Assembly (NCBI GenBank): GCA_035221665.1
Contig: CM069132.1
Span: forward strand, 64,232,001-64,296,000
Direction of reading: 5' to 3'
Length of the DNA: 64,000 nucleotides
DNA from: Okamejei kenojei
Taxonomy: Eukaryota
This document shows, piece after piece, positions 1 to 64,000 of the stretch. Under the pieces are notes generated by a model. That model was not told the DNA's origin. It was given only the letters and a program-made list of their open reading frames with translations, and ran no database searches. Each line of letters opens with the position of its first letter. Position 1 is the stretch's first letter. The translations under genes were made by a program, and so were the position numbers.

Positions 1-52
1 ACAGACCCGGTGGGCCGAAGGGCCTGTTACGCGCTGTATCTTTAAACTAAAC
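1..52 (+). mobile_element. 3' tail of tRNA-derived V-SINE/HE1-like SINE
   Basis: GGGCCGAAGGGCCTGTT..GCGCTGTATCT followed by (TAAAC)n tail; same tail at 32095-32143 and 62530-62575. Confidence 0.75.
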
Positions 53-147
53 AATGAATCAATAGAGAAATGTAGAATAAATCGGTAAAGTAAAATGTTT
101 GCCATCATTCACAGCACATAAAATACTGCTGGGCATTAGAGGTTTAA

Positions 148-520
148 CATTAGACACAAAGTGCTGGAGAAACTCAGTGGATCAGGCTGCATCTCTGGAG
201 AACATGAATAGGCGACATTTGACCCAAAAAGTCGCTTATCTATATTCTCCAGTTACTGCCTGGCCTGTGTTTTTTTTTTTTTGTAAACCAGCATTTGCAG
301 TTCCTTGTGTCTACAGAGGTTTAAGATTATTTAAAAATGTTGTTTGCCTACAAGACTATATGTACTTTTCACGAGCCAGGAAGAAACATGGTTTGAAGTA
401 AATCAGTCTGAAGAAGGGTCTCGACCCGTTCCTTCTCTCCAGAGATGCTGCTTGTTTCCAATCCAGCATTTTGTGTCAATCTTCGATTTAAACCAGCATC
501 TGCAGTTCTTTCCACACAGG
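148..520. mobile_element. Penelope-like terminal repeat (pLTR) fragments
   Basis: GACACAAAGTGCTGGAGAAACTCAG arm at 152 and CTGAAGAAGGGTCTCGACCCG at 408-428, matching the terminus attached to the GIY-YIG ORF at 56300-56740 and 62745-63400. Confidence 0.7.
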
Positions 521-3294
521 AACATGGTTTAATATGTACACCCTATTTTTAAAGTATGCAATTGAAAACATAATTTTGATCGGAAATAAGGATTGAAGCC
601 TTCTGAATATCAGAGACTAGAAACTGGATTGCCTGGCTTTAGGAATTAACAAAAAATATATATACATTGTATTTTTGCTCAGAAATACAATATCTATGCT
701 TAGAGAACATAATGTGTTAAGTGCTTTATGAAAATAACTGACAGAAAAGGTTGTGACCAAAAGGTTTAAAAGATAGAATAACTTCTTTGTGTATCATTGG
801 TAAAAAGCCTTTTTTTTTAAAGTCACCAAATTTCTGAAATGTTCATTGCTATTTCACCTACAGTGTAACATTATTTAACTTGAGTGATTACAAATGATTC
901 TTAACACCTGATACATTGTTACCAAGTGATGCATCTTATCCCATTAGGCATGTAATATCTAATCCTTTTTGCACAGAATTGATAACACATACAAATCCTT
1001 GCGAAAAGAAAATTTCTGAATATGATACACATGGCAACTCATTTATTTTTTCTACTAAAATAAATCCAAATTTTGTGTAGTATTTTGCTGTTCACTATTC
1101 ACTAGAAGTGTCTGTTTTTTAGTATTTAATATCTACATCTTTAGGTTCAGCTACTGGTTCAAGAATCAGTAGCTGTTCCACAAAAACAATCTTTCTCATG
1201 GTAACCATGCACAGAAAGCTACTCACGTTAATTAATGCAAAGTATATATATGGTTAATTTATATGAACACCCATCTCATTATTGAGTGATCTTTATAGGA
1301 AAACTGGTAATATAAAGATATATTTTATAAAATATTTTTTTAAATAAGATTTGTATGGCAAACTTTACTGTTACTGACTCCAGTATGTATTAACTCTATT
1401 CATAAATAATAATTTATTATTAACTAACTCAAAATAATTTATTTAGAATTAGTATGTATTGCTGAAAATCAACTGGGATGGCTACAATTGATAGATAACT
1501 TCATGCTCTTTGGCCAACTAAATCCAAATTTTCACGTGCACGATAACTTAATTTTGCAGCAGATCTGCATTTCCTGGTATGAATATGTTCTTATTTCCAT
1601 ATCGTTGTGCAAGATTTTGTTTGTTACACATCAATGGTTCTTTATTTTCACGTTTGCACAACTGAGTGAAATTATTTTGCACAACAACAAAATGCCACAA
1701 TTTTGACCGTTTAAAAAAGAAAAAAAAGAAAATACAGAAGACACAAACAGCCCATACTGCAAAGTCCAGTCCATGTTGGAAATATTGGAGTGCCTCCAAT
1801 CCAGGTAAGCCTAGGTAAGCCTGACCACATGGCCCTCTCTTCTGCCGACTGCCTCTGTGTCCCTCGGCGGAAGCCTCATGCAGCTGACATTAAAGGCACT
1901 AGAGGTAATACTGTCGATGCCAGCGCTCCCTCCTCGACTCGGTCTTTAAGGCTCTGAGCATTCCCTGTACATGGCTGTTGGGTCTTCATTCTCAGTAGCC
2001 AACACATTTTTGTTCTCAACGATCCTTATCCGGCTTATCCTCATTCTCGGTGGTGACTTCGACTGCAGGAGTTAAACTTGCTCCAATGATCACTTTGGCT
2101 GCCGGGTTCGAACTTGTTCATGGAAGATTGTTTAAATTGAATTAACTTTGCATGCCACATATTCTTGTGTGTCACTGTCATACATTCGGGAAATTCCCTG
2201 CAGAAACGTAAAAGTATTGCAGTACATGTGGGGTACTTGTTGTTCAATTTGTTTATCTTTGTACATTCTAAGAATTGGGTTAAAGTCAGTGTTCAAAATT
2301 GGGTTTAATGTTTATAACCCAAACTGTAGATGTTTATTTTGATACTTTATTTTTCTCCCATAGAATATCATGTTGGATTTGAATATTTTATTCTCCAATC
2401 CATATATTTTGTCGGATTGTACCCTTGGGATTGAGTCTTTTTCAAAACCTTGCATGTGAACATGGATTTTAGATATTATGAATACAGAAGGATTGACTAA
2501 TTAAATTAAAAGCCCAGAAATGTTGGGGCTATTTTTTTCAATGCCGCACAATTTTTTTTTTCTCAGAGTGAAATCTAGTTACAATAATTTTCAGATTGAA
2601 GTGACACACTGAAATCCCTACCAATCTAAACCTCAGTGCTCTACTCCCCCGGTCCCCAATCTCCAATCCCAGGTTCCAAATCCCTTCTTCAATTCCTAGT
2701 CCATTCAGGCATGTTCTTCATTACCTCCCCACTCCTCTCCTCAAACTTCCAGACCCTAATTACACATTATCCTCCTCTCACTCTGACCTTCAGCACCGAT
2801 TCACCACTCGAGTCTCTACACCCAGGACACAACCCACAACTCTGTTTCTCTGCCTGATCACTTTCGCTCTTTTCCATTGCTCCAAGGCTTCAATTCACAG
2901 CTCTGATTAACCCCATAGGTCCCATCCAATGATGTAAATCCAATCACTAGGCCTCACATTTCTATTCCTGCTCCTGGACTTAACTCCTATTTCCCTTTAC
3001 ACACTCTGCACTGGTCTGCCATCCAAAGGCATCCACAGCCCCCGATGACCTGGAGCTCAACGACACCCATCATCTTCATGCCACGTATATTTCACCCAAT
3101 ACCCTTAGATTTATACTATTTATAGAAAACAAAAATTGATTAAGAGAAATCCCTTCTCAAATTACAATTTGGTGTTAGAAAGGTTCACTTGTAACCATGT
3201 GTAGAGCTTGAACTTTAAATCCAATATCCTATCATCACCAACGTTATGATCATTTACTTCCAAAATCCATAAAGGTCGCCTACCTTTGTTCATG

Positions 3295-3480
3295 TAGAAA
3301 CATGGAACTGTGGTTGTTAGTTTACAATAAAAAATGATACAATGTGCTGGAGTAACTCAGCAGATCAGGCAGCATCTCTCAAGACCATGGATAGATGATG
3401 TTTTTGAGTCGGGGACTTTCCTCAGTCTGAAGAGATGTTGCCTGGACCTACTGAGTCACTCCAGCACTTTGTATCTTTAC
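3295..3480. mobile_element. Degenerate inverted (palindromic) Penelope pLTR
   Basis: GTGCTGGAGTAACTCAG ... CTGAGTCACTCCAGCAC inverted arms around a decayed CTGAAGA core. Confidence 0.7.
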
Positions 3481-4149
3481 TTAAAGTTTATTCCACCCTA
3501 TGTTCTCTGTCATTGACATATGTCTGCGTTACATTCAAATATATCAATTCTACAGCCATCAAAGTTAATCTGCAACTTTCTTCCAATCTTAAATTGCAAT
3601 TTGGCAGTGTACTATTTCAACATTTCCATTTCACCATTTTACACAGGGTTCTTATGTAGGGTTCAGGGTGTTACATTCCTTAAACCTGTCGCTCCCACTT
3701 TCTCTGGAGTTTTCAGTCCAATCTACTGTGCACCCTCTCCCTCTCCCTTATGTTCAATATTAAGTACTGTATCAGAGTCCTTAATCGGGCTATTTGAAAT
3801 TATTTTCTCACACCTATATGCCAACTCAGTAATCATGTTTCAACCCTTTTGCAAACCATTTATTCCAACAAACCACCTTTCGCCAAAGGTCCCGTTTCGC
3901 ATGTCTAGGAATCATGTTTTGTTTTTTCATATGGACGTTGAAGATTAGCTTTGAACTCTTCGGTCAGCATCTGTGAATATCGCATCAGATCACCAGTCTC
4001 TCTCCACCTGCTGTGTTTTGTTTGCCATTGGAAGGAAATACTGCGATTAAATATAACGTGTTGAGAGATTTTGTCCAACTGAATCAGTGGGTATTCACAG
4101 CACCACCTAACACGTATATCAACACTCGCAATTACCTGAACTACCAACA

Positions 4150-5460
4150 TTGAGTTTGCCTACAACTGCAGTATCTGTAAAGAGCATCCAAACTTGGCGA
4201 GGAAACGTCATGGAAATGCAGTGGAGGTGGGCGATGGTGTGCGCCTCGCATCACGGAGCGGCGTGCCCTGTGATTGGGGATAGTCGCTGCTCGGAGTTGG
4301 CGGCTGCAGCCTGCCTGCCTGCCTGCATCGGCCCGCGTCTGCAAACCTTCTTGTGCTACTTTCCGACTTGTGATCTGCCCCTTCTTCTGAAGCAAAACGT
4401 CTTTGTCCTCGGTTATTCTGACGGCTTCTTCTGCGGATTTACATTTTGCAGCTCGGTCTAAGAGTGGAAGTGAGCAGCGTAGCGTTGCTGAGCAGGAGTG
4501 GCGGCTCCCAGAGCACCCAGGTAAAGGTGGGTGTATGTATCTGGTCGCGGGCTGTCGGATGCGGGAGACAACAGTCAGTCGGCTCCTCTAACTCCATGCA
4601 GCTCGGCGCATGACTTGGTCTCTCCACCGGGTTGTTGATGGTTGTTTGTCGCATTGTATCTAAGGAAGACTTATAGAAGGAGACGAACTTTTTCCAAATG
4701 TAAACCCAGTTCAACAGCTGCGCCACCCGTGCTGGATAATGTTTATTTTTGAACTATTTGTTCAATGATTACAATGTTCTTTAAAGTGCTGGGAATGTTA
4801 CTGTGTTGTAGCCAAGTGATATTAAACTGACGATTATTATCACCATTTACAAAATGGTAACAGAACGTTTTGTATGAACACAGACTTGGGACGATGATTT
4901 TTTTTTTCCGAAGTGAAAGAAAAGTGAGATGTTTTAGTCGAATATGTAGAAATATATTCTAACCGTCTAGAACTAATGATGTTGTACTTTTCGGTAACTT
5001 TAGAAATGGATCCTAAAATACCTGGTGTCGGTCACTGTTGACGGCAATGATGATTAGAATAAGAGATTGTGCCACTTGTCTTTACATCTTAAACGCGAGT
5101 TTTAAATAATGAGCAGAGGCGATGTTTTTCTTTGGCGTTACCGGCCTAAGGACGCCGCAAATGCCGGCAGCACGCAGCCCGAGCTCCGGCACAGCAAAGG
5201 ATCCGTATCTCCCGAGGGTTCATTTACTTAGTTAAGTAATGCAGTGTCCCAGCGCGCTGAGTTCGCGGGACGTGGTCGGGTCATTATTATGAGTAATTTC
5301 ATGGAAAATTACTGGAATGAAATTCAGTGTAACACGGTTACTACATCTGGCAGTAATGCAAACAATAATTATTGGGCGGCTTCTGACTAGTAAGCGTCGA
5401 ATGAAATGGTGTGCAGGAGAGGTTGCGTTGTCCGATTTCAACCAGGCATAACTAGACAGC
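4150..5460. promoter_or_regulatory. CpG-rich, non-repetitive promoter-like region
   Basis: Visibly high CpG content at 4200-4630 and 5120-5450 against a CpG-poor background; inverted CCAAT (GATTGG 4272-4277); CRE half-site ACGTCA near 4205; splice donors on both strands. Confidence 0.55.
4280..4520 (+). other. Candidate non-coding first exon (start approximate)
   Basis: GC-rich leader downstream of the CCAAT box ending in CAG|GTAAAG at 4520/4521 (alternative AAG|GTGGGT at 4526/4527); no downstream coding exon identified. Confidence 0.4.
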
Positions 5461-5624
5461 ACCCCAGTGTATTCGATGTTCTTTTAGATTGCAGTATTTG
5501 TAGGAAGTATTCGCACTGCATACTAATCGAAATGAAAATTGGAAGATGTTACACATGATCTGTTTACATGGTCTAATAAGGGACCTGGCCGAAACGTCGC
5601 TTGTCCAGTCCCTCCACAAATGCT

Positions 5625-5810
5625 AAAGAAGGAACTGCAGATGCTGGAGAATCGAGGGTACGCAAAGGGCTGGAGAAACTCAGCGGGTGCAGCAGCATCT
5701 AAGGAGCGAAGGAGTCTGAAGAAGGGTCTCGACCCGAAACGTCGCCCATCTCCTTCGCTCCTTAGATGCTGCTGCACCCGCTGAGTTTCTCCAGCCTTTT
5801 GTGTATCCTC
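5625..5810. mobile_element. Young palindromic Penelope pLTR with hammerhead-like core in the loop
   Basis: Near-perfect inverted arms about 5655-5714 and 5749-5810; loop contains CTGAAGA-AGGGTCTCGACCC-GAAACGTC. Confidence 0.8.
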
Positions 5811-5905
5811 CACAAATGCTACCTGGCGCGCTGGGTTCCCCAACACTTTGTGTTTTGCTCTGTAATTTCGTTCCATTCAACACCCGAAGTACTTAACGAA
5901 GTGCT

Positions 5906-6092
5906 NNNNNNNNNNNNNNNNNNNNNNNNNNNNNNNNNNNNNNNNNNNNNNNNNNNNNNNNNNNNNNNNNNNNNNNNNNNNNNNNNNNNNNNNNNNNNNN
6001 NNNNNNNNNNNNNNNNNNNNNNNNNNNNNNNNNNNNNNNNNNNNNNNNNNNNNNNNNNNNNNNNNNNNNNNNNNNNNNNNNNNNNNNNNNNN
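5906..6092. other. Assembly gap (187 N)
   Basis: Run of N. Confidence 1.
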
Positions 6093-6654
6093 AGAAACAC
6101 ATTGACAGTGAAATGTATGGTCAAATTGTAATTGGGAAGAGAGAGGGTTAAGTGTTTGGGTAGTTAATTTGAATGCGAGACTCAGGAAGTTGACTGGCGT
6201 CACTGGCGACATCAACAATTGGTCCCCATTGGTCCTTGACAAGTTAGACATTGAGCAGCTGCTTTGCAGTCCGGCTGGTGACGGTATTCCCACCGTATTT
6301 GTGAACTTGGGATACAGGGTTTATGGCTAACGACGGTTAAGTAAGATGCGTATTGTTTCAAGCCAGGGTGGATTGTAACTTGGACGGCAACTTGTCTATG
6401 TGCATAATCTTTAAGCCCCACTGAACAATAATCTGTCCACCTCTGCTCTCGCTTTAAATATCGACCCATTTGCTGGGCACTTGAGGTGTGATTCTGTCCA
6501 TCTCCATTAATGCAACATTAACAACTTAAAATGCCATCTAGATGGAAGTGGCTTCCTTGTTTATCGAGGGTGATGGATGAGATGCCATTAATTCACTCTA
6601 TTTATAGCACATTGTAGCTGCTCACCATCTTCCAAACATGTGTAACAGACTACT

Positions 6655-7020
6655 TGCTAAAAAAGATGAGAGCCCATGGCATCAAAGGGCAGATACTAGC
6701 ATGGATAGCAGGTTGGCTGGATGGCAGAAGGCAAAGAGTGGCAATAACGGTGGCGGGGGCTTTTTAGGTTGGCTACCAGTGACTAGCGGAGTTCAACAGG
6801 GGTCGGTGCTGGGGCCACTACTCTTCACGTTGTATATCAATGATTTAGATGAGGGGATTGAAGGCTTTGAGGCCAAGTTTGCAGATGATAAGATGATAGG
6901 TGGAGAGGCATGTAGTCTCGAGAAAGCAGGGACTCTGGGAAAGATGGATCAGCCATGTTTGAATGGCGGAGTAGACGTGATGTGTCGAATGGCCTAATTC
7001 TTCTGCTGTCACTTATGAAC
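6655..7020 (+). mobile_element. CR1 LINE RT fragment joined to CR1 3' end
   Basis: [33 protein letters not shown] motif; internal deletion before the 3' UTR. Confidence 0.85.
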
Positions 7021-7833
7021 ATGAAATAAGAATATGGCAATGTGCAGCAGAGTTTATAATCATGATCTTATTCACTGGTCGAGGCAGTTGGAGGGACCAA
7101 GTGGCTGACTCTTGCTCCGAATTTGTATGCTTATATGAAGAGCGTTTGGAAACGGTTGCGTCTCTTATCACAGGTGGGCCTTTGCGAGTCCTGCTCTTTC
7201 TAGCTGAAACATTTTTGTGGATGGTCCATTTAAGTTTCATTTCAGTGACCACCAGGATGTTGATAAGGTTAATGATTGAGAGAATGTAATTACTGAAGAG
7301 GCGATGGTGGCTATCTTAGCTACTGCTCGGAGGGATCTCCTGCAGTAATATCCTTGGATTGAGATCATTTTGGCTTCATTTGCAATATTGCGTTCTAAGA
7401 TTGATTCCAGCCACAGTGTATTCCCAATTTCCATTGCCTTCAGACAGACACAAAAGGATAGAGAAACACGACGGGTCAGACACCATATTTGGAGAAAAGG
7501 AATAGGAGACATCTCTGGTCGAGATCCTTTGGGTTTTTGATGACACCAATTAAATATTGTCTTGATGTCAAAAAGGTTGATCTTATCTCTCCCTGACAAT
7601 GAAGGAGACAATTGATCCTGAGCTGAAGCTGAGAAATGATCAGGTGGAGTGAAGTGAGTGTTACTTTATAGCAATGTACAGTGTGTTCCAACACTGAACA
7701 CAGTAGCCTTTTTTAAATTATATGTTATTTTAGCATTTTGGTGACACCAAAGAATTAAGAAACTCCCATGTTGCAATCACATAAGTCAGATGGGTAGGTT
7801 TGAAATAATGTTTTCCTAACAAAGAATGTCGTC

Positions 7834-7835
<2 letters not shown>

Positions 7836-7894
<59 letters not shown>
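7836..7894. repeat. Poly-C homopolymer (59 nt)
   Basis: Direct reading; length may be unreliable. Confidence 0.95.
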
Positions 7895-7895
<1 letters not shown>

Positions 7896-7967
7896 CTCCT
7901 CTTTCCTAGGGATTTGAGGGTTGCCTACACTGTTTTTTCCTCAAACTCCATTAATTTGAAGTTATTG

Positions 7968-8075
7968 ACTGGGATAGGGCAGGTTTGGAGGGATATGGAC
8001 CAAGCACAGGCAAGTGGGACGAGTGTAGCTGGGACATTGTTGGCAGGTGTGGGCGAGTTTGCACGCTGTATCACT
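7968..8075 (+). mobile_element. CR1 3' end fragment
   Basis: GGTTTGGAGGGATATGGACCAAGCACAGGCAAGTGGGAC; same family on the minus strand at 54115-54360. Confidence 0.7.
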
Positions 8076-8369
8076 CTATAACTCTAATTCCTGTAGTTGG
8101 TTGTTCTTGCATCCATGGGTCTTTTGATCCAGGCTATCCAGCCTGTCTAACTTGGCCACCTTTGCTTGATAAAACAGTGTGTAATAACTGTAGAACCAAC
8201 AGTATTAAGAGAATTGGAAACAAACAGAAACTGCACACTGTATCACTCTATGACTCTATGACTCTATGTTGGTCAGATCAGATACTAATCAGATCGGGCC
8301 ATGTCAATGGGAAGGCAACAAATGTTTTGGGTCTTCTTCCCAATTTTGAAGGGTTTCCAGCACCTGCAA

Positions 8370-8690
8370 AAGGACATAAAGTGCTGGAGTATTGCAGGTA
8401 GATGGGACTAGGGGAAAATAAATGTTCGGCACGGACTGCAAGGACCGAGAGGGCCTGTTTCCGTGCTGTAATTGTTATATGGTTATATGGTTATATGGAG
8501 TATCTCAGCAGGTCGGGTAGTATCTCTGAAGAACAAGGACAGGTGACGTTTCAGGCCGAGGCCCTTCAGATACCTTAACCTGAAATATCATTTTTATCAT
8601 GTTCTCCAGGGATGCTATCTGACCTGCTGAGTTACTCCAGCACTTTGTTTCCTCTCGTGTATTAACCAGTACCTGTAGTTCTTTGTTTCT
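8370..8690. mobile_element. Palindromic Penelope pLTR interrupted by a CR1 3' tail (8395-8497)
   Basis: CR1 tail nearly identical to 23585-23680 with (GGTTATAT)n end; flanked by GTGCTGGAGTA and TACTCCAGCAC arms. Confidence 0.7.
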
Positions 8691-11372
8691 ATCATCCGCA
8701 GTCTTTTTTTGTAGTAAGGAAGTGGTTGTCAATCGTTTTTTGTTAATGCTATTGGGTGTTAGTAGACATTTCTTCTCTTGCATTGACCCATTTACAGTCT
8801 TATGCATATGCTCTGGTTGATTATTCCCATGTTAGCAAAAATAGTAAGATTAAATGAGAACTTACCAGTTTGAAGTTTGATCTTTATTTTATGAGGAGTT
8901 GTGATTAGGGATTTCGTGAAGACCCCGCCAGCACGCATGCGCGACATTCTTCAAAGCAGCGATGTGGAATCACAGATAACAACAATGACTGAAGATAGTG
9001 AGATTAAAGAGACTCTAATATACCAGTTGACCTTGATAGAGGGTTGGGAGCGGAGGGCACGAAATCGGAGTCACGTGAGTGACTTCGTGAAGATTTCAAA
9101 GCTCTGTGATTCCGTGCCCTGGACCACGTCCATGCTCACACAATGCCGTAATACTGATGGAGGAAGTATGTTAACGTATTTCAGACTTGGACAAGCTGAA
9201 AAATAATAACATATTTGTTAATGCAAACAATATACCCCTGAACTCGGGGACAAACGTTTAGGGAACAGCACTTAAAACTGACTCTGCAAACATTGCGGGC
9301 AGCGGCCACAGGTTTGTTATAAAAATGCTGAAATGTAGTTTCACTGGCCCAGCCCGCTATTGCGAGGACATGATCCATGAGTACCTCCATGGTCCTCGCC
9401 GCTGATGTGGATGCAGCCCTGGTAGAATGAGATTTAAAAATGTTAGTGTCTTACCTGCTGCACCGAATACCACCCTGAGCCACCTGGAGATAGTCTGCAC
9501 CGTCACCCTGTGATGTGGGTTTTCATGGCTGATAATAGACCCATCTCCATATTCCTGATGCCCATTTTCAGACCTGTAGACCCAGGTCTGTGTTGTTTAA
9601 GCAACTCGTCTATAAAGAAAGTCACTTTATTGGGGGTTGAGACCATTCTATCCAGTTTTAGTTCCTGTAAAGTCTGGACCCGTTGTGCTGTGGGCAGTGC
9701 CATTAACATCACCACTTTAAGGTGAGTTAGTGCAGTGGTAAATCCATCATAGGGAACAAGCTCCTGAGTAGGGTCAACACCACGCCTATATCCCAGGTAA
9801 TATATTATCATGGTCGGGGAGAGTTGGATAGAATATACCCCTCAGAGTTTGGATATCAGCTGGCGAGATCCCACTCCAATGTTGAGATAGGTGACAGTGC
9901 ATTCCTGGCACTGTAACTGAGGGCCTCATCATAATGAAGGCCTGCGAGGATTCCTGCACATTGGAGATCGTAGCAGAGTTGTAGGTGGTCTAGGTCCGAC
10001 TGCAGAAAACCTTCCATTTCCTTATGTGGGTGAGGTACTCCTTCCTTGTGGACTCTCGGCATGATGCTGTATGATGTCCATGGTTTTTGATGACAGCCTG
10101 AATTCCAGTAGTGGCCTCTTCAGAACCTGCAAGCCAACAGGTTCAGATGACCATGGCATGGATGACTTTCCCCCTGTTATGGGATTGGTCCCCAATTCGG
10201 GCATTTGGTACCTGTGCCCATGGTTCTTTCTGTTGCAGAATCTGGTTGAATTTTCTGCAATACCCGACTGATGAAGCAGAATGGGGGAAAGCATAGAACC
10301 CCATTTCCCCCAACGTAGCGAGAACGCGTCCATCGCCACTGCCCCAGGATCTCGTTCCCAAGAGACATATGTTGGTATCTGATGGTTCAACCTGGACGCA
10401 AGGAGGTCGATATCTGGTGTTCCATATTTGGCTATAATTTTAGCAAATATTTGGAGGTTCAACATCCACTTGATGTCGTAATTAAATACTTGTGACCTGG
10501 TGTCCGCCACTGTATTGAGCTTAACCGGAAGGTATGTAGCTGATATCCAAATATTTATTTCAATACACCAGAGCCAAATTCATTTTTTGCCAGTTCATCA
10601 CAAGATATTGACCTGATACCACCCATATGGTTTAAATATGCCACCTCAGTGGTATTATTTATTTTGAAGACGGACATGCGTATGATGCAGATTAGTGCAG
10701 TAAGCCCACAGCCCGTGACATGCTCCCAGCATTTCTAAATAGTTTATACCTTGTGATTGAAGAAGAGTAGACTCGTGCAAATCCCATCTGCCGCCCCAAC
10801 TGGAAGTGGTGTCGGTAGCTCCCCAGCCCATGGCGCTTGCATCGGTTTGTAACACGACTGATGGGTTTGATATAATGATGGGATTAAAACAATCACAAAC
10901 ATTGCTAATCCACCATAGTAGCTCAATTTATGCCTTGTTTGGCAGCTGCATAGGCCTGTAAAAATGTCCAGCATTCGCTTTTAATGCTGAGATTTTTGCT
11001 CTTTGCAAGCTTTGACAGTGTAACGGCCCAAATTGTGCAGCTGAAATGTAGTTACAAGTTTACCAATTACCTTAGCAGCATGTCTAATAGTCGGTTTCCT
11101 GGCGCAAGCAAGGCTGTTACATGCCTCTATTATGTCTATTGCTTTGTTCCCTGGGATAGTGACAATCAGAAAACCCATGCATCCCAGAATGTACGCAACC
11201 TCCCTCCTACTTGTGAGGTTATACATTCAGCACTCCCAAGAGAACCAGACCCCCTTACCTCCATGGTTACCGGTGGCCTTGATGTTCTGGGCTTTTTTGG
11301 TTCATAGTGTTGCTGGGATGAGGGGTTGGCGCATCTTTCACGCTGGTCGCTGTGGGCCCTGCCTGAAAGGCT

Positions 11373-12293
11373 TTAGTAGATAGGGTGCGACCGGTGCATA
11401 GGTTCTGATTGCCCTGTCGGGTTGAACCGAGGCCTGTTAGACGTAGCGTAAGGATGCTGTCTGTTATACGCCGGTGGCCTGCTCGAGGATGGTGGTTTCA
11501 TCAACCCGACCGTTTTTGCCTCCTCGTCCAGGTCTTTTACCTGTTTTGGCAGGTCTTCACCGAACAACTGTCTCGGTGGCGGCGTAGCAGAGGTTTTGCA
11601 CAAACCCGTGAATTTTGGGTTGTGAGTTGGTTTGATGGAGATTTTCCGGAAGGAGTTCATCTCGTACTGTGTGTTACACAGTAGCGCAAGAGCATCTTCC
11701 TGCTCGTCCGTCATCTCCGTGCCATCAATCGCCTCCCCCGGTGGTGAGTCTGCGCCGGCCGTACCTGCGGGTCTCCTAGACTCAGAACTCGATCCCTCAC
11801 CGGTCCGCGCTCTGGCGGACTGCTCCGGTGGCAAGTCGATGCCGGCCGCTGCAGCGGGGCTTTTCGACCTTAGTGCAATTCTTCCCCTGGTCCGCCCTCT
11901 GGTGACCTGCATTGGAGGGGAGACAGAACGTGCCGCAGAGCGGGGAACACGTTTATGCACCTTCATGCCACTGTCCCTAAGTTTAGGTGACAGTGGTAGG
12001 GAGTCAGGGTCTTCCCTACCCTGCTCCCGCGCGGTGCTCCTACCACCATGTGGTTCCATAGTCAGCCGTGGTGGAGAGTCGGGTCTTGGCTGCGCAGGGC
12101 TCTCCCATTTCTGCGTTCTTATCCCGGCCTGCGGAGCGGGTGCTGCCGGTGTTGCGGGCAACTCCGGGGATAGTGGCCGCTGACTCCCATCCGAAGTCCT
12201 GTGGTCCTTGGAGGCATGCTTCGATGCCTTCATTCTGGTCTCCCATCCATCGTTTCTGTAAGCAAAGTCTACTACAGAAGCTAAGCAACTCAA
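11373..12293 (-). pseudogene. DIRS gag-like ORF1 remnant (306 aa, apparent internal deletion)
   Basis: C-terminal LALL..YEMNSFRK..LFGEDL motif typical of DIRS ORF1; lies upstream of RT/RNase H. Confidence 0.7.
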
Positions 12294-12389
12294 GGTTAGT
12301 ATAACTTACGTGAGGGCCTTGCTCCCATGGTGACAAGACTCTCATGCGGGAATATATGCTGCCGCTAACGGCAAGTCTCCCGCCTATGT

Positions 12390-12830
12390 TGTGAGTCGGG
12401 GGCCCCGGCTCTGTCTTCGCTACCTCTACCGGGTAGCGTTGCCGTCAGTTCGTGGTATTCCTGCGGCGTTGAGTCGGAGCTCCTGCTCTGCCTTCTCTAC
12501 CCGCGAATGGCAGTCTCCGAGCCCGGACTCTCCTGGGTCACGGGCTTGCCCGACTTCCGGGTAGCGTTGCCGTCAGCCCGCGGTGATCCTGTGTTGAGAC
12601 TGGCTGCCGCTCTGCCGTCGCTACCTGCGAACAGCAAGTCTGTGAGCCCGGACCTTGCCGGGTCAACGGGCTGCCCGACCTACCCGGTGTGTAGTAAAGC
12701 CGTCAGCCCGCAGTGATCCTATGGGCTGCGGTGTTGAGTCGGGGTTGCCGCGCTGCCGTCGCTACCTGCGAACGGCGAGTCTGTAAGACCCACTTCCCGG
12801 TGAATTCACGCCGTCAGTCCGCGGTCTCCT
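12390..12830. repeat. Imperfect tandem repeat, about 130-bp unit, about 3.5 copies
   Basis: Anchor GCCGTCAG at 12441, 12569, 12699 and 12810; shared GCCGTCGCTACCTGCGAAC and GAGCCCGGAC blocks. Confidence 0.8.
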
Positions 12831-12929
12831 TTCCACGATTGTCTGCCTCAACAAGTGCATTCCAAATAATATGCAAAGGCAATAAAAATATCAACATTCT
12901 AACAGTTTGAGTTTGCTAATCTGTGGTCC

Positions 12930-13013
12930 CAATTTCCCCCCCCCCCCCCCCCCCCCTGAAAACCTGAAATCCCCCCCCCCTGGGGGGAATTCCCCCCTGG
13001 CTGAGAACCCCTG
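12930..13013. mobile_element. Terminal fragment of a hAT-like DNA transposon
   Basis: Ends in GGCTGAGAACCCCTG (reverse complement CAGGGGTTCTCAGCC, hAT/Charlie-like terminus); internal palindrome GGGGGGAATTCCCCCC; partner end not found. Confidence 0.5.
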
Positions 13014-13053
13014 TATTAGAGGAACTTGCACAGTTTTATTCAGGGGATGGTGA

Positions 13054-13675
13054 TGTGAGGGATAAAGTGATTAAACCCCACTATTGTAAGGGGCTTTAAA
13101 GAGGATTCAAACCGATAGAGGCCAGGAAGAGGGTTCTGACAGCTGTGTATATGTTACCAGACCCATCCTTGAGTAAGAAGTGATAGCATTGTATAGCGGT
13201 AGAAGGGAGTGATGTAGATAAGACCCTATCAGTAGAAGGGAATGATAGATGGGACCCTTGTCACTATAGCTTAGCTTTAGTGCTGATATAGGAGAACTGA
13301 GAGAGTTCAGTTGGAGGTGAGTAAAACTAGGACAGGTCATGGACAACTGAGCATGCTTAATAAAATAAATGAATATTACAACACGCCCCTGGTCAAGAAA
13401 CTGCTCATTACCATGCATGTCTGGACATGCGATGTATGATGTAGGAGGTACTGGGGGGACGTACCTACAGATTGTGCACCCCAGTGTCTGATTGGAGGGG
13501 GTCAAAGGAGGGGAGGTTGGATATAGAATTGTGTGTATTAAGGGGTTTACCCTTCTGACTTCGGTGTGTCTCAACTTGGAGAGGCACCCGACTCCGCAGA
13601 CTCGCAAATAAAGAATCTCTTGCTTCGACGATTTAGTCTCTGAGTAGTGATTGTGAGCACATCGCATATCTCACA
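13054..13675 (+). mobile_element. Solo LTR (ERV- or Gypsy-like), 622 bp
   Basis: Inverted termini TGTGAG...CTCACA; flanks GTGA/GTGG (4-bp TSD with 1 mismatch); GATTGG near 13490, TATA-like sequence near 13520-13540, AATAAA at 13607-13612. Confidence 0.7.
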
Positions 13676-13994
13676 GTGGTGATGATGGAGAATCAGAAAA
13701 ACAAGCTAACAAAATTGCTCGATTTGTAGCTGTCAACATGAAAGCATTGTTTGAATAAATTTAAAGTGTTTTTAAAATCAGATTGTGACATTGATAAGAA
13801 AATTATCCACTACTGAACGCCTGCCCAAAGTGACCATGCAACATGGTGAAACAAACCTCGCACTTCTTATGAAGAATTTGACTGAGTACTTAAAAACATT
13901 AGTTAAAATAAGAGGCAATGGATGCAAGTATTAAATATTAGAGGAACTTTACATGAATGAATCTGGAGGGATAATGGACAAATGAAAATTACGT

Positions 13995-14126
13995 ATAGGA
14001 AGGAACTGCAGTTGCTAGTTTAAACCGAAGACGGACACAAAATGCTGGAGTAATTCAGTGGGATAGGCAGCATCCCTGAGATAGGAATGGGTGACATTTT
14101 GGGTCGAGACCCTTCTTCAGACTGAT
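13995..14126 (-). mobile_element. Penelope pLTR fragment
   Basis: GGAAGGAACTGCAG..GACACAAAATGCTGGAGTAA..GGGTCGAGACCCTTCTTCAGACTGAT. Confidence 0.75.
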
Positions 14127-14559
14127 GAAAGCCTTTCCTACTTTTAACAAGGGAGAAAGAACATATGGAGGGGACAGTAGACACGTCAGCCTAATGGTGC
14201 TAGGATATAAAGTGGAATTGTTATTCAAATGATTTAATATGAAAGTAAGATGAAATAGGGAAAATAATGACATGGATTTCCAAGGGGAAAGAAATGGCCT
14301 AAGAACATTGAATCCTGTAGGATATAATGAGTCTGATCATGTTCAAATTGGTCCAGTGGGGCTGTTGAGCTGGCAATATAAAAAAATATTCAAGTTATTT
14401 GAATAATTAAAGATTAAATTTGCATAAATTCAGGAACTGGAAATTATTGTTTAATTGTTTTTTATAATTGAAAAAATAAATCTGCATTTACTTTTTCACT
14501 CAAGGTTGGTGATCGCCTTTGAGTGAAGAGTTGCATTGCGTATGCCAGCCCTGGCTGAT

Positions 14560-15367
14560 ATCAGAATCACACTTTATTCGCCAAGTATGTTTTGCAACAT
14601 ACGAGGAATTTCATTGGCCATGTCAGTCATACAATTAAAAGCAACAGATCAGTCAAAAACACGTTTTAACATGAACATCCACAACAGTGACTCCTATACG
14701 TTCCTCACTGTGATGGAAGGTAAAATAAAGTTCAAGTTCTTCCTCGGTCGTGGGCCTCGAGCCCCCGTTGACGGGACGTTCTTGACTCCCGTAGCCGGCG
14801 GCGTTCAGGCCCTCCACGTCGAGGCGATCAGCTCCCGCATTGGGGGAATGTCAGCTCCCCCGCGCCGGGCGATCAAACCTCGCGTCGGGGCTGGTCGAAC
14901 CTTCCGTGACGTTGGAGCTTCCCGACTCGGCCTCTCCCGAAGACTGTGAGCTTTTGATGGTAAGTCATTAGTGGGAGCAATCCCAGGCAAGGGATCAGCT
15001 CCGATGTTAAGTCCGCGCACCGCGATACGGCTCAAAGTCAGTCCAGGGAGGCCTCCAACTCCATAGATGGAAGGCCGCAGAGTGACCGGAGAATGTGATG
15101 TGAAAATTAATCACATCTCCGGCAAGGTAAGAAACTGAAAAAAAAGTTTCCCCCGATCCCCTCCCCCCTCCCCCCTCCCCCCCCCCCCCCCTCCCCCCTC
15201 CCCCCTCCCCCCCCCTCCCCCCTCCCCCCCTCCCCCTCCCCCCTCCCCCCACATAAAACAAACCAAAGAACGTTAAAACAAACATTTATCACTAAAAGAT
15301 AACAAACATAATGAAAATACGAACAGACTGCCGACAGGGTAGCCATTGCCCCGGCGCCCCTGGTGGT
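14560..15367 (-). mobile_element. Non-autonomous retroelement with Rex1/Babar-like 3' tail
   Basis: Colinear with the second copy at 39693-40338; 3' end ..CATACTTGGCGAATAAAGTGTGATTCTGAT; CpG-rich body with no RT ORF. Confidence 0.7.
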
Positions 15368-15956
15368 ACATAAATATCAAACGGAAGGGCCAGATATGGA
15401 GTGCATCTGGCCCCCTCAACCAAGAAGACTTGTTCTTTTGCTTCTGGGCTCCAGGATGAATGCAGTAGTGGAGCGAGAGTTCGGATGTTCGGGCATTTGT
15501 CGTCCAGTTTGTTTTTGACTTCCACATTACAATGCGCAGACCAGGAGATTGATGTTGGGCACCCCTTGAAGAGGTTGTGGGCAGTGTTTTTATCTGGAAC
15601 TGACGTGAAAAGGTATATTTGGCTCAGCCCATTGAATAAATGTATGTCACAGATGGAATTGGACTTTAAAACAAGCTTTAGGCATGGCATTGTCATAACT
15701 AACTTAAAATATGAGGCCAAGTATAATCAGGATGGATTACATTATAAATAATGGGATTAGCAAAATTATTCCATGTTGATGGCTATTGGCAACATTGTTC
15801 AGTTTGCACAAGTGATTTGTCCTGTTAGTGGTGGAATAAGAATAGCTAAATTTGACATTTTGTAGAAGAATTATTGGTGTGATGCAGTTAATACAAAGAA
15901 AAAAAATGCAATTTAAACTACAAGAGAATAACAAAAGGAATCGGCGTCTGTTATTG

Positions 15957-16050
15957 AAAGTAGACAAAAGTGCTGGAGAAACTCAGCGGGCGAAGCAGCA
16001 TCTATAGAGCGAAGGAATAGGTGCTGTTTCGGGTCGAGACCCATCTTCAG
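15957..16050 (-). mobile_element. Penelope pLTR fragment
   Basis: GTAGACAAAAGTGCTGGAGAAACTCAGCGGG..GTTTCGGGTCGAGACCC. Confidence 0.75.
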
Positions 16051-16074
16051 TTCTTTCTTAAACACAGTGTCTGT

Positions 16075-18470
16075 TATTGGCTAGTTTACCTTCATATTTC
16101 ATCTATTCTCCCCATATTGCCGTTTTGGCTACCTTCTATTGTTTTTTTAAAAAGCTCCTCAATTCTCCAGCTTCCCACTGATCTTTGCAATATTATTTGT
16201 CTTCTCTTTTCACTTTGTGCTGCCTTTGACTTCCCCATCAGCAATGGCCGCTTCATTCTTCCTTTAGAATCTTTCTTCTTCTTTGGGATGAAAAGGTCCT
16301 GCTTCTTCCAAACTCCTACCATTGCCAGTCCACCTGCTAGAGTCCACTGCCAATCAACTTTAGCCAGTTCCTTCCTCATGCCTCTGTAGTCAACAGTAAT
16401 GCTGATGCCTCCAAATTCTTAATCTCCAATTCAAACTGCAGTTTGAATTTTATCATGTTAAGGTCGTTACTTTCTATGTCCTTTACCTTAATCTCCCTAA
16501 TCACATCCGGTCCGTTACACAATACCAAATCCAGAATTGCCTTTTCCCTTCTAGGTCAACTCCAAGCTGCTCTAAGAAACCATCTCGTAGGCACACTATA
16601 AATTTGTTCTCTTGGGATCCAGTACCAACCTGATTTTTCCAGAATACTGCATTGGCTTTCTTGCATACCGATTGTATCTCCTGAGGTAATTTGTTCCCAA
16701 CATCTTGTCTACTGTTTGGAGGCCTGGAAATAACTCCCATCAGGGTCGTTTTACCCTTACAATTTCTTAGCTCTACCCATATGGACTCTCCATCTTCTGA
16801 TCCTGTGTCACCCCTTGCTAGAGACCGAATGTCATTCCTTATCAGCAGAGCTACTTTTCGATAGGATGAGTGGTCTTGGCTATTCGGCTTCCAGCTCTGA
16901 TCCTCTTTCAGCCACAGCTCCATGATGCCACAGTTGTAACAACCAATTTCTAACTCTGCTACAAGGTCATCCACTTTGTTCCGTATACTGTATGCATTCA
17001 ATTGTAACACTGTTAGTTCGGTATTCACCACTCTTCTCACATTTACCTGACAGACTCTTATCCCTTCTTAGACTATCTGTCCTATTACTTCTGGAGAATT
17101 CAGTAACCTCCTCTGCACTCTCCTTCCCTTTAACTTCATCCATACTTTTCCGATTTGTTGACCCCATCCCCCACTATTTAGTTCAAAGCCCTATCTTTGG
17201 CTCTGGTTATGTGGTTTGTGTAAGAAAGAACTGCAGATGCTGGTTTAAATCTAGGGTAGACACAAAATGCTGGAGTCATTCAGCGGGTGAGGTAGCATCT
17301 CTAGAGAGAAGGAATGGGCGACATTTCGGGTTGAGACCCTTCCTCAGACTGATTATGTGGTTTGCCAGGACCCTGGTCCCAGCCTGGTTCAAATGGAGTC
17401 CGTCCCATCGGAGCAACTCCCTTTTTCCCCAATACTGGCGCAAATGTCCCATGAATTCAAATCCACTTTTCCCACACCAATCTTTGAGCCACACATTCAA
17501 CTGCTTAATCTTCTTGACCCAATGCCAATTTGCTCGTGGCCCTGGTAGCAATCCGGAGATTATTACCTTTTTAGTTCTGCTTTTCAATTTAATCCCCAGC
17601 TTCTCAAATTCCGTGAGCAGAACCTCTTTCCTAGTTTTGCCAACACTATTGGTACCCCTATGGATCATGACTGCTGGATCTTTCTCCTCCCATTCCATAT
17701 TGCTCTGCAGGGTAGACCAGATGTCCCGAGCCCAGGCACCAGGCAAGCAGCACAGCATTTGGGACTCTTGATCCTCGTGACATGGAATAGTATCTATCTG
17801 CAATTACAACAACTATGTGTCTTTTCTCTCTCAACTGTTGAATGGTTCCCTGATCCACTGTGCCATGGTTAGTCTGCTCATCCTTCCAACAGCCCCCCTG
17901 CATGTCTGCACAAGGAGCAAGAATCTCAGACCTGCTTGACAAGCTCAAGTGCTGAGGCTCCTTAAACACTGCCTTCACCTCTATCCCCCTGCCTGCCTCA
18001 GTCACACCCTCCTCCTGACCACTGGCCAAGTTGGAAGCAGTTACTAATAGGTGTGACCGTCTAAAAAACACAGCGTCCAGGTAATTTTCTCTATCTCCGA
18101 TGTGCCACAACGTTTGAAGCTCAGACTCCAGGACGTCAACTTTGAGCCTGAGTTCCTTGATCAACACTTGCTGCAGATGTGGTCACCAGGAGTCACTAAA
18201 GGGTCCACCAGCTCCCACATCATACAACTGTAGCACATAGTGTGTGTGACCCTGCATGCCTTCTTTGTTGTTGCCAATAGCACCCAGTTACTCTTCTGCT
18301 GATCTGCTCTGGGCTTGACAGGTGAGTGCTCCTTCCCTCTGCCCTTCTCGCCAAAGCCTCTTGAGCCAAAGTGTCAAGTTGCACTTTGCCTCATCATGGT
18401 CGCTCCCAACAGACTGGTCAGCTGAATATTGCAGCCTTTTATGTGCTAATTTGCCCACTTCAATCTAATG
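16075..18470 (-). mobile_element. CR1 LINE 5' portion: ORF1 (coiled-coil plus SGNH esterase) and ORF2 endonuclease, decayed
   Basis: ORF1: ELRLKVDVLESELQTL, CLPGA..VMIHRGTNS..DGLHLN; ORF2: LNAYSIRNKVDDL..ESIWVELRN..GVISRPPN. Confidence 0.9.
17219..17352 (-). mobile_element. Penelope pLTR inserted into CR1 ORF1
   Basis: 12-bp TSD TTATGTGGTTTG at 17207-17218 and 17353-17364. Confidence 0.85.
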
Positions 18471-19829
18471 TCCCGCCTTCTCAATCAGCAACACTGAATT
18501 GTCAAAAACACTCTTCCATTTCTTTCTGCCGAGTTTATCATTGAGTTCCGGTTCATGTGGAAGTTATTTGTAGTTACCCGTATGTGAAAAGAAAAAAGTT
18601 GGCTCTAATTCTGGGGTGAAATATATGATTCTTTTAGTATGTGTCGTTGGTTGTCGTTATATATGGCAAGCCTGCTTTCCTTCCTTTGTTTCACAATATA
18701 TTCTATTACTTCTCGGGGAAGAGAGAAATACTAGCTGCTCAAGAACAGTGTCTGCTGTATTGCCTGACAAGGTAACTCAGATTGATTTTGTCAGATTGGC
18801 ACCAATTCAACTGCTTGGCAGTTCTAAATAAGTTGCTGAGAAATGCATCTTGGGTCTGTTGGGCAAAACATGACATGTGCCAGCAGCTATGTTACACTCT
18901 GATAATTTGAATTGGACTTGCTGTTTGTTAGAATGCATAAACATAATTTTCTGTGAACACGAATTTCATTTGAGGGAAGACTTGCCTTGGAAAATTGGCA
19001 TAATTTCTAAATGAATACATCAATGAAATGTCATGCATGTTTGAAGGGCCAACACAGAATAAGCACACTTATTTACGCATTGCACAGAGAAGGCCATCAT
19101 CTTTTTGGTATTCATCATTGCTCTTGGTTCTCTGTTGCCCAGAGTAAAGGTACTTGCACAGTGTGCTGATCTGGCTAATGCAGAGAAAAAAACATAAAAT
19201 GTTGGAAACCTCTATCCAGTCAACTGCATGTATGGAGAATCAGAGTTAATGTTTCAGATCAATGACTTGCACAACAACTGTACTTGTCTCTTCCGCAAAT
19301 GCTGCCTAACGTGCAGAGGATTTAATATTTAGTTACTTTCAAATTTCTACTATCTGTGGTGTTTTCCTGTTTCCCCCCTAGAAGCCAATATAAACTCGGG
19401 CAAGATTGTAGTTCTATGTTCCTATTACCCTTGTGACCTTTACTGTCTAGAAGGACAGGTTTGGGGTGCACTATTCATGACGTTTAAGTTCCTGTAATGC
19501 ATCTTATAAGAGTTGATCATCACAGCCATTGTACACTGATGTAGAGGCTCTTTGTTCAAGCACTGTAATTGTAATTATCCAGTGAAGTGAAAAATATCCC
19601 CTTGTGACTTTGCCATATTGTCTCATTGGCATCCATCAGTAGGAACATTAAATTCTCTTTTAAGAGAACATTGATATTGGTATATTCACCTTTTTTGGGG
19701 GGACCATGGTGGAATTTGGCAGGAGTTGCAATCTTGTTTTAGATGAAGAAACTATGTTGGCTGGAGGTCTTTAATAGAAGGGCAAAATTTAAGCTGAAAA
19801 AGCTGGCAACAATGAGGAAAGCTTGCAAC

Positions 19830-21238
19830 AGTGTGCAAATCCAAAGAGAATGAAGGACTAGCCTTACCCAATTTCCTCTTTTACTATTGGGCAAGGAATG
19901 TTAAAACCATAATTTTCTGGCTGGATGACTTGCATCAACAGGCAAACTGGCTAAAAATGGAAAGAGAAGATTGCTTGCCCTATCTTCATAGGCTCGATTG
20001 TCCTGTCTCCAATATCCCTGAATAAGTCAATGTATGGGCATAATCGTATAATACATGGTACTATCCGTATCTGGAAACATTTGAAACATAATCTCAACTT
20101 GAGAGACATGTTTCTCCTTCTTCCTATTGCAAACAATCCCTCTTTTAAATCCTCTACTTTAGATGGTGTTTTCGCTCAATGGAAGAATAAGGGAATCAAC
20201 ACTGTGGGAGACCTTTATCAGAAGGGGACTCTTTCTTCCTTCAAAGAATTGCTGGAGAAATACGATCTGAACACTAATAATTTTTTTCAGATACCTCCAG
20301 GTTAGGGACTATGTGAGAACATACAGGCACGAACGACTACTCCTCTGCAGGTCCAGGCAAACTCGATGAGTGTTTGAATAGACATGCAGATACAGAAAAG
20401 TTGATATCCCACATTTACGATGTCCTCCAAAACATTGATACCCCATCATCTGAGGTTTATAGGCGTGCATGGGAGGATGAGATGGGTCAACAAATCTCCA
20501 ATGATATATGGGACGAAAGTCTCCAATACATTCATTATTGCTCCTTAAATGCTATACACTGCCTAATACAGTTCAAAGTGCTGCACAGACTATATTACTC
20601 AAAGAACAAATTGGGTAAGATTTTCCCCAGTGTGTCCCCTCTTTCTGATAAATGTCAGTTTCAAGAAGCCGCAGTTTTGTACTGTGTACAAAAATAGAAA
20701 GTTTTGGACTAAAGTATTCAGTGTCACCTCCAAAACACTGAAAACCCCATTAGAGCCAGACCCAAAATTGATAATACTGGGAATATCAGAGGCATGTAGC
20801 AATCTAACTAACGGTCTCTCAATGATGCTTTCTCGATTATGGTCTAATATCAGCAAAAAAAACTGATACTTGAATTCTGAAAAAAGACTGCAGTCCCTTC
20901 TGTGAATATGAGGATTACAGAAATGACAGATACACTACATTTAGAGAGAATTAGGTTTGTCTTGAATGATAAACTGGAACAATTAAAATATGGTCTTTTA
21001 ATGAATTTCTTGAGCAATACAATGGTTGAACACAAATTGGAAACCGATCGTAGAGCTGGGTGAGCGGGCGCATGGGTGGGTCGATGGATATATCTCCTCT
21101 TTCTTCTTTCCTTCTCTCTTTCTTCTCTTTTTAATTTAAGGTTCTGTTTGAAAATTGTTAAAACTGAAGCTATGCTAGAGTTGTAAAATTGTGAAGTCTT
21201 TTTGTACAATCACTTCCAATAAAATATATATTTAAAAA
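19830..21238 (+). mobile_element. L1 LINE 3' fragment (ORF2 C-terminus and 3' UTR)
   Basis: GLALPNFLFYYWA; CSLNAIHCLIQFKVLHRLY (zf-RVT region); AATAAA and A-rich tail near 21218-21238. Confidence 0.85.
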
Positions 21239-21611
21239 GTTTTTATAAATGTGTTCAGAATGGAAACAGGATTCCACTGTCTCCACTGACCAAATGGCCA
21301 TTAATACTAACCCCAGGTTTCCCCTCAGTCCCAACAACTTCTCTTTCTCTCCCTCCCCCACCATTCTCCTGCTATTCAACAGTCACAGTTTACAGCCAAG
21401 TAACCTATCAACAAGCATATCTTTGGCACAAGGGTGGAAAGCGGATTAGCTAGTGAAAACCACATAGTTACAAGAAGAACATGTAAATTCAACACCACAG
21501 CATGGTAGCTCAGGATAATTCTGTGCTATCTGTTTGCCGGGAGTAGCTTTAGAATACAGTGGCTGTGAAAAATGACAGATGCCTATAGATTAAAAAAACA
21601 AATGAGGAATT

Positions 21612-22198
21612 GAAACATAGAAAATAGGTGCAGGAGGAGGCCATTCGGCCCTTCAAGCCAGCACCGCCATTCATTGTGATCATGGCTGAACGTCCCCTAT
21701 CAATAACCCATGCCTGCCTTCTCCCCATATCCCTTGACTCCACTAGCCCCTAGAGCTCTATCCAACTACCTCTTAAATCCATCCAGTGACTTGGCCTCCA
21801 CTGCCCTCTGTGGCAGGGAATTCCATAAATTCACAACTCTGAATTCTGGGTGAAAATGTTTTTTCTCACCTCAGTCTTAAATGACCTCCCCTTTATTCTA
21901 AGACTGTGGCCCCTGGTTCTGGACTCGCCCAACATTGGGCACATTTTTCCTGCAACTAGCTTGTCCAGTCCTTTAATAATTTTATATGTTTCTATAAGAT
22001 ATCCCCTCATCCTTCTAAACTCCAGTGCATACAAGCATAGTCTTTTCAATCGTTCCTCATATGACAGTCCCGCCATCCCAGGGATCAATCTCATGAACCT
22101 ACGCTACATTGCCTCAATCACAAGGATGTCATTCCTCAAATTAGGAGACCAAAACTGTACACAATACACCAGATGTGGTCTCACCAGAGCCCTACACA
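21612..22198 (-). mobile_element. CR1 3' end
   Basis: RLIPGMAGLSYEERL..RTRGHSLRI; 3' UTR ending ..GCACCTATTTTCTATGTTTC. Confidence 0.9.
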
Positions 22199-22627
22199 AG
22201 AGCCCTCTTCAAGAAGAGTGGCAATGTTCAGAATGTGGGAAAAGATGAGTCAGTTGGTCTTGACTTAATTGGTCTGATGGTCATCTCTGCACTGTAGCAT
22301 TGAAAATAAAGGTCCATATGGTTTAATGTACCATTATTTAGTCAACACAGGATGTGGATAATGAAAACATTGATTTCCTCGTTTATTTAAGCACTTTGTT
22401 TTACAACTAACACTGGCATAATACACAGAAAATCACATGGTTGAATAACTTGGGAATTAATAACCTAAAATCACTTTGTTGCTTTGAAATATGCCAAACT
22501 AAATCCGCTGCATCTCAGTATTTTTGTTGCATTAAAAGTGACAGGTACACAAGAGACTGCAGATAATTTTGAGCAAAATAGAGTGTTGGACAGACCCTAA
22601 GGGCAGCATCTGTGGAGGGAAATGGAG

Positions 22628-23680
22628 AGTAATGGTGGATAGCTGTTTGTCAGGTTGGAAGCCGGTGACCAGTGGGGTGTCTCAAGGATCTGTGTTAGGT
22701 CCACTGTTGTTTGTCATGTAAATCAATTATCTGGATGATGGGGTGGAAAATCGGATAAGTAAGTATGCAGATGATACTAAGATAGGTGGTGTTGTGGATA
22801 ATGAAGTAGATTTTCAAAGTCTACAGAGAGATTTGGGCCATATGGAAAAGTGGGCTGAAAGATGGCAGATGGAGTTTAATGCTGATAAGTGTGAAGTGCT
22901 ACATCTTGGCAGGACAAATCAAAATAGGACGTACATGGTAAATGGTAGGGAATTGAGGAATGTTGTGGAACAGAGAGATCTAGGAATAACTGTGCATAGT
23001 TCCCTGAAGGTGGAATCGCATGTAGATGGGGTGGTAAAGAAAGCCTTTGGTGTGCTGGCCTTTATAAATCAGAGCATTGAATATAGGAGCAGGGAAGTAA
23101 TGTTAAAATTGTACAAGGCATTGGTGAGACCAATTCTGGAGTATGGTGTACAATTTTGGTCGCCTAATTATAGGAAGGATGTCAACAAAATAGAGAGAGT
23201 GCAGAGGAGATTTACTAGAATGTTGCCTGGGATCCAGCAACTATGTTACAGAGAAAGGTTGAACAAGTTAGGTCTTTATTGTTTGGAGCGCAGATGGTTA
23301 AGGGGGGACTTGATTGAGGTCTTTAAAATGATGAAAGGGATAGACAGAGTTGACATGGATAAGCTTTTCCCATTAAGGGTAGGGAAGATTCAAACAAGAG
23401 GGCATGACATGCGAATGAAGGGACGGAAGTTTAGGGGTAACGTGAGGGGGATCTTCTTTACTCAGAGGGTGGTGGCTGTGTGGAATGAGCTTCCAGCAGA
23501 AGTGGTGGAGGCAGGATCGATTTTAACATTTAAAACTAGAGTGGATAAGTATATGGAAGGGAATGGAGGGGTATGGTCTGAGTGCAGGCAGATGGGACTA
23601 GGGGAAAACAAATGGTCGGCACGGACTGGAAGGGCCGAGAGGGCCTGTTTCCGTGCTGTAATTGTTATATGGTTATATGC
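22628..23680 (+). mobile_element. CR1 RT C-terminal half and 3' end (321-aa open frame 22743-23708)
   Basis: KYADDTKIGG, WQMEFNADKC, LVRPILEYGVQFWSP, TRGH motifs. Confidence 0.92.
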
Positions 23681-24049
23681 AAAGTTTAGTGGTAAGATCC
23701 TCTTTTAGATTGATGGGGGGTGGAGAAAGCTGGAAGAAGAGTGGGAGGGGTGCGGCAAGCCAGGCAGGTGATGTGTGGATCCAGGTGAGCAGTGGTAATT
23801 AGCAGACGGGTGGAGATGGTGGCAAAGGCTTTAGGCGAAATGGAGACAAAAGGGAGTTGAATAAGTAAAATGTAATAGTGAAATGTAAAGCTGGAGGGAG
23901 GGATATGGGATAGAAGTGGGATGGGAATAAAAAGGAAATGCAGTGTCGTATGAGGGAGGGGTGGGAAATGAATGGGAGGAGAAAGGAACAGGGATGGGGG
24001 TGAAAGCTGTCTGCATCGGGCTGAGGGGGGTGGGGGGTGTGATTGTATG

Positions 24050-24745
24050 CTACCCAAGCGGCTATGACAGGTTCCAACAGTACCAGACATGGGACCAACG
24101 CCATGTGTAAATTCATTACCGACACCACCATTGTTGGATGAATTATGGATAACGATGAGTTGCAGCAAAGCAGGGAGACAGATAATCTGATTAAATGATG
24201 CTACAAAAAAAAACTTGCTCTCAACATCAGCACCACTAAAGAGTGATTGTCGGTGAAGTGGGTAGCCAAAGATCCACGATCATCATTGGGAGAGATCAAC
24301 AACTTCAAGTTCCTGGGTGTGCATATCTCCGAAGATCTGTCCTGAGCCCTGCATATTGATGCAGTCATAAAGAAACCCCATTAATGCCTTTACATAGATT
24401 GGTATAGCGATGAATACTCTTGATTTTCAAGAGGGGTACGGTAGAAAGCATGTTAACTAGTTGCATCACTGCCTGGTTCATCAACTCGAATTTGCAGGAA
24501 TGAAGATTACAAAAACTGGTGAATACTGTCCGATCCATCAGAGGTATTTCCACTATTGGGACAGGATCTTTTGGAGAAGCTGCCTCAAAAAGGCTGCTTG
24601 CATCAAGAACCAGCATCGCCCTGGCAATGCTGGGGTTTTTTTTCCACTCCTATCAGGATGCGGGTGTGGGAGTCTGAAAACCATGACCTCCTGGGTCAAG
24701 AATAGTTTATTCCAATCAACCGTCAGGCTCTTGCACACCAAAAAT
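24050..24745 (+). mobile_element. Rex1/Babar LINE 3' fragment, decayed
   Basis: Decayed KF..DTTIVG..DNDE region; FKFLGVHISEDLS reads at 24304-24342; 3' KNSLFQSTVRLL. Confidence 0.7.
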
Positions 24746-25827
24746 AGTGCATAAACTGTAAATTATGACTTCCTTAGTTGCACGTAGAAAGTGTTGTCTA
24801 TGTGTATTGTTTACAGGTCTGTTATGCTGCGTCAATGTTGCCGATTAACATGATTATTTTACCTTTCATAAATGTGGTCCTCTGCCTGCAATTTCCTGTA
24901 TCTTGTACAACTGCCCAGATACCAGGAATCTGAGTTGTCTTTATTATCAGCTAATGGTCTTTTTCACTTGTACTATGCAAAGTTAAATTTACATGCTGCA
25001 CTTGCAGCTTCTCTGGCTGAGGATGCTTGAAATACTGATATCTTGCTGCTGCTGTTTTCTGGTAATTTTGATGAAGTATCCAGGTTGGTAACCTGTATTT
25101 TGCCTCGATTTTTGCTCCAGCAGCATCATAAATGAAAAGAGCAAGACCATTGAAAAGTCCAAAGGCTGATGTTCTCTCCAGGGATTGAGTCTGCTGAGTT
25201 GGAGTTTTCAGGAAAGTGGTTTCAATAATTTGAAAATCATTATCATGAATCATGGCAATCCAATAGATGCTGGGAAGTAACGATCAAGTTGGGTGTTTGT
25301 CAAGCAGCGAGCTGCCACATAAAATAGATTTACGGTAATGTCTTTTCACAATAATGTGGTCTCTCTTGGTGCCTGGACTAAATCCAAGGGCAAGTCATTA
25401 TGATGGCATGCTACACAATAAACGTAGTGGGTTTGGTTAAATCCTAATATGTTTTTGCATAGGTTCTTTAAAAATAATATTTCCCAAGGCAAATAATACT
25501 TTTCATGAGGATTGAGGAGAAGGGTGATTTTCTTCCCATGGATGGTGGAAAAATACATCTTGCAGCAAAAGCATTTGATTATTTTGGTTCATTTAGTCAC
25601 CAATTGATTGGTTCTCCTGGTTATGATTCAGTGTATTTATATAGAAGCTACATCCCAAAATGTCCTTTTCACTTAACAGATGCTGCCTGACCTGCTGGGT
25701 TCCATCAAAATTGCCTTGATGGGCAATGAGGGTGATTAATATTACATTGTAGAAATACCAGATGGTCACACTACATGTTACGTAGTTAATGAAAAAGCAA
25801 TTATATACTTTAAATCATCTCAAAGGA

Positions 25828-25950
25828 CCTCTTGCTCTTCTGGGAATAGTGCCAGGGACATTTTGCCCCATTTGAGTGATGCACCTCTATCAGCAAGGCA
25901 TTGTCTTAGTGTTCAATTGAAATATTAGACTCTTTTGTGTTATCTGGACC
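25828..25950 (-). mobile_element. Ancient DeuSINE (SacSINE1/AmnSINE1-like) remnant
   Basis: CTCTTCTGGGAATAGTGCCAGGGACATTTT..GCACCTCT..CAGC resembles the reverse Deu domain as I recall it; not aligned. Confidence 0.45.
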
Positions 25951-26952
25951 TGTATACAGACTTGATGGCATAAACTGGCCAATGCAGATCTGGTGGTTTC
26001 AAATGGCGGGCAACTTAAAGATCTGTTGGTGGCAGGAGGGTTAAAGGCTAATGCGTTTCACGTTAAGTGTGGGGATGGCAAGTTTATATTGTGGGTTTAT
26101 CTTTGTGCCTATTTTGAACTGGCAGGGAAGCTGGAGTAATTTGAACCCATATTAATATTTCATCATCATCAACAAGGAGATTTTTAAATTAATAAAGGAT
26201 AACACAATTTATTTGCTGAAAAATATAATGGCTGAAAATCTTAATGACTGTCATTCTACCCATTTCTTCCTCTCTGACACCGTAATGTTGAATTGAAATT
26301 ATTGGAGGATTTCAGGGAAATGATGTAAATTAATTACTGTTTCAAAATTTATGAGTTTCTGGTTTAATCCCAATGGCATTACAAGGCTACTTTGATCTAT
26401 GTGCCGTTTGTTTCCTTGTTGTGTTAAACCTCTCCTTTTGATTCAGTCTGTGAATAGTATATTTGATACTGAAAAAAGGATTCAATAATCTGGCAAACAG
26501 GAGTAAAGGTTCCCTATTCAATCCTTCTATAATTGGTTATTGTAGAGTTAAAAATATAATCTGGTTAAGATTTTTTAACACATTTGAACATTTGGTACAT
26601 GGAACTGCAATTCTTTTAACAAGGATCTTTGCAAATTTGCATTTCCCTAAGGAAAAGTGTGAAACACATTTATTGGATGCAAGTGAAAATTGATAACTTT
26701 TTGCTGGGAGTGGAGGACATGCCCAACCTGATCTACTGGTCTTTCTGTTCTGCATTTTACCTCTCCAGCATTGTTTTGACTTCTCTCACTTTCTAGCTCC
26801 TGTTCATTAATGGACCACATAATCATATTTACAGTTTATTCCCATTGACATCCTGGTTTTACCCTATCCAACACCCCAACCCTCCCTGCAGTTTAACAAG
26901 TTTCTCTCATCTCCTTCCTCCTTTGAGGAAGGGACTTCAACGTAACTGTTTT

Positions 26953-27903
26953 GCCCCTGTCCCACTTAGGTGATTTTTTTTTTAGGTGACTACAGGCGAC
27001 TAGGCTGTCGCCACATGGTTCGCCGGGGTGACTGTTTGGTTTGGAACCTGCATGGTTTCCTCAGTCGTCCAAAGAGTTGTACCTTTTTTCTGGATGCCAC
27101 TGGATTTTGAAATGTTCAAAACTTTATGTCGACAGTCGCCGCCCGTGGGCTTGACGCCAGCGATCGTAGCCTGACTTAGAACCGTCGGCAGGTTGACGTA
27201 GGTTGTCGCCGGTGCGGACTTTGGTGAATTCCATTGGCGACTACCTATATCAACCGGCGACAGGTACCGGTGACTGAATTGTCTTACCTTGTCGTAGCTT
27301 GTCGCGGGTAGATGTAGGTTGTCATAGGTGTGGACGTCCTATGGGTCGCCGGGTGTCGGTAGCTTGCTGTAGCTTGACGTCGACTAGGAGATAGGTTGTT
27401 GTGGGCATTGTTGTAGGGGGGGTTGTCACCTTGCCGTGGTGAAGAGGCTTGTGTGGTCCTGAGATCCTGAGAGCGATGCCGTCTGGAGCTTTGCTCCTGG
27501 TAGGGTCACCCATGGCGGTAAGGGTCGAGGGGGAGTTCTCTGACAAAGAGCAATCCAGCCAAGACCTCAATGGTGGAACAGGCGGAGGATGATGGCTGAC
27601 TTTAGTGGAGTGTCACACCGGACTGGGGAGGTGGATGAAGGCTGCAGTAGAAAAGGGTCTCCGGTTGTCTTGGACTCCATGCCACTGGATGCTGACCCAG
27701 ATCTGTCAAGGACCGTGTGGTGGGTGTCTGTGCACCAGTCTTCCCACGTTAAACAAAGTCATGCACAGGCATTCTCCATGAGAGGACAGTCATACTCGGT
27801 TCGAGTGACCGTCGATGATGAGTGGAGTCCAGTCGCCGGTTTTTAGGGAACCTGCTATGACTATGACAGTCGCCAAAAAAATCGCGTTAAGTGGGATAGG
27901 CCC
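26953..27903. mobile_element. PIF/Harbinger-type MITE with nested insertion
   Basis: TIRs GCCCCTGTCCCACTTAGGTGATTTTTT and AAAAAATCGCGTTAAGTGGGATAGGCCC; many internal GTCG motifs. Confidence 0.75.
27420..27821 (+). mobile_element. Short non-autonomous RTE-derived element (5' UTR plus 3' tail)
   Basis: 5' end GTCACCTTGCCGTGGTGAAGAGGCTTG..GGTAGGGTCACCCA..GACAAAGAGCAATCC resembles BovB/Expander(Rex3) 5' ends; 3' stem-loop at 27789-27809 and GATGATGA tail. Confidence 0.7.
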
Positions 27904-29214
27904 ATTTCTCTTCTTGCCCAGTCCAATCTGAATATTTCCAGCATTTTCTGTTTTATTATTACTGGATACAAATGTGGAAACACCAACACAAAACCGAATT
28001 CCAAATATTAGGATTGCTGGTATAAATGAAGTGGAAAAACAAGAGGAAGGAAGGCAGCAGCTGGTTTTCTATGCCTTAATGGACAAAAGAGATAGCACAC
28101 TAATTTATAGGTTGGCCACCTCTGGTGAATTTCAGCACTAAATGAAGATCATTAAACTCTGGTGAAGCAGCTAAATGAAGATCATTAAACCAGGGCCCTA
28201 CCCTGAAGAATGCTTGCAGCAACATTTTAAAATTGAGCTTGCAAGTGTACGTCAGTTTGGCAGCTATCTCTTTTTCATGACACAAGCTGTAGATGCTGGA
28301 ATCTTTAACAAAAAACAAATCACTGGGGGAACTCTAAGAGATAAGGATGGATGATGGAAATGAACAGGGTGACTGGATAGGTGGGAGAAATGGGTGTGCA
28401 TCAGGATGGACGGGATGCACTGAAAAGAGAGGGAGTAGTAGGCTATTATTTGAAATTGGATAATTCAGTGTTTATACTGTCTGTTGTAAACTATCCAAGT
28501 GGAATAGGTAGTGCTGTTCTTGCAGTTTGCGTGTTGCAGCTTCACACTGATTTCATTTTTTAGGTACACTTGCAGCAGCTGAAGTTGCCTATAAACTCAT
28601 TGGTCCTCTGGCTTATTAACTGTGGCAGAGAGAAGGCATACAAATACAGGTCCTTATAGATTGTAGAGGAATATTCTGGTGCTGATGTTTTACACTACCT
28701 CTTGGATGTCCAGTTTTTCACCTATTTGGTGTGTTCTCAATTTAGCAGGTGTGTAGTTTGTCAGAATGGAGAAGGATCTTCCATATCATAAAAACTGAGA
28801 TAGTTATTCAGCCAATCCGGTCAGTGACCGAGACCCGAGACATCTGTGGCAGATAATTTAATGAAGTTGTTGAATAGGCTTTTGATATTGTGTTAGTTCT
28901 TTCACTGTCTGCCACAAAGTGACAGTCGGACTTTCAGATTTGGCCAGTTCACTCAGTGGTGGTGCCATTGATGGATGTTGAAGTGACTTGTCCACATGTC
29001 CATGTGGAGTCCATTCTGCACACTTGCTTTATGCTCCTTCCAAGTGGTACTTAAGGTAGAGTACTATCTGTGAAAAGTTGTAACCAGGTGGGTTTTTTCT
29101 GGTCCGGATGGCATGAAACCTTATGAGGTCCAGAGTGCCTAGAATTTTCTGAAGGCTATTGTCTCCCACCTGCCTACCATTTATTTATGCTCCTAGGAAC
29201 CATTTGGTCCAGGG

Positions 29215-30285
29215 ATCATAATGTCATACGGGAAAGGAGTAGAATTGGGTCATTCGGCTCCTCAAGTCTACGCCATTCAATCATGGCTGATCCGTCTCTC
29301 CCTCCTAACCTCATTCTCCTGCCTTCTCCCCATAACCTCTGACACCTGCACTAATGAAGAATCTATCTCTGCCTTAAAAATATCCACTGACTTAGCCTCT
29401 ATAACCTTCTGTGGCAATAAATTCCACAAATTCACAACCCTCTGACTACAGAAATTTATCCCCATCTCCTTCCTAGAAGAACATCTTGTAATAGCACCCA
29501 AGTCCCTTTCATCTCCGATTTCTGGATTCTCACCCCATTTCAAAATAGTCTACACCTTTATTCTACTACCAAAATGCAAGACACCGCACTTTGCTGCACT
29601 ATATTCCATCTGCCTCTTCTCTGCCCGCTCTCCCAACTTATCCAAGTCCTTCTGTAGAGTCCCTGCTTTATCTACACTACCTGCCACTCCATCTATTTTC
29701 GTATCATCCGCAAACTTTGCCACAAAGCCTTCGATCCCCTCGTCCAAATCATTAATATACAACATGAAGAGTAACGGCTCCAGCACTGACCCTTGCGGAA
29801 CTCCACTAGTCACTGGCAGCCAACCAGAGAAAGCCCCCTTTATTGCCACTCTTTGTCTTCTGCCATCCAGCCAACCTGCTGTCCATACCATTATCTGCTT
29901 TTTGATACCATGGGCTCTCATCTTCCTTCGCAGCCTAACGTATGGCATCTTATCAAAGGCTTTTGGGAAATCCAAGTAAAACAACATCCACTGACTCTCC
30001 TTTGTCTGTCCTGCTATTTACTTCTTCAAAGAATTCCAGCAAATTTGTCAAGTAAGATCTCCCCTTCACAAAGCCATACTGACTTTGGCCTATTTTATCA
30101 TGAACCTCTGTACTCTGTAACCTCATCCTTTATAATGAATCTAAAATCTTACCAACTGCCGAAGTCAGCAGCCACCTATTGTTCCCACTATTCTGCCTTG
30201 CTACCTTCTTGTGCAGTGCGGTAATATATGCAATTTTCCAATCATCTGGGACTAATCCATGACTGTAGTGATTCTTGAAATATCA
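29215..30285 (-). mobile_element. CR1 RT fragment and 3' end, internally deleted
   Basis: [28 protein letters not shown]; an upstream CR1 piece continues at 30793-30905. Confidence 0.9.
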
Positions 30286-30792
30286 CGTGGATATTCCCGT
30301 GGAGACTGGCCCGGAGCTTCAAGCCGCGGGTGTGGTGCGGACATACCATCGCAGAGCTTTGGTTTTTTTGCTGAGGATCGCCAGTGTTGGAGCTCCGACC
30401 GCGGGTCCTGTGGCCTTTAACTCCGTGAAGCAGCGGTATCCGGTAAGAACTGGCCAACTCGGGAGCTCCATGCCGCAGAGTGTTCTGATCCGTCCCGACG
30501 CCGGAGTATCGATCATCCCGACGAGAGGGCCTTGAACAGGGACTGTCGGCAACGGCCCCGTTCAAAGACCCCGACCACTGGCGAACAAAGGAGGAAGTGA
30601 ACTGAACTTTATTGTCTTCCATCACAGTGAGGAATGTGGATTCCATTGTGGTGGATGTTTATGTTAAACTTTATTTTATGTGCTGTGTGTATTTTTGCTT
30701 TTTACTTAGTATGGCTGTATGGTAATTCAAATTTCACTGTACCTTAATTGGTACATGTGACAATTAAATGGAATCTTGAATCTTGATCTTGA
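30286..30792 (+). mobile_element. Non-autonomous CpG-rich retroelement with (TCTTGA)n tail, inserted in CR1
   Basis: Shares TGAACTTTATT..CTTCCATCACAGTGAGGAA..GTGGATGTT module with 14560-15367 and 39693-40338; different 3' tail. Confidence 0.65.
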
Positions 30793-30904
30793 ATGAAAAG
30801 ATCCTGCATCTTATTCCCAGAATATCCTGTCATTGCTTTTCCACCATCATCCCTGCTTGGATCCCTTTCCAGTCAACTTTGGCCAGCTCCTCCCTCATGC
30901 CTCA

Positions 30905-31240
30905 GCAGGAAAATGTTCCAGATATTGGGGGAGTCCAGAACCAGCGGTCACTGTTTAAGAATAAGGAGTAGGCCATTTACGACTGAGATGAGGAAAAGCT
31001 TCTTCACCCAGAGAGTTGTGAATCTGTGGAATTCTCTGCCACAGAAGACAGTGGAGGCCAATTCACTGGATGTTTTCAACAGAGAATTAGATTTAGCTCT
31101 TAGGGCTAAAGGAAACAAGGTATATGGGGGGAAAAAGCAGGAACGGGGTACTGATTTTAGATGATCAGCCACGATCCTATTGAATGGCAGTGCTGGCTCG
31201 AAGGGCCAAATGGCCTACTCCTGCACCTATTTCTCTATGT
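30905..31240 (+). mobile_element. CR1 3' end
   Basis: RKSFFTQRVVNLWNSLPQ and 3' UTR hairpin GGCTCGAAGGGCC. Confidence 0.88.
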
Positions 31241-31829
31241 ATGAGCCACTGAGCGTAAAGGGAGCCTCTATGCCTCTGGGATATAGATGGAGAATGGAAT
31301 GATGGCTGCACATTCTACAAATATGGCAATATTGTGGGTTTTTTTTAAAGTTGGTGATGACTGTCCTAAATGTAACCTAAGCCATGTGATGATCAGGAGA
31401 AGGATTCTATTACAAATGACTTGATTGTGTGCACATTTGTGTGCCCAGTAGCTAGGTTTAAGATGTGTAGTCTACCTAGTATTGTTACTTTTAGTAAAGC
31501 CTTGATGCAACTTGAGTTGTTGCTAGGTCATTTCAAAGGGCTGATGGAGTAATCCATTATCTCAAGAAACTCCTGGTCATCAGGCCAGCTGGATAAAGAT
31601 AGCTTTTCCTGAATGGACCTGAATGAATAAGATTACAAGATTACTAACTATCACCATTGAAGGCAGAACTTGAGCTGCTATGCACACACTTATATGCACA
31701 CACATATCTAGTATACCGATTACTTGCTTCTCTTCTAGAAGGTCAATACTTTGTTTTACATCCAAGCTCTCAGTCAGCATAAATATTTAACTTGAGGCGT
31801 ATACCTTTTCCCCCCCCCCCCTGTTAAGA

Positions 31830-32143
31830 GGGGCGTCACAGTGGTGCAATGGTAGAGTTGCTGCCTTACTGCACCAGAGACCTGGGTTCGATCCTGACTA
31901 TGGGTGCTTGTCTGTACGGAGTTTGTTACTTCTCCCTTTGATCTGAAAGTGTTTTTCCCAGGATCTCTGGCTTCCTCCCACACTCCAAAGACATATGGGT
32001 TTGTAGGTTAATTGCTTTGGTAAAATTGTAAGTTGCCCCCAGTTTGTCTATAGGATAGTGTTAATGTGCAGTGATCGCTGGTCGGCACAGACTCGTTGGG
32101 CCGCGGGGGCTTGTTTCCGCGCTGTATTGCTAAACTAAACTAA
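31830..32143 (+). mobile_element. Full-length tRNA-derived V-SINE/HE1-like SINE
   Basis: A box TGGTGCAATGG 31842-31852, B box GGTTCGATCC 31885-31894, central GGCTTCCTCCCACACTCCAAAGAC domain, (TAAAC)n tail. Confidence 0.88.
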
Positions 32144-34227
32144 GAGTGTCTGGAAGCATATTGTAAATCCTAGTTGTGCTATTGCTCCTTTGAAATTATG
32201 GATTGTTGTTATTTTTGACCATTTATTTTTAATTTCCAATTGGTTTTAAAATGTGTAATGCTGATTGTTGCTAGCTAATTGACTATTTTCTTCTGTTAAT
32301 TAATTTAAAATGCAATACTTCAAATTTTTGATTTCTGCCTCATTGCCCAATATGGAGTAATTCAATGGAGAGTTCATTGTGCATTGCTGGAAATAGTTTT
32401 GCTTGGATTGTTTGTCATGAATACAATTTAAAAGGAGGCACCGGCATTTATTGCCAATCCCAATTTTTTCTTCAGCTGGTAATAACCCAATACCTTGAAT
32501 TATTGCTGTTTTTCTCTCACAGTGGCATAGGGTAAGTAACTCAAAGATATAGACCAAACAGCTAAGAGGAAATGACAATATATTTCAATGTCAACGTGTG
32601 ACTTGGAGGGAGCCTTGCAGCTGATGACATTGCCAGGTGCATGTTGATGTTGTCGTCCTTGATGGTGCAGGTAAAAGCTTTGGGAAATGATGCCATAAAA
32701 TTGTATGACTGTAGGTTTGGTAAGTCGATCCATTTTTGTGAATGGTGAATATGAAATGAATGTGGTCTTGTGAGTTTTGTCAGAGATTTTATTCTCTCTG
32801 CTCCTTAGCCCTTGACAACTGTAAATCAGAAGGAAAGTTTATTTACTACTTATTTTTTACTTAATTTCCTAGCATTTACATTTCCCACCATCCCCAAATG
32901 TAATACTACAATTATAACATAATTAGCTATTGATTAAAAGTTTCCATAAGATTGTATTACTATTTTCAATTGGAAGCACAGTTCTAAGTAATTTCTAATT
33001 TTATTGAATTATATACACTACAGATATTAGCATTAACCCATAAATGAAGGTACATTTATTTCTGCTGAACTTGGATCTGGGTCTTGAATTGTTGGCAACA
33101 TTTGTGACGGCCTCTCTTTCTGACATAATCCATTTGAATTATGGCTCACTAAAAGCTATAAATGTAGAAAGTGTTTTACAGGTCTTCAGTAATAGTTCAT
33201 GAATAAGGTTAAAGGTAATTTTTTAGTAATAGCCCTTTGCTTCCCCCTTTGTATTTATATCTGAACTTTTGCTAAGTATTGAAAAGGTGGTTCGCTACTG
33301 ATCGGAAGAGGTGCATTTTCTCTATTATGAAATCCGGTAAGTAGCTACTTACCAAACCCCAGGATGTTTACTTTCCATAACTTTTTTGAACAATTACATA
33401 TTTATAATGTGCGAGGTCTCTGATATAATGGTTCACTCATAAATATTGCATGGCAGCTCACTGCCCAATCCATTGAATTACACACATCCTGTTGTTTTAA
33501 GTCGCCGTTTAATGGAAAACAACACCTCATTAATCTAGTATGCTTGGGACTTCCATGTTGCTGGGCTTGCAGATGTTACAGACTAGGGGATATTAAATGT
33601 TACATTGTACAGTATATAATAATATTTTTCTCATGAACCTGGTGAGTTTTAAAGGGGAGCTGGGGCCCTGGTGAATTGAAAGTGTGGGAGTCAGTGTCAG
33701 ATGCCGAACCATGGGGATTTCCAAAGATTTGGAGAGCAGCTATATTTGGCTTTGTGACTGAGGAAATCTGCAGTCAGTGTGAACAAACCTAGCTTGTGAG
33801 GAGCAACACCACTGCTAAGATGTTTTTATCCACCTTTTCTACATTTCAAGATATCCAATAACACACCATGTTAAAATGCTCTAGGATATCATGTTTCTCT
33901 CCCTGACCATGGTACTTTCCATGTCTTCCCGTGTTAGTTCAAAGAAGTACTTCCTGTCTGTATTATCACCTACTCCCTGTGTTCCACACATTAATCATCG
34001 CACTAATCCTAAAGTGTCCCACTCTGCCATGCATCCTTTAACAGTCAATACATGTCAAAGACCTTTCAGGATTTTCTATTTTCTACATTTTTTCCCAGAG
34101 ATGTTTACTTTTCTGATTTTGCCTTCCTAATTTCCTCAAGTGTACTACATTATTTGCACTCAAGGATTTACTTGTTCCCAGCTGCCCGTAAGTGATATAC
34201 CTTTTTTTCCCACTGACCAGACCCTTA

Positions 34228-34758
34228 AGGGCCTGTCACACTTTGGCGCCCTGATCCGCGAGTTCTAGCGAGTTTGTCCTTGACTCGTACTCACAGCATA
34301 GTCGACACAAGGTCGTAGGAGGTCTTCGTAACTCTCCTTCCTGCTCGAGAGTGGTCTCCGCATACTAGAGGCCTCAGCTAGGTCGCGGTGTTTTTCCAAT
34401 ATCTTAAATAATGCCCGCGAGTAAAAAAAGGTCACCATGGAAAAAATCTATACTTTTTTTACTCATAGGTTTAGTTGTAGTAGGTCGTCATGTTAGTCGT
34501 AGGTGATCGTGGGTAGTCGTAGGTAGTCGTAGATAGTCCTCATCATAGTTGAAGGGAGGTCGAAGGAGATCGACGGAGGTCGTCTTCACTCTCCAAAATT
34601 CGGTGTCCAATTTTCCTGAAGTTAGTCGTAGCTAATCATAGCTAGTCGAAGCTGGCCTTTAATATAGTCGAAGGAGGTCTTCTGCATGTCTTCAACATGT
34701 CATTTTTTTCAAACTCTTCTAAACTCGCCAATTAGGTCACCCAAGTGGGACAGCCCCT
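34228..34758. mobile_element. PIF/Harbinger-type MITE, intact
   Basis: TIRs AGGGCCTGTCACACTT and AAGTGGGACAGCCCCT; TTA TSD at 34225-34227 and 34759-34761; arrays of TAGTCGTAG and GTCGAAGGAG. Confidence 0.85.
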
Positions 34759-37700
34759 TTAATATCCCCTTTCAGGCCACAGTTACATGGTAACATGCTG
34801 GGTTTTTTCAGTGGGGGGGGGGGGGGGGGGGTGGGGGAGCAGGGTGTGAAATTAATTGTTCTTTTGATTCAATTCTGTGGACAATGGAAGGTAGGCATCA
34901 AGTGACAGATCACTTGGTCAGCTGCAAGGTTAGAAGTTGCATGTGTTCAAGTTGAGGAGCATTTGTTGCTTTTTTGGTTGTGAATTCTCGCTGCTGTGCA
35001 AATTTGGGAAAAGCAAAAATGAACATTTCTGGACCTTTTGTATCTGTTGGGAGAGGGAAGTGGGGGGTTGATAAAATGGGAGCTCTGCTGTCTGCATTCC
35101 TCATGCAGTTTGTTTCTGAAGTCAACGGTTCAAACGGTCCTGCAAGTTATGTTATAACTTTATCAAAATTCCATCTTTTCCTTTTACACCATTTTCATGT
35201 TGTAAGTGTACTTTCTGTAACAGCTCTGTGCAAAAGCTATTAGTTTTTTTACAGCAGCTAAGTGCAACCTGTTAGTGTTAACCTGTTAGGTTAACCACAA
35301 GCCTATCTGCGTAATCTGTCTTGTAGTACTGCAGATATGCAAGTCGTTAAAATGATGTTAATGTTGGAGTTTTTGTCTTTTCTTCAGCATGGAACATCTG
35401 TTTGCTTTTCACGTTAGGGCATTTAGGTGATAGTTGTTTACTTGTTAAAAAAACTGAGAATTTGCATTCATTCAATTGGCATGACACTTTTTTGGTGTGA
35501 GTACAGGCAATAAATTATCTTTTGTACTTGTCTGTACTCTGAAAGAATGTTACATTTGTAAATATGGCACAATATTAAAGCTTCAGTTTAGCAGTGTGTA
35601 CACTGAACAAAGGAAAGAATCTTGTAATAAAACAATCATTCATATCCGTTGTCATGATTATGGCGTAACATCAACAATAAATTAAAGGTATTTATAGAAG
35701 CAGTATTTCTAAAGCTTTGCTTGTGTTTCCTAAAATGATTCATTAGATTCTTAGGAGAATGGGGAACCTTGTGTTGATAACATTTATTTAATAAATTAAT
35801 TTCACATTTTCTTTATCTGCTGGGTGTATGCGTACACTGCTTAAGTTGTCTTAAAAAGATTTATTTTTTTTACAAGATACACATTTAGATAATTTGGAGG
35901 GTCAGTTAAAAACATTCTAGCCATTCCTGTGGAATATAATGCTATAACATCAAGCTAAGGTTAAATTGAGGTTTTTAATTGCCTATCAGAATGTCAAACG
36001 TGGGGTATGCAGGAAATATCCTTCTAGCTTGGATATGAACACCTGTTTAAACTGGTGGAAATAATTTGAGAGTATATTTGGTGAATATCAGGTTTGTAAA
36101 GCTTAGTTGGACAACACTAGTAGTATAATTGAAAGAAGTAAGGAAATTAACTGAAAGGTACACATCTGAAACCAAACATAATTTATCATTTTTTTTCATT
36201 ACACCGTGTCTACACTTTGCAATTCATTTGTATAAGCATGTTGTTTAGCAAGTATACAAGTTACCTTGGTTTATACTGCGGTTGTGAAAGTAGTCATTAG
36301 ATGATATGCACATATTTTATGCTCAGTTTGGTAAAAGCTAATGTTGCTTGGGAAAAGGATCCTGACCTGAAACATCACTTATCCATGCCCTCAAGAGATG
36401 CAGCCTGACCTGCAGAGTTACTTCAACATTTTGTGTGTTGCTTGAAAGAATTATAACAGACGATAGATTTGTAAAAGCATATGTGTATTTTTACTATACT
36501 GGGTACAAAAAAGTGTGACATCATACATAAAACTGAAGTTCACAAATACATTATTTGAACATAATTCTGATTAATCAAAGACCCTCACAGCGGCAGTACA
36601 TGACAGGGAGCGATAGTTCATGAAGTTTGAGAAAATTTGAATAATGAACAAAATTCCTTGTGTTCCTATGTTTTTTATGCGTTCCTATGTGGGTTTTTTA
36701 CACTTTATGTTTGGTGTCCACCATAACTGTTGCATGAAATTTTTTGTTTGTAAAGCATGATAGCTGATTTCTTCATATTTGCTGTTTTTCAACATACAAA
36801 TGTACTTTTTTGCTATAATAGATAATAGGTGCAGAAGTAGGCCATTCGGACCTTCGAGCCTGCACCACCATTCAATGTGATCATGGCTGATCATCCCAAT
36901 CAGTATCCTGTTCCTGCCTTCTCCCCATATTGAATCCATAAACATGGAGTATGTGACCAAACGAGCAAAATTCCTGTTATCTACTGAAACGTGTGTTACA
37001 CGCGTTACACAGTGTCCAAGGATGGACACCAAAATGAAAGTAGCTTCTGTTTCTTCCAGTATTTCTTCTTTTTGTATTTTTTTCTCATGTTTTGAATAAG
37101 CTTTTGATGTATAATTGTTGATATATAATAAGGTACATAATTTTATGGACATATCGTTACTGCAAAATGCTGGTGTTTCACATGTACCAAATTCCTCAAA
37201 AGTTGTGCTTATTACTGTGAAACATGCATCTCAGCAAAGCAACAAACTTGAAAATGTTTTGCATTATAATGAAATTAATGCAGAAATTGCCTCTTTATTT
37301 CATTGTGTCAAAGCATGTCACACTTTTGGTGTCCTAAAAATTGATATTTTTGAGATATAAACTGGTTGAATCAGGGAATTAAAATAATTACTAACCTGAT
37401 TTTATCTCGACTATATCTTGCACATTTGAGTAACAATCCCTGAAAAAAAACACCATACTACTTGAAACTGTGGAGATATGAGATTTTTAATGTTCTGTGC
37501 TGAAATCTCTCCAGTATTGTAAAAATACACACATGATACATAGTCTGCCATTGCTCTTGGAGTTTCTCAGGATTGAGGATGATTTGTTTTTAACATAGTT
37601 GTGTGGTTTCTATCTCGTAAATAATCTTGAGGGAACCATGTGCCGAGAAGTGCAGATGAGGGCACTGAGAATTTTTAAATGGTTTATGACTGTTGTTCAC

Positions 37701-37854
37701 CAGCTACAACGTGAGCTTGAGTGAGATGTTGGTTCAGTGCCAAAGTGCTCTTAAGGCAACTAGAGACAATCTGTGGCTAAATTAACGTCTACACGTGCCC
37801 ACTTGTTCGCTTTGGTGTCTCCCTCCAACATTTTATTTCATTAAATGTCACATC

Positions 37855-38873
37855 TGAAATATTGACAGGCTCTATCCACAGATGTTGCATGAATGGAGTC
37901 GTTCAGAACAAGGAGAGTTCTCCTGGTCCTCGTCTTCCACCCACTAGTCTCTGCATCTTCTAATACATCATTCTCTGATATTTCTGCCAACTTCGATGTG
38001 ATCCCAACACTAGTTATATCTTTCCATCCCCACCCCTTTTTGTTTCTCTAGAGATCACTACATCTACATCCCTTGTTCACTCATCCCTTTCCAATAAAAA
38101 TAATTGCCCTCCCCAGGCGCTTTCCCCTGAAACCGCAGGAGATGTAACACCTGTTGCTACATCTCTTTCACATCCGTCCAGGGATGCCAGCAGCCCTTTC
38201 AGGTGAGATAGGTTCCCACGCACCTCTTTCAAACTTGCCTATTGCATTCAGTGCTCCCATTGAGGCTTCCTTTATGTGGGAGAGACCAAGCACAGAGTAG
38301 ACAACCATTTCATAAAATACTTGCACAGTCTGCCAGGGCCTGCTGATTCTCCTAGTTACTGACCACCTTGATCAAGAGTTCACACATCAATATAGGATAT
38401 GTCCACAGCTCTCCACAATATCTTGCAAACTTGGACAGAGCAGTAGTCCTAGCAAGTTGTGGTATATCCAGGAGGAAGGCTTCTATTGTGCATCTGTGTA
38501 AATTGGTAAGAGTTGGACACTTTTCTGAATTTCAGTGGCCTTTTGAGGAAGTAGATGGATTTATGTGCTTTCTTGGTCATAGTGTCAATGTAGTTGGACC
38601 TGAACAAATTGATGCTGATATTTACATCTCGGTACTTGAAGCTCTCAACCATCTCCACTTCACATTGATACAGACTGCAGCAGGTACTCCATCTTGCTTC
38701 CTAAAGTTGATGACCAGCTCCTTCATTTCAGTTGACATCGAGGGAGTGGTTGTTGTTTTGATACCATGAAATATTGACAGGCTCTATCCACAGATGTTGC
38801 ATGAATGGAGTCGTTCAGAACAAGGAGAGTTCTCCTGGTCCTCGTCTTCCACCCACTAACCTCTGCATCTTCT
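37855..38873 (+). repeat. 107-bp direct duplication (37855-37961 and 38767-38873)
   Basis: Copies are identical apart from 2 adjacent bases (GT vs AC); offset 912 bp. Confidence 0.9.
37900..38370 (+). mobile_element. Decayed Penelope ORF fragment (GIY-YIG region)
   Basis: Colinear with 63050-63590 minus strand; reads LYVGETKHR at 38270-38296. Confidence 0.75.
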
Positions 38874-38995
38874 CTATCAAATTATAGTGCTCTATCATTT
38901 CTGTACTCTGTCTTGTTGTTTGAGATCCAGACAACTACAATAGTGATGTCTGAGTGAGTGTAAAGTGCTGATAATGCATTCTTGTGGGGCACCGA
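38400..38995 (-). mobile_element. Rex1/Babar LINE fragment, decayed
   Basis: MEMVESFKY..KKAHKSIYFLKR; upstream GAPQEC motif; interrupted by the 107-bp duplication. Confidence 0.65.
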
Positions 38996-39069
38996 TGAAG
39001 CAAATTAACTTGGAGGAGGTTTTGTCACTTATCCTAGCTGATTGTGGTCCATGGATCTGCAATTTGAAG

Positions 39070-39540
39070 ATCTGCTCTCCAACTTTATTGTCTCCCAGTC
39101 CTGCATAGCCCGCTTTTACCTTCCCCCCATAAATCCACAATCACAACTGCCCTGGCAGACCCATTGCTTCTGCCTGCTCCTGTCCCATGGCAATTATTTC
39201 CACGTATCTCGACTCCATCCTATCCCCCCCGGTTCAATCTCTCATGACCTATGTCCAAGATACTTCATACTTTGTCTCTTTAATGACTTCCGCTTTCCGA
39301 GTCCCCACTCCCTCATCTTTATCACTGTACACCTCCATCCCCCATCAGGAAGGCCTTAAAGTCCTCCGTTTCTTCCTCGACCGCAGAACCATCCAATTTC
39401 CCTCTACTAAAACTCTATGCCTAGCGGAGCTGGTCCTCTCCCTCAACAACTTCTCCTTCCACTTCCTCCAAGTCCAAGGCATAGCTATGGGCACCCACAT
39501 GGGCCCTAGCTATGCCCACCTCTTTGTAGGGTATGTTGAT
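39070..39540 (+). mobile_element. Penelope RT fragment
   Basis: SLYTSIPHQEGL, LAELVLSLNNFSF, GIAMGTHMGPSYA. Confidence 0.85.
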
Positions 39541-39639
39541 TTGGTCTCTGTGACCATGTAATGACCAAGTTATAAATTCACTTAGGGAAGGTCATCTCCT
39601 AAATTTATCTCATCTGGCTCTAGATCCACGGTAAGAAAG

Positions 39640-40500
39640 TGTCCCACTTTCACAACCTAATTCACGACCTCTGCCGAGTTTGCCCTTGACTCAGAATAAG
39701 AATCGCACTGTATTCGCCAAGTATGTTTTGCAACATACGAGGAATTTCATTGGCCAGATCAGTCATACAATTAAAAGTAACAGTACACTCAAAAATACAC
39801 ATTTTAACATGAAACATCCACCACAGTGACTCCTACACATTCCTCACTGTGATAGAAGGCGAAATAAAGTTCAAGTCCTTCCCTTAGTTCTTCCTCGGTC
39901 ATGGGCCTCGAGCCCCCATTGACGGGACAATCTTGACACCTGTAGCCGATGGCGTTCGGGCTCCTGACTCGGCCTCACCCGAAGACTGCGAGCCCTTGGT
40001 GTTGATTCTGCGGTGGTCGTGGTGGGTGCGATCCCAGGCAAGGGATCCGCTCTGATGTTAAGTCCATGCCCCGCGGTGGGGCTCACGACAGTCCGAGGAG
40101 GCTTCCAGCTCCATCGATGGTAGGCTGCAGAGCCCGGAGTATGTGATCCGAAAATTGATCACATCTCCGGGAAGGTAAGAACCTGAAATAACATTTTCCG
40201 CTATCCCCTCCCCCACATAAAACAAACCGAAGAACATTAAAACAAACTTTAGACAAACTAAAAAATAACAAAAAGAAAGAAAATACGAACAGGCTGCCGT
40301 CAGGGCAGCCAGATCCCCGGCGCCCCTGGTGGTCTCGCACTCGTACTCGCAGCATGGTCGTCACGAAGTCGTAGGTAGGTCGTGATGCTGGTCGTAGGTA
40401 CTTGTGGCATCAAGTAGGTCGGGGCGTTTTTCTAGCATGATGAAAAATGTCCATGAGTAAAAAAGGTTGTGAATTAGGTCGTGAAAGTGGGACAGGCCCT
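39640..40500. mobile_element. PIF/Harbinger-type MITE split by a retroelement
   Basis: TGTCCCACTTTCACAACCTAATTCAC and GTGAATTAGGTCGTGAAAGTGGGACAGGCCCT followed by TAA; left tip lost. Confidence 0.8.
39693..40338 (-). mobile_element. Second copy of the Rex-tailed non-autonomous retroelement
   Basis: Colinear with 14560-15367; ACTC on both sides; the empty site CCTTGACTCGTACTC is seen in the related MITE at 34278-34292. Confidence 0.8.
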
Positions 40501-41598
40501 TAAGGCTAGCATTTCAATACCCCCTCAAATACCCCAGCCACACAGTTCAAAGCCATGTGTGACATTTCCATTCCTTGCAACAGGCGCACCTGTGAGCACA
40601 TTTTGAAAGAATGATTAAAATAAGCACAGGAAAAAGTCCCGCTGAGATTTATTGCTTTGATTTGGATGGAAGGAAAGGAATACCAATAGGTTTAAAGTGT
40701 CAGAGCTGTAGCAGACTGGTTGCTTAAAGGGCTCTGGCCAAGAATGGATTTCAAGAATCCTCACATACAGCAATGTGTAAGGAGGTTTACTCCTTTGTCA
40801 ATATTTAATTCAAACTCGATGTGTGTATATTAGGATATAAAATAAAAAATGAGGCCAGCAGGCTGTATTGTAAGTTATGCATTCCCTTTGTAGGTGAAAA
40901 CAAAAGTTCCATAAAATTTTCATTTTAATAAAGATCAGAAAGAACTATTGGCTTATAAATATCACAAGTTTTAGATTTGATGCTTTGTTTCGATTCCCTC
41001 CTATAACTATTGGCAAACGTATCAGATCTTTGTTCCTTGCATTGTATTACGGACTAGTTTTCTTTTCACAGCTAACATGATGCAATTAATATGATCGGTA
41101 TTTGGATTCCTGCAATTGAAAGTTGAAAGCTTCCTTTCCTCTCTTACTAATTGGTTCTCTTAAATTCCAATAGGAATGTGAAGGTAAAAAAACTTTAGTT
41201 GCTGCGGTATTCGAGGCAAATAATATTATGGATAGGGTTAAATGTTTTAATTTATGAAAGATATTTGTGGCTTGGCTTTATTTCTGTGATTTTAGCCTTG
41301 GGCTTTACAACAACAGATCTATTTTAACCACTGTATTGGAACTTGTTTAACTTGACTGTCCAGTCCACCACTATGAAAACAAAGAAGGGACATGCTTCAA
41401 ACTGAGCTACTTTCAGAAAGAATTTAAATAATAATCTGGTGCCTGTCTATATGTATCTGCTGCAAATTTCAGCAATTTATTTTTTTATTTCTGCAGTATA
41501 TTATTTATTTTAAATGTATTTCTGCATTTTTAGTCAAGTGCATATTTATGTTAATTGATGACCACTGTTAACTGAGTTTGGCAGAAATCTAATAGTAA

Positions 41599-42956
41599 CT
41601 AGACCAAGTGCAGACCCGTTGGGTCTGTTCCCCCAACGCGCGGTTGCAGGGGGGGGGGAGGGGGGCACATGCAGCGTCACACGCATTAACCACCCTGCAC
41701 ACATTCTAACTACCCCCCTTGATATTATATTAATATTTTTAATTTGCTCCTTTTACACAATAACCGCCCAATCCACTGACGCATAGCCCCCAACTCGCAG
41801 GCGCGTCTAGGGAGGGGGGGGGGGCAAGAGAGTGAGAGCAGAGAGAAAATAAGAGAGAGAGAGAGGGGCAGAGACAGAAGGTCAAGAGACAGAGGGAGAG
41901 GAGGGTGGAGGAGAGGAAGGGTGGGGAGAGAGATGGGAGGGGAGAGAGGGGGGCTGAGAGGGGGAGGGTTAGGGGAGGGGGAGAAGGGGTTTAGGGGAGG
42001 GAGCGCAGGGGGTGGGGAGAGAGCGGGAGGGGGGAGAGGCAGAGAGGGGGAGATGGGGGGAGAAGGGTGGGTGGGAGAGGGGGAGGGGGAGATGGAGGGG
42101 GAGGGAGAGGGGGAGGGAGAGGGGTGGGAGGTTGCAGGGGCCCGAGTGATCCGAGGACCAAAGATCCTATCGCGAGCTATAGGCTCTTTGCTGAGGACTG
42201 CCAAAAGCTTCCGCCAGCATTACAGAGGATCGGGCCGAGAGGAGGTCATCCCCTGTGACGGGTAGAGAGGAAAGAGGAGGAGGGGGGGCAGAGCCGGGCG
42301 AGTGAGTGGGCTGTGAAGAGCGGAGATAGAACCCAGCTTAACTCTCTGGAAACCGGCAGCCGGGCGGGCACGGGAGGTGCGGGGCTTCACGAGCTGCACG
42401 GGCAGCGAGAAAACTTCCCTCGCTCGAGGCGTCGCTCGCTCACAGCCGGAAGCAACCGGTTTGCTTCTGAATCCTCTCCGTCTTCCTCGCCCAATCGTAG
42501 ACCATGGCGCCGGCGGCCCTTATCGTCGCGTGGGGCACGCGATGAGAAGGTGGCCCAGGCGGCCATTATTCCATCTGGATCTTTGGTCGAAGCGAAAAAA
42601 TGACTGAGTGGGTGGGGGAGGGTAGTGGAAAGTGTCCCTGCGCGTTGAGAGCATCTGCTTTAATCGAGAGCGGGGGTGGGTGGGGGGGGGGGGGGGGGGG
42701 GGGGGGGGGGTGTGGTGCCGCGTGCAAGGGCATTGTGGCTTCCGCAGCTGCAGCAGCAGTTTGGTTTTGATACAACAGTCCGTTTTGTGAACAATTTTAT
42801 TGAAAATGTGGGGCGACAAATGACTAAATTTACAGATGAGTAGATGAAATCATAAGTTAAATCCCTACCGAAATATGTAAAAATCTCCGCGTTTTTTCGT
42901 CTGGTTTTGAAGGATAAAGGCAATACGTTTCAAAGGCTATTTTAAAAGTATATAGA
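41599..42956 (-). mobile_element. Non-autonomous Helitron
   Basis: Minus strand reads A|TC..CTAG|T (AT target, no TSD); hairpin CAGACCC-GTT-GGGTCTG at 41611-41627, 8 nt from the terminal CTAG. Confidence 0.8.
41810..42130. repeat. G/A-rich low-complexity tract inside the Helitron
   Basis: Almost pure purine sequence with many G runs; further poly-G at about 42682-42710. Confidence 0.9.
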
Positions 42957-43188
42957 TTGAGGAACAAGTAAACAATGTAACTATTTCCAAACCATTAGTA
43001 ATTTGATCTGGGAAGATTCTTCTACAATGATGAGCTAGTTATTTACTACCGCTTCTTAAATCAAAATGGAGTTATTTAGATCCTGTTTAAAACTTTGAGA
43101 CACAAGGAACTACAGATGGTGGATTCTTGATCAAAACACAAAGGGCTGAAGTAACTCAGCAGGACATGCTGTGGAGGAATGGATACGT

Positions 43189-45130
43189 TTTAGCGGAAGG
43201 AGAAACGCCAACCAAAGTTTCTGAACTGATTTATTTACACAATCGCTCCTTGGCAAACAGGTCTCTGCAAACACGTCTGATGACAACAGTGGTCAGCAAA
43301 ACAACTGTGATGCAAAAGCGAAACCGCGCGAAAACAGCAGCCCCTCCCGAGTCACGTCACTGCGGCCACCGAACGGCGGGTTCGATATCTGTGTGCGCCA
43401 GCAGGCGCCGCTACATGGCCCCCACCAGAATCCGCGGTACGGAAACGCATGGGTAACCGGACGGTTCGACCGGAATGCGTAGTCCGAGGGGCGAGCGTAA
43501 CATTCTGGGCCGGCAAAACAGAACCGGAGGGATGCGACAAACAGAAACAAGGGACGGACGTAACAGAGGGGACCGGTGAAACATAACCGGGGGTGACGGG
43601 TGCAGAGTGCGGTAAAACGGCCGGCGGACGCCCTCTACGCCGTGGAGTGGCCACAGTCACCAGGCTATCCTCGTCGACGTAGGCTGGCTTAAGGCGGCTA
43701 ATGGAGACAAACTCCTCCCTGCCACCCATGTCCAACGTGAATGTCGAGGTACCAGTCTCTAACACCTTGTACGGTCCCTCGTACACCCACTGTAATGGCG
43801 AGCGGTGAGCATCCCGACGAAGGAAAACATAAGCACAATCCCGTAACATAGTAGGCACATGCACCGCGGACGACCCATGTCGAGAGGTGGGGACCAGGAC
43901 CAACGCGCGCGCCCGATCGTGAAGGTCAGCTAGCACCGCTGAAGCCGGGACCTCCTGATCGCAGGCAGAAAGTCCCGAGGTACCCGCAAAACCGAGCCAT
44001 AAACCAGCTCGGCCGATGAGGCATCGCGGTCTTTCTTGGGCGTAGTTCTGATGCCTAGGAGAACCCAGGGCAACTGGTCAACCAAATCGGGGCCAGTGAG
44101 CCGGGCCTTCAACGCCAGCTTAAAGTGTCTGTGAAACCGCTCGACTAAACCGTTCAACTCCGGATGATACGCGGTGGTCTGGTGTAGCTTCGTGCCGTAC
44201 AGCCGCACCATACCATACCACAGTGTGGACGTGAACTGACCCCACGATCAGTAGTGATATCTGAAGGGACCCCGAAACGAGCGATCCAATTGGAGACAAT
44301 AGCGTGGGCGCAAGCCTCAGCGGAGGTATCCGTTAACGGTATTGCCTCCGCCCACCTGGTGAACCTCTCCACGATAGTTAGTAATTGAGTGGCCCCACGT
44401 GAACACGGCAAGGGTCTCACCAGGTCAACGGATGTGCAGTAACCTGCCGTCTGGAACAGCTAAATCCTGCACGGGCGGGCGCACATGCCCCTGCACCTTG
44501 GAAGTCTGACGGGATACAAGCGCGGGCCCATGCTGCAACCTGCTTTCGTAACCCGTGCCAGACGAACTTGGAAGCAACCAGGGCAGAGGTGGCGTGGATG
44601 GATGGATGGGTGAGCTAGGCTGTGGATGGTGTTGAAAATCCGCGCCTCCAGGCAATCGGGACGATCGCCCGGGCTTTATCAGTTGAGACATCGCAAATGA
44701 CTCACACGCCTGCGGCGCCGCAAGGCACCTCAGTCAGCTTGAGACCCGTTTCAGCATTACGGTAATCCTCCATTCCGGCGTCAGCCCTTTGAGCTGCTGC
44801 CAGCTCCGCATAATCCACACCTAGGTTTAAAACGGAAACCTCAGGAACCGCCGGACGGTAGAGCGCATCGGCCACAACGTTCAGCTTCCCCGCCACATGC
44901 CGAATGTCAGACGTGAACTCGGATATGTAGGCGAGGTGCCGTTGTTGCCTGGCAGACTAGGGGTCAGACACCTTATTTAAAGTGACTTGTGGTCCGTGAA
45001 TGCAGTAAACGCTGCCCTCTAGGGAATAACGGAATTGTCAGATCGCTAGGTAAAGTGCGAGGAGCTCACGATTGAAAGCGCTGTACTTGATCTCCGGGGC
45101 CCGCAGCTGCCTGCTGAAAAACGCCAGGGG
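43189..45130 (-). mobile_element. Ty3/Gypsy LTR retrotransposon 3' half (CsRn1-like): RNase H, integrase, PPT, 3' LTR
   Basis: FFSRQL..KYSAFNRELLALYLAI; [24 protein letters not shown]; [17 protein letters not shown]; YEGPYKV; G-rich PPT then TGTAGCGG at 43415; LTR 43189-43415 with AATAAA. Confidence 0.92.
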
Positions 45131-46290
45131 GAAAAAACTGGGAAAGAGGATGGACTGGGACAAAGTCTGGCAAATGGTAGGTGGATTTGGGCGAAGGGGT
45201 ATAGATTGACAGATTGGTGGACAAAGGCCTGAGATGAAAATACATGGGTGCAGGATAGAAAGAAATTGAATGAAATGTGAAGCCAGAGGAAGAAATATAG
45301 GTGGTAGGGAAAGGAGGGAGGGATAGTGGGAAAGATTGCACATTTACGTGAAGCTCAGGGAAGAAAGATGTGAAAAGGGTAAGGGAGGGTTTGTTACTTA
45401 AAATTGAAGAATTCAATGTTCATATTGTTGGGTTGTAAGCTACCAAGGATAAAGTTCCCCACCAGTCTCCACATCGAGCACATTCTCCCACATTTCCGTA
45501 CAACCTCACAACCAGTAGCATCTGCTCATCCCTACCCATTCACACTTTCTCCAGAAATCACTCAATCCGCAACTCCTTCATTCATTCATCTTATCCCACT
45601 CAAACTGCGTGTGTCCCCCCCTCTTCCACCCTGCAATACTTTCCTTTGTAATTGATGGAAATGTGACACCTGTCCTTGTAACTCCTCCTTCACATTTATC
45701 CAAGGACCCCTGCAGCTTTTCCAGGTGAGGCGGAGGTTCATAGGCACCCCCTCTAACTGCTTTCAGTGGTCCCGATCTGTCCTTTACTTGGGCGAGTCAA
45801 AGTATAGCCTAGGCGCTGTAATAATGACAATTGCGCTTGTCTACCAAGTTGTTAAGCATTGTAACTCCTCGTCCCATACCCACACTGATCATTCTGCCCT
45901 GCACCGCCTCCATTGCCAGAGTGAGGCCACATACAAACTGGAGGAACAGCAATGCCAACAATATGAACATTAAATTCTCTATTCCAGTGCCCCCCTACCC
46001 CATTGCCTACCCATTTCTCTCACTGTCAAGCCCTCTTTCCTTCCTGCCTCCCTTGGCTTTATATTTTTCTCCTTATCTTCTTTTGATCTCTAGCACTTGT
46101 CCACCCATCTACTAATCAAACCCAACATTCCACCTGTATCCACCTGTCACTAGCCAGTCTTTGTCTCGCTCCTGCCTCTTATCCACCTTTCTGCCCAACA
46201 ATCAGTCTGAAGGCGGCTCCCAACCGGAAATGTTGCCTGTCCACACCCGCCTCACCCGACTTGCTGAGTCACTCTAGCATTCTGTCACTC
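45130..46290. mobile_element. Decayed Penelope 3' regions in inverted arrangement
   Basis: Minus-strand piece 45130-45450; plus-strand GIY-YIG remnant (LYLGESK, YKLEEQ) ending in a decayed CTGAAG..GGAAA core near 46206-46232. Confidence 0.65.
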
Positions 46291-46995
46291 TAGGTCTTAA
46301 ACTTTATTGATTCTGTTCCTGCTAGAATTGGTTGATTGCAACATTAATATTTGGCAATGTGCAATTAATCGGAAGAGACAAAAAGTCCTGTGGTTCTGCA
46401 GTTGAATGGTCGCCTTCTTTGTGTAAGAGTTAAGTAGTTAAGTCAAACAATGTACAACTTTACAGTCTGCCTCGTTAAAACATCCCCTCCCCCACCACCC
46501 AGTCTGCTGCCACTCCATTCATTCAACACACTTGATTATCAAACAGATTCCACACAGATTTTGAATTGAGATTGTTTTGCCCACCAGCAGACAGTGGGAG
46601 TCTTCACACATGGAAGCAGATTTGCAACTGAGATAAAAGGTTGACCTTTCTTCTTTGCTTCCTTCTGGAACAAGGCATATTCTCCAGAGTACACTACTTT
46701 AATATCTAATCATGGCATTTTTCCAGTACTGAGAGCTGCATGTACGTAGGTTACAAATATTGCAGCAGGTGAAGAACAAAATGCTTGGTTAATGTGTCAG
46801 GCAAGCATTGACCCGTCCACTCTCTTTGCAGTCATTATGTTCATACCAACTTTAAAAATAAATGGTGCGCAAAGCTTCCATAAAAGGGTTGATAAAAGGC
46901 AGATTCTTCACTGAATATTGTCAACCATGCTCCTGCTGGATCTTTCAGATTAAACCATTTCCATCTCCGACAAAACATTTAGTAAAAATGTGTGG

Positions 46996-47127
46996 GGTAC
47001 ACAAAAAGCTGGAGAAACTCAGCGGGTGCAGCAGCATCTAAGGAGCGAAGGAAATAGGCGATGTTTCGGGTCGAGACCCTTCTTCAGACCTGATAGGCGA
47101 CGTTTCGGGTCGAGACCCTTCTTCAGA
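46996..47127 (-). mobile_element. Penelope pLTR with tandem duplicated hammerhead-like motif
   Basis: Two copies of ATAGGCGAYGTTTCGGGTCGAGACCCTTCTTCAGA, 39 bp apart (47054 and 47093). Confidence 0.85.
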
Positions 47128-47249
47128 ATGACAAAATGTGTAATTACCACACCTGAACTTGATAGTGAAGGCAAGATGTCACAAAAATTATATTTGGTAA
47201 CCCTGGTATCTGAGACAGCACTAAGATAAAGTAAGGAGACTTTGAAGGT

Positions 47250-47760
47250 ATGAGACGGGAATTGGCTAGGAGAGACTGGCAAATTATACTTAAAGGGTTG
47301 ATGGTGGAAATGCAATGGCAAAGATTTAACAACCGCATGGATCAACTCCAAAAATTGTTCATTCCTGTTTGGTGAAAAAATAAAACGGGGAAGGCGGCTC
47401 AACCGTGGCTAACGTGGGAAATCAAGGATAGTGTTAAATCCAAGGAAAAGGCATATAAATTGGCCAGAGGAAGGAGCAAACCGGAGGACTGGGAGAAATT
47501 TAGAACTCAACTGAGGAAGACAAAGGGGTTAATTAAGAGGGGGGATAAAGAGCGTGAAAGAAAGCTTGCGGGAAATATAAAACTGAATCTTAAAGCTTTT
47601 TTAGATATGTAAAAAGGAAAAGATTAGTGAAGACAAATGTAGGTCTCTTACAATCAGAGACAGCTGAATTTATAATGGAAGACAAAGAAATGGCAAAACA
47701 GTTAAACAAGTACTTTGTTTGGCTCTTTGTTCTCTAAGGAAGACACAACCTCCCAGAAAT
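47250..47760 (+). mobile_element. CR1 ORF2 middle fragment
   Basis: FFRYVKRKRLVKTNVG region, as at 55500-55560 and 61005-61035. Confidence 0.8.
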
Positions 47761-48649
47761 GATTATGGTGTTAAGCAATGTGGTTGATGAAAAGCCTATT
47801 AAAAGTGTGTTGGGATATTAATAGTCTGGAAAACCTGCCAGTTCAGCATCAAAGCCATCAGTTTTTATCAGTTGTACTGAAACTAATTGTTATCAAGACT
47901 GCAGTAATTAAGGAACAACCATACTCTATTATAATAGGTCAATAGATAATAACCAATATTTAAGATATTGGTAGAATTGATTTCAATATGCAGACGTTTT
48001 AATTGTTGCCGCAAACTGCTTCAAGGTATTGTGGTACTCGGTATTCCCAAAAGGAGCTTTGAAGTAAAATGAACAGCTGTGACATTAAAGAATATTCTTG
48101 CATGTTATTCAAAGCAAGCACAGTGTACTAGCTGGCCTGCCTAACTTTTCAGCAAAAGAATTGAGTGCACGTGTTCATTTCATTAAAATAGATGCGTTAG
48201 GTACCACTCTTAAGATAAACAATGTTTGTCTCCTTCCCAGAGGTATTGCTTTAGAAGGCTACTGTCCTAACAATACAAACCACTGCTGCACAGTAACAAT
48301 GTACATGCATGTCATTGTGCAGCTCTGGGATGCAGCGCTTAAAGCCCGACTATCAGCAGATATAAAACTATGGTGGCTTTAGATCTCCTGCTGATGGACA
48401 AATTGAACGCCATCTGAAAGTCTATACTGATATTTCACCTCGCATTTTGTGTTTATCCCTTTACTGTATTCATTGATAGAATGTCCCCTGGAAATCTTAA
48501 ATTACAAATAATGTAGGAAACAGCAGCAGGAGTAAACTTTTCAGCCCACTTTGGAATTCAGTAGACAATAGGTGCATGAGTAGGTCATTTGGCCCTTCGA
48601 GCCAGCACCGCCATTCAATGCAATCATGGCTGATCATCCACATTAAACT

Positions 48650-49594
48650 GTGGTTTTCCAATGCCTTCCGGAATTATATTTTCTCGGGGTGCGAGCTTTT
48701 TCTGAAGATTCGTTCCGACTGCCGGTATGTGAAAAAAAAAATTTAAATCGCCCGACTATTTCAGCACTGGAGTAAAATAAAAATTAGCTTCTAATGCCAT
48801 GAATGCCGACAACGGGGACGGATTTTACGTAGGGGACGGGTAAAGGAAATCCATTTATTTTTACATATAAACTTGCTTGTCAAGATGACCTTAATCAACA
48901 TTTCATGTTGCGAAACGGTGATTTATTCCCCATATGAACCGGCAGTATTTTTCCTGCCGATATGGGGCTTAAATTTACCGCAACTGCAACCTTCCAATCC
49001 ATCGCGTTCCAGAAAATCCCACTTGCAAGTTGATTTAAATGGCCATTAATTTTCGGGAATTAAACACTAAATTCCTTCAATTTGGCCCTTAGATTCATAA
49101 CAATTAGATTTAAAAATCATGTTATATTGTGAATTATTGTGTGAATGTTATTTGGACACTTAGGCTTTTTATAATATGTTAATATCTTCTTAATAAATGG
49201 AAAGATGTTTAGATCTAGTAATTGAATTTTGTAATTAGCTACAATTGGGTAACTAACTAATAATATGCTTTAATTTCAGGTCATCCAAGTAAGATTGTTT
49301 CATATTTGTTTCAGAATGCTTCAATCTATAATAACTGAACATTTCTTTCAGTTCTCTTAATTTTTAAGAAAGTTAAGGGCTTGTGATTGTCCTCGATCAC
49401 AGCTTTTGTGTTAAGTCAATGGACAAGCAATAGGGAACAAGATGCTAATTTCCGAGTATGAAAATGGCCATAACTTTTTTAATACTGAAGATATGAATGT
49501 GAATTAGGTGTCAAATTAAACTTTTTATGCTTTATTTGATGGGATAAATTGCAGACTTGATTTTTAAAATCTCAAAACTTTGTAACATTGCTAC
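48650..49594. repeat. Unclassified interspersed repeat fragment, possibly DNA transposon
   Basis: Abrupt junctions with a CR1 tail (48560-48640) and the L2 3' end; CpG-containing left part; no TIR pair or ORF found. Confidence 0.3.
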
Positions 49595-49599
49595 ATATA

Positions 49600-52500
49600 C
49601 ATGAATTTGATAGAAAGTGGAGTTACGTGGGATAGGCCAGTCTGAATAGGTGAGTTTTGAGGGAGGTTTTAAAGGTGGGGAGAGACTCTGTGGTACGGAC
49701 GGATAGTGAGAGAGAGTTCCAGAGGCGAGGGGCAGAACGGCTGAAGGCTCTGAAACCCATCGTGGACAGGCAGGCAGATGGAGTGGAGAGCACGGAGGAA
49801 GAAGAGGATCGGAGAGTTCGGGATGGAGTGTAAGGCTGGAGGAGTTCAGAGAGGTATGGAGGAGCGAGATTGTGGAGGGCTTTGAAAGTGAGGAGGGGAA
49901 TCTTAAAATCAATGCGGTATTGGACAGGGAGCCAGTGCAGTTGTTTGAGGATGGGAGTGATGGGTTTCTGGTGATAATGTGGGCAGCTGAGTTCTGGACC
50001 AATTGGAGTTTATGGATGGACTTGTGGGGTAAACCAGAGAGGAGAGAGTTACGATAATCAACACGGGAGGTGACGAGGGCGTGGATGAGAGTAGCAGTGC
50101 TGTTTGGTGTGAGCGATGGACGAAGACGGTGGATAGTGCGCAGGTGACAGTAAGCAGACCGAGTGAGATTATTGATGTCTTTTTCAAAAGAAAGTGTGCT
50201 ATCAGGGATGACACCCAGACTCTTGACCTGAGGGGAAGGAGGGGCTATGGAATTGTCAATGGTGAGTGACAAATTCAGACATTTAGATAGGATGGATTTG
50301 GAGCCAACAAGGAGAATTTCAGTTTTGTCACTTGAGTTTGAGGAAGTTGTAAGCAAACCAGGTTTTAATTTCCACTAAACAATCAGACAGGGAAGAGGGA
50401 GGAAGCATGGAAATGGGGTTGGTGGACAGACAGAGCTGGGTGTCACCCGCGTAGCAGTGAAATTGAATGTTGCATTTCCTGAAAATAAAACCAAAGGGAA
50501 GTAAATAAATTATAAAAAGGAGGGCCCTAGGACTGAGCCCTGGGCAACACCACTGGTGACTGGGGAGGGTTGTGATTGGACAGTTTTAAGTTGTACAAAC
50601 TGAGTGCGGCCAGAGAGGTATGATGTGAACCAGGTGAGTGATGTGTTGATGATACCAATGGAGGTTAGACGGTAGAGGAGGATGTTGTGAGAGATGAAGG
50701 CAGCAGTCAAATCAAGAAGGATGAGTATGGCGAGACAACTGGAGTCGGCAGCCATCAGCAGGTCGTTGATGACCTAGACTAATGCAGATCCTGTGCTATA
50801 GAGAGGGCGAAAACCAGATTGAAATTGTGCATAGAGGTTTATTGCTGATGAGATGATTATGATCCTGCGCTGCAACTGTTTTCTCTAGTATTTTAGAGAT
50901 AAATGGCTATTTTAGAGATAAATTGGTCAGAAATTATTTATATTTATGGGATTTGCACCGGGTTTCTTTTTGTTTGTAAAATAATTTTATTAGAAGTAAT
51001 TACATATTACAAAGAAATAATATAAGATCAAAGACAAAGAAAAAAATATTATCGTCACATGCATTCTTAATATTTTAAACCTTTACAGTCAATCTTATTT
51101 ATACTTCTATATATATTTTTATTTTATAACAGTAGGAAATAGGTAATAAAGAGAAAAAGAGATAAAAAAGAGATAAATTAATGAGTGGAGTATTAAACAA
51201 GATATTCTTCATTGGAGATATATTCATGATCTATTGTATATAATTCTTCATCTATTCATTCAGGCTTCAGTCATGGACTCGAACCGGACCATCTTAACCC
51301 TTTAAATATTCAATAAATGGAGACCATATTCCTCTGAATTGATCCAACCTGTCCATCAGGACAAGTCTTAATCGTTCCAGATGAAGTGTCTCCGACATTT
51401 CTGTAATCCACATTTTAATTGTAGGGGAAATGGGACCGGGTTTCTTAAGTACTGGAGCTATTGCAGCGGTTTTGAGAGAGGAAGGAACATGAGCAGAAAT
51501 AAGGGAGGAGTGGATGATGTTAGTTATGAAAGAGGAGAGGGAAGGCAAACAGGTTTTGACTAAGTGGATGGGGAGGGGGGTCGAGCTGGCAGGTGGATGA
51601 TTTGGATTTTCAGATGAGATCAGATAGTTCAGTAACAGTTGGGAGTTGAAAATCAGATAATAAAGAAAAGGGGGGACAGAAGAAGGTGGATGGAGTGCAC
51701 TATTATCCATATTAGATAAAGAGGAGAGCTGTTTGTGAATGTTTTCAATTTTGGTTTTGAAAAAGGACATAAAACTATTACATTGAGAAGTTGAGTACAA
51801 GTGGGGTGGAAGAGTATAAGATGGTCGTGAGATCATGTTCATTGTGGAAAACAGGGCTCGTGTGTTCCCTTCGCCAGATGAAATTAAGTTAGCATAGTAT
51901 ATGGATTTAGCTGTGGAGAGGGCATCCTTATAGTGCATGTCATACATGTTGTCATACATGTCCTTGTGAACAGCATGTCCGTTTTTTTTTGTAGAGATGT
52001 TCCAGGCGATGTCCTTTTATTTTTAGCTTGCATAGAGCAGGTGTGTACCGGGGGCAGAGTGAGTAAAATAAACAGTCTGGGTTTTCAGAGGAGCGAGAGT
52101 GTCCAGGAGAATGTGAAGTCCATCATTGTAATGTGAAACCACATCATCAGTGTTGACTGATTTATCTGTATCGAGGAGATTGTTAATTCCAACAGAGAGA
52201 GCAGGTAGATCAATATTCTTGATGTTACGAAATGAGATGGAGCCAGACTGATTTGTTTTGGGTGGTGGTAAGTTGACATTAAAGGAAATTAGCTTATGAT
52301 CAGAGATGGGCAGATCAGATGCCATACAGTTAAAAGGGGTTAAACCAGAGCAGCAGATGAGGTCCAGGATGTGACCTTTGTTGTGTGTGGGAAAGTCAAT
52401 ATGTTGCTGTAATCCAAAACTGTCTAGAGTTGACGAAAAGTCCCTTGTAAGAGTGTTGCTGATATTGTCCATATGAATATTAAGATGACCCAGTATTATG

Positions 52501-53529
52501 ACATTTGGGGACATGGAGCAAATGGATGTTAAAAAGGAAGAAAAATCATAAAAAATATTATTATTGGGCTTGGGTGGGCGATAGATAGTGGCTAAAACAG
52601 TAGGGATGGGTCCACTGATTTGTAGGAATATGCATTTGAATGAGTTGTGGGCAGGGACAGTGACAGGAGACACTCTCCACTTGTCATTGTAGAGCATTGC
52701 GACACCGCCCCCCTCGACCTGCGGCTTGTGATTGACAGGTGTAAGCAAACCCAGGTGGGACAGCCTCGTTGAGCTGTGTGTAGTCATTCTGACGCTGCCA
52801 GGTTTCAGTCAGGCACAAGAAGTCTAATTTGTTGTCCTGTAAAAGATCGTAGACCGGGGACCCTTGTTGGTGAGTGAACGGATGTTGAACAGCCCGATGG
52901 AGACACTGGTGTGGCTGGGATTAGCGCTAGCCGACCTGGCTAGGTTAGCCAGCACATTGTGGTGCTTTCTCGGGGGATGACGTGACGATGACCAGAAGGA
53001 TCTTATTGGCTTTGTGTCATCAATGCTGAATCTCCGTCCGGAGCCACGGTGGATATATTTCCGACGATAATGACGAGCCAGATCCAGGTGAAGATGTAAC
53101 ACCGGGGGTGGGTCGGACAGGTTGGGTCGCAGTTGGAGAGGCTCATCCACTGAGTATTGGAGAATCGGTGTAACAGGATCGAGTGTGGACGAGAGAGTGA
53201 TCCAGACAAGCACAGTCCATAAAAACAAGCTGTTAATCCTCATTGTGGCCAGCGATTAATCCAAACGCCGGCAGCCGAAACAGGAGCAGCAGGTAGTGGA
53301 GGTGAGGTCATGAGCTCCAGCAACCAAAAGACGAAGATAATAACAGTCAATATATGCAGGTTATTCCAGTAAAGTCAGCAGACAAGTTGCTGAAGTGTGT
53401 TGACAGATAGATTCCCTGCTCAATTTGCAGTAAGAAGTAGTAGGGACAACAATAATACATAATTCGGAGAGAGAGCAGCGGCAGCTAGTCGCGCCAGCGT
53501 TCACTCTCACTTCCGGCAGCCATCTTGAG
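49600..53529 (-). mobile_element. Near-full-length L2-clade LINE, single ORF, frameshifted
   Basis: 5' CAAGATGGCTGCCGGAAGTG; endonuclease (LFNIRSLTNK, IYRPPK, PTHNKGHILDL, SDHKLI); RT ([47 protein letters not shown]). Confidence 0.9.
50969..51434 (-). mobile_element. L1 3' fragment inserted in the L2
   Basis: 12-bp TSD ACCGGGTTTCTT at 50957-50968 and 51435-51446; MWITEMSETLHLE; same 3' UTR as 57094-57570. Confidence 0.9.
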
Positions 53530-54114
53530 TAATCTCATATTCTTTTGGAAGTCTACATGTTATTGGACCTTGAAATGGTGTTGCACAGTTTTGTATCTGA
53601 CCAGCTGTAAATGGTCAGTGAGTAAGGCAACATCAGTGAGGGCAATTTAATTGGTTTAGATCAATGTCCTTTCTCAGAAAACTTATAAAAGGACATTTGC
53701 ATATTATTTCTAGCACACTGTTTCAATGCTTGTAATGATTCTCATTGTAAAACCATTTATGTACAAAGTGACATTTTCTAGTGAACAGGCGTGATAGAAA
53801 TCCAGAAATGTTATCAAACTCCTGAGGTAATGAGGGCAAATCATGATTGATTAGCTATTATTATTATTATGCAACATCTGCAATAAAAACTGTAAAATTT
53901 AACCACACAACAAACAGTAACAGATAAATGAAGGCGTCTAGATGATGTCCTGTTAGTTTCAGCCAACAGGTGGATTTGGTGGAGAAGAAACTGTGTCAGT
54001 TGGGGGCAGAAAGGAAATGTATAACATGCAGTAGCGGTATTTCTTTAAGTGTATTCTGTGTAAGTGTATCCCGGTTTTATATAAGGGTGATATGTGTGGT
54101 GTTACGAGTTTAAT

Positions 54115-54360
54115 AGTCAAAGAGTGATATAGTGTGGGAATAGGCCCTTCGGCCCAACTTGCCCACAATGGCCAATATGTCCCAGCTAACTCGTCCCACC
54201 TGCCTGCGTTTGGTCCATATCCCTCCAAACCTGTCCTATCCATATACCTGTCTAACTGTTTCTTAAATGTTGGGATAGTTCCTGCCTTAACTACCTCCTC
54301 TGGCAGTGTGTTCCATACAGCAATCATTGTGTGAAAAAGCTACCCCTCAGATTCCTATTC
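54115..54360 (-). mobile_element. CR1 3' end
   Basis: VWNTLPEEVVKAGTIPTFKKQLDRYM. Confidence 0.85.
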
Positions 54361-54389
54361 GAGCCTACTCCTATTCTTTTCCCCTTCGA

Positions 54390-55935
54390 GCTTAAAGCTC
54401 AGTTAGAGATTGGTAGATGTGACATTGTGGGGATTACAGATTACATGGCTGCAGGAGGATCGGGGCTGGAAACTGAATATTCAGGGGTATACATACTAGA
54501 GAAAGGATGGGCAGGTAGGCAGAGGAGGTGGGGTAGCTCTGTTGGTGAGGGGTGAAATTCAGTCCCTTGCGAGGGGTGACATAGGGACTGATGATGTAGA
54601 TTCGCTGTGGACAGAATTGAGGAATTGTAAAGGTAAGACGACACTAATGGGAGTTATCTACGGGCCCCCAAACAGTAGCCTGGATATAGGGTACAAGTTG
54701 CAGCAGGAGTTAAAATTGGCATGTAACAAAGGTGGTTATGGGAGGTTTCAATATGCAGATAGATTGGGAAAATCGGGTTGGTTCTGGACCCCAAGAAAGG
54801 GAGTTTGTAGAGTGCCTCCGAGATGGATTCTTAGAGTAGCTTGTACTGGAGCCTACCAGAGAGAAGGTAATTCTGGATTTGGTGTTGTCTAATAAACCAG
54901 ATATAATAAGGGAAATCAAGGTAAAGGAACCATTTGGAGGTAGTGACCATAATATGGTAAGTTTTAATCTGCAATTTGAGAGGGAGAAGGTTAAATCAGA
55001 AGTGTCCATGAAGGCATGAGAGAGGAGTTGGCCAAGGTTGCCTGGAAAAGGATCCTAGCAGGAATGACGGTGGAATAGCATTGGCAGGAATTTCTGGGCA
55101 TAATCTAGAAGATGCAGGATCTTTTCTAAAGGGAGTAAGAGGCAACTGTGGCTGATGAGGGAAGTTGGGGATGGGATAGAACTAAAGGAAAAGGCATATA
55201 ACATAATAGCAAAGAGTAGCAGGAAGCCAGAGGATTGAGAAATGTTCAAAGGACACCAGAAGGTAACAAAAAGGGCAATACGGGGGGAAAAGATGAAGTA
55301 CGAGGATAAAATGTTTAAGAAGGAACTGCAGATGCTGGAAAATCGAAGGTAGAAACACTTCTTCTGAAACCTGAAGAAGGGTTTCGACCCGAAACATTGC
55401 CTATTTCCTTCACTCCATAGATGCTGCCTCACCCGCTGAGTTTCTCCAGCATTTTTGTCTAAGTACGAGGGTAAGCTGGCCAAGAATATAAAGAAAGACA
55501 GTAAAAGCTTCTTTAGGTATGTTAAGAGAAAAAGATTAGTGAAGACAAATGTGGGTCCCTTGAAGGCAGAAACAGGTGAAATTATTATGGGGGACAAGGA
55601 AATGGCACAAGAGTTGAACAGGTACTTTGTTTTGTGTCTTCCTTAGTAAAGACAGAACCAATTTTCCAGATGTACTAGAGGACAGAGGAACTGAAAGAAA
55701 TTTGCATTAGGCGAGAAATAGTATTGGGTAGACTGAAGGCTGATAAATCCCCAGGGCCTGATGGTCTGCATCCCAGGGTACACAAGGGGGTGGTTCTGAA
55801 AGTTGTGGACACGTTGGTGATCATTTTCCGATGTTCTAGCGATTCAGGATCAGTTCCGGTGGATTTGAGTGTAGCAAATGTTATCCCGCTTTTCAAGAAA
55901 GGAGCGTGGAGAAAACGGAGAATTATAGACCTGCT
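54390..55935 (+). mobile_element. CR1 ORF2 endonuclease-to-RT fragment with Penelope palindrome insertion (about 55310-55460)
   Basis: LWTELRNCKG..GVIYGPPN, GGSDHN, KSPGPDGLHPRV; TSD AAGTACGAGG at 55296 and 55461. Confidence 0.88.
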
Positions 55936-56289
55936 AGCAAGACTCTCACAACTCTTTTACTGTGATGCCAGCTAGGCAACCTAGGCAGTTTTTTAGGTTG
56001 CCAAATGACAGTTTAGGTGGTCATTTATGACGGCCTGCGATAATGTGCTCGGACGAAGTTCGTAGTTTCCAGTTGGAATTATGCTCAATGAAGCATTCAC
56101 ATATTATTTCTGCTTCAAATAAAGTCACAAACTAAACATTCACCAATTAAGACATGATATATACCACAATGACATGCAGCAAAATTATAATACAGTATCT
56201 CAACTCGTTTCACACATTACAATGAATGCAATTTCTATTATTTCTTTCCACTTCCAAACAAAAATGTGGTTGGATTATTCAGTGTATGA

Positions 56290-56740
56290 TCATCCTCGGT
56301 GAGACCAAGCGCAGGCTTGGCGATCACTTCGCACAACACCTCCACTCAGTTCGCAATAACCAACCTGATCTCCCGGTGCCTCATCACTTCAACTCCCCCT
56401 CCCATTCCAAATCCGACCTTTCTGTCCTGAGCCTCCTCCTTGGCCAGAGTGAGGCCCATCGTAAATTGGAGGAACAGCACCTCATATTTCGCTTGGGTAG
56501 TTTACACCCCAGCGATATGAACATTGGCTTCACCAATTTCAGGTAGTCCTTGCTTTCTCCCTCCTTCCCCTCCCATTCCCAGCTCTCCCACAGCCTACTG
56601 TCTCCGCCTCTTCCTTTCTTTTTCCCACACCCCCCCACTTGACATCAGTCTGAAGAAGGGTCTCGACACGAAACATTGCCTATTCCTTCGCTCCATAGAT
56701 GCTGCCTCACCCGCTGATTTTCTCCAGCTTTTTTGTTTAC
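56290..56740 (+). mobile_element. Penelope GIY-YIG C-terminus and pLTR
   Basis: GETKRRLGDHFAQHL..RKLEEQHLIFRLG; CTGAAGAAGGGTCTCGACACGAAAC at about 56649-56674. Confidence 0.88.
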
Positions 56741-56814
56741 CACCCATTCACACAAGTTCTGTTATCCCACTTTCCTCACCCACTGCCTACACATTAGGGC
56801 CAATTTTACAGAGA

Positions 56815-56970
56815 CAAGTTAACCTACAAAGCCAATGCATCTTTGGGATGTGGGAGGAAACCCACACGCTTGCAGGGAGAATGTGCAAATTCAACACAGA
56901 CAGTGCCCGAGGACAGGATCGAACACAGATCTCTGGCGTGTGAGGCAGCAAGTCTACCAGCTGTGCCGCT
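56815..56970 (-). mobile_element. tRNA-derived V-SINE-like SINE, decayed
   Basis: Reverse B box near 56915-56925 and central CATCTTTGGGATGTGGGAGGAAACC domain. Confidence 0.7.
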
Positions 56971-57093
56971 ATATTTTGTTTTCCAACACACAAGAAATTA
57001 TATGTTGATAACTTTGGTGACTGAAAATGGATAGTTTTTTTTAGTCTTAAATTCCTCAAGGGCCTGTCCCACTTACGCTTCCTTGGCTCGCAA

Positions 57094-59673
57094 TTTTTTT
57101 TGTAAAATATTTTTATTAGAAGTAAATACATATTAAGGAATAACATAAAATGAAAAAAGTAAAAAACATATTATTCGTCACATACATTCTTAATATTTTT
57201 AAAGTTTACAGTCGTTCTTATTTATACTTCCATACTTTTTATTATTTTATAACAGAAAGAAAATAGTAAAGACAAATAATAAAAAGAAATAAAATAGAAG
57301 TAGAAAATCGATAAAATGAGTGGAGTATAAAACAAGATATTCTTCATTGGAGATATATGCGTGGTCTATTGTACATAGTTCTTCATCTATTCCTTCATTC
57401 AGGCTTCAGTCAGGCCCTCGAACCGGACCTCCTTGACCCTTTAAGTATTCGAAAAATGGAGACCATATTTCTCTGAATAGATCTAGCTTGTCCAAAAGGT
57501 CAAGTCTTAGTCTTTCCAGATGAAGTGTCTCCGACATTTCTGTAATCCACATTTTGATTGTGGGGGATGTAGGACCTTTCCAAAATCGTAGTATTAGTTT
57601 TTACCAATTATTAAACTATTACCAATAAAAATTATTTGCTGTGTTGTTAGTAGATGATCCGTTTCTATTATTTCTAATATAATTAATTTTGAGTCTGGAG
57701 TCAGATTTGCATTAACTACTTTTGAGATTATGTTAAAAATTTATATCCAAAAATTAGTAATTTTTATACATTTTGTGAATGAATGCGTTAGATTAGCTTC
57801 TAAATGCTGACATTTATCACATATAGCAGAAACGTTTGAAAAAATTCTGTTTAATTTGGATTTCGAAAAGTAATCTATGTAAAACTTTAAATTGTATCAG
57901 GGAGTGTCTGGCATTTAATGAGCAGTGGTGTATATGTTGTAAACTTTCATTCCATACTTCTACACTAATTGTTTGTCTTAATTCATTTTCTCGTGCTTGC
58001 CTATATATTTCCGACTTTGGTAAATCATTTTCCAGTAAAATATTATAAATATATGATATAAATGTTTCTGTATTTGGATATTTATTTAGACATTCATCTA
58101 AAATTTCTGTCTTTCTATTTCTAAAATCCTGTGTGTTTGATTTAACATAGTCTCTAATTTGTAAATATCCAAAGTACTCTTTTGAGTGTAATCCATAATT
58201 TTGTTGTAATTCCTGAAATGAAAGGAATAAACTTTCCCTGTAGAGATCACCTATCTTATTTATTCCATAGTTCTTCCATTTTTAAAAACCTTTATCCATC
58301 ATTGAAGGTTTAAAAGTGATGTTATTTACAATGGGAAGAGCTAGTGGTATACTTACTAATTTTAATGTTTTCTTTAATTGTTTCCAAATACGTATGCCAC
58401 TTTCTATTATTGGATTTCCTCTATAACTTTTTTTATGTATTTTAGTATTAGCAAATAAAATCGAGCTAATTTCAAAAGGTGAACAATCTTCCTTTTCCAT
58501 TTTTAACGTTTGGTTGTTTATCTACTTCTTCCAACCAAAAGTTCATATTTTTAATATTAACTGCCCAATAATAATAGAATATTGACTGGCCTTGAGGGGG
58601 ATACGACATATATTGCCTGAAGTAGATTCATATTGCCCGAGTCGAAGACGAGGGCAATATGGATCTAGTGAGGGCAATATATGTCGTATCCCCCGAAAGA
58701 GGACAGTCAATATTGTTATTATTACCCATTATCAGACATCTAGAGGAAAATCTCAACATCTCAGCTCGGCGGACTTCCACGTAAAATTTAGCCAAAATGG
58801 ACGCGGCAGTCCTTCCTGTCTGCCGTTTGAATATCGACATCTAGACCCTTCTCCATCAAATATTCCTTGAATATCGTTACTGCTTGTTTCGTTGCCTTCT
58901 TCGTGTTCTGCGCGTCTTTGTTTTGTAAAATCTCGTCAAATTGCTGTTCGTCAAAAGTCGCGAACCTCTTCTCGCAGGAGGCTGCCATTTGCTTGTTTTG
59001 TCGAGAACAAATTCTAAATTTCCCACGCAGCGCCACATTGCCAAGTTCCCGGATGTGAGACGAGGGGAATATAAGACTATATTTACCGCTGTTTTAACAC
59101 TTAAAGTCCATAGGCGTTCGCAAGAAAGGGGAATACAAGAAAATATTCCCCTGTTAACCCTGCTGGCACTCAAAACGAAGGGAATACAATTTTGTAAAAG
59201 CATAGCTCAGATGTGTGATATGGGTAATAATAAAACATAAAATTAGGCAATGCAAAACCTCCATTAATTTTTGATTTACATAGATGTTTTTTATTTATTA
59301 TATGGCTCTTATAATCCCAAATAAAGTTGGTAACTATAGAGTCCACTTTCTTAAAAAAATTTTTAGGAAGATATATCGGGATCAGTTGAAACAGGTATAA
59401 TAATTGCTGAAGAAAAATCATTTATATCGCATTAATTCTACCTAGCATTGAAATAGGTAATGTTTTCTAATATAGGATATTCTTAAGTAATTTATTCAAT
59501 AGAGGTGGGAAATTAGATTTAAATAAAGAATCATATCTTTTTGTTACATGAATTCCAAGATATTTGATTTTTTCATTTGCTATCTTAAAAGGATATTGTT
59601 GTAATATATGTGAGTTATTTCCCATTATTGGCATAAATTCACTTTTATTCCAATTAATTCTATATCCTGAAAT
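57094..59673 (-). mobile_element. 5'-truncated L1 LINE
   Basis: ISGYRINWNKSE..KYLGI; GGFALPNFMFYY; poly(A) at 57094; 12-bp TSD CTTGGCTCGCAA at 57082-57093 and 59674-59685. Confidence 0.92.
58574..59225 (-). mobile_element. Non-autonomous Crypton-like (tyrosine-recombinase DNA transposon) element
   Basis: Peptide RFATFDEQQFDEILQNKDAQNTKKATKQAVTIFKEYL then, after a frameshift, ILAKFYVEVRR resembles the N-terminal region of CryptonA/DUF3504 proteins; AATAATA direct repeats at both ends; terminal foldback 58578-58714. Confidence 0.7.
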
Positions 59674-60029
59674 CTTGGCTCGCAAATTACGCGACCTTGT
59701 GGTTGCTTGTTGCTTGAGGCATACGGGCACCATATGGCCACGAGGGGCCGGTCCCACTTAGAAGCGCGGAGGGGTATGGAGTTGTGCGGGGCCGGTCCGG
59801 ACATCACGCAGGACTCCAAAATTCTTGCAGCGAACTAAATCTTCGCGCACCAACGGTCTGTTGCAGAACTGACCGCCAAAATGGGACAGGACCAAGACCC
59901 TGGCGCGACGCAACGTCTCACCTTCAACCTCAGCAGAAGCAGGCAAACGATCGCCAAACCCGGCCTGGGGCTCATGGCCTTTGCGGTCCGGATCCGCTCC
60001 CACTTCTACTCCCAGAGCGGGGCCAAGAA

Positions 60030-60226
60030 AATTGAAGATAGACACAAAATGCAGGAGTAACTCAGCGGGACCGGCAGCATCTCTGGGGAGAAACAATGGG
60101 TGTCGTTCGGGTCAAGACCCTTCTTTTCAAACTGAAGAAGAGTCTCGATACGAAACATCACCCATTGCTTCTCTCCAGAGATGCTGCCGGTCCCGCTGAG
60201 TTACTCCAGCTTTGTGTCCATCTTCA
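60030..60226. mobile_element. Palindromic Penelope pLTR inside the MITE
   Basis: TGAAGATAGACACAAA.. and ..TTTGTGTCCATCTTCA inverted arms around two opposed decayed hammerhead-like cores. Confidence 0.8.
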
Positions 60227-60420
60227 AATGACGTCATGCGCTCCAGACGGCTGTGCGTACGCATGTAATCGCGCCCAACCTTCGCTCGACCGACTCGGCT
60301 CAATGCGACCACGAGGTCGCGTAATCTGCGTACCAAGGACACGCAAGTGGGACAGGCCCTTAAGTCACACTATGTCCCCCTTTACAGCTACAGTATGTTT
60401 TAATTCAGTTCGAGACTATG

Positions 60421-60712
60421 CGGCATTACATTGGACATAAAGTTGCTGCCTAAAAGTGCCAGAGACCCGGAATTGATCCTGAATCTGGGTGCTGTCTGTA
60501 TGGAGTTTGCTCCTTTCCCCTTTGATCATATGGGTTTTCTCCGAGTGCTCTTGCTTCCTTCCACATTCCAAAGGTGTGCAGGAACCCTTTTCAGACCCAA
60601 CCCAAAACGTCATATTTTCCTTTTGTCCAGAGATTCTGTCTGACCTGTTGAGTTACTCCAGCTTTTTGTGTCTATCTTTGGTTTAAACCAGCATCTGCAG
60701 TTCCTTCCCACA
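60421..60712 (+). mobile_element. Decayed V-SINE 5' half fused to a Penelope pLTR fragment
   Basis: AAAGTTGCTGCCT..GAGACCCGG..GATCCTGA..TTCCACATTCCAAAG, then GAGTTACTCCAGC..CATCTGCAGTTCCTT. Confidence 0.65.
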
Positions 60713-61000
60713 CACACACGATACTGTACAATCGAACACGAACACACGCACACGCGCACACAGATGCGATATAGATATACGTTTTTATCTTTATTTTTTT
60801 TAACACACATTTTTATAGTTATATATTCATATATAAATAAGCACTGTTTTGTTTTCTCGTTTATAACATTGTTTACAGAGTACTATCTTTACATATTCTG
60901 TTGTGCTGCTGCAAGTAAGAATTTCATTGTTCTAACTGGGACGTGAGAGAATAAAACGCTCTTGACTCTTGACTTCCGTCGCTAATGTGTGGGATGGAAC

Positions 61001-62493
61001 TAGAGAAAAAAGATTAGTTAAAACAAATGTAGGTGCCTTGCAGTCAGAAACAGGTGAATTGATCATGGGGAACAAGGACATGGCTGACCAATTGAATAAC
61101 TACTTTGGTTCTGTCTTCACTAAGGAAGACATAAATAATCTGCTGGAAATAGCAGGGGATTGTGGGTCAAATGAGATGGAGGAACTGAGTGAAATCCAGG
61201 TTAGCCGGGAAGTGGTGTTAGGTAAATTGAATGGATTAAAGGCCGATAAATCCCCAGGGCCAGATAGGCTGCATCCCAGGGTACTTAAGGAAGTAGCCCC
61301 AGAAATAGTGGATGCATTAGTGATAATTTTTCAAAACTCTTTAGATTCTGGAGTAGTTCCTGAGGATTGGAGGGTAGCTAATGTAACCCCACTTTTTAAA
61401 AAGGGAGGGAGAGAGAAAACGGGGAATTACGGACCAGTTAGTCTAACATCGGTAGTGGGGAAACTGCTAGAGTCAGTTATTAAAGATGGGATAGCAGCGC
61501 ATTTGGAAAGTGGTGAAATCATTGGACAAAGTCAGCATGGATTTACGAAAGGTAAATCATGTCTGACGAATCTTATTGAATTTTTTGAGGAACTAGTAGA
61601 GTGGATAAGGGAGAACCAGTGGATGTGTTATATCTGGACCTTTAGAAGGCTTTCAACAAGGTCCCACACAAGAGATTAGTATACAAACTTAAAGCACACG
61701 GTATTGGCGGTTCAGTATTGATGTGGATAGAGAACTGGCTGCCAGACAGGAAGCAAAGAGCAGGAGTAAACAGGTCCTTTTCAGGATGGCAGGCAGTGAC
61801 TAGTGGGGTGCCGCAAGGCTCAGTGCTGGGACCCCAGCTATTTACAATATATATTAATGATTTGGATGAGGGAATGAATGCAACATCTCTAAGTTTGCGG
61901 ATGACACTAAGTTGTACAGGGTTTTGGTGAGACCACACCTGGAGTATTGCGTACAGTTTTGGTCTCCTAATCTGAGGAAAGACATTCTTGCCATAGAGGG
62001 GATACAGAGAAGATTCACCAGACTGATTCCTGGGATGTCAGGACTTTCATATGAAGAAAGACTGGATAGACTCGGCTTGTACTCGCTAGAATTTAGAAGA
62101 TTGAGTGGGGATCTTATAGAAACTTACAAAATTCTTAAGGGGTTGGACAGGCTAGATGCAGGAAGATTGTTCCCGATGTTGGGGAAGTCCAGGACAAGGG
62201 GTCACAGTTTAAGGATAAGGGGGAAATATTTTAGGACCAAGATGGGAAAAACATTTTTCACACAGAGAGTGGTGAGTCTCTGGAATTCTCTGCCACAGAA
62301 GGTAATTGAGGCCAGTTCATTGGCTATATTTAAGAGGGAGTTAGATGTGGCCCTTGTGGCTAAAGGGATCAGGGGGTATGGAGAGAAGGCAGGTACGGGA
62401 TACTGAGTTGGATGATCAGCCATGATCATATTGAATGGCGGTGCAGGCTCGAAGGGCCGAATGGCCTACTCCTGCACCTAATTTCTATGTTTC
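61001..62493 (+). mobile_element. CR1 ORF2 RT and 3' end, frameshifted, internal deletion near 61910
   Basis: [37 protein letters not shown] joined directly to [12 protein letters not shown]; intact 3' UTR. Confidence 0.93.
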
Positions 62494-62744
62494 TAGTGTA
62501 CGGGTGATCGGTGGTCGGCGAGGACTCGGTGGGCCGAAGGGCCTGTTTCCGCGCAGTATCTTTAAATTAAACTAAAAATACTAAAACCAGAGGGAGTCTA
62601 AAGAAGGGTGTCTACCTGAAACGTCTTCTATCCAATTTCTTCTATCCAGAGATGCTGGCTGCTCCATGGAGTTCCCCCGCACAATTAAAGCATGGAATAG
62701 TCTTCAACCTACCATAGTTACACAACCAGATGCAACTACATTTA

Positions 62745-63980
62745 AGGTAGACAAATATGCTGGAGAAACTCAGCGGGTGAGGCAGCATCTATGGAGCGAA
62801 GGAAATAGGCGACGTTTCAGGTCGAGACCCTTCTTCAGACTGATGTGGGGGTGGGGGGGGGGGGCGGGAACGCGGGAAGAAGAAAGGAAGCTGTGGAGAC
62901 AGTGGGCTGTGGGAGAGCCGGGAAGGGGATGGGAAAGAAGGAGAAAGCAGGGACTACCTGAAATTGGAGATGTCAATGTTTGTACCGCTGGGGTGTAAAC
63001 TACCCAAGCGAAATATGAGGCGCTGCTCCTCCAATTTACGATGGGCCTCACTCTAGCCATGGAGGAGGCTCAGGACAGAAAGGTCGGATTTGGAATGGGA
63101 GGGGGAGTTGAAGTGTTGAGCCACCGGGAGATCAGGTTGGTTATTGCGAACCGAGTGGAGGTGTTGGGCGAAGCGATCGCCAAGCCTATGCTTGGTCTCA
63201 CCGATGTAGAGTAGCTGACACCTAAAGCAGTGGATGCAATAGATGAGGTTGGAGGAGGTGCAGGTGAACCTCTGCAGCACGTGGAAAGCCTGCTTAGGTC
63301 CTTGGATGGAGTCGAGGGGGGAGGTAAAGCGCCAAGTGTAGCATTTCCTGCGGTTGCAAGGGAAAGTACCAGGAGAGGGGGTGGTTTGGGTGGGAAGGGA
63401 CAAATTGACCAGGGAGTTACGGAGGGAGCGGTCTCAGCGGAAAGCCGAAAGGGGAGGAGATGGGAAGATGTGGCCAGTGGTGGGATCCCGTTGGAGGTGG
63501 TGAAAATGTTGGAGGATTATATGTTGTATGTGACGGCTGGTGGGGCGGAAGGTGTGGACAAGGGGGACTCTGCCCTTGTTACAAGTGGGGGGAATGGGGA
63601 GAGCAGGGTTGCGGGGTATAGAAGAGACCCTGGTGAGAGCCTCATATATAGTAGGGGGAGAAGAGACCTGTTCCCTAAATAATGAGGACATCTCCGATGC
63701 CCTGGTTTGGAACACCTCATCCTGGGTGCAGATGCGGCTTAGACAGAGGAATTGGGAGTAGGGGATAGTCCTTACAGGAAGCAGGGTGGGAAGAAGTGTA
63801 GTCCAGATAGCCACAGGAGTCAGTGGGTTTATAGTAGATGTCGGTCAATAGTCTATCACTTGCGATGGAGATAGTGAGGTCTAGAAACAGTAGATCCTGG
63901 TGAGAGCCTCATCTATAGTGGAAGATGGGAATCCCGTTCCCTAAAGAATGAGGACATCTGTGATGCCCTGGTTTGGAAGC
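62745..63980 (-). mobile_element. Penelope-like element 3' part: RT C-terminus, GIY-YIG endonuclease, pLTR
   Basis: IPYSQFL..RIC; PCNRRKCYT; NLIYCIHCFRCQLLYIGETKHRL; pLTR at 62745-62845. Confidence 0.92.
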
Positions 63981-64000
63981 CAGTGTTGGGAAATTTAAGG

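Follow-up and report, generated by a model that had tools for sequence, protein, structure and literature searches.

A gene-less CryptonA derivative in Okamejei kenojei with a long foldback and an inverted copy of its joined ends, and a possible single-strand route of movement

CryptonA elements (PMC3212892; Glomhopper, PMC13465315), as characterized in the available parts of these reports, have a single DUF3504-type tyrosine recombinase, make no target duplication and give rise to abundant deletion derivatives, and the element described here resembles them in these respects. The accessible sections of Kojima and Jurka (2011, PMC3212892) report animal Cryptons without terminal repeats, and those of PMC13465315 and PMC8969392 describe only short direct repeats. 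The published model of Crypton movement, as given in the accessible text of PMC3212892, dates from 2003, and Crypton copy number is reported to rise despite excision (PMC9977147, in the part available). What sets the present elements apart from published CryptonA is the foldback of 137 nt, the inverted copy of the joined ends and a defined target with two arms. We found no published description of this foldback and joined-end layout in Cryptons, and the available text of PMC5753468 and PMC4455052 does not mention a Crypton hairpin; Repbase, Dfam and the supplement of PMC3212892 may describe one.

Parts of this layout have counterparts in other systems. In the bacterial phage CTXphi, which relies on the host recombinases XerC/D, one dif site and the single strand from rolling-circle replication, attP(+) consists of two inverted sites about 90-135 nt apart whose spacers differ in length and which fold into one, as the sites described below are predicted to do; one exchange at the spacer border, with short homology beside the cut, is completed by replication (PMC4246890), a course resembling the one we propose. 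In contrast to CTXphi, the present family encodes its own recombinase and uses many degenerate targets. The integron attC site, used by IntI, may offer a similar likeness in its strand-specific fold, its unpaired spacer bases and its duplex partner (PMC2727003, in the sections available); however, integron cassettes go into one attI platform, whereas the hairpin described here is complete only upon end joining, and GA/GA pairs together with a GNA loop would mark its strand. DIRS elements, according to the available part of PMC13465315, are tyrosine-recombinase elements with an internal stretch complementary to the element ends, a feature that the present family shares, but the latter lacks their reverse transcriptase, RNase H and long terminal repeats. 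A precedent for copy-out is given by the strand-biased circularizing elements of Vibrio, in which tyrosine recombinases circularize one strand and the donor is not emptied (PMC9345347, as far as the accessible text goes); these are bacterial and have four genes, and for the present family copy-out is only proposed. The likeness to Helentron/Helitron2 elements (a hairpin, asymmetric inverted repeats and insertion before T) is superficial. Identity with DIRS/Ngaro was rejected, the parent element described below having no reverse transcriptase or RNase H, and so was identity with Helentron/Helitron2, since the parent has no Rep/helicase.

The window, that is, the whole stretch analysed, comprises 64,000 nucleotides of contig CM069132.1 (64,232,001 to 64,296,000) and includes a run of 187 N at 5906-6092. 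On its minus strand, an ORF2 fragment of an L1-type retrotransposon (57817..59690; identified by paralog identity, with a weak Pfam RVT_1 match, E 0.081) is split by a non-autonomous CryptonA insert of 659 bp (58572..59230, coding sense on the minus strand) that was delimited by empty sites, end profiles and full-length matches. The host fragment is 94.5-96.8% identical to seven paralogs on both sides of the insert. All 7 of the 7 fetched paralogs have an empty site with a single AATAATA, so that the insert is 659 bp long and, as a preliminary description made from the sequence alone had supposed, younger than the host L1 copy. A second insert lies within the same L1 at 59674-60359, with inverted repeats at 59674-59706/60305-60337 and 59745-59759/60345-60359 and a foldback of its own at 60032-60227.

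The preliminary description had bounded the element at 58567..59233 by 7-bp direct repeats AATAATA whose collapse restores the L1 frame. There is indeed an insert at this locus, the two copies of AATAATA are present (58567-58573 and 59226-59232), and across the repaired site the L1 frame reads ...LPNFMFYYWAVNIK... locally, with other stops elsewhere in that L1. However, the true ends are 58572 and 59230, the crossover point being set from 119 left and 113 right ends, and a fixed 7-bp terminal repeat is ruled out: in 67 copies the perfect repeat across both junctions ranges from 0 to 11 bp, with a mode of 1 and a length of 7 bp in 9. The direct repeat of the window copy is a chance target microhomology and not a family property. 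A variable target duplication of the DDE type is likewise ruled out, by the L1 empty sites and the end profiles; this is a CryptonA insertion without target duplication.

The insert has lost its gene. An ATG at 58988 on the minus strand opens a 66-aa peptide (remnant ORF, 58788..58988), of which the first 59 residues are, by copy alignment, the recombinase N-terminus; the early stop results from a frameshift at 58811 that is private to the window copy (1 of 30 copies). The window's own 66-aa and 100-aa peptides have no match in Pfam. At 58761..58763 (minus strand), comparison with parent copies places a deletion joint with 3 nt of microhomology; the roughly 1.5 kb of parent sequence missing here includes the catalytic domain. 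The same joint is present in contigs of four further sequencing runs, two of them flagged as probably DNA. The reading of this ORF as a recombinase N-terminus without a catalytic part was correct, but its supposed likeness to DUF3504 was not, because that domain lies further in and is deleted here.

The autonomous partner suggested at the outset is present in the same genome. From 12 regions picked by protein search we obtained 10 elements of about 2.15 kb, whose 2153-bp consensus contains one ORF of 478 aa that is open over its whole length in 3 of the 10 long copies; the catalytic-region pattern matches at 14 places in the genome. The parent protein matches DUF3504 (PF12012) with 41.8 bits against a cut-off of 29.7 over residues 146-286, and its QRICH1 and Phage_integrase matches are below the cut-off. 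Pfam detects no RT, RNase H, DDE, GCR1_C or Rep/helicase domain in the parent, the single ORF being the recombinase. Among 40 aligned homologs, the catalytic residues R-H-R-H-Y are conserved (R176, H298 and R301 in 40/40, H324 in 34/40, Y333 in 39/40). A structure model of the parent protein (mean pLDDT 74.8) matches QRICH1, Cre and Xer structures, the Cre/Xer-like fold with E 6e-7; apart from an unrelated aldolase, a PDB sequence search returned XerA alone (E 0.67). The Crypton identity first proposed is thereby borne out by the DUF3504 score and the catalytic residues, and the class is CryptonA as judged from protein and behaviour, an assignment that rests on DUF3504 and the nearest named homologs, which are sea-urchin 'KIAA1958-like' proteins with 56-57% identity over the full length. 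The lack of terminal inverted repeats published for CryptonA does not apply here, where an asymmetric inverted copy and a foldback are found; because foldbacks recur in distant relatives, this mismatch looks like a gap in description and gives no ground for exclusion. Two records, P0001 and P0002, are 92% and 78% identical to the parent recombinase, and together with the sea-urchin proteins these sequence identities raise the question of horizontal transfer without deciding it. The window insert is almost certainly a gene-less internal-deletion derivative of this young CryptonA from the same genome.

The insert is one of many copies. A DNA search of the 2.76-Gb genome scored 40 of 1567 candidates, and all 40, the window copy included, are full-length matches at 98-100%; the 30 best copies, a selection that favours young ones, diverge from their consensus by a mean of 0.5% (0-1.35%). 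Searching for an exact 24-mer from the hairpin tip gave 2150 occurrences (control, 0), which corresponds to at least 2150 hairpin tips. Exact joined ends occur in head-to-tail arrays in 123 cases, and in contig data circles are indistinguishable from these tandem junctions. Two of the exact junctions (G000:C3:25923649 and 25923719) are separated by just 70 bp, which points to a tandem unit of very small size. In addition, L066 and L088 are tail-to-tail pairs in which one copy sits inside the end site of another in opposite orientation, and L007 and L036 contain tandem copies that end at position 82, just beyond the hairpin tip. A sister non-autonomous family (family 2; L053, L056, L065, L096, L112) shares the hairpin tip, has its own termini and is often in tandem with family 1.

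The ends of the element and its target were determined from profiles of fetched loci. For the left end, 119 of 150 loci were kept, after removal of 21 tandem and 10 non-family-1 or variant loci; for the right end, 113 of 211 were kept, after removal of 18 that adjoin another element, 74 matches to the internal site and 6 aberrant ones. On the window plus strand, the element starts with TAATAGA and ends with GGGTAATAA, the latter being found in 110 of 119 right ends once internal ones are set aside. Targets follow a symmetric ATAW^T-N5-WTAT pattern with a 6-bp spacer that begins with T, and they are crossed at a single fixed point. In the window, the left arm of the host target, CCCAATAA (consensus ATAW), is at 58564..58571, followed by the 7-nt terminal spacer TAATAGA of the element (58572..58578), at whose 5' border the crossover lies; the far terminus ending in GGGTAATAA, which is the left arm of the joined-end site and the 5' end in coding sense, is at 59208..59230, and the host spacer TAAAAC with the right arm ATAA (consensus WTAT) is at 59231..59240 (all plus strand; from the end profiles and, for the host parts, the empty sites). 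Fixed ends and one target consensus are what a check of end and target conservation, recommended for this element, gave.

The junctions are one-sided. Of 119 left ends, 112 carry the element spacer TAATAG, whereas none of the 113 right ends does. An exact WTATT is found at offset 6 in 46 of 113 targets, and in at most 5 at any other offset. Target base -1 is T in 68, A in 50 and G in 1 on the left, and the right end keeps A in 110 of 113. Homology between element and target is confined to +1 and +2 (T in 106 and A in 73 of 113 targets), the matches at +3 to +6 numbering only 15-41 of 113, and no target spacer matches more than 4 of the 6 element bases. Two nested insertions in other element copies, for which the empty site is known (L095 and L129), have the same crossover, one of them without homology after the cut. 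The sites that they occupy, of the form GGGGAATAT-N6-RTATTCCCC, are held in the element's 5' region, and from their sequence they may be sites where the recombinase binds in autoregulation.

Of 96 solo copies, 81 are canonical at both junctions, and these 81 have captured no flanking sequence. Flanks share 10 nt or more in 17 of the 96 copies, compared with 3.8% of shuffled pairs; some of these are microsatellite targets and others are one-sided duplications that resemble repair. In six loci (L064, L087, L112, L123, L127 and L130), one junction is near canonical; the other has been joined through microhomology, and about 9-30 nt of the target are duplicated, which looks like repair of a half-finished integration.

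The terminal spacer leads into a long imperfect foldback at 58579..58713 (58578-58714 overall; plus strand), recognized from inverted repeats, folding and pair changes in the sister family, whose outer arm doubles as the right arm of the attachment site. Its DNA fold has z = -15.4, and 0 of 200 shuffles is as stable, so that the 137-nt foldback capped by GTC-GAA-GAC of the preliminary description is real; that description counted one GA/GA pair, and there are two (58639-40 with 58650-51, and 58619-20 with 58670-71). The tip, GA / GTC-GAA-GAC / GA, is at 58639..58651, a cGAAg triloop (GAA at 58644-58646) with tandem GA/GA. Beyond the foldback come an internal spacer TGTTA of 5 nt (58714..58718), 2 nt shorter than the terminal spacer opposite it in the fold, and an inverted copy of the far terminus (58719..58741); on the sequence and inverted repeats, the latter and 58706-58718 make a full inverted copy of the joined ends. 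From 58716 to 58741, the window has 14 nt of exact inverted copy of the far end, and other copies have 25-26 nt at 92-96%. The joined ends read GGGTAATAA-TAATAGA-ATATTGAC, and 58706-58727 is their inverted copy with a 5-nt spacer against the 7-nt spacer of the junction; a natural joined-end junction folds as one long stem. Thus the 'split inverted repeat' noted earlier is an inverted copy of the far terminus, as stated, but it is not separate from the foldback: it and the outer stem are a single thing, the inverted copy of the joined ends.

The covariation advised as a check is found in the sister family, in which the terminus, the internal copy and both spacers have changed together while the 7 versus 5 nt is kept, with 8-9 compensatory pairs versus 3-5 broken pairs in five loci. 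The predicted folding energy of family 1 is -69.7 for the plus strand versus -60.0 for the other; in family 2, strand differences are only -2.2 to +1.3. Of 138 internal sites examined locally, 0 serve as an element end or flip point, and two exact patterns for a flipped hairpin have 0 and 2 matches genome-wide, both matches keeping the inner arm unflipped. In L221 and L222 (G000:C654 and C1030, error-rich small contigs that are possibly one locus), the internal spacer has the 7-nt form of the terminal one next to an unflipped inner arm, which could, as a weak indication, be conversion inside the fold.

To see the layout at greater distance, we used the 80 best of 354 confirmed metagenome loci (31-48% aa identity), clustered at 80% into 54 families that are related to each other, so that the following counts are not independent. 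A foldback of at least 80 nt is present in 14 of the 24 families with at least 900 nt downstream and missing in the other 10, compared with 3 of 25 in the upstream control; in all, 18 families carry one. Nine of these 18 have a 5' end that repeats, in inverted form, the arm preceding the stem, and 4 others have less than 250 nt upstream. Terminal 7-nt and internal 5-nt spacers are seen in about a dozen families, read by eye and partly circularly, boundaries being defined independently of the pattern in L153-157, L177-178 and L188-193 alone; L190 has a natural tandem junction. The position of the unpaired 2 nt in the fold varies among families. A search of viral contigs gave 25 pattern matches, none of which was confirmed.

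Marks that may distinguish the strands recur in these families. With our own family counted, 13 of 19 tips on the non-coding strand have the form c-G-N1-2-A-g and 6 are not G-N-A. Symmetric 2x2 loops on the same strand are GA/GA in 36 of 45; a second alignment gave 0 TC/TC and a Y-GA-R context in 32 of 35. Isolated mismatches show no bias of G.T over A.C (14 versus 15). GNA and GNNA mini-hairpins are far more stable as DNA than as RNA (PMC13037366), and tandem CGAG gives sheared G.A pairs in DNA hairpins (PMC10085684), as stated in the accessible parts of these papers. By their sequence, the tip and the 2x2 loops appear to fit such stable DNA motifs on the non-coding strand only.

The family and its parent, the ends, the consensus target, the single point of crossover and the conserved anatomy of the fold are observed. 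On this basis we propose that this gene-less CryptonA derivative probably moves via a circular single strand whose joined ends fold onto the internal copy. By analogy with CTXphi attP(+) or integron attC, we infer, with nearly the same confidence, a folded single-stranded attachment site and one strand exchange. In this scheme, the non-coding strand, which is the window plus strand, would be exposed by replication or cruciform extrusion. The recombinase, acting in trans, would join the right to the left end on that strand only and yield a single-stranded circle, the donor possibly staying in place. The junction GGGTAATAA-TAATAGA-ATATTGAC would then pair with the internal copy and leave the 2-nt spacer excess, and sheared GA/GA pairs and the GNA loop would stabilize the folded non-coding strand. 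This strand would be inserted, by one strand exchange made at the spacer's 5' border, into a double-stranded ATAW^T-N5-WTAT target, for which 1-2 nt of homology would suffice, and host replication or repair would resolve the junction.

The exchanged strand would be the non-coding one because the crossover lies at the spacer 5' border on the window plus strand. The strand predicted from the recombinase is therefore the one that carries the GA motifs, and the two lines are independent. One exchange followed by replication yields exactly the observed one-sided scar. The preliminary description had read the mini-hairpin and asymmetric repeats as a hint of a single-strand or cruciform step, and the one-sided scar, the strand-specific motifs and the layout in distant relatives strengthen it.

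However, the scar alone is no proof of a folded substrate, because the double-stranded attP of VGJphi also gives a single exchange (PMC4246890). The main rival, which we regard as unlikely though still to be reckoned with, is accordingly a duplex circle with one VGJphi-like exchange resolved by replication, in which the hairpin and internal copy are accessory, as protein-binding arms, an excision-aiding cruciform or a priming signal. It explains the one-sided scar equally well (PMC4246890); mini-hairpins are known at phage priming sites (PMC13037366, in the part available), and the strand energy preference is inconsistent between families. On the other hand, it leaves unexplained why an internal copy spans both ends and co-varies with them and why the 7/5 spacer excess recurs, and the 7-bp spacer of the junction is unlike the 6-bp spacer of the target.

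The textbook course, two reciprocal exchanges across a short homologous direct repeat with a hairpin that is RNA-only or idle, is already disfavoured, and we consider it improbable. It is the published model (Goodwin 2003, via the accessible text of PMC3212892), it fits CryptonF insertions (PMC9977147, in the part available), and the 7-bp repeat of the window copy would suit it. However, the repeat has a mode of only 1 bp and the target spacers match the element poorly, as given above; the spacer would be expected on either side, yet no right end carries the element spacer, and the structural motifs sit on the non-coding strand. Still less probable is a Helentron-type HUH rolling-circle enzyme acting in trans, which would read the hairpin and asymmetric repeats and treat the recombinase as cargo. 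According to the available text of PMC8969392, Helentron-type elements have hairpins and asymmetric inverted repeats, start with a 5' T and insert upstream of a T, and the present element begins with T on the plus strand, precedes T in the great majority of targets (106/113) and forms tandem arrays; against this, the parent encodes a recombinase only, with conserved catalytic residues, the target has two arms around a 6-bp spacer, the recombinase of distant families, too, lies between these ends, and the element boundaries do not vary, 81 of 96 copies having taken up no flanking sequence. In the yeast 2-micron plasmid, FLP inversion between sites amplifies the circle; that the internal copy is a second duplex site for such inversion and amplification is hardly credible, since flipped hairpins are absent locally (0/138) and the only two genome-wide pattern matches have the inner arm unflipped, although the predicted circle would have two inverted sites.

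The folded single-strand circle thus remains our preferred reading, and for animal CryptonA as a whole we lean slightly towards the view that one strand is copied out as a circle and integrated as a folded single-stranded site by one exchange. The element is of an ordinary kind with a conserved, apparently undescribed end design, and it makes the Crypton mechanism directly testable: the family offers intact ORFs of a young recombinase, ends known to the base, a consensus target drawn from more than 100 insertions and a structure with putative strand-specific marks that are seen again in distant relatives. If the proposal is true, single-strand tyrosine recombination of the type found in bacterial integrons and CTXphi would also work in animal chromosomes, the strand being selected by sheared G.A motifs. 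This would account for copy gain and tandem arrays, and gene-less Cryptons would become recognizable. It would also point to the ancestral DNA substrate of the domesticated DUF3504 proteins, that is, of the ancestors of ZMYM, QRICH1, KCTD1 and KIAA1958.
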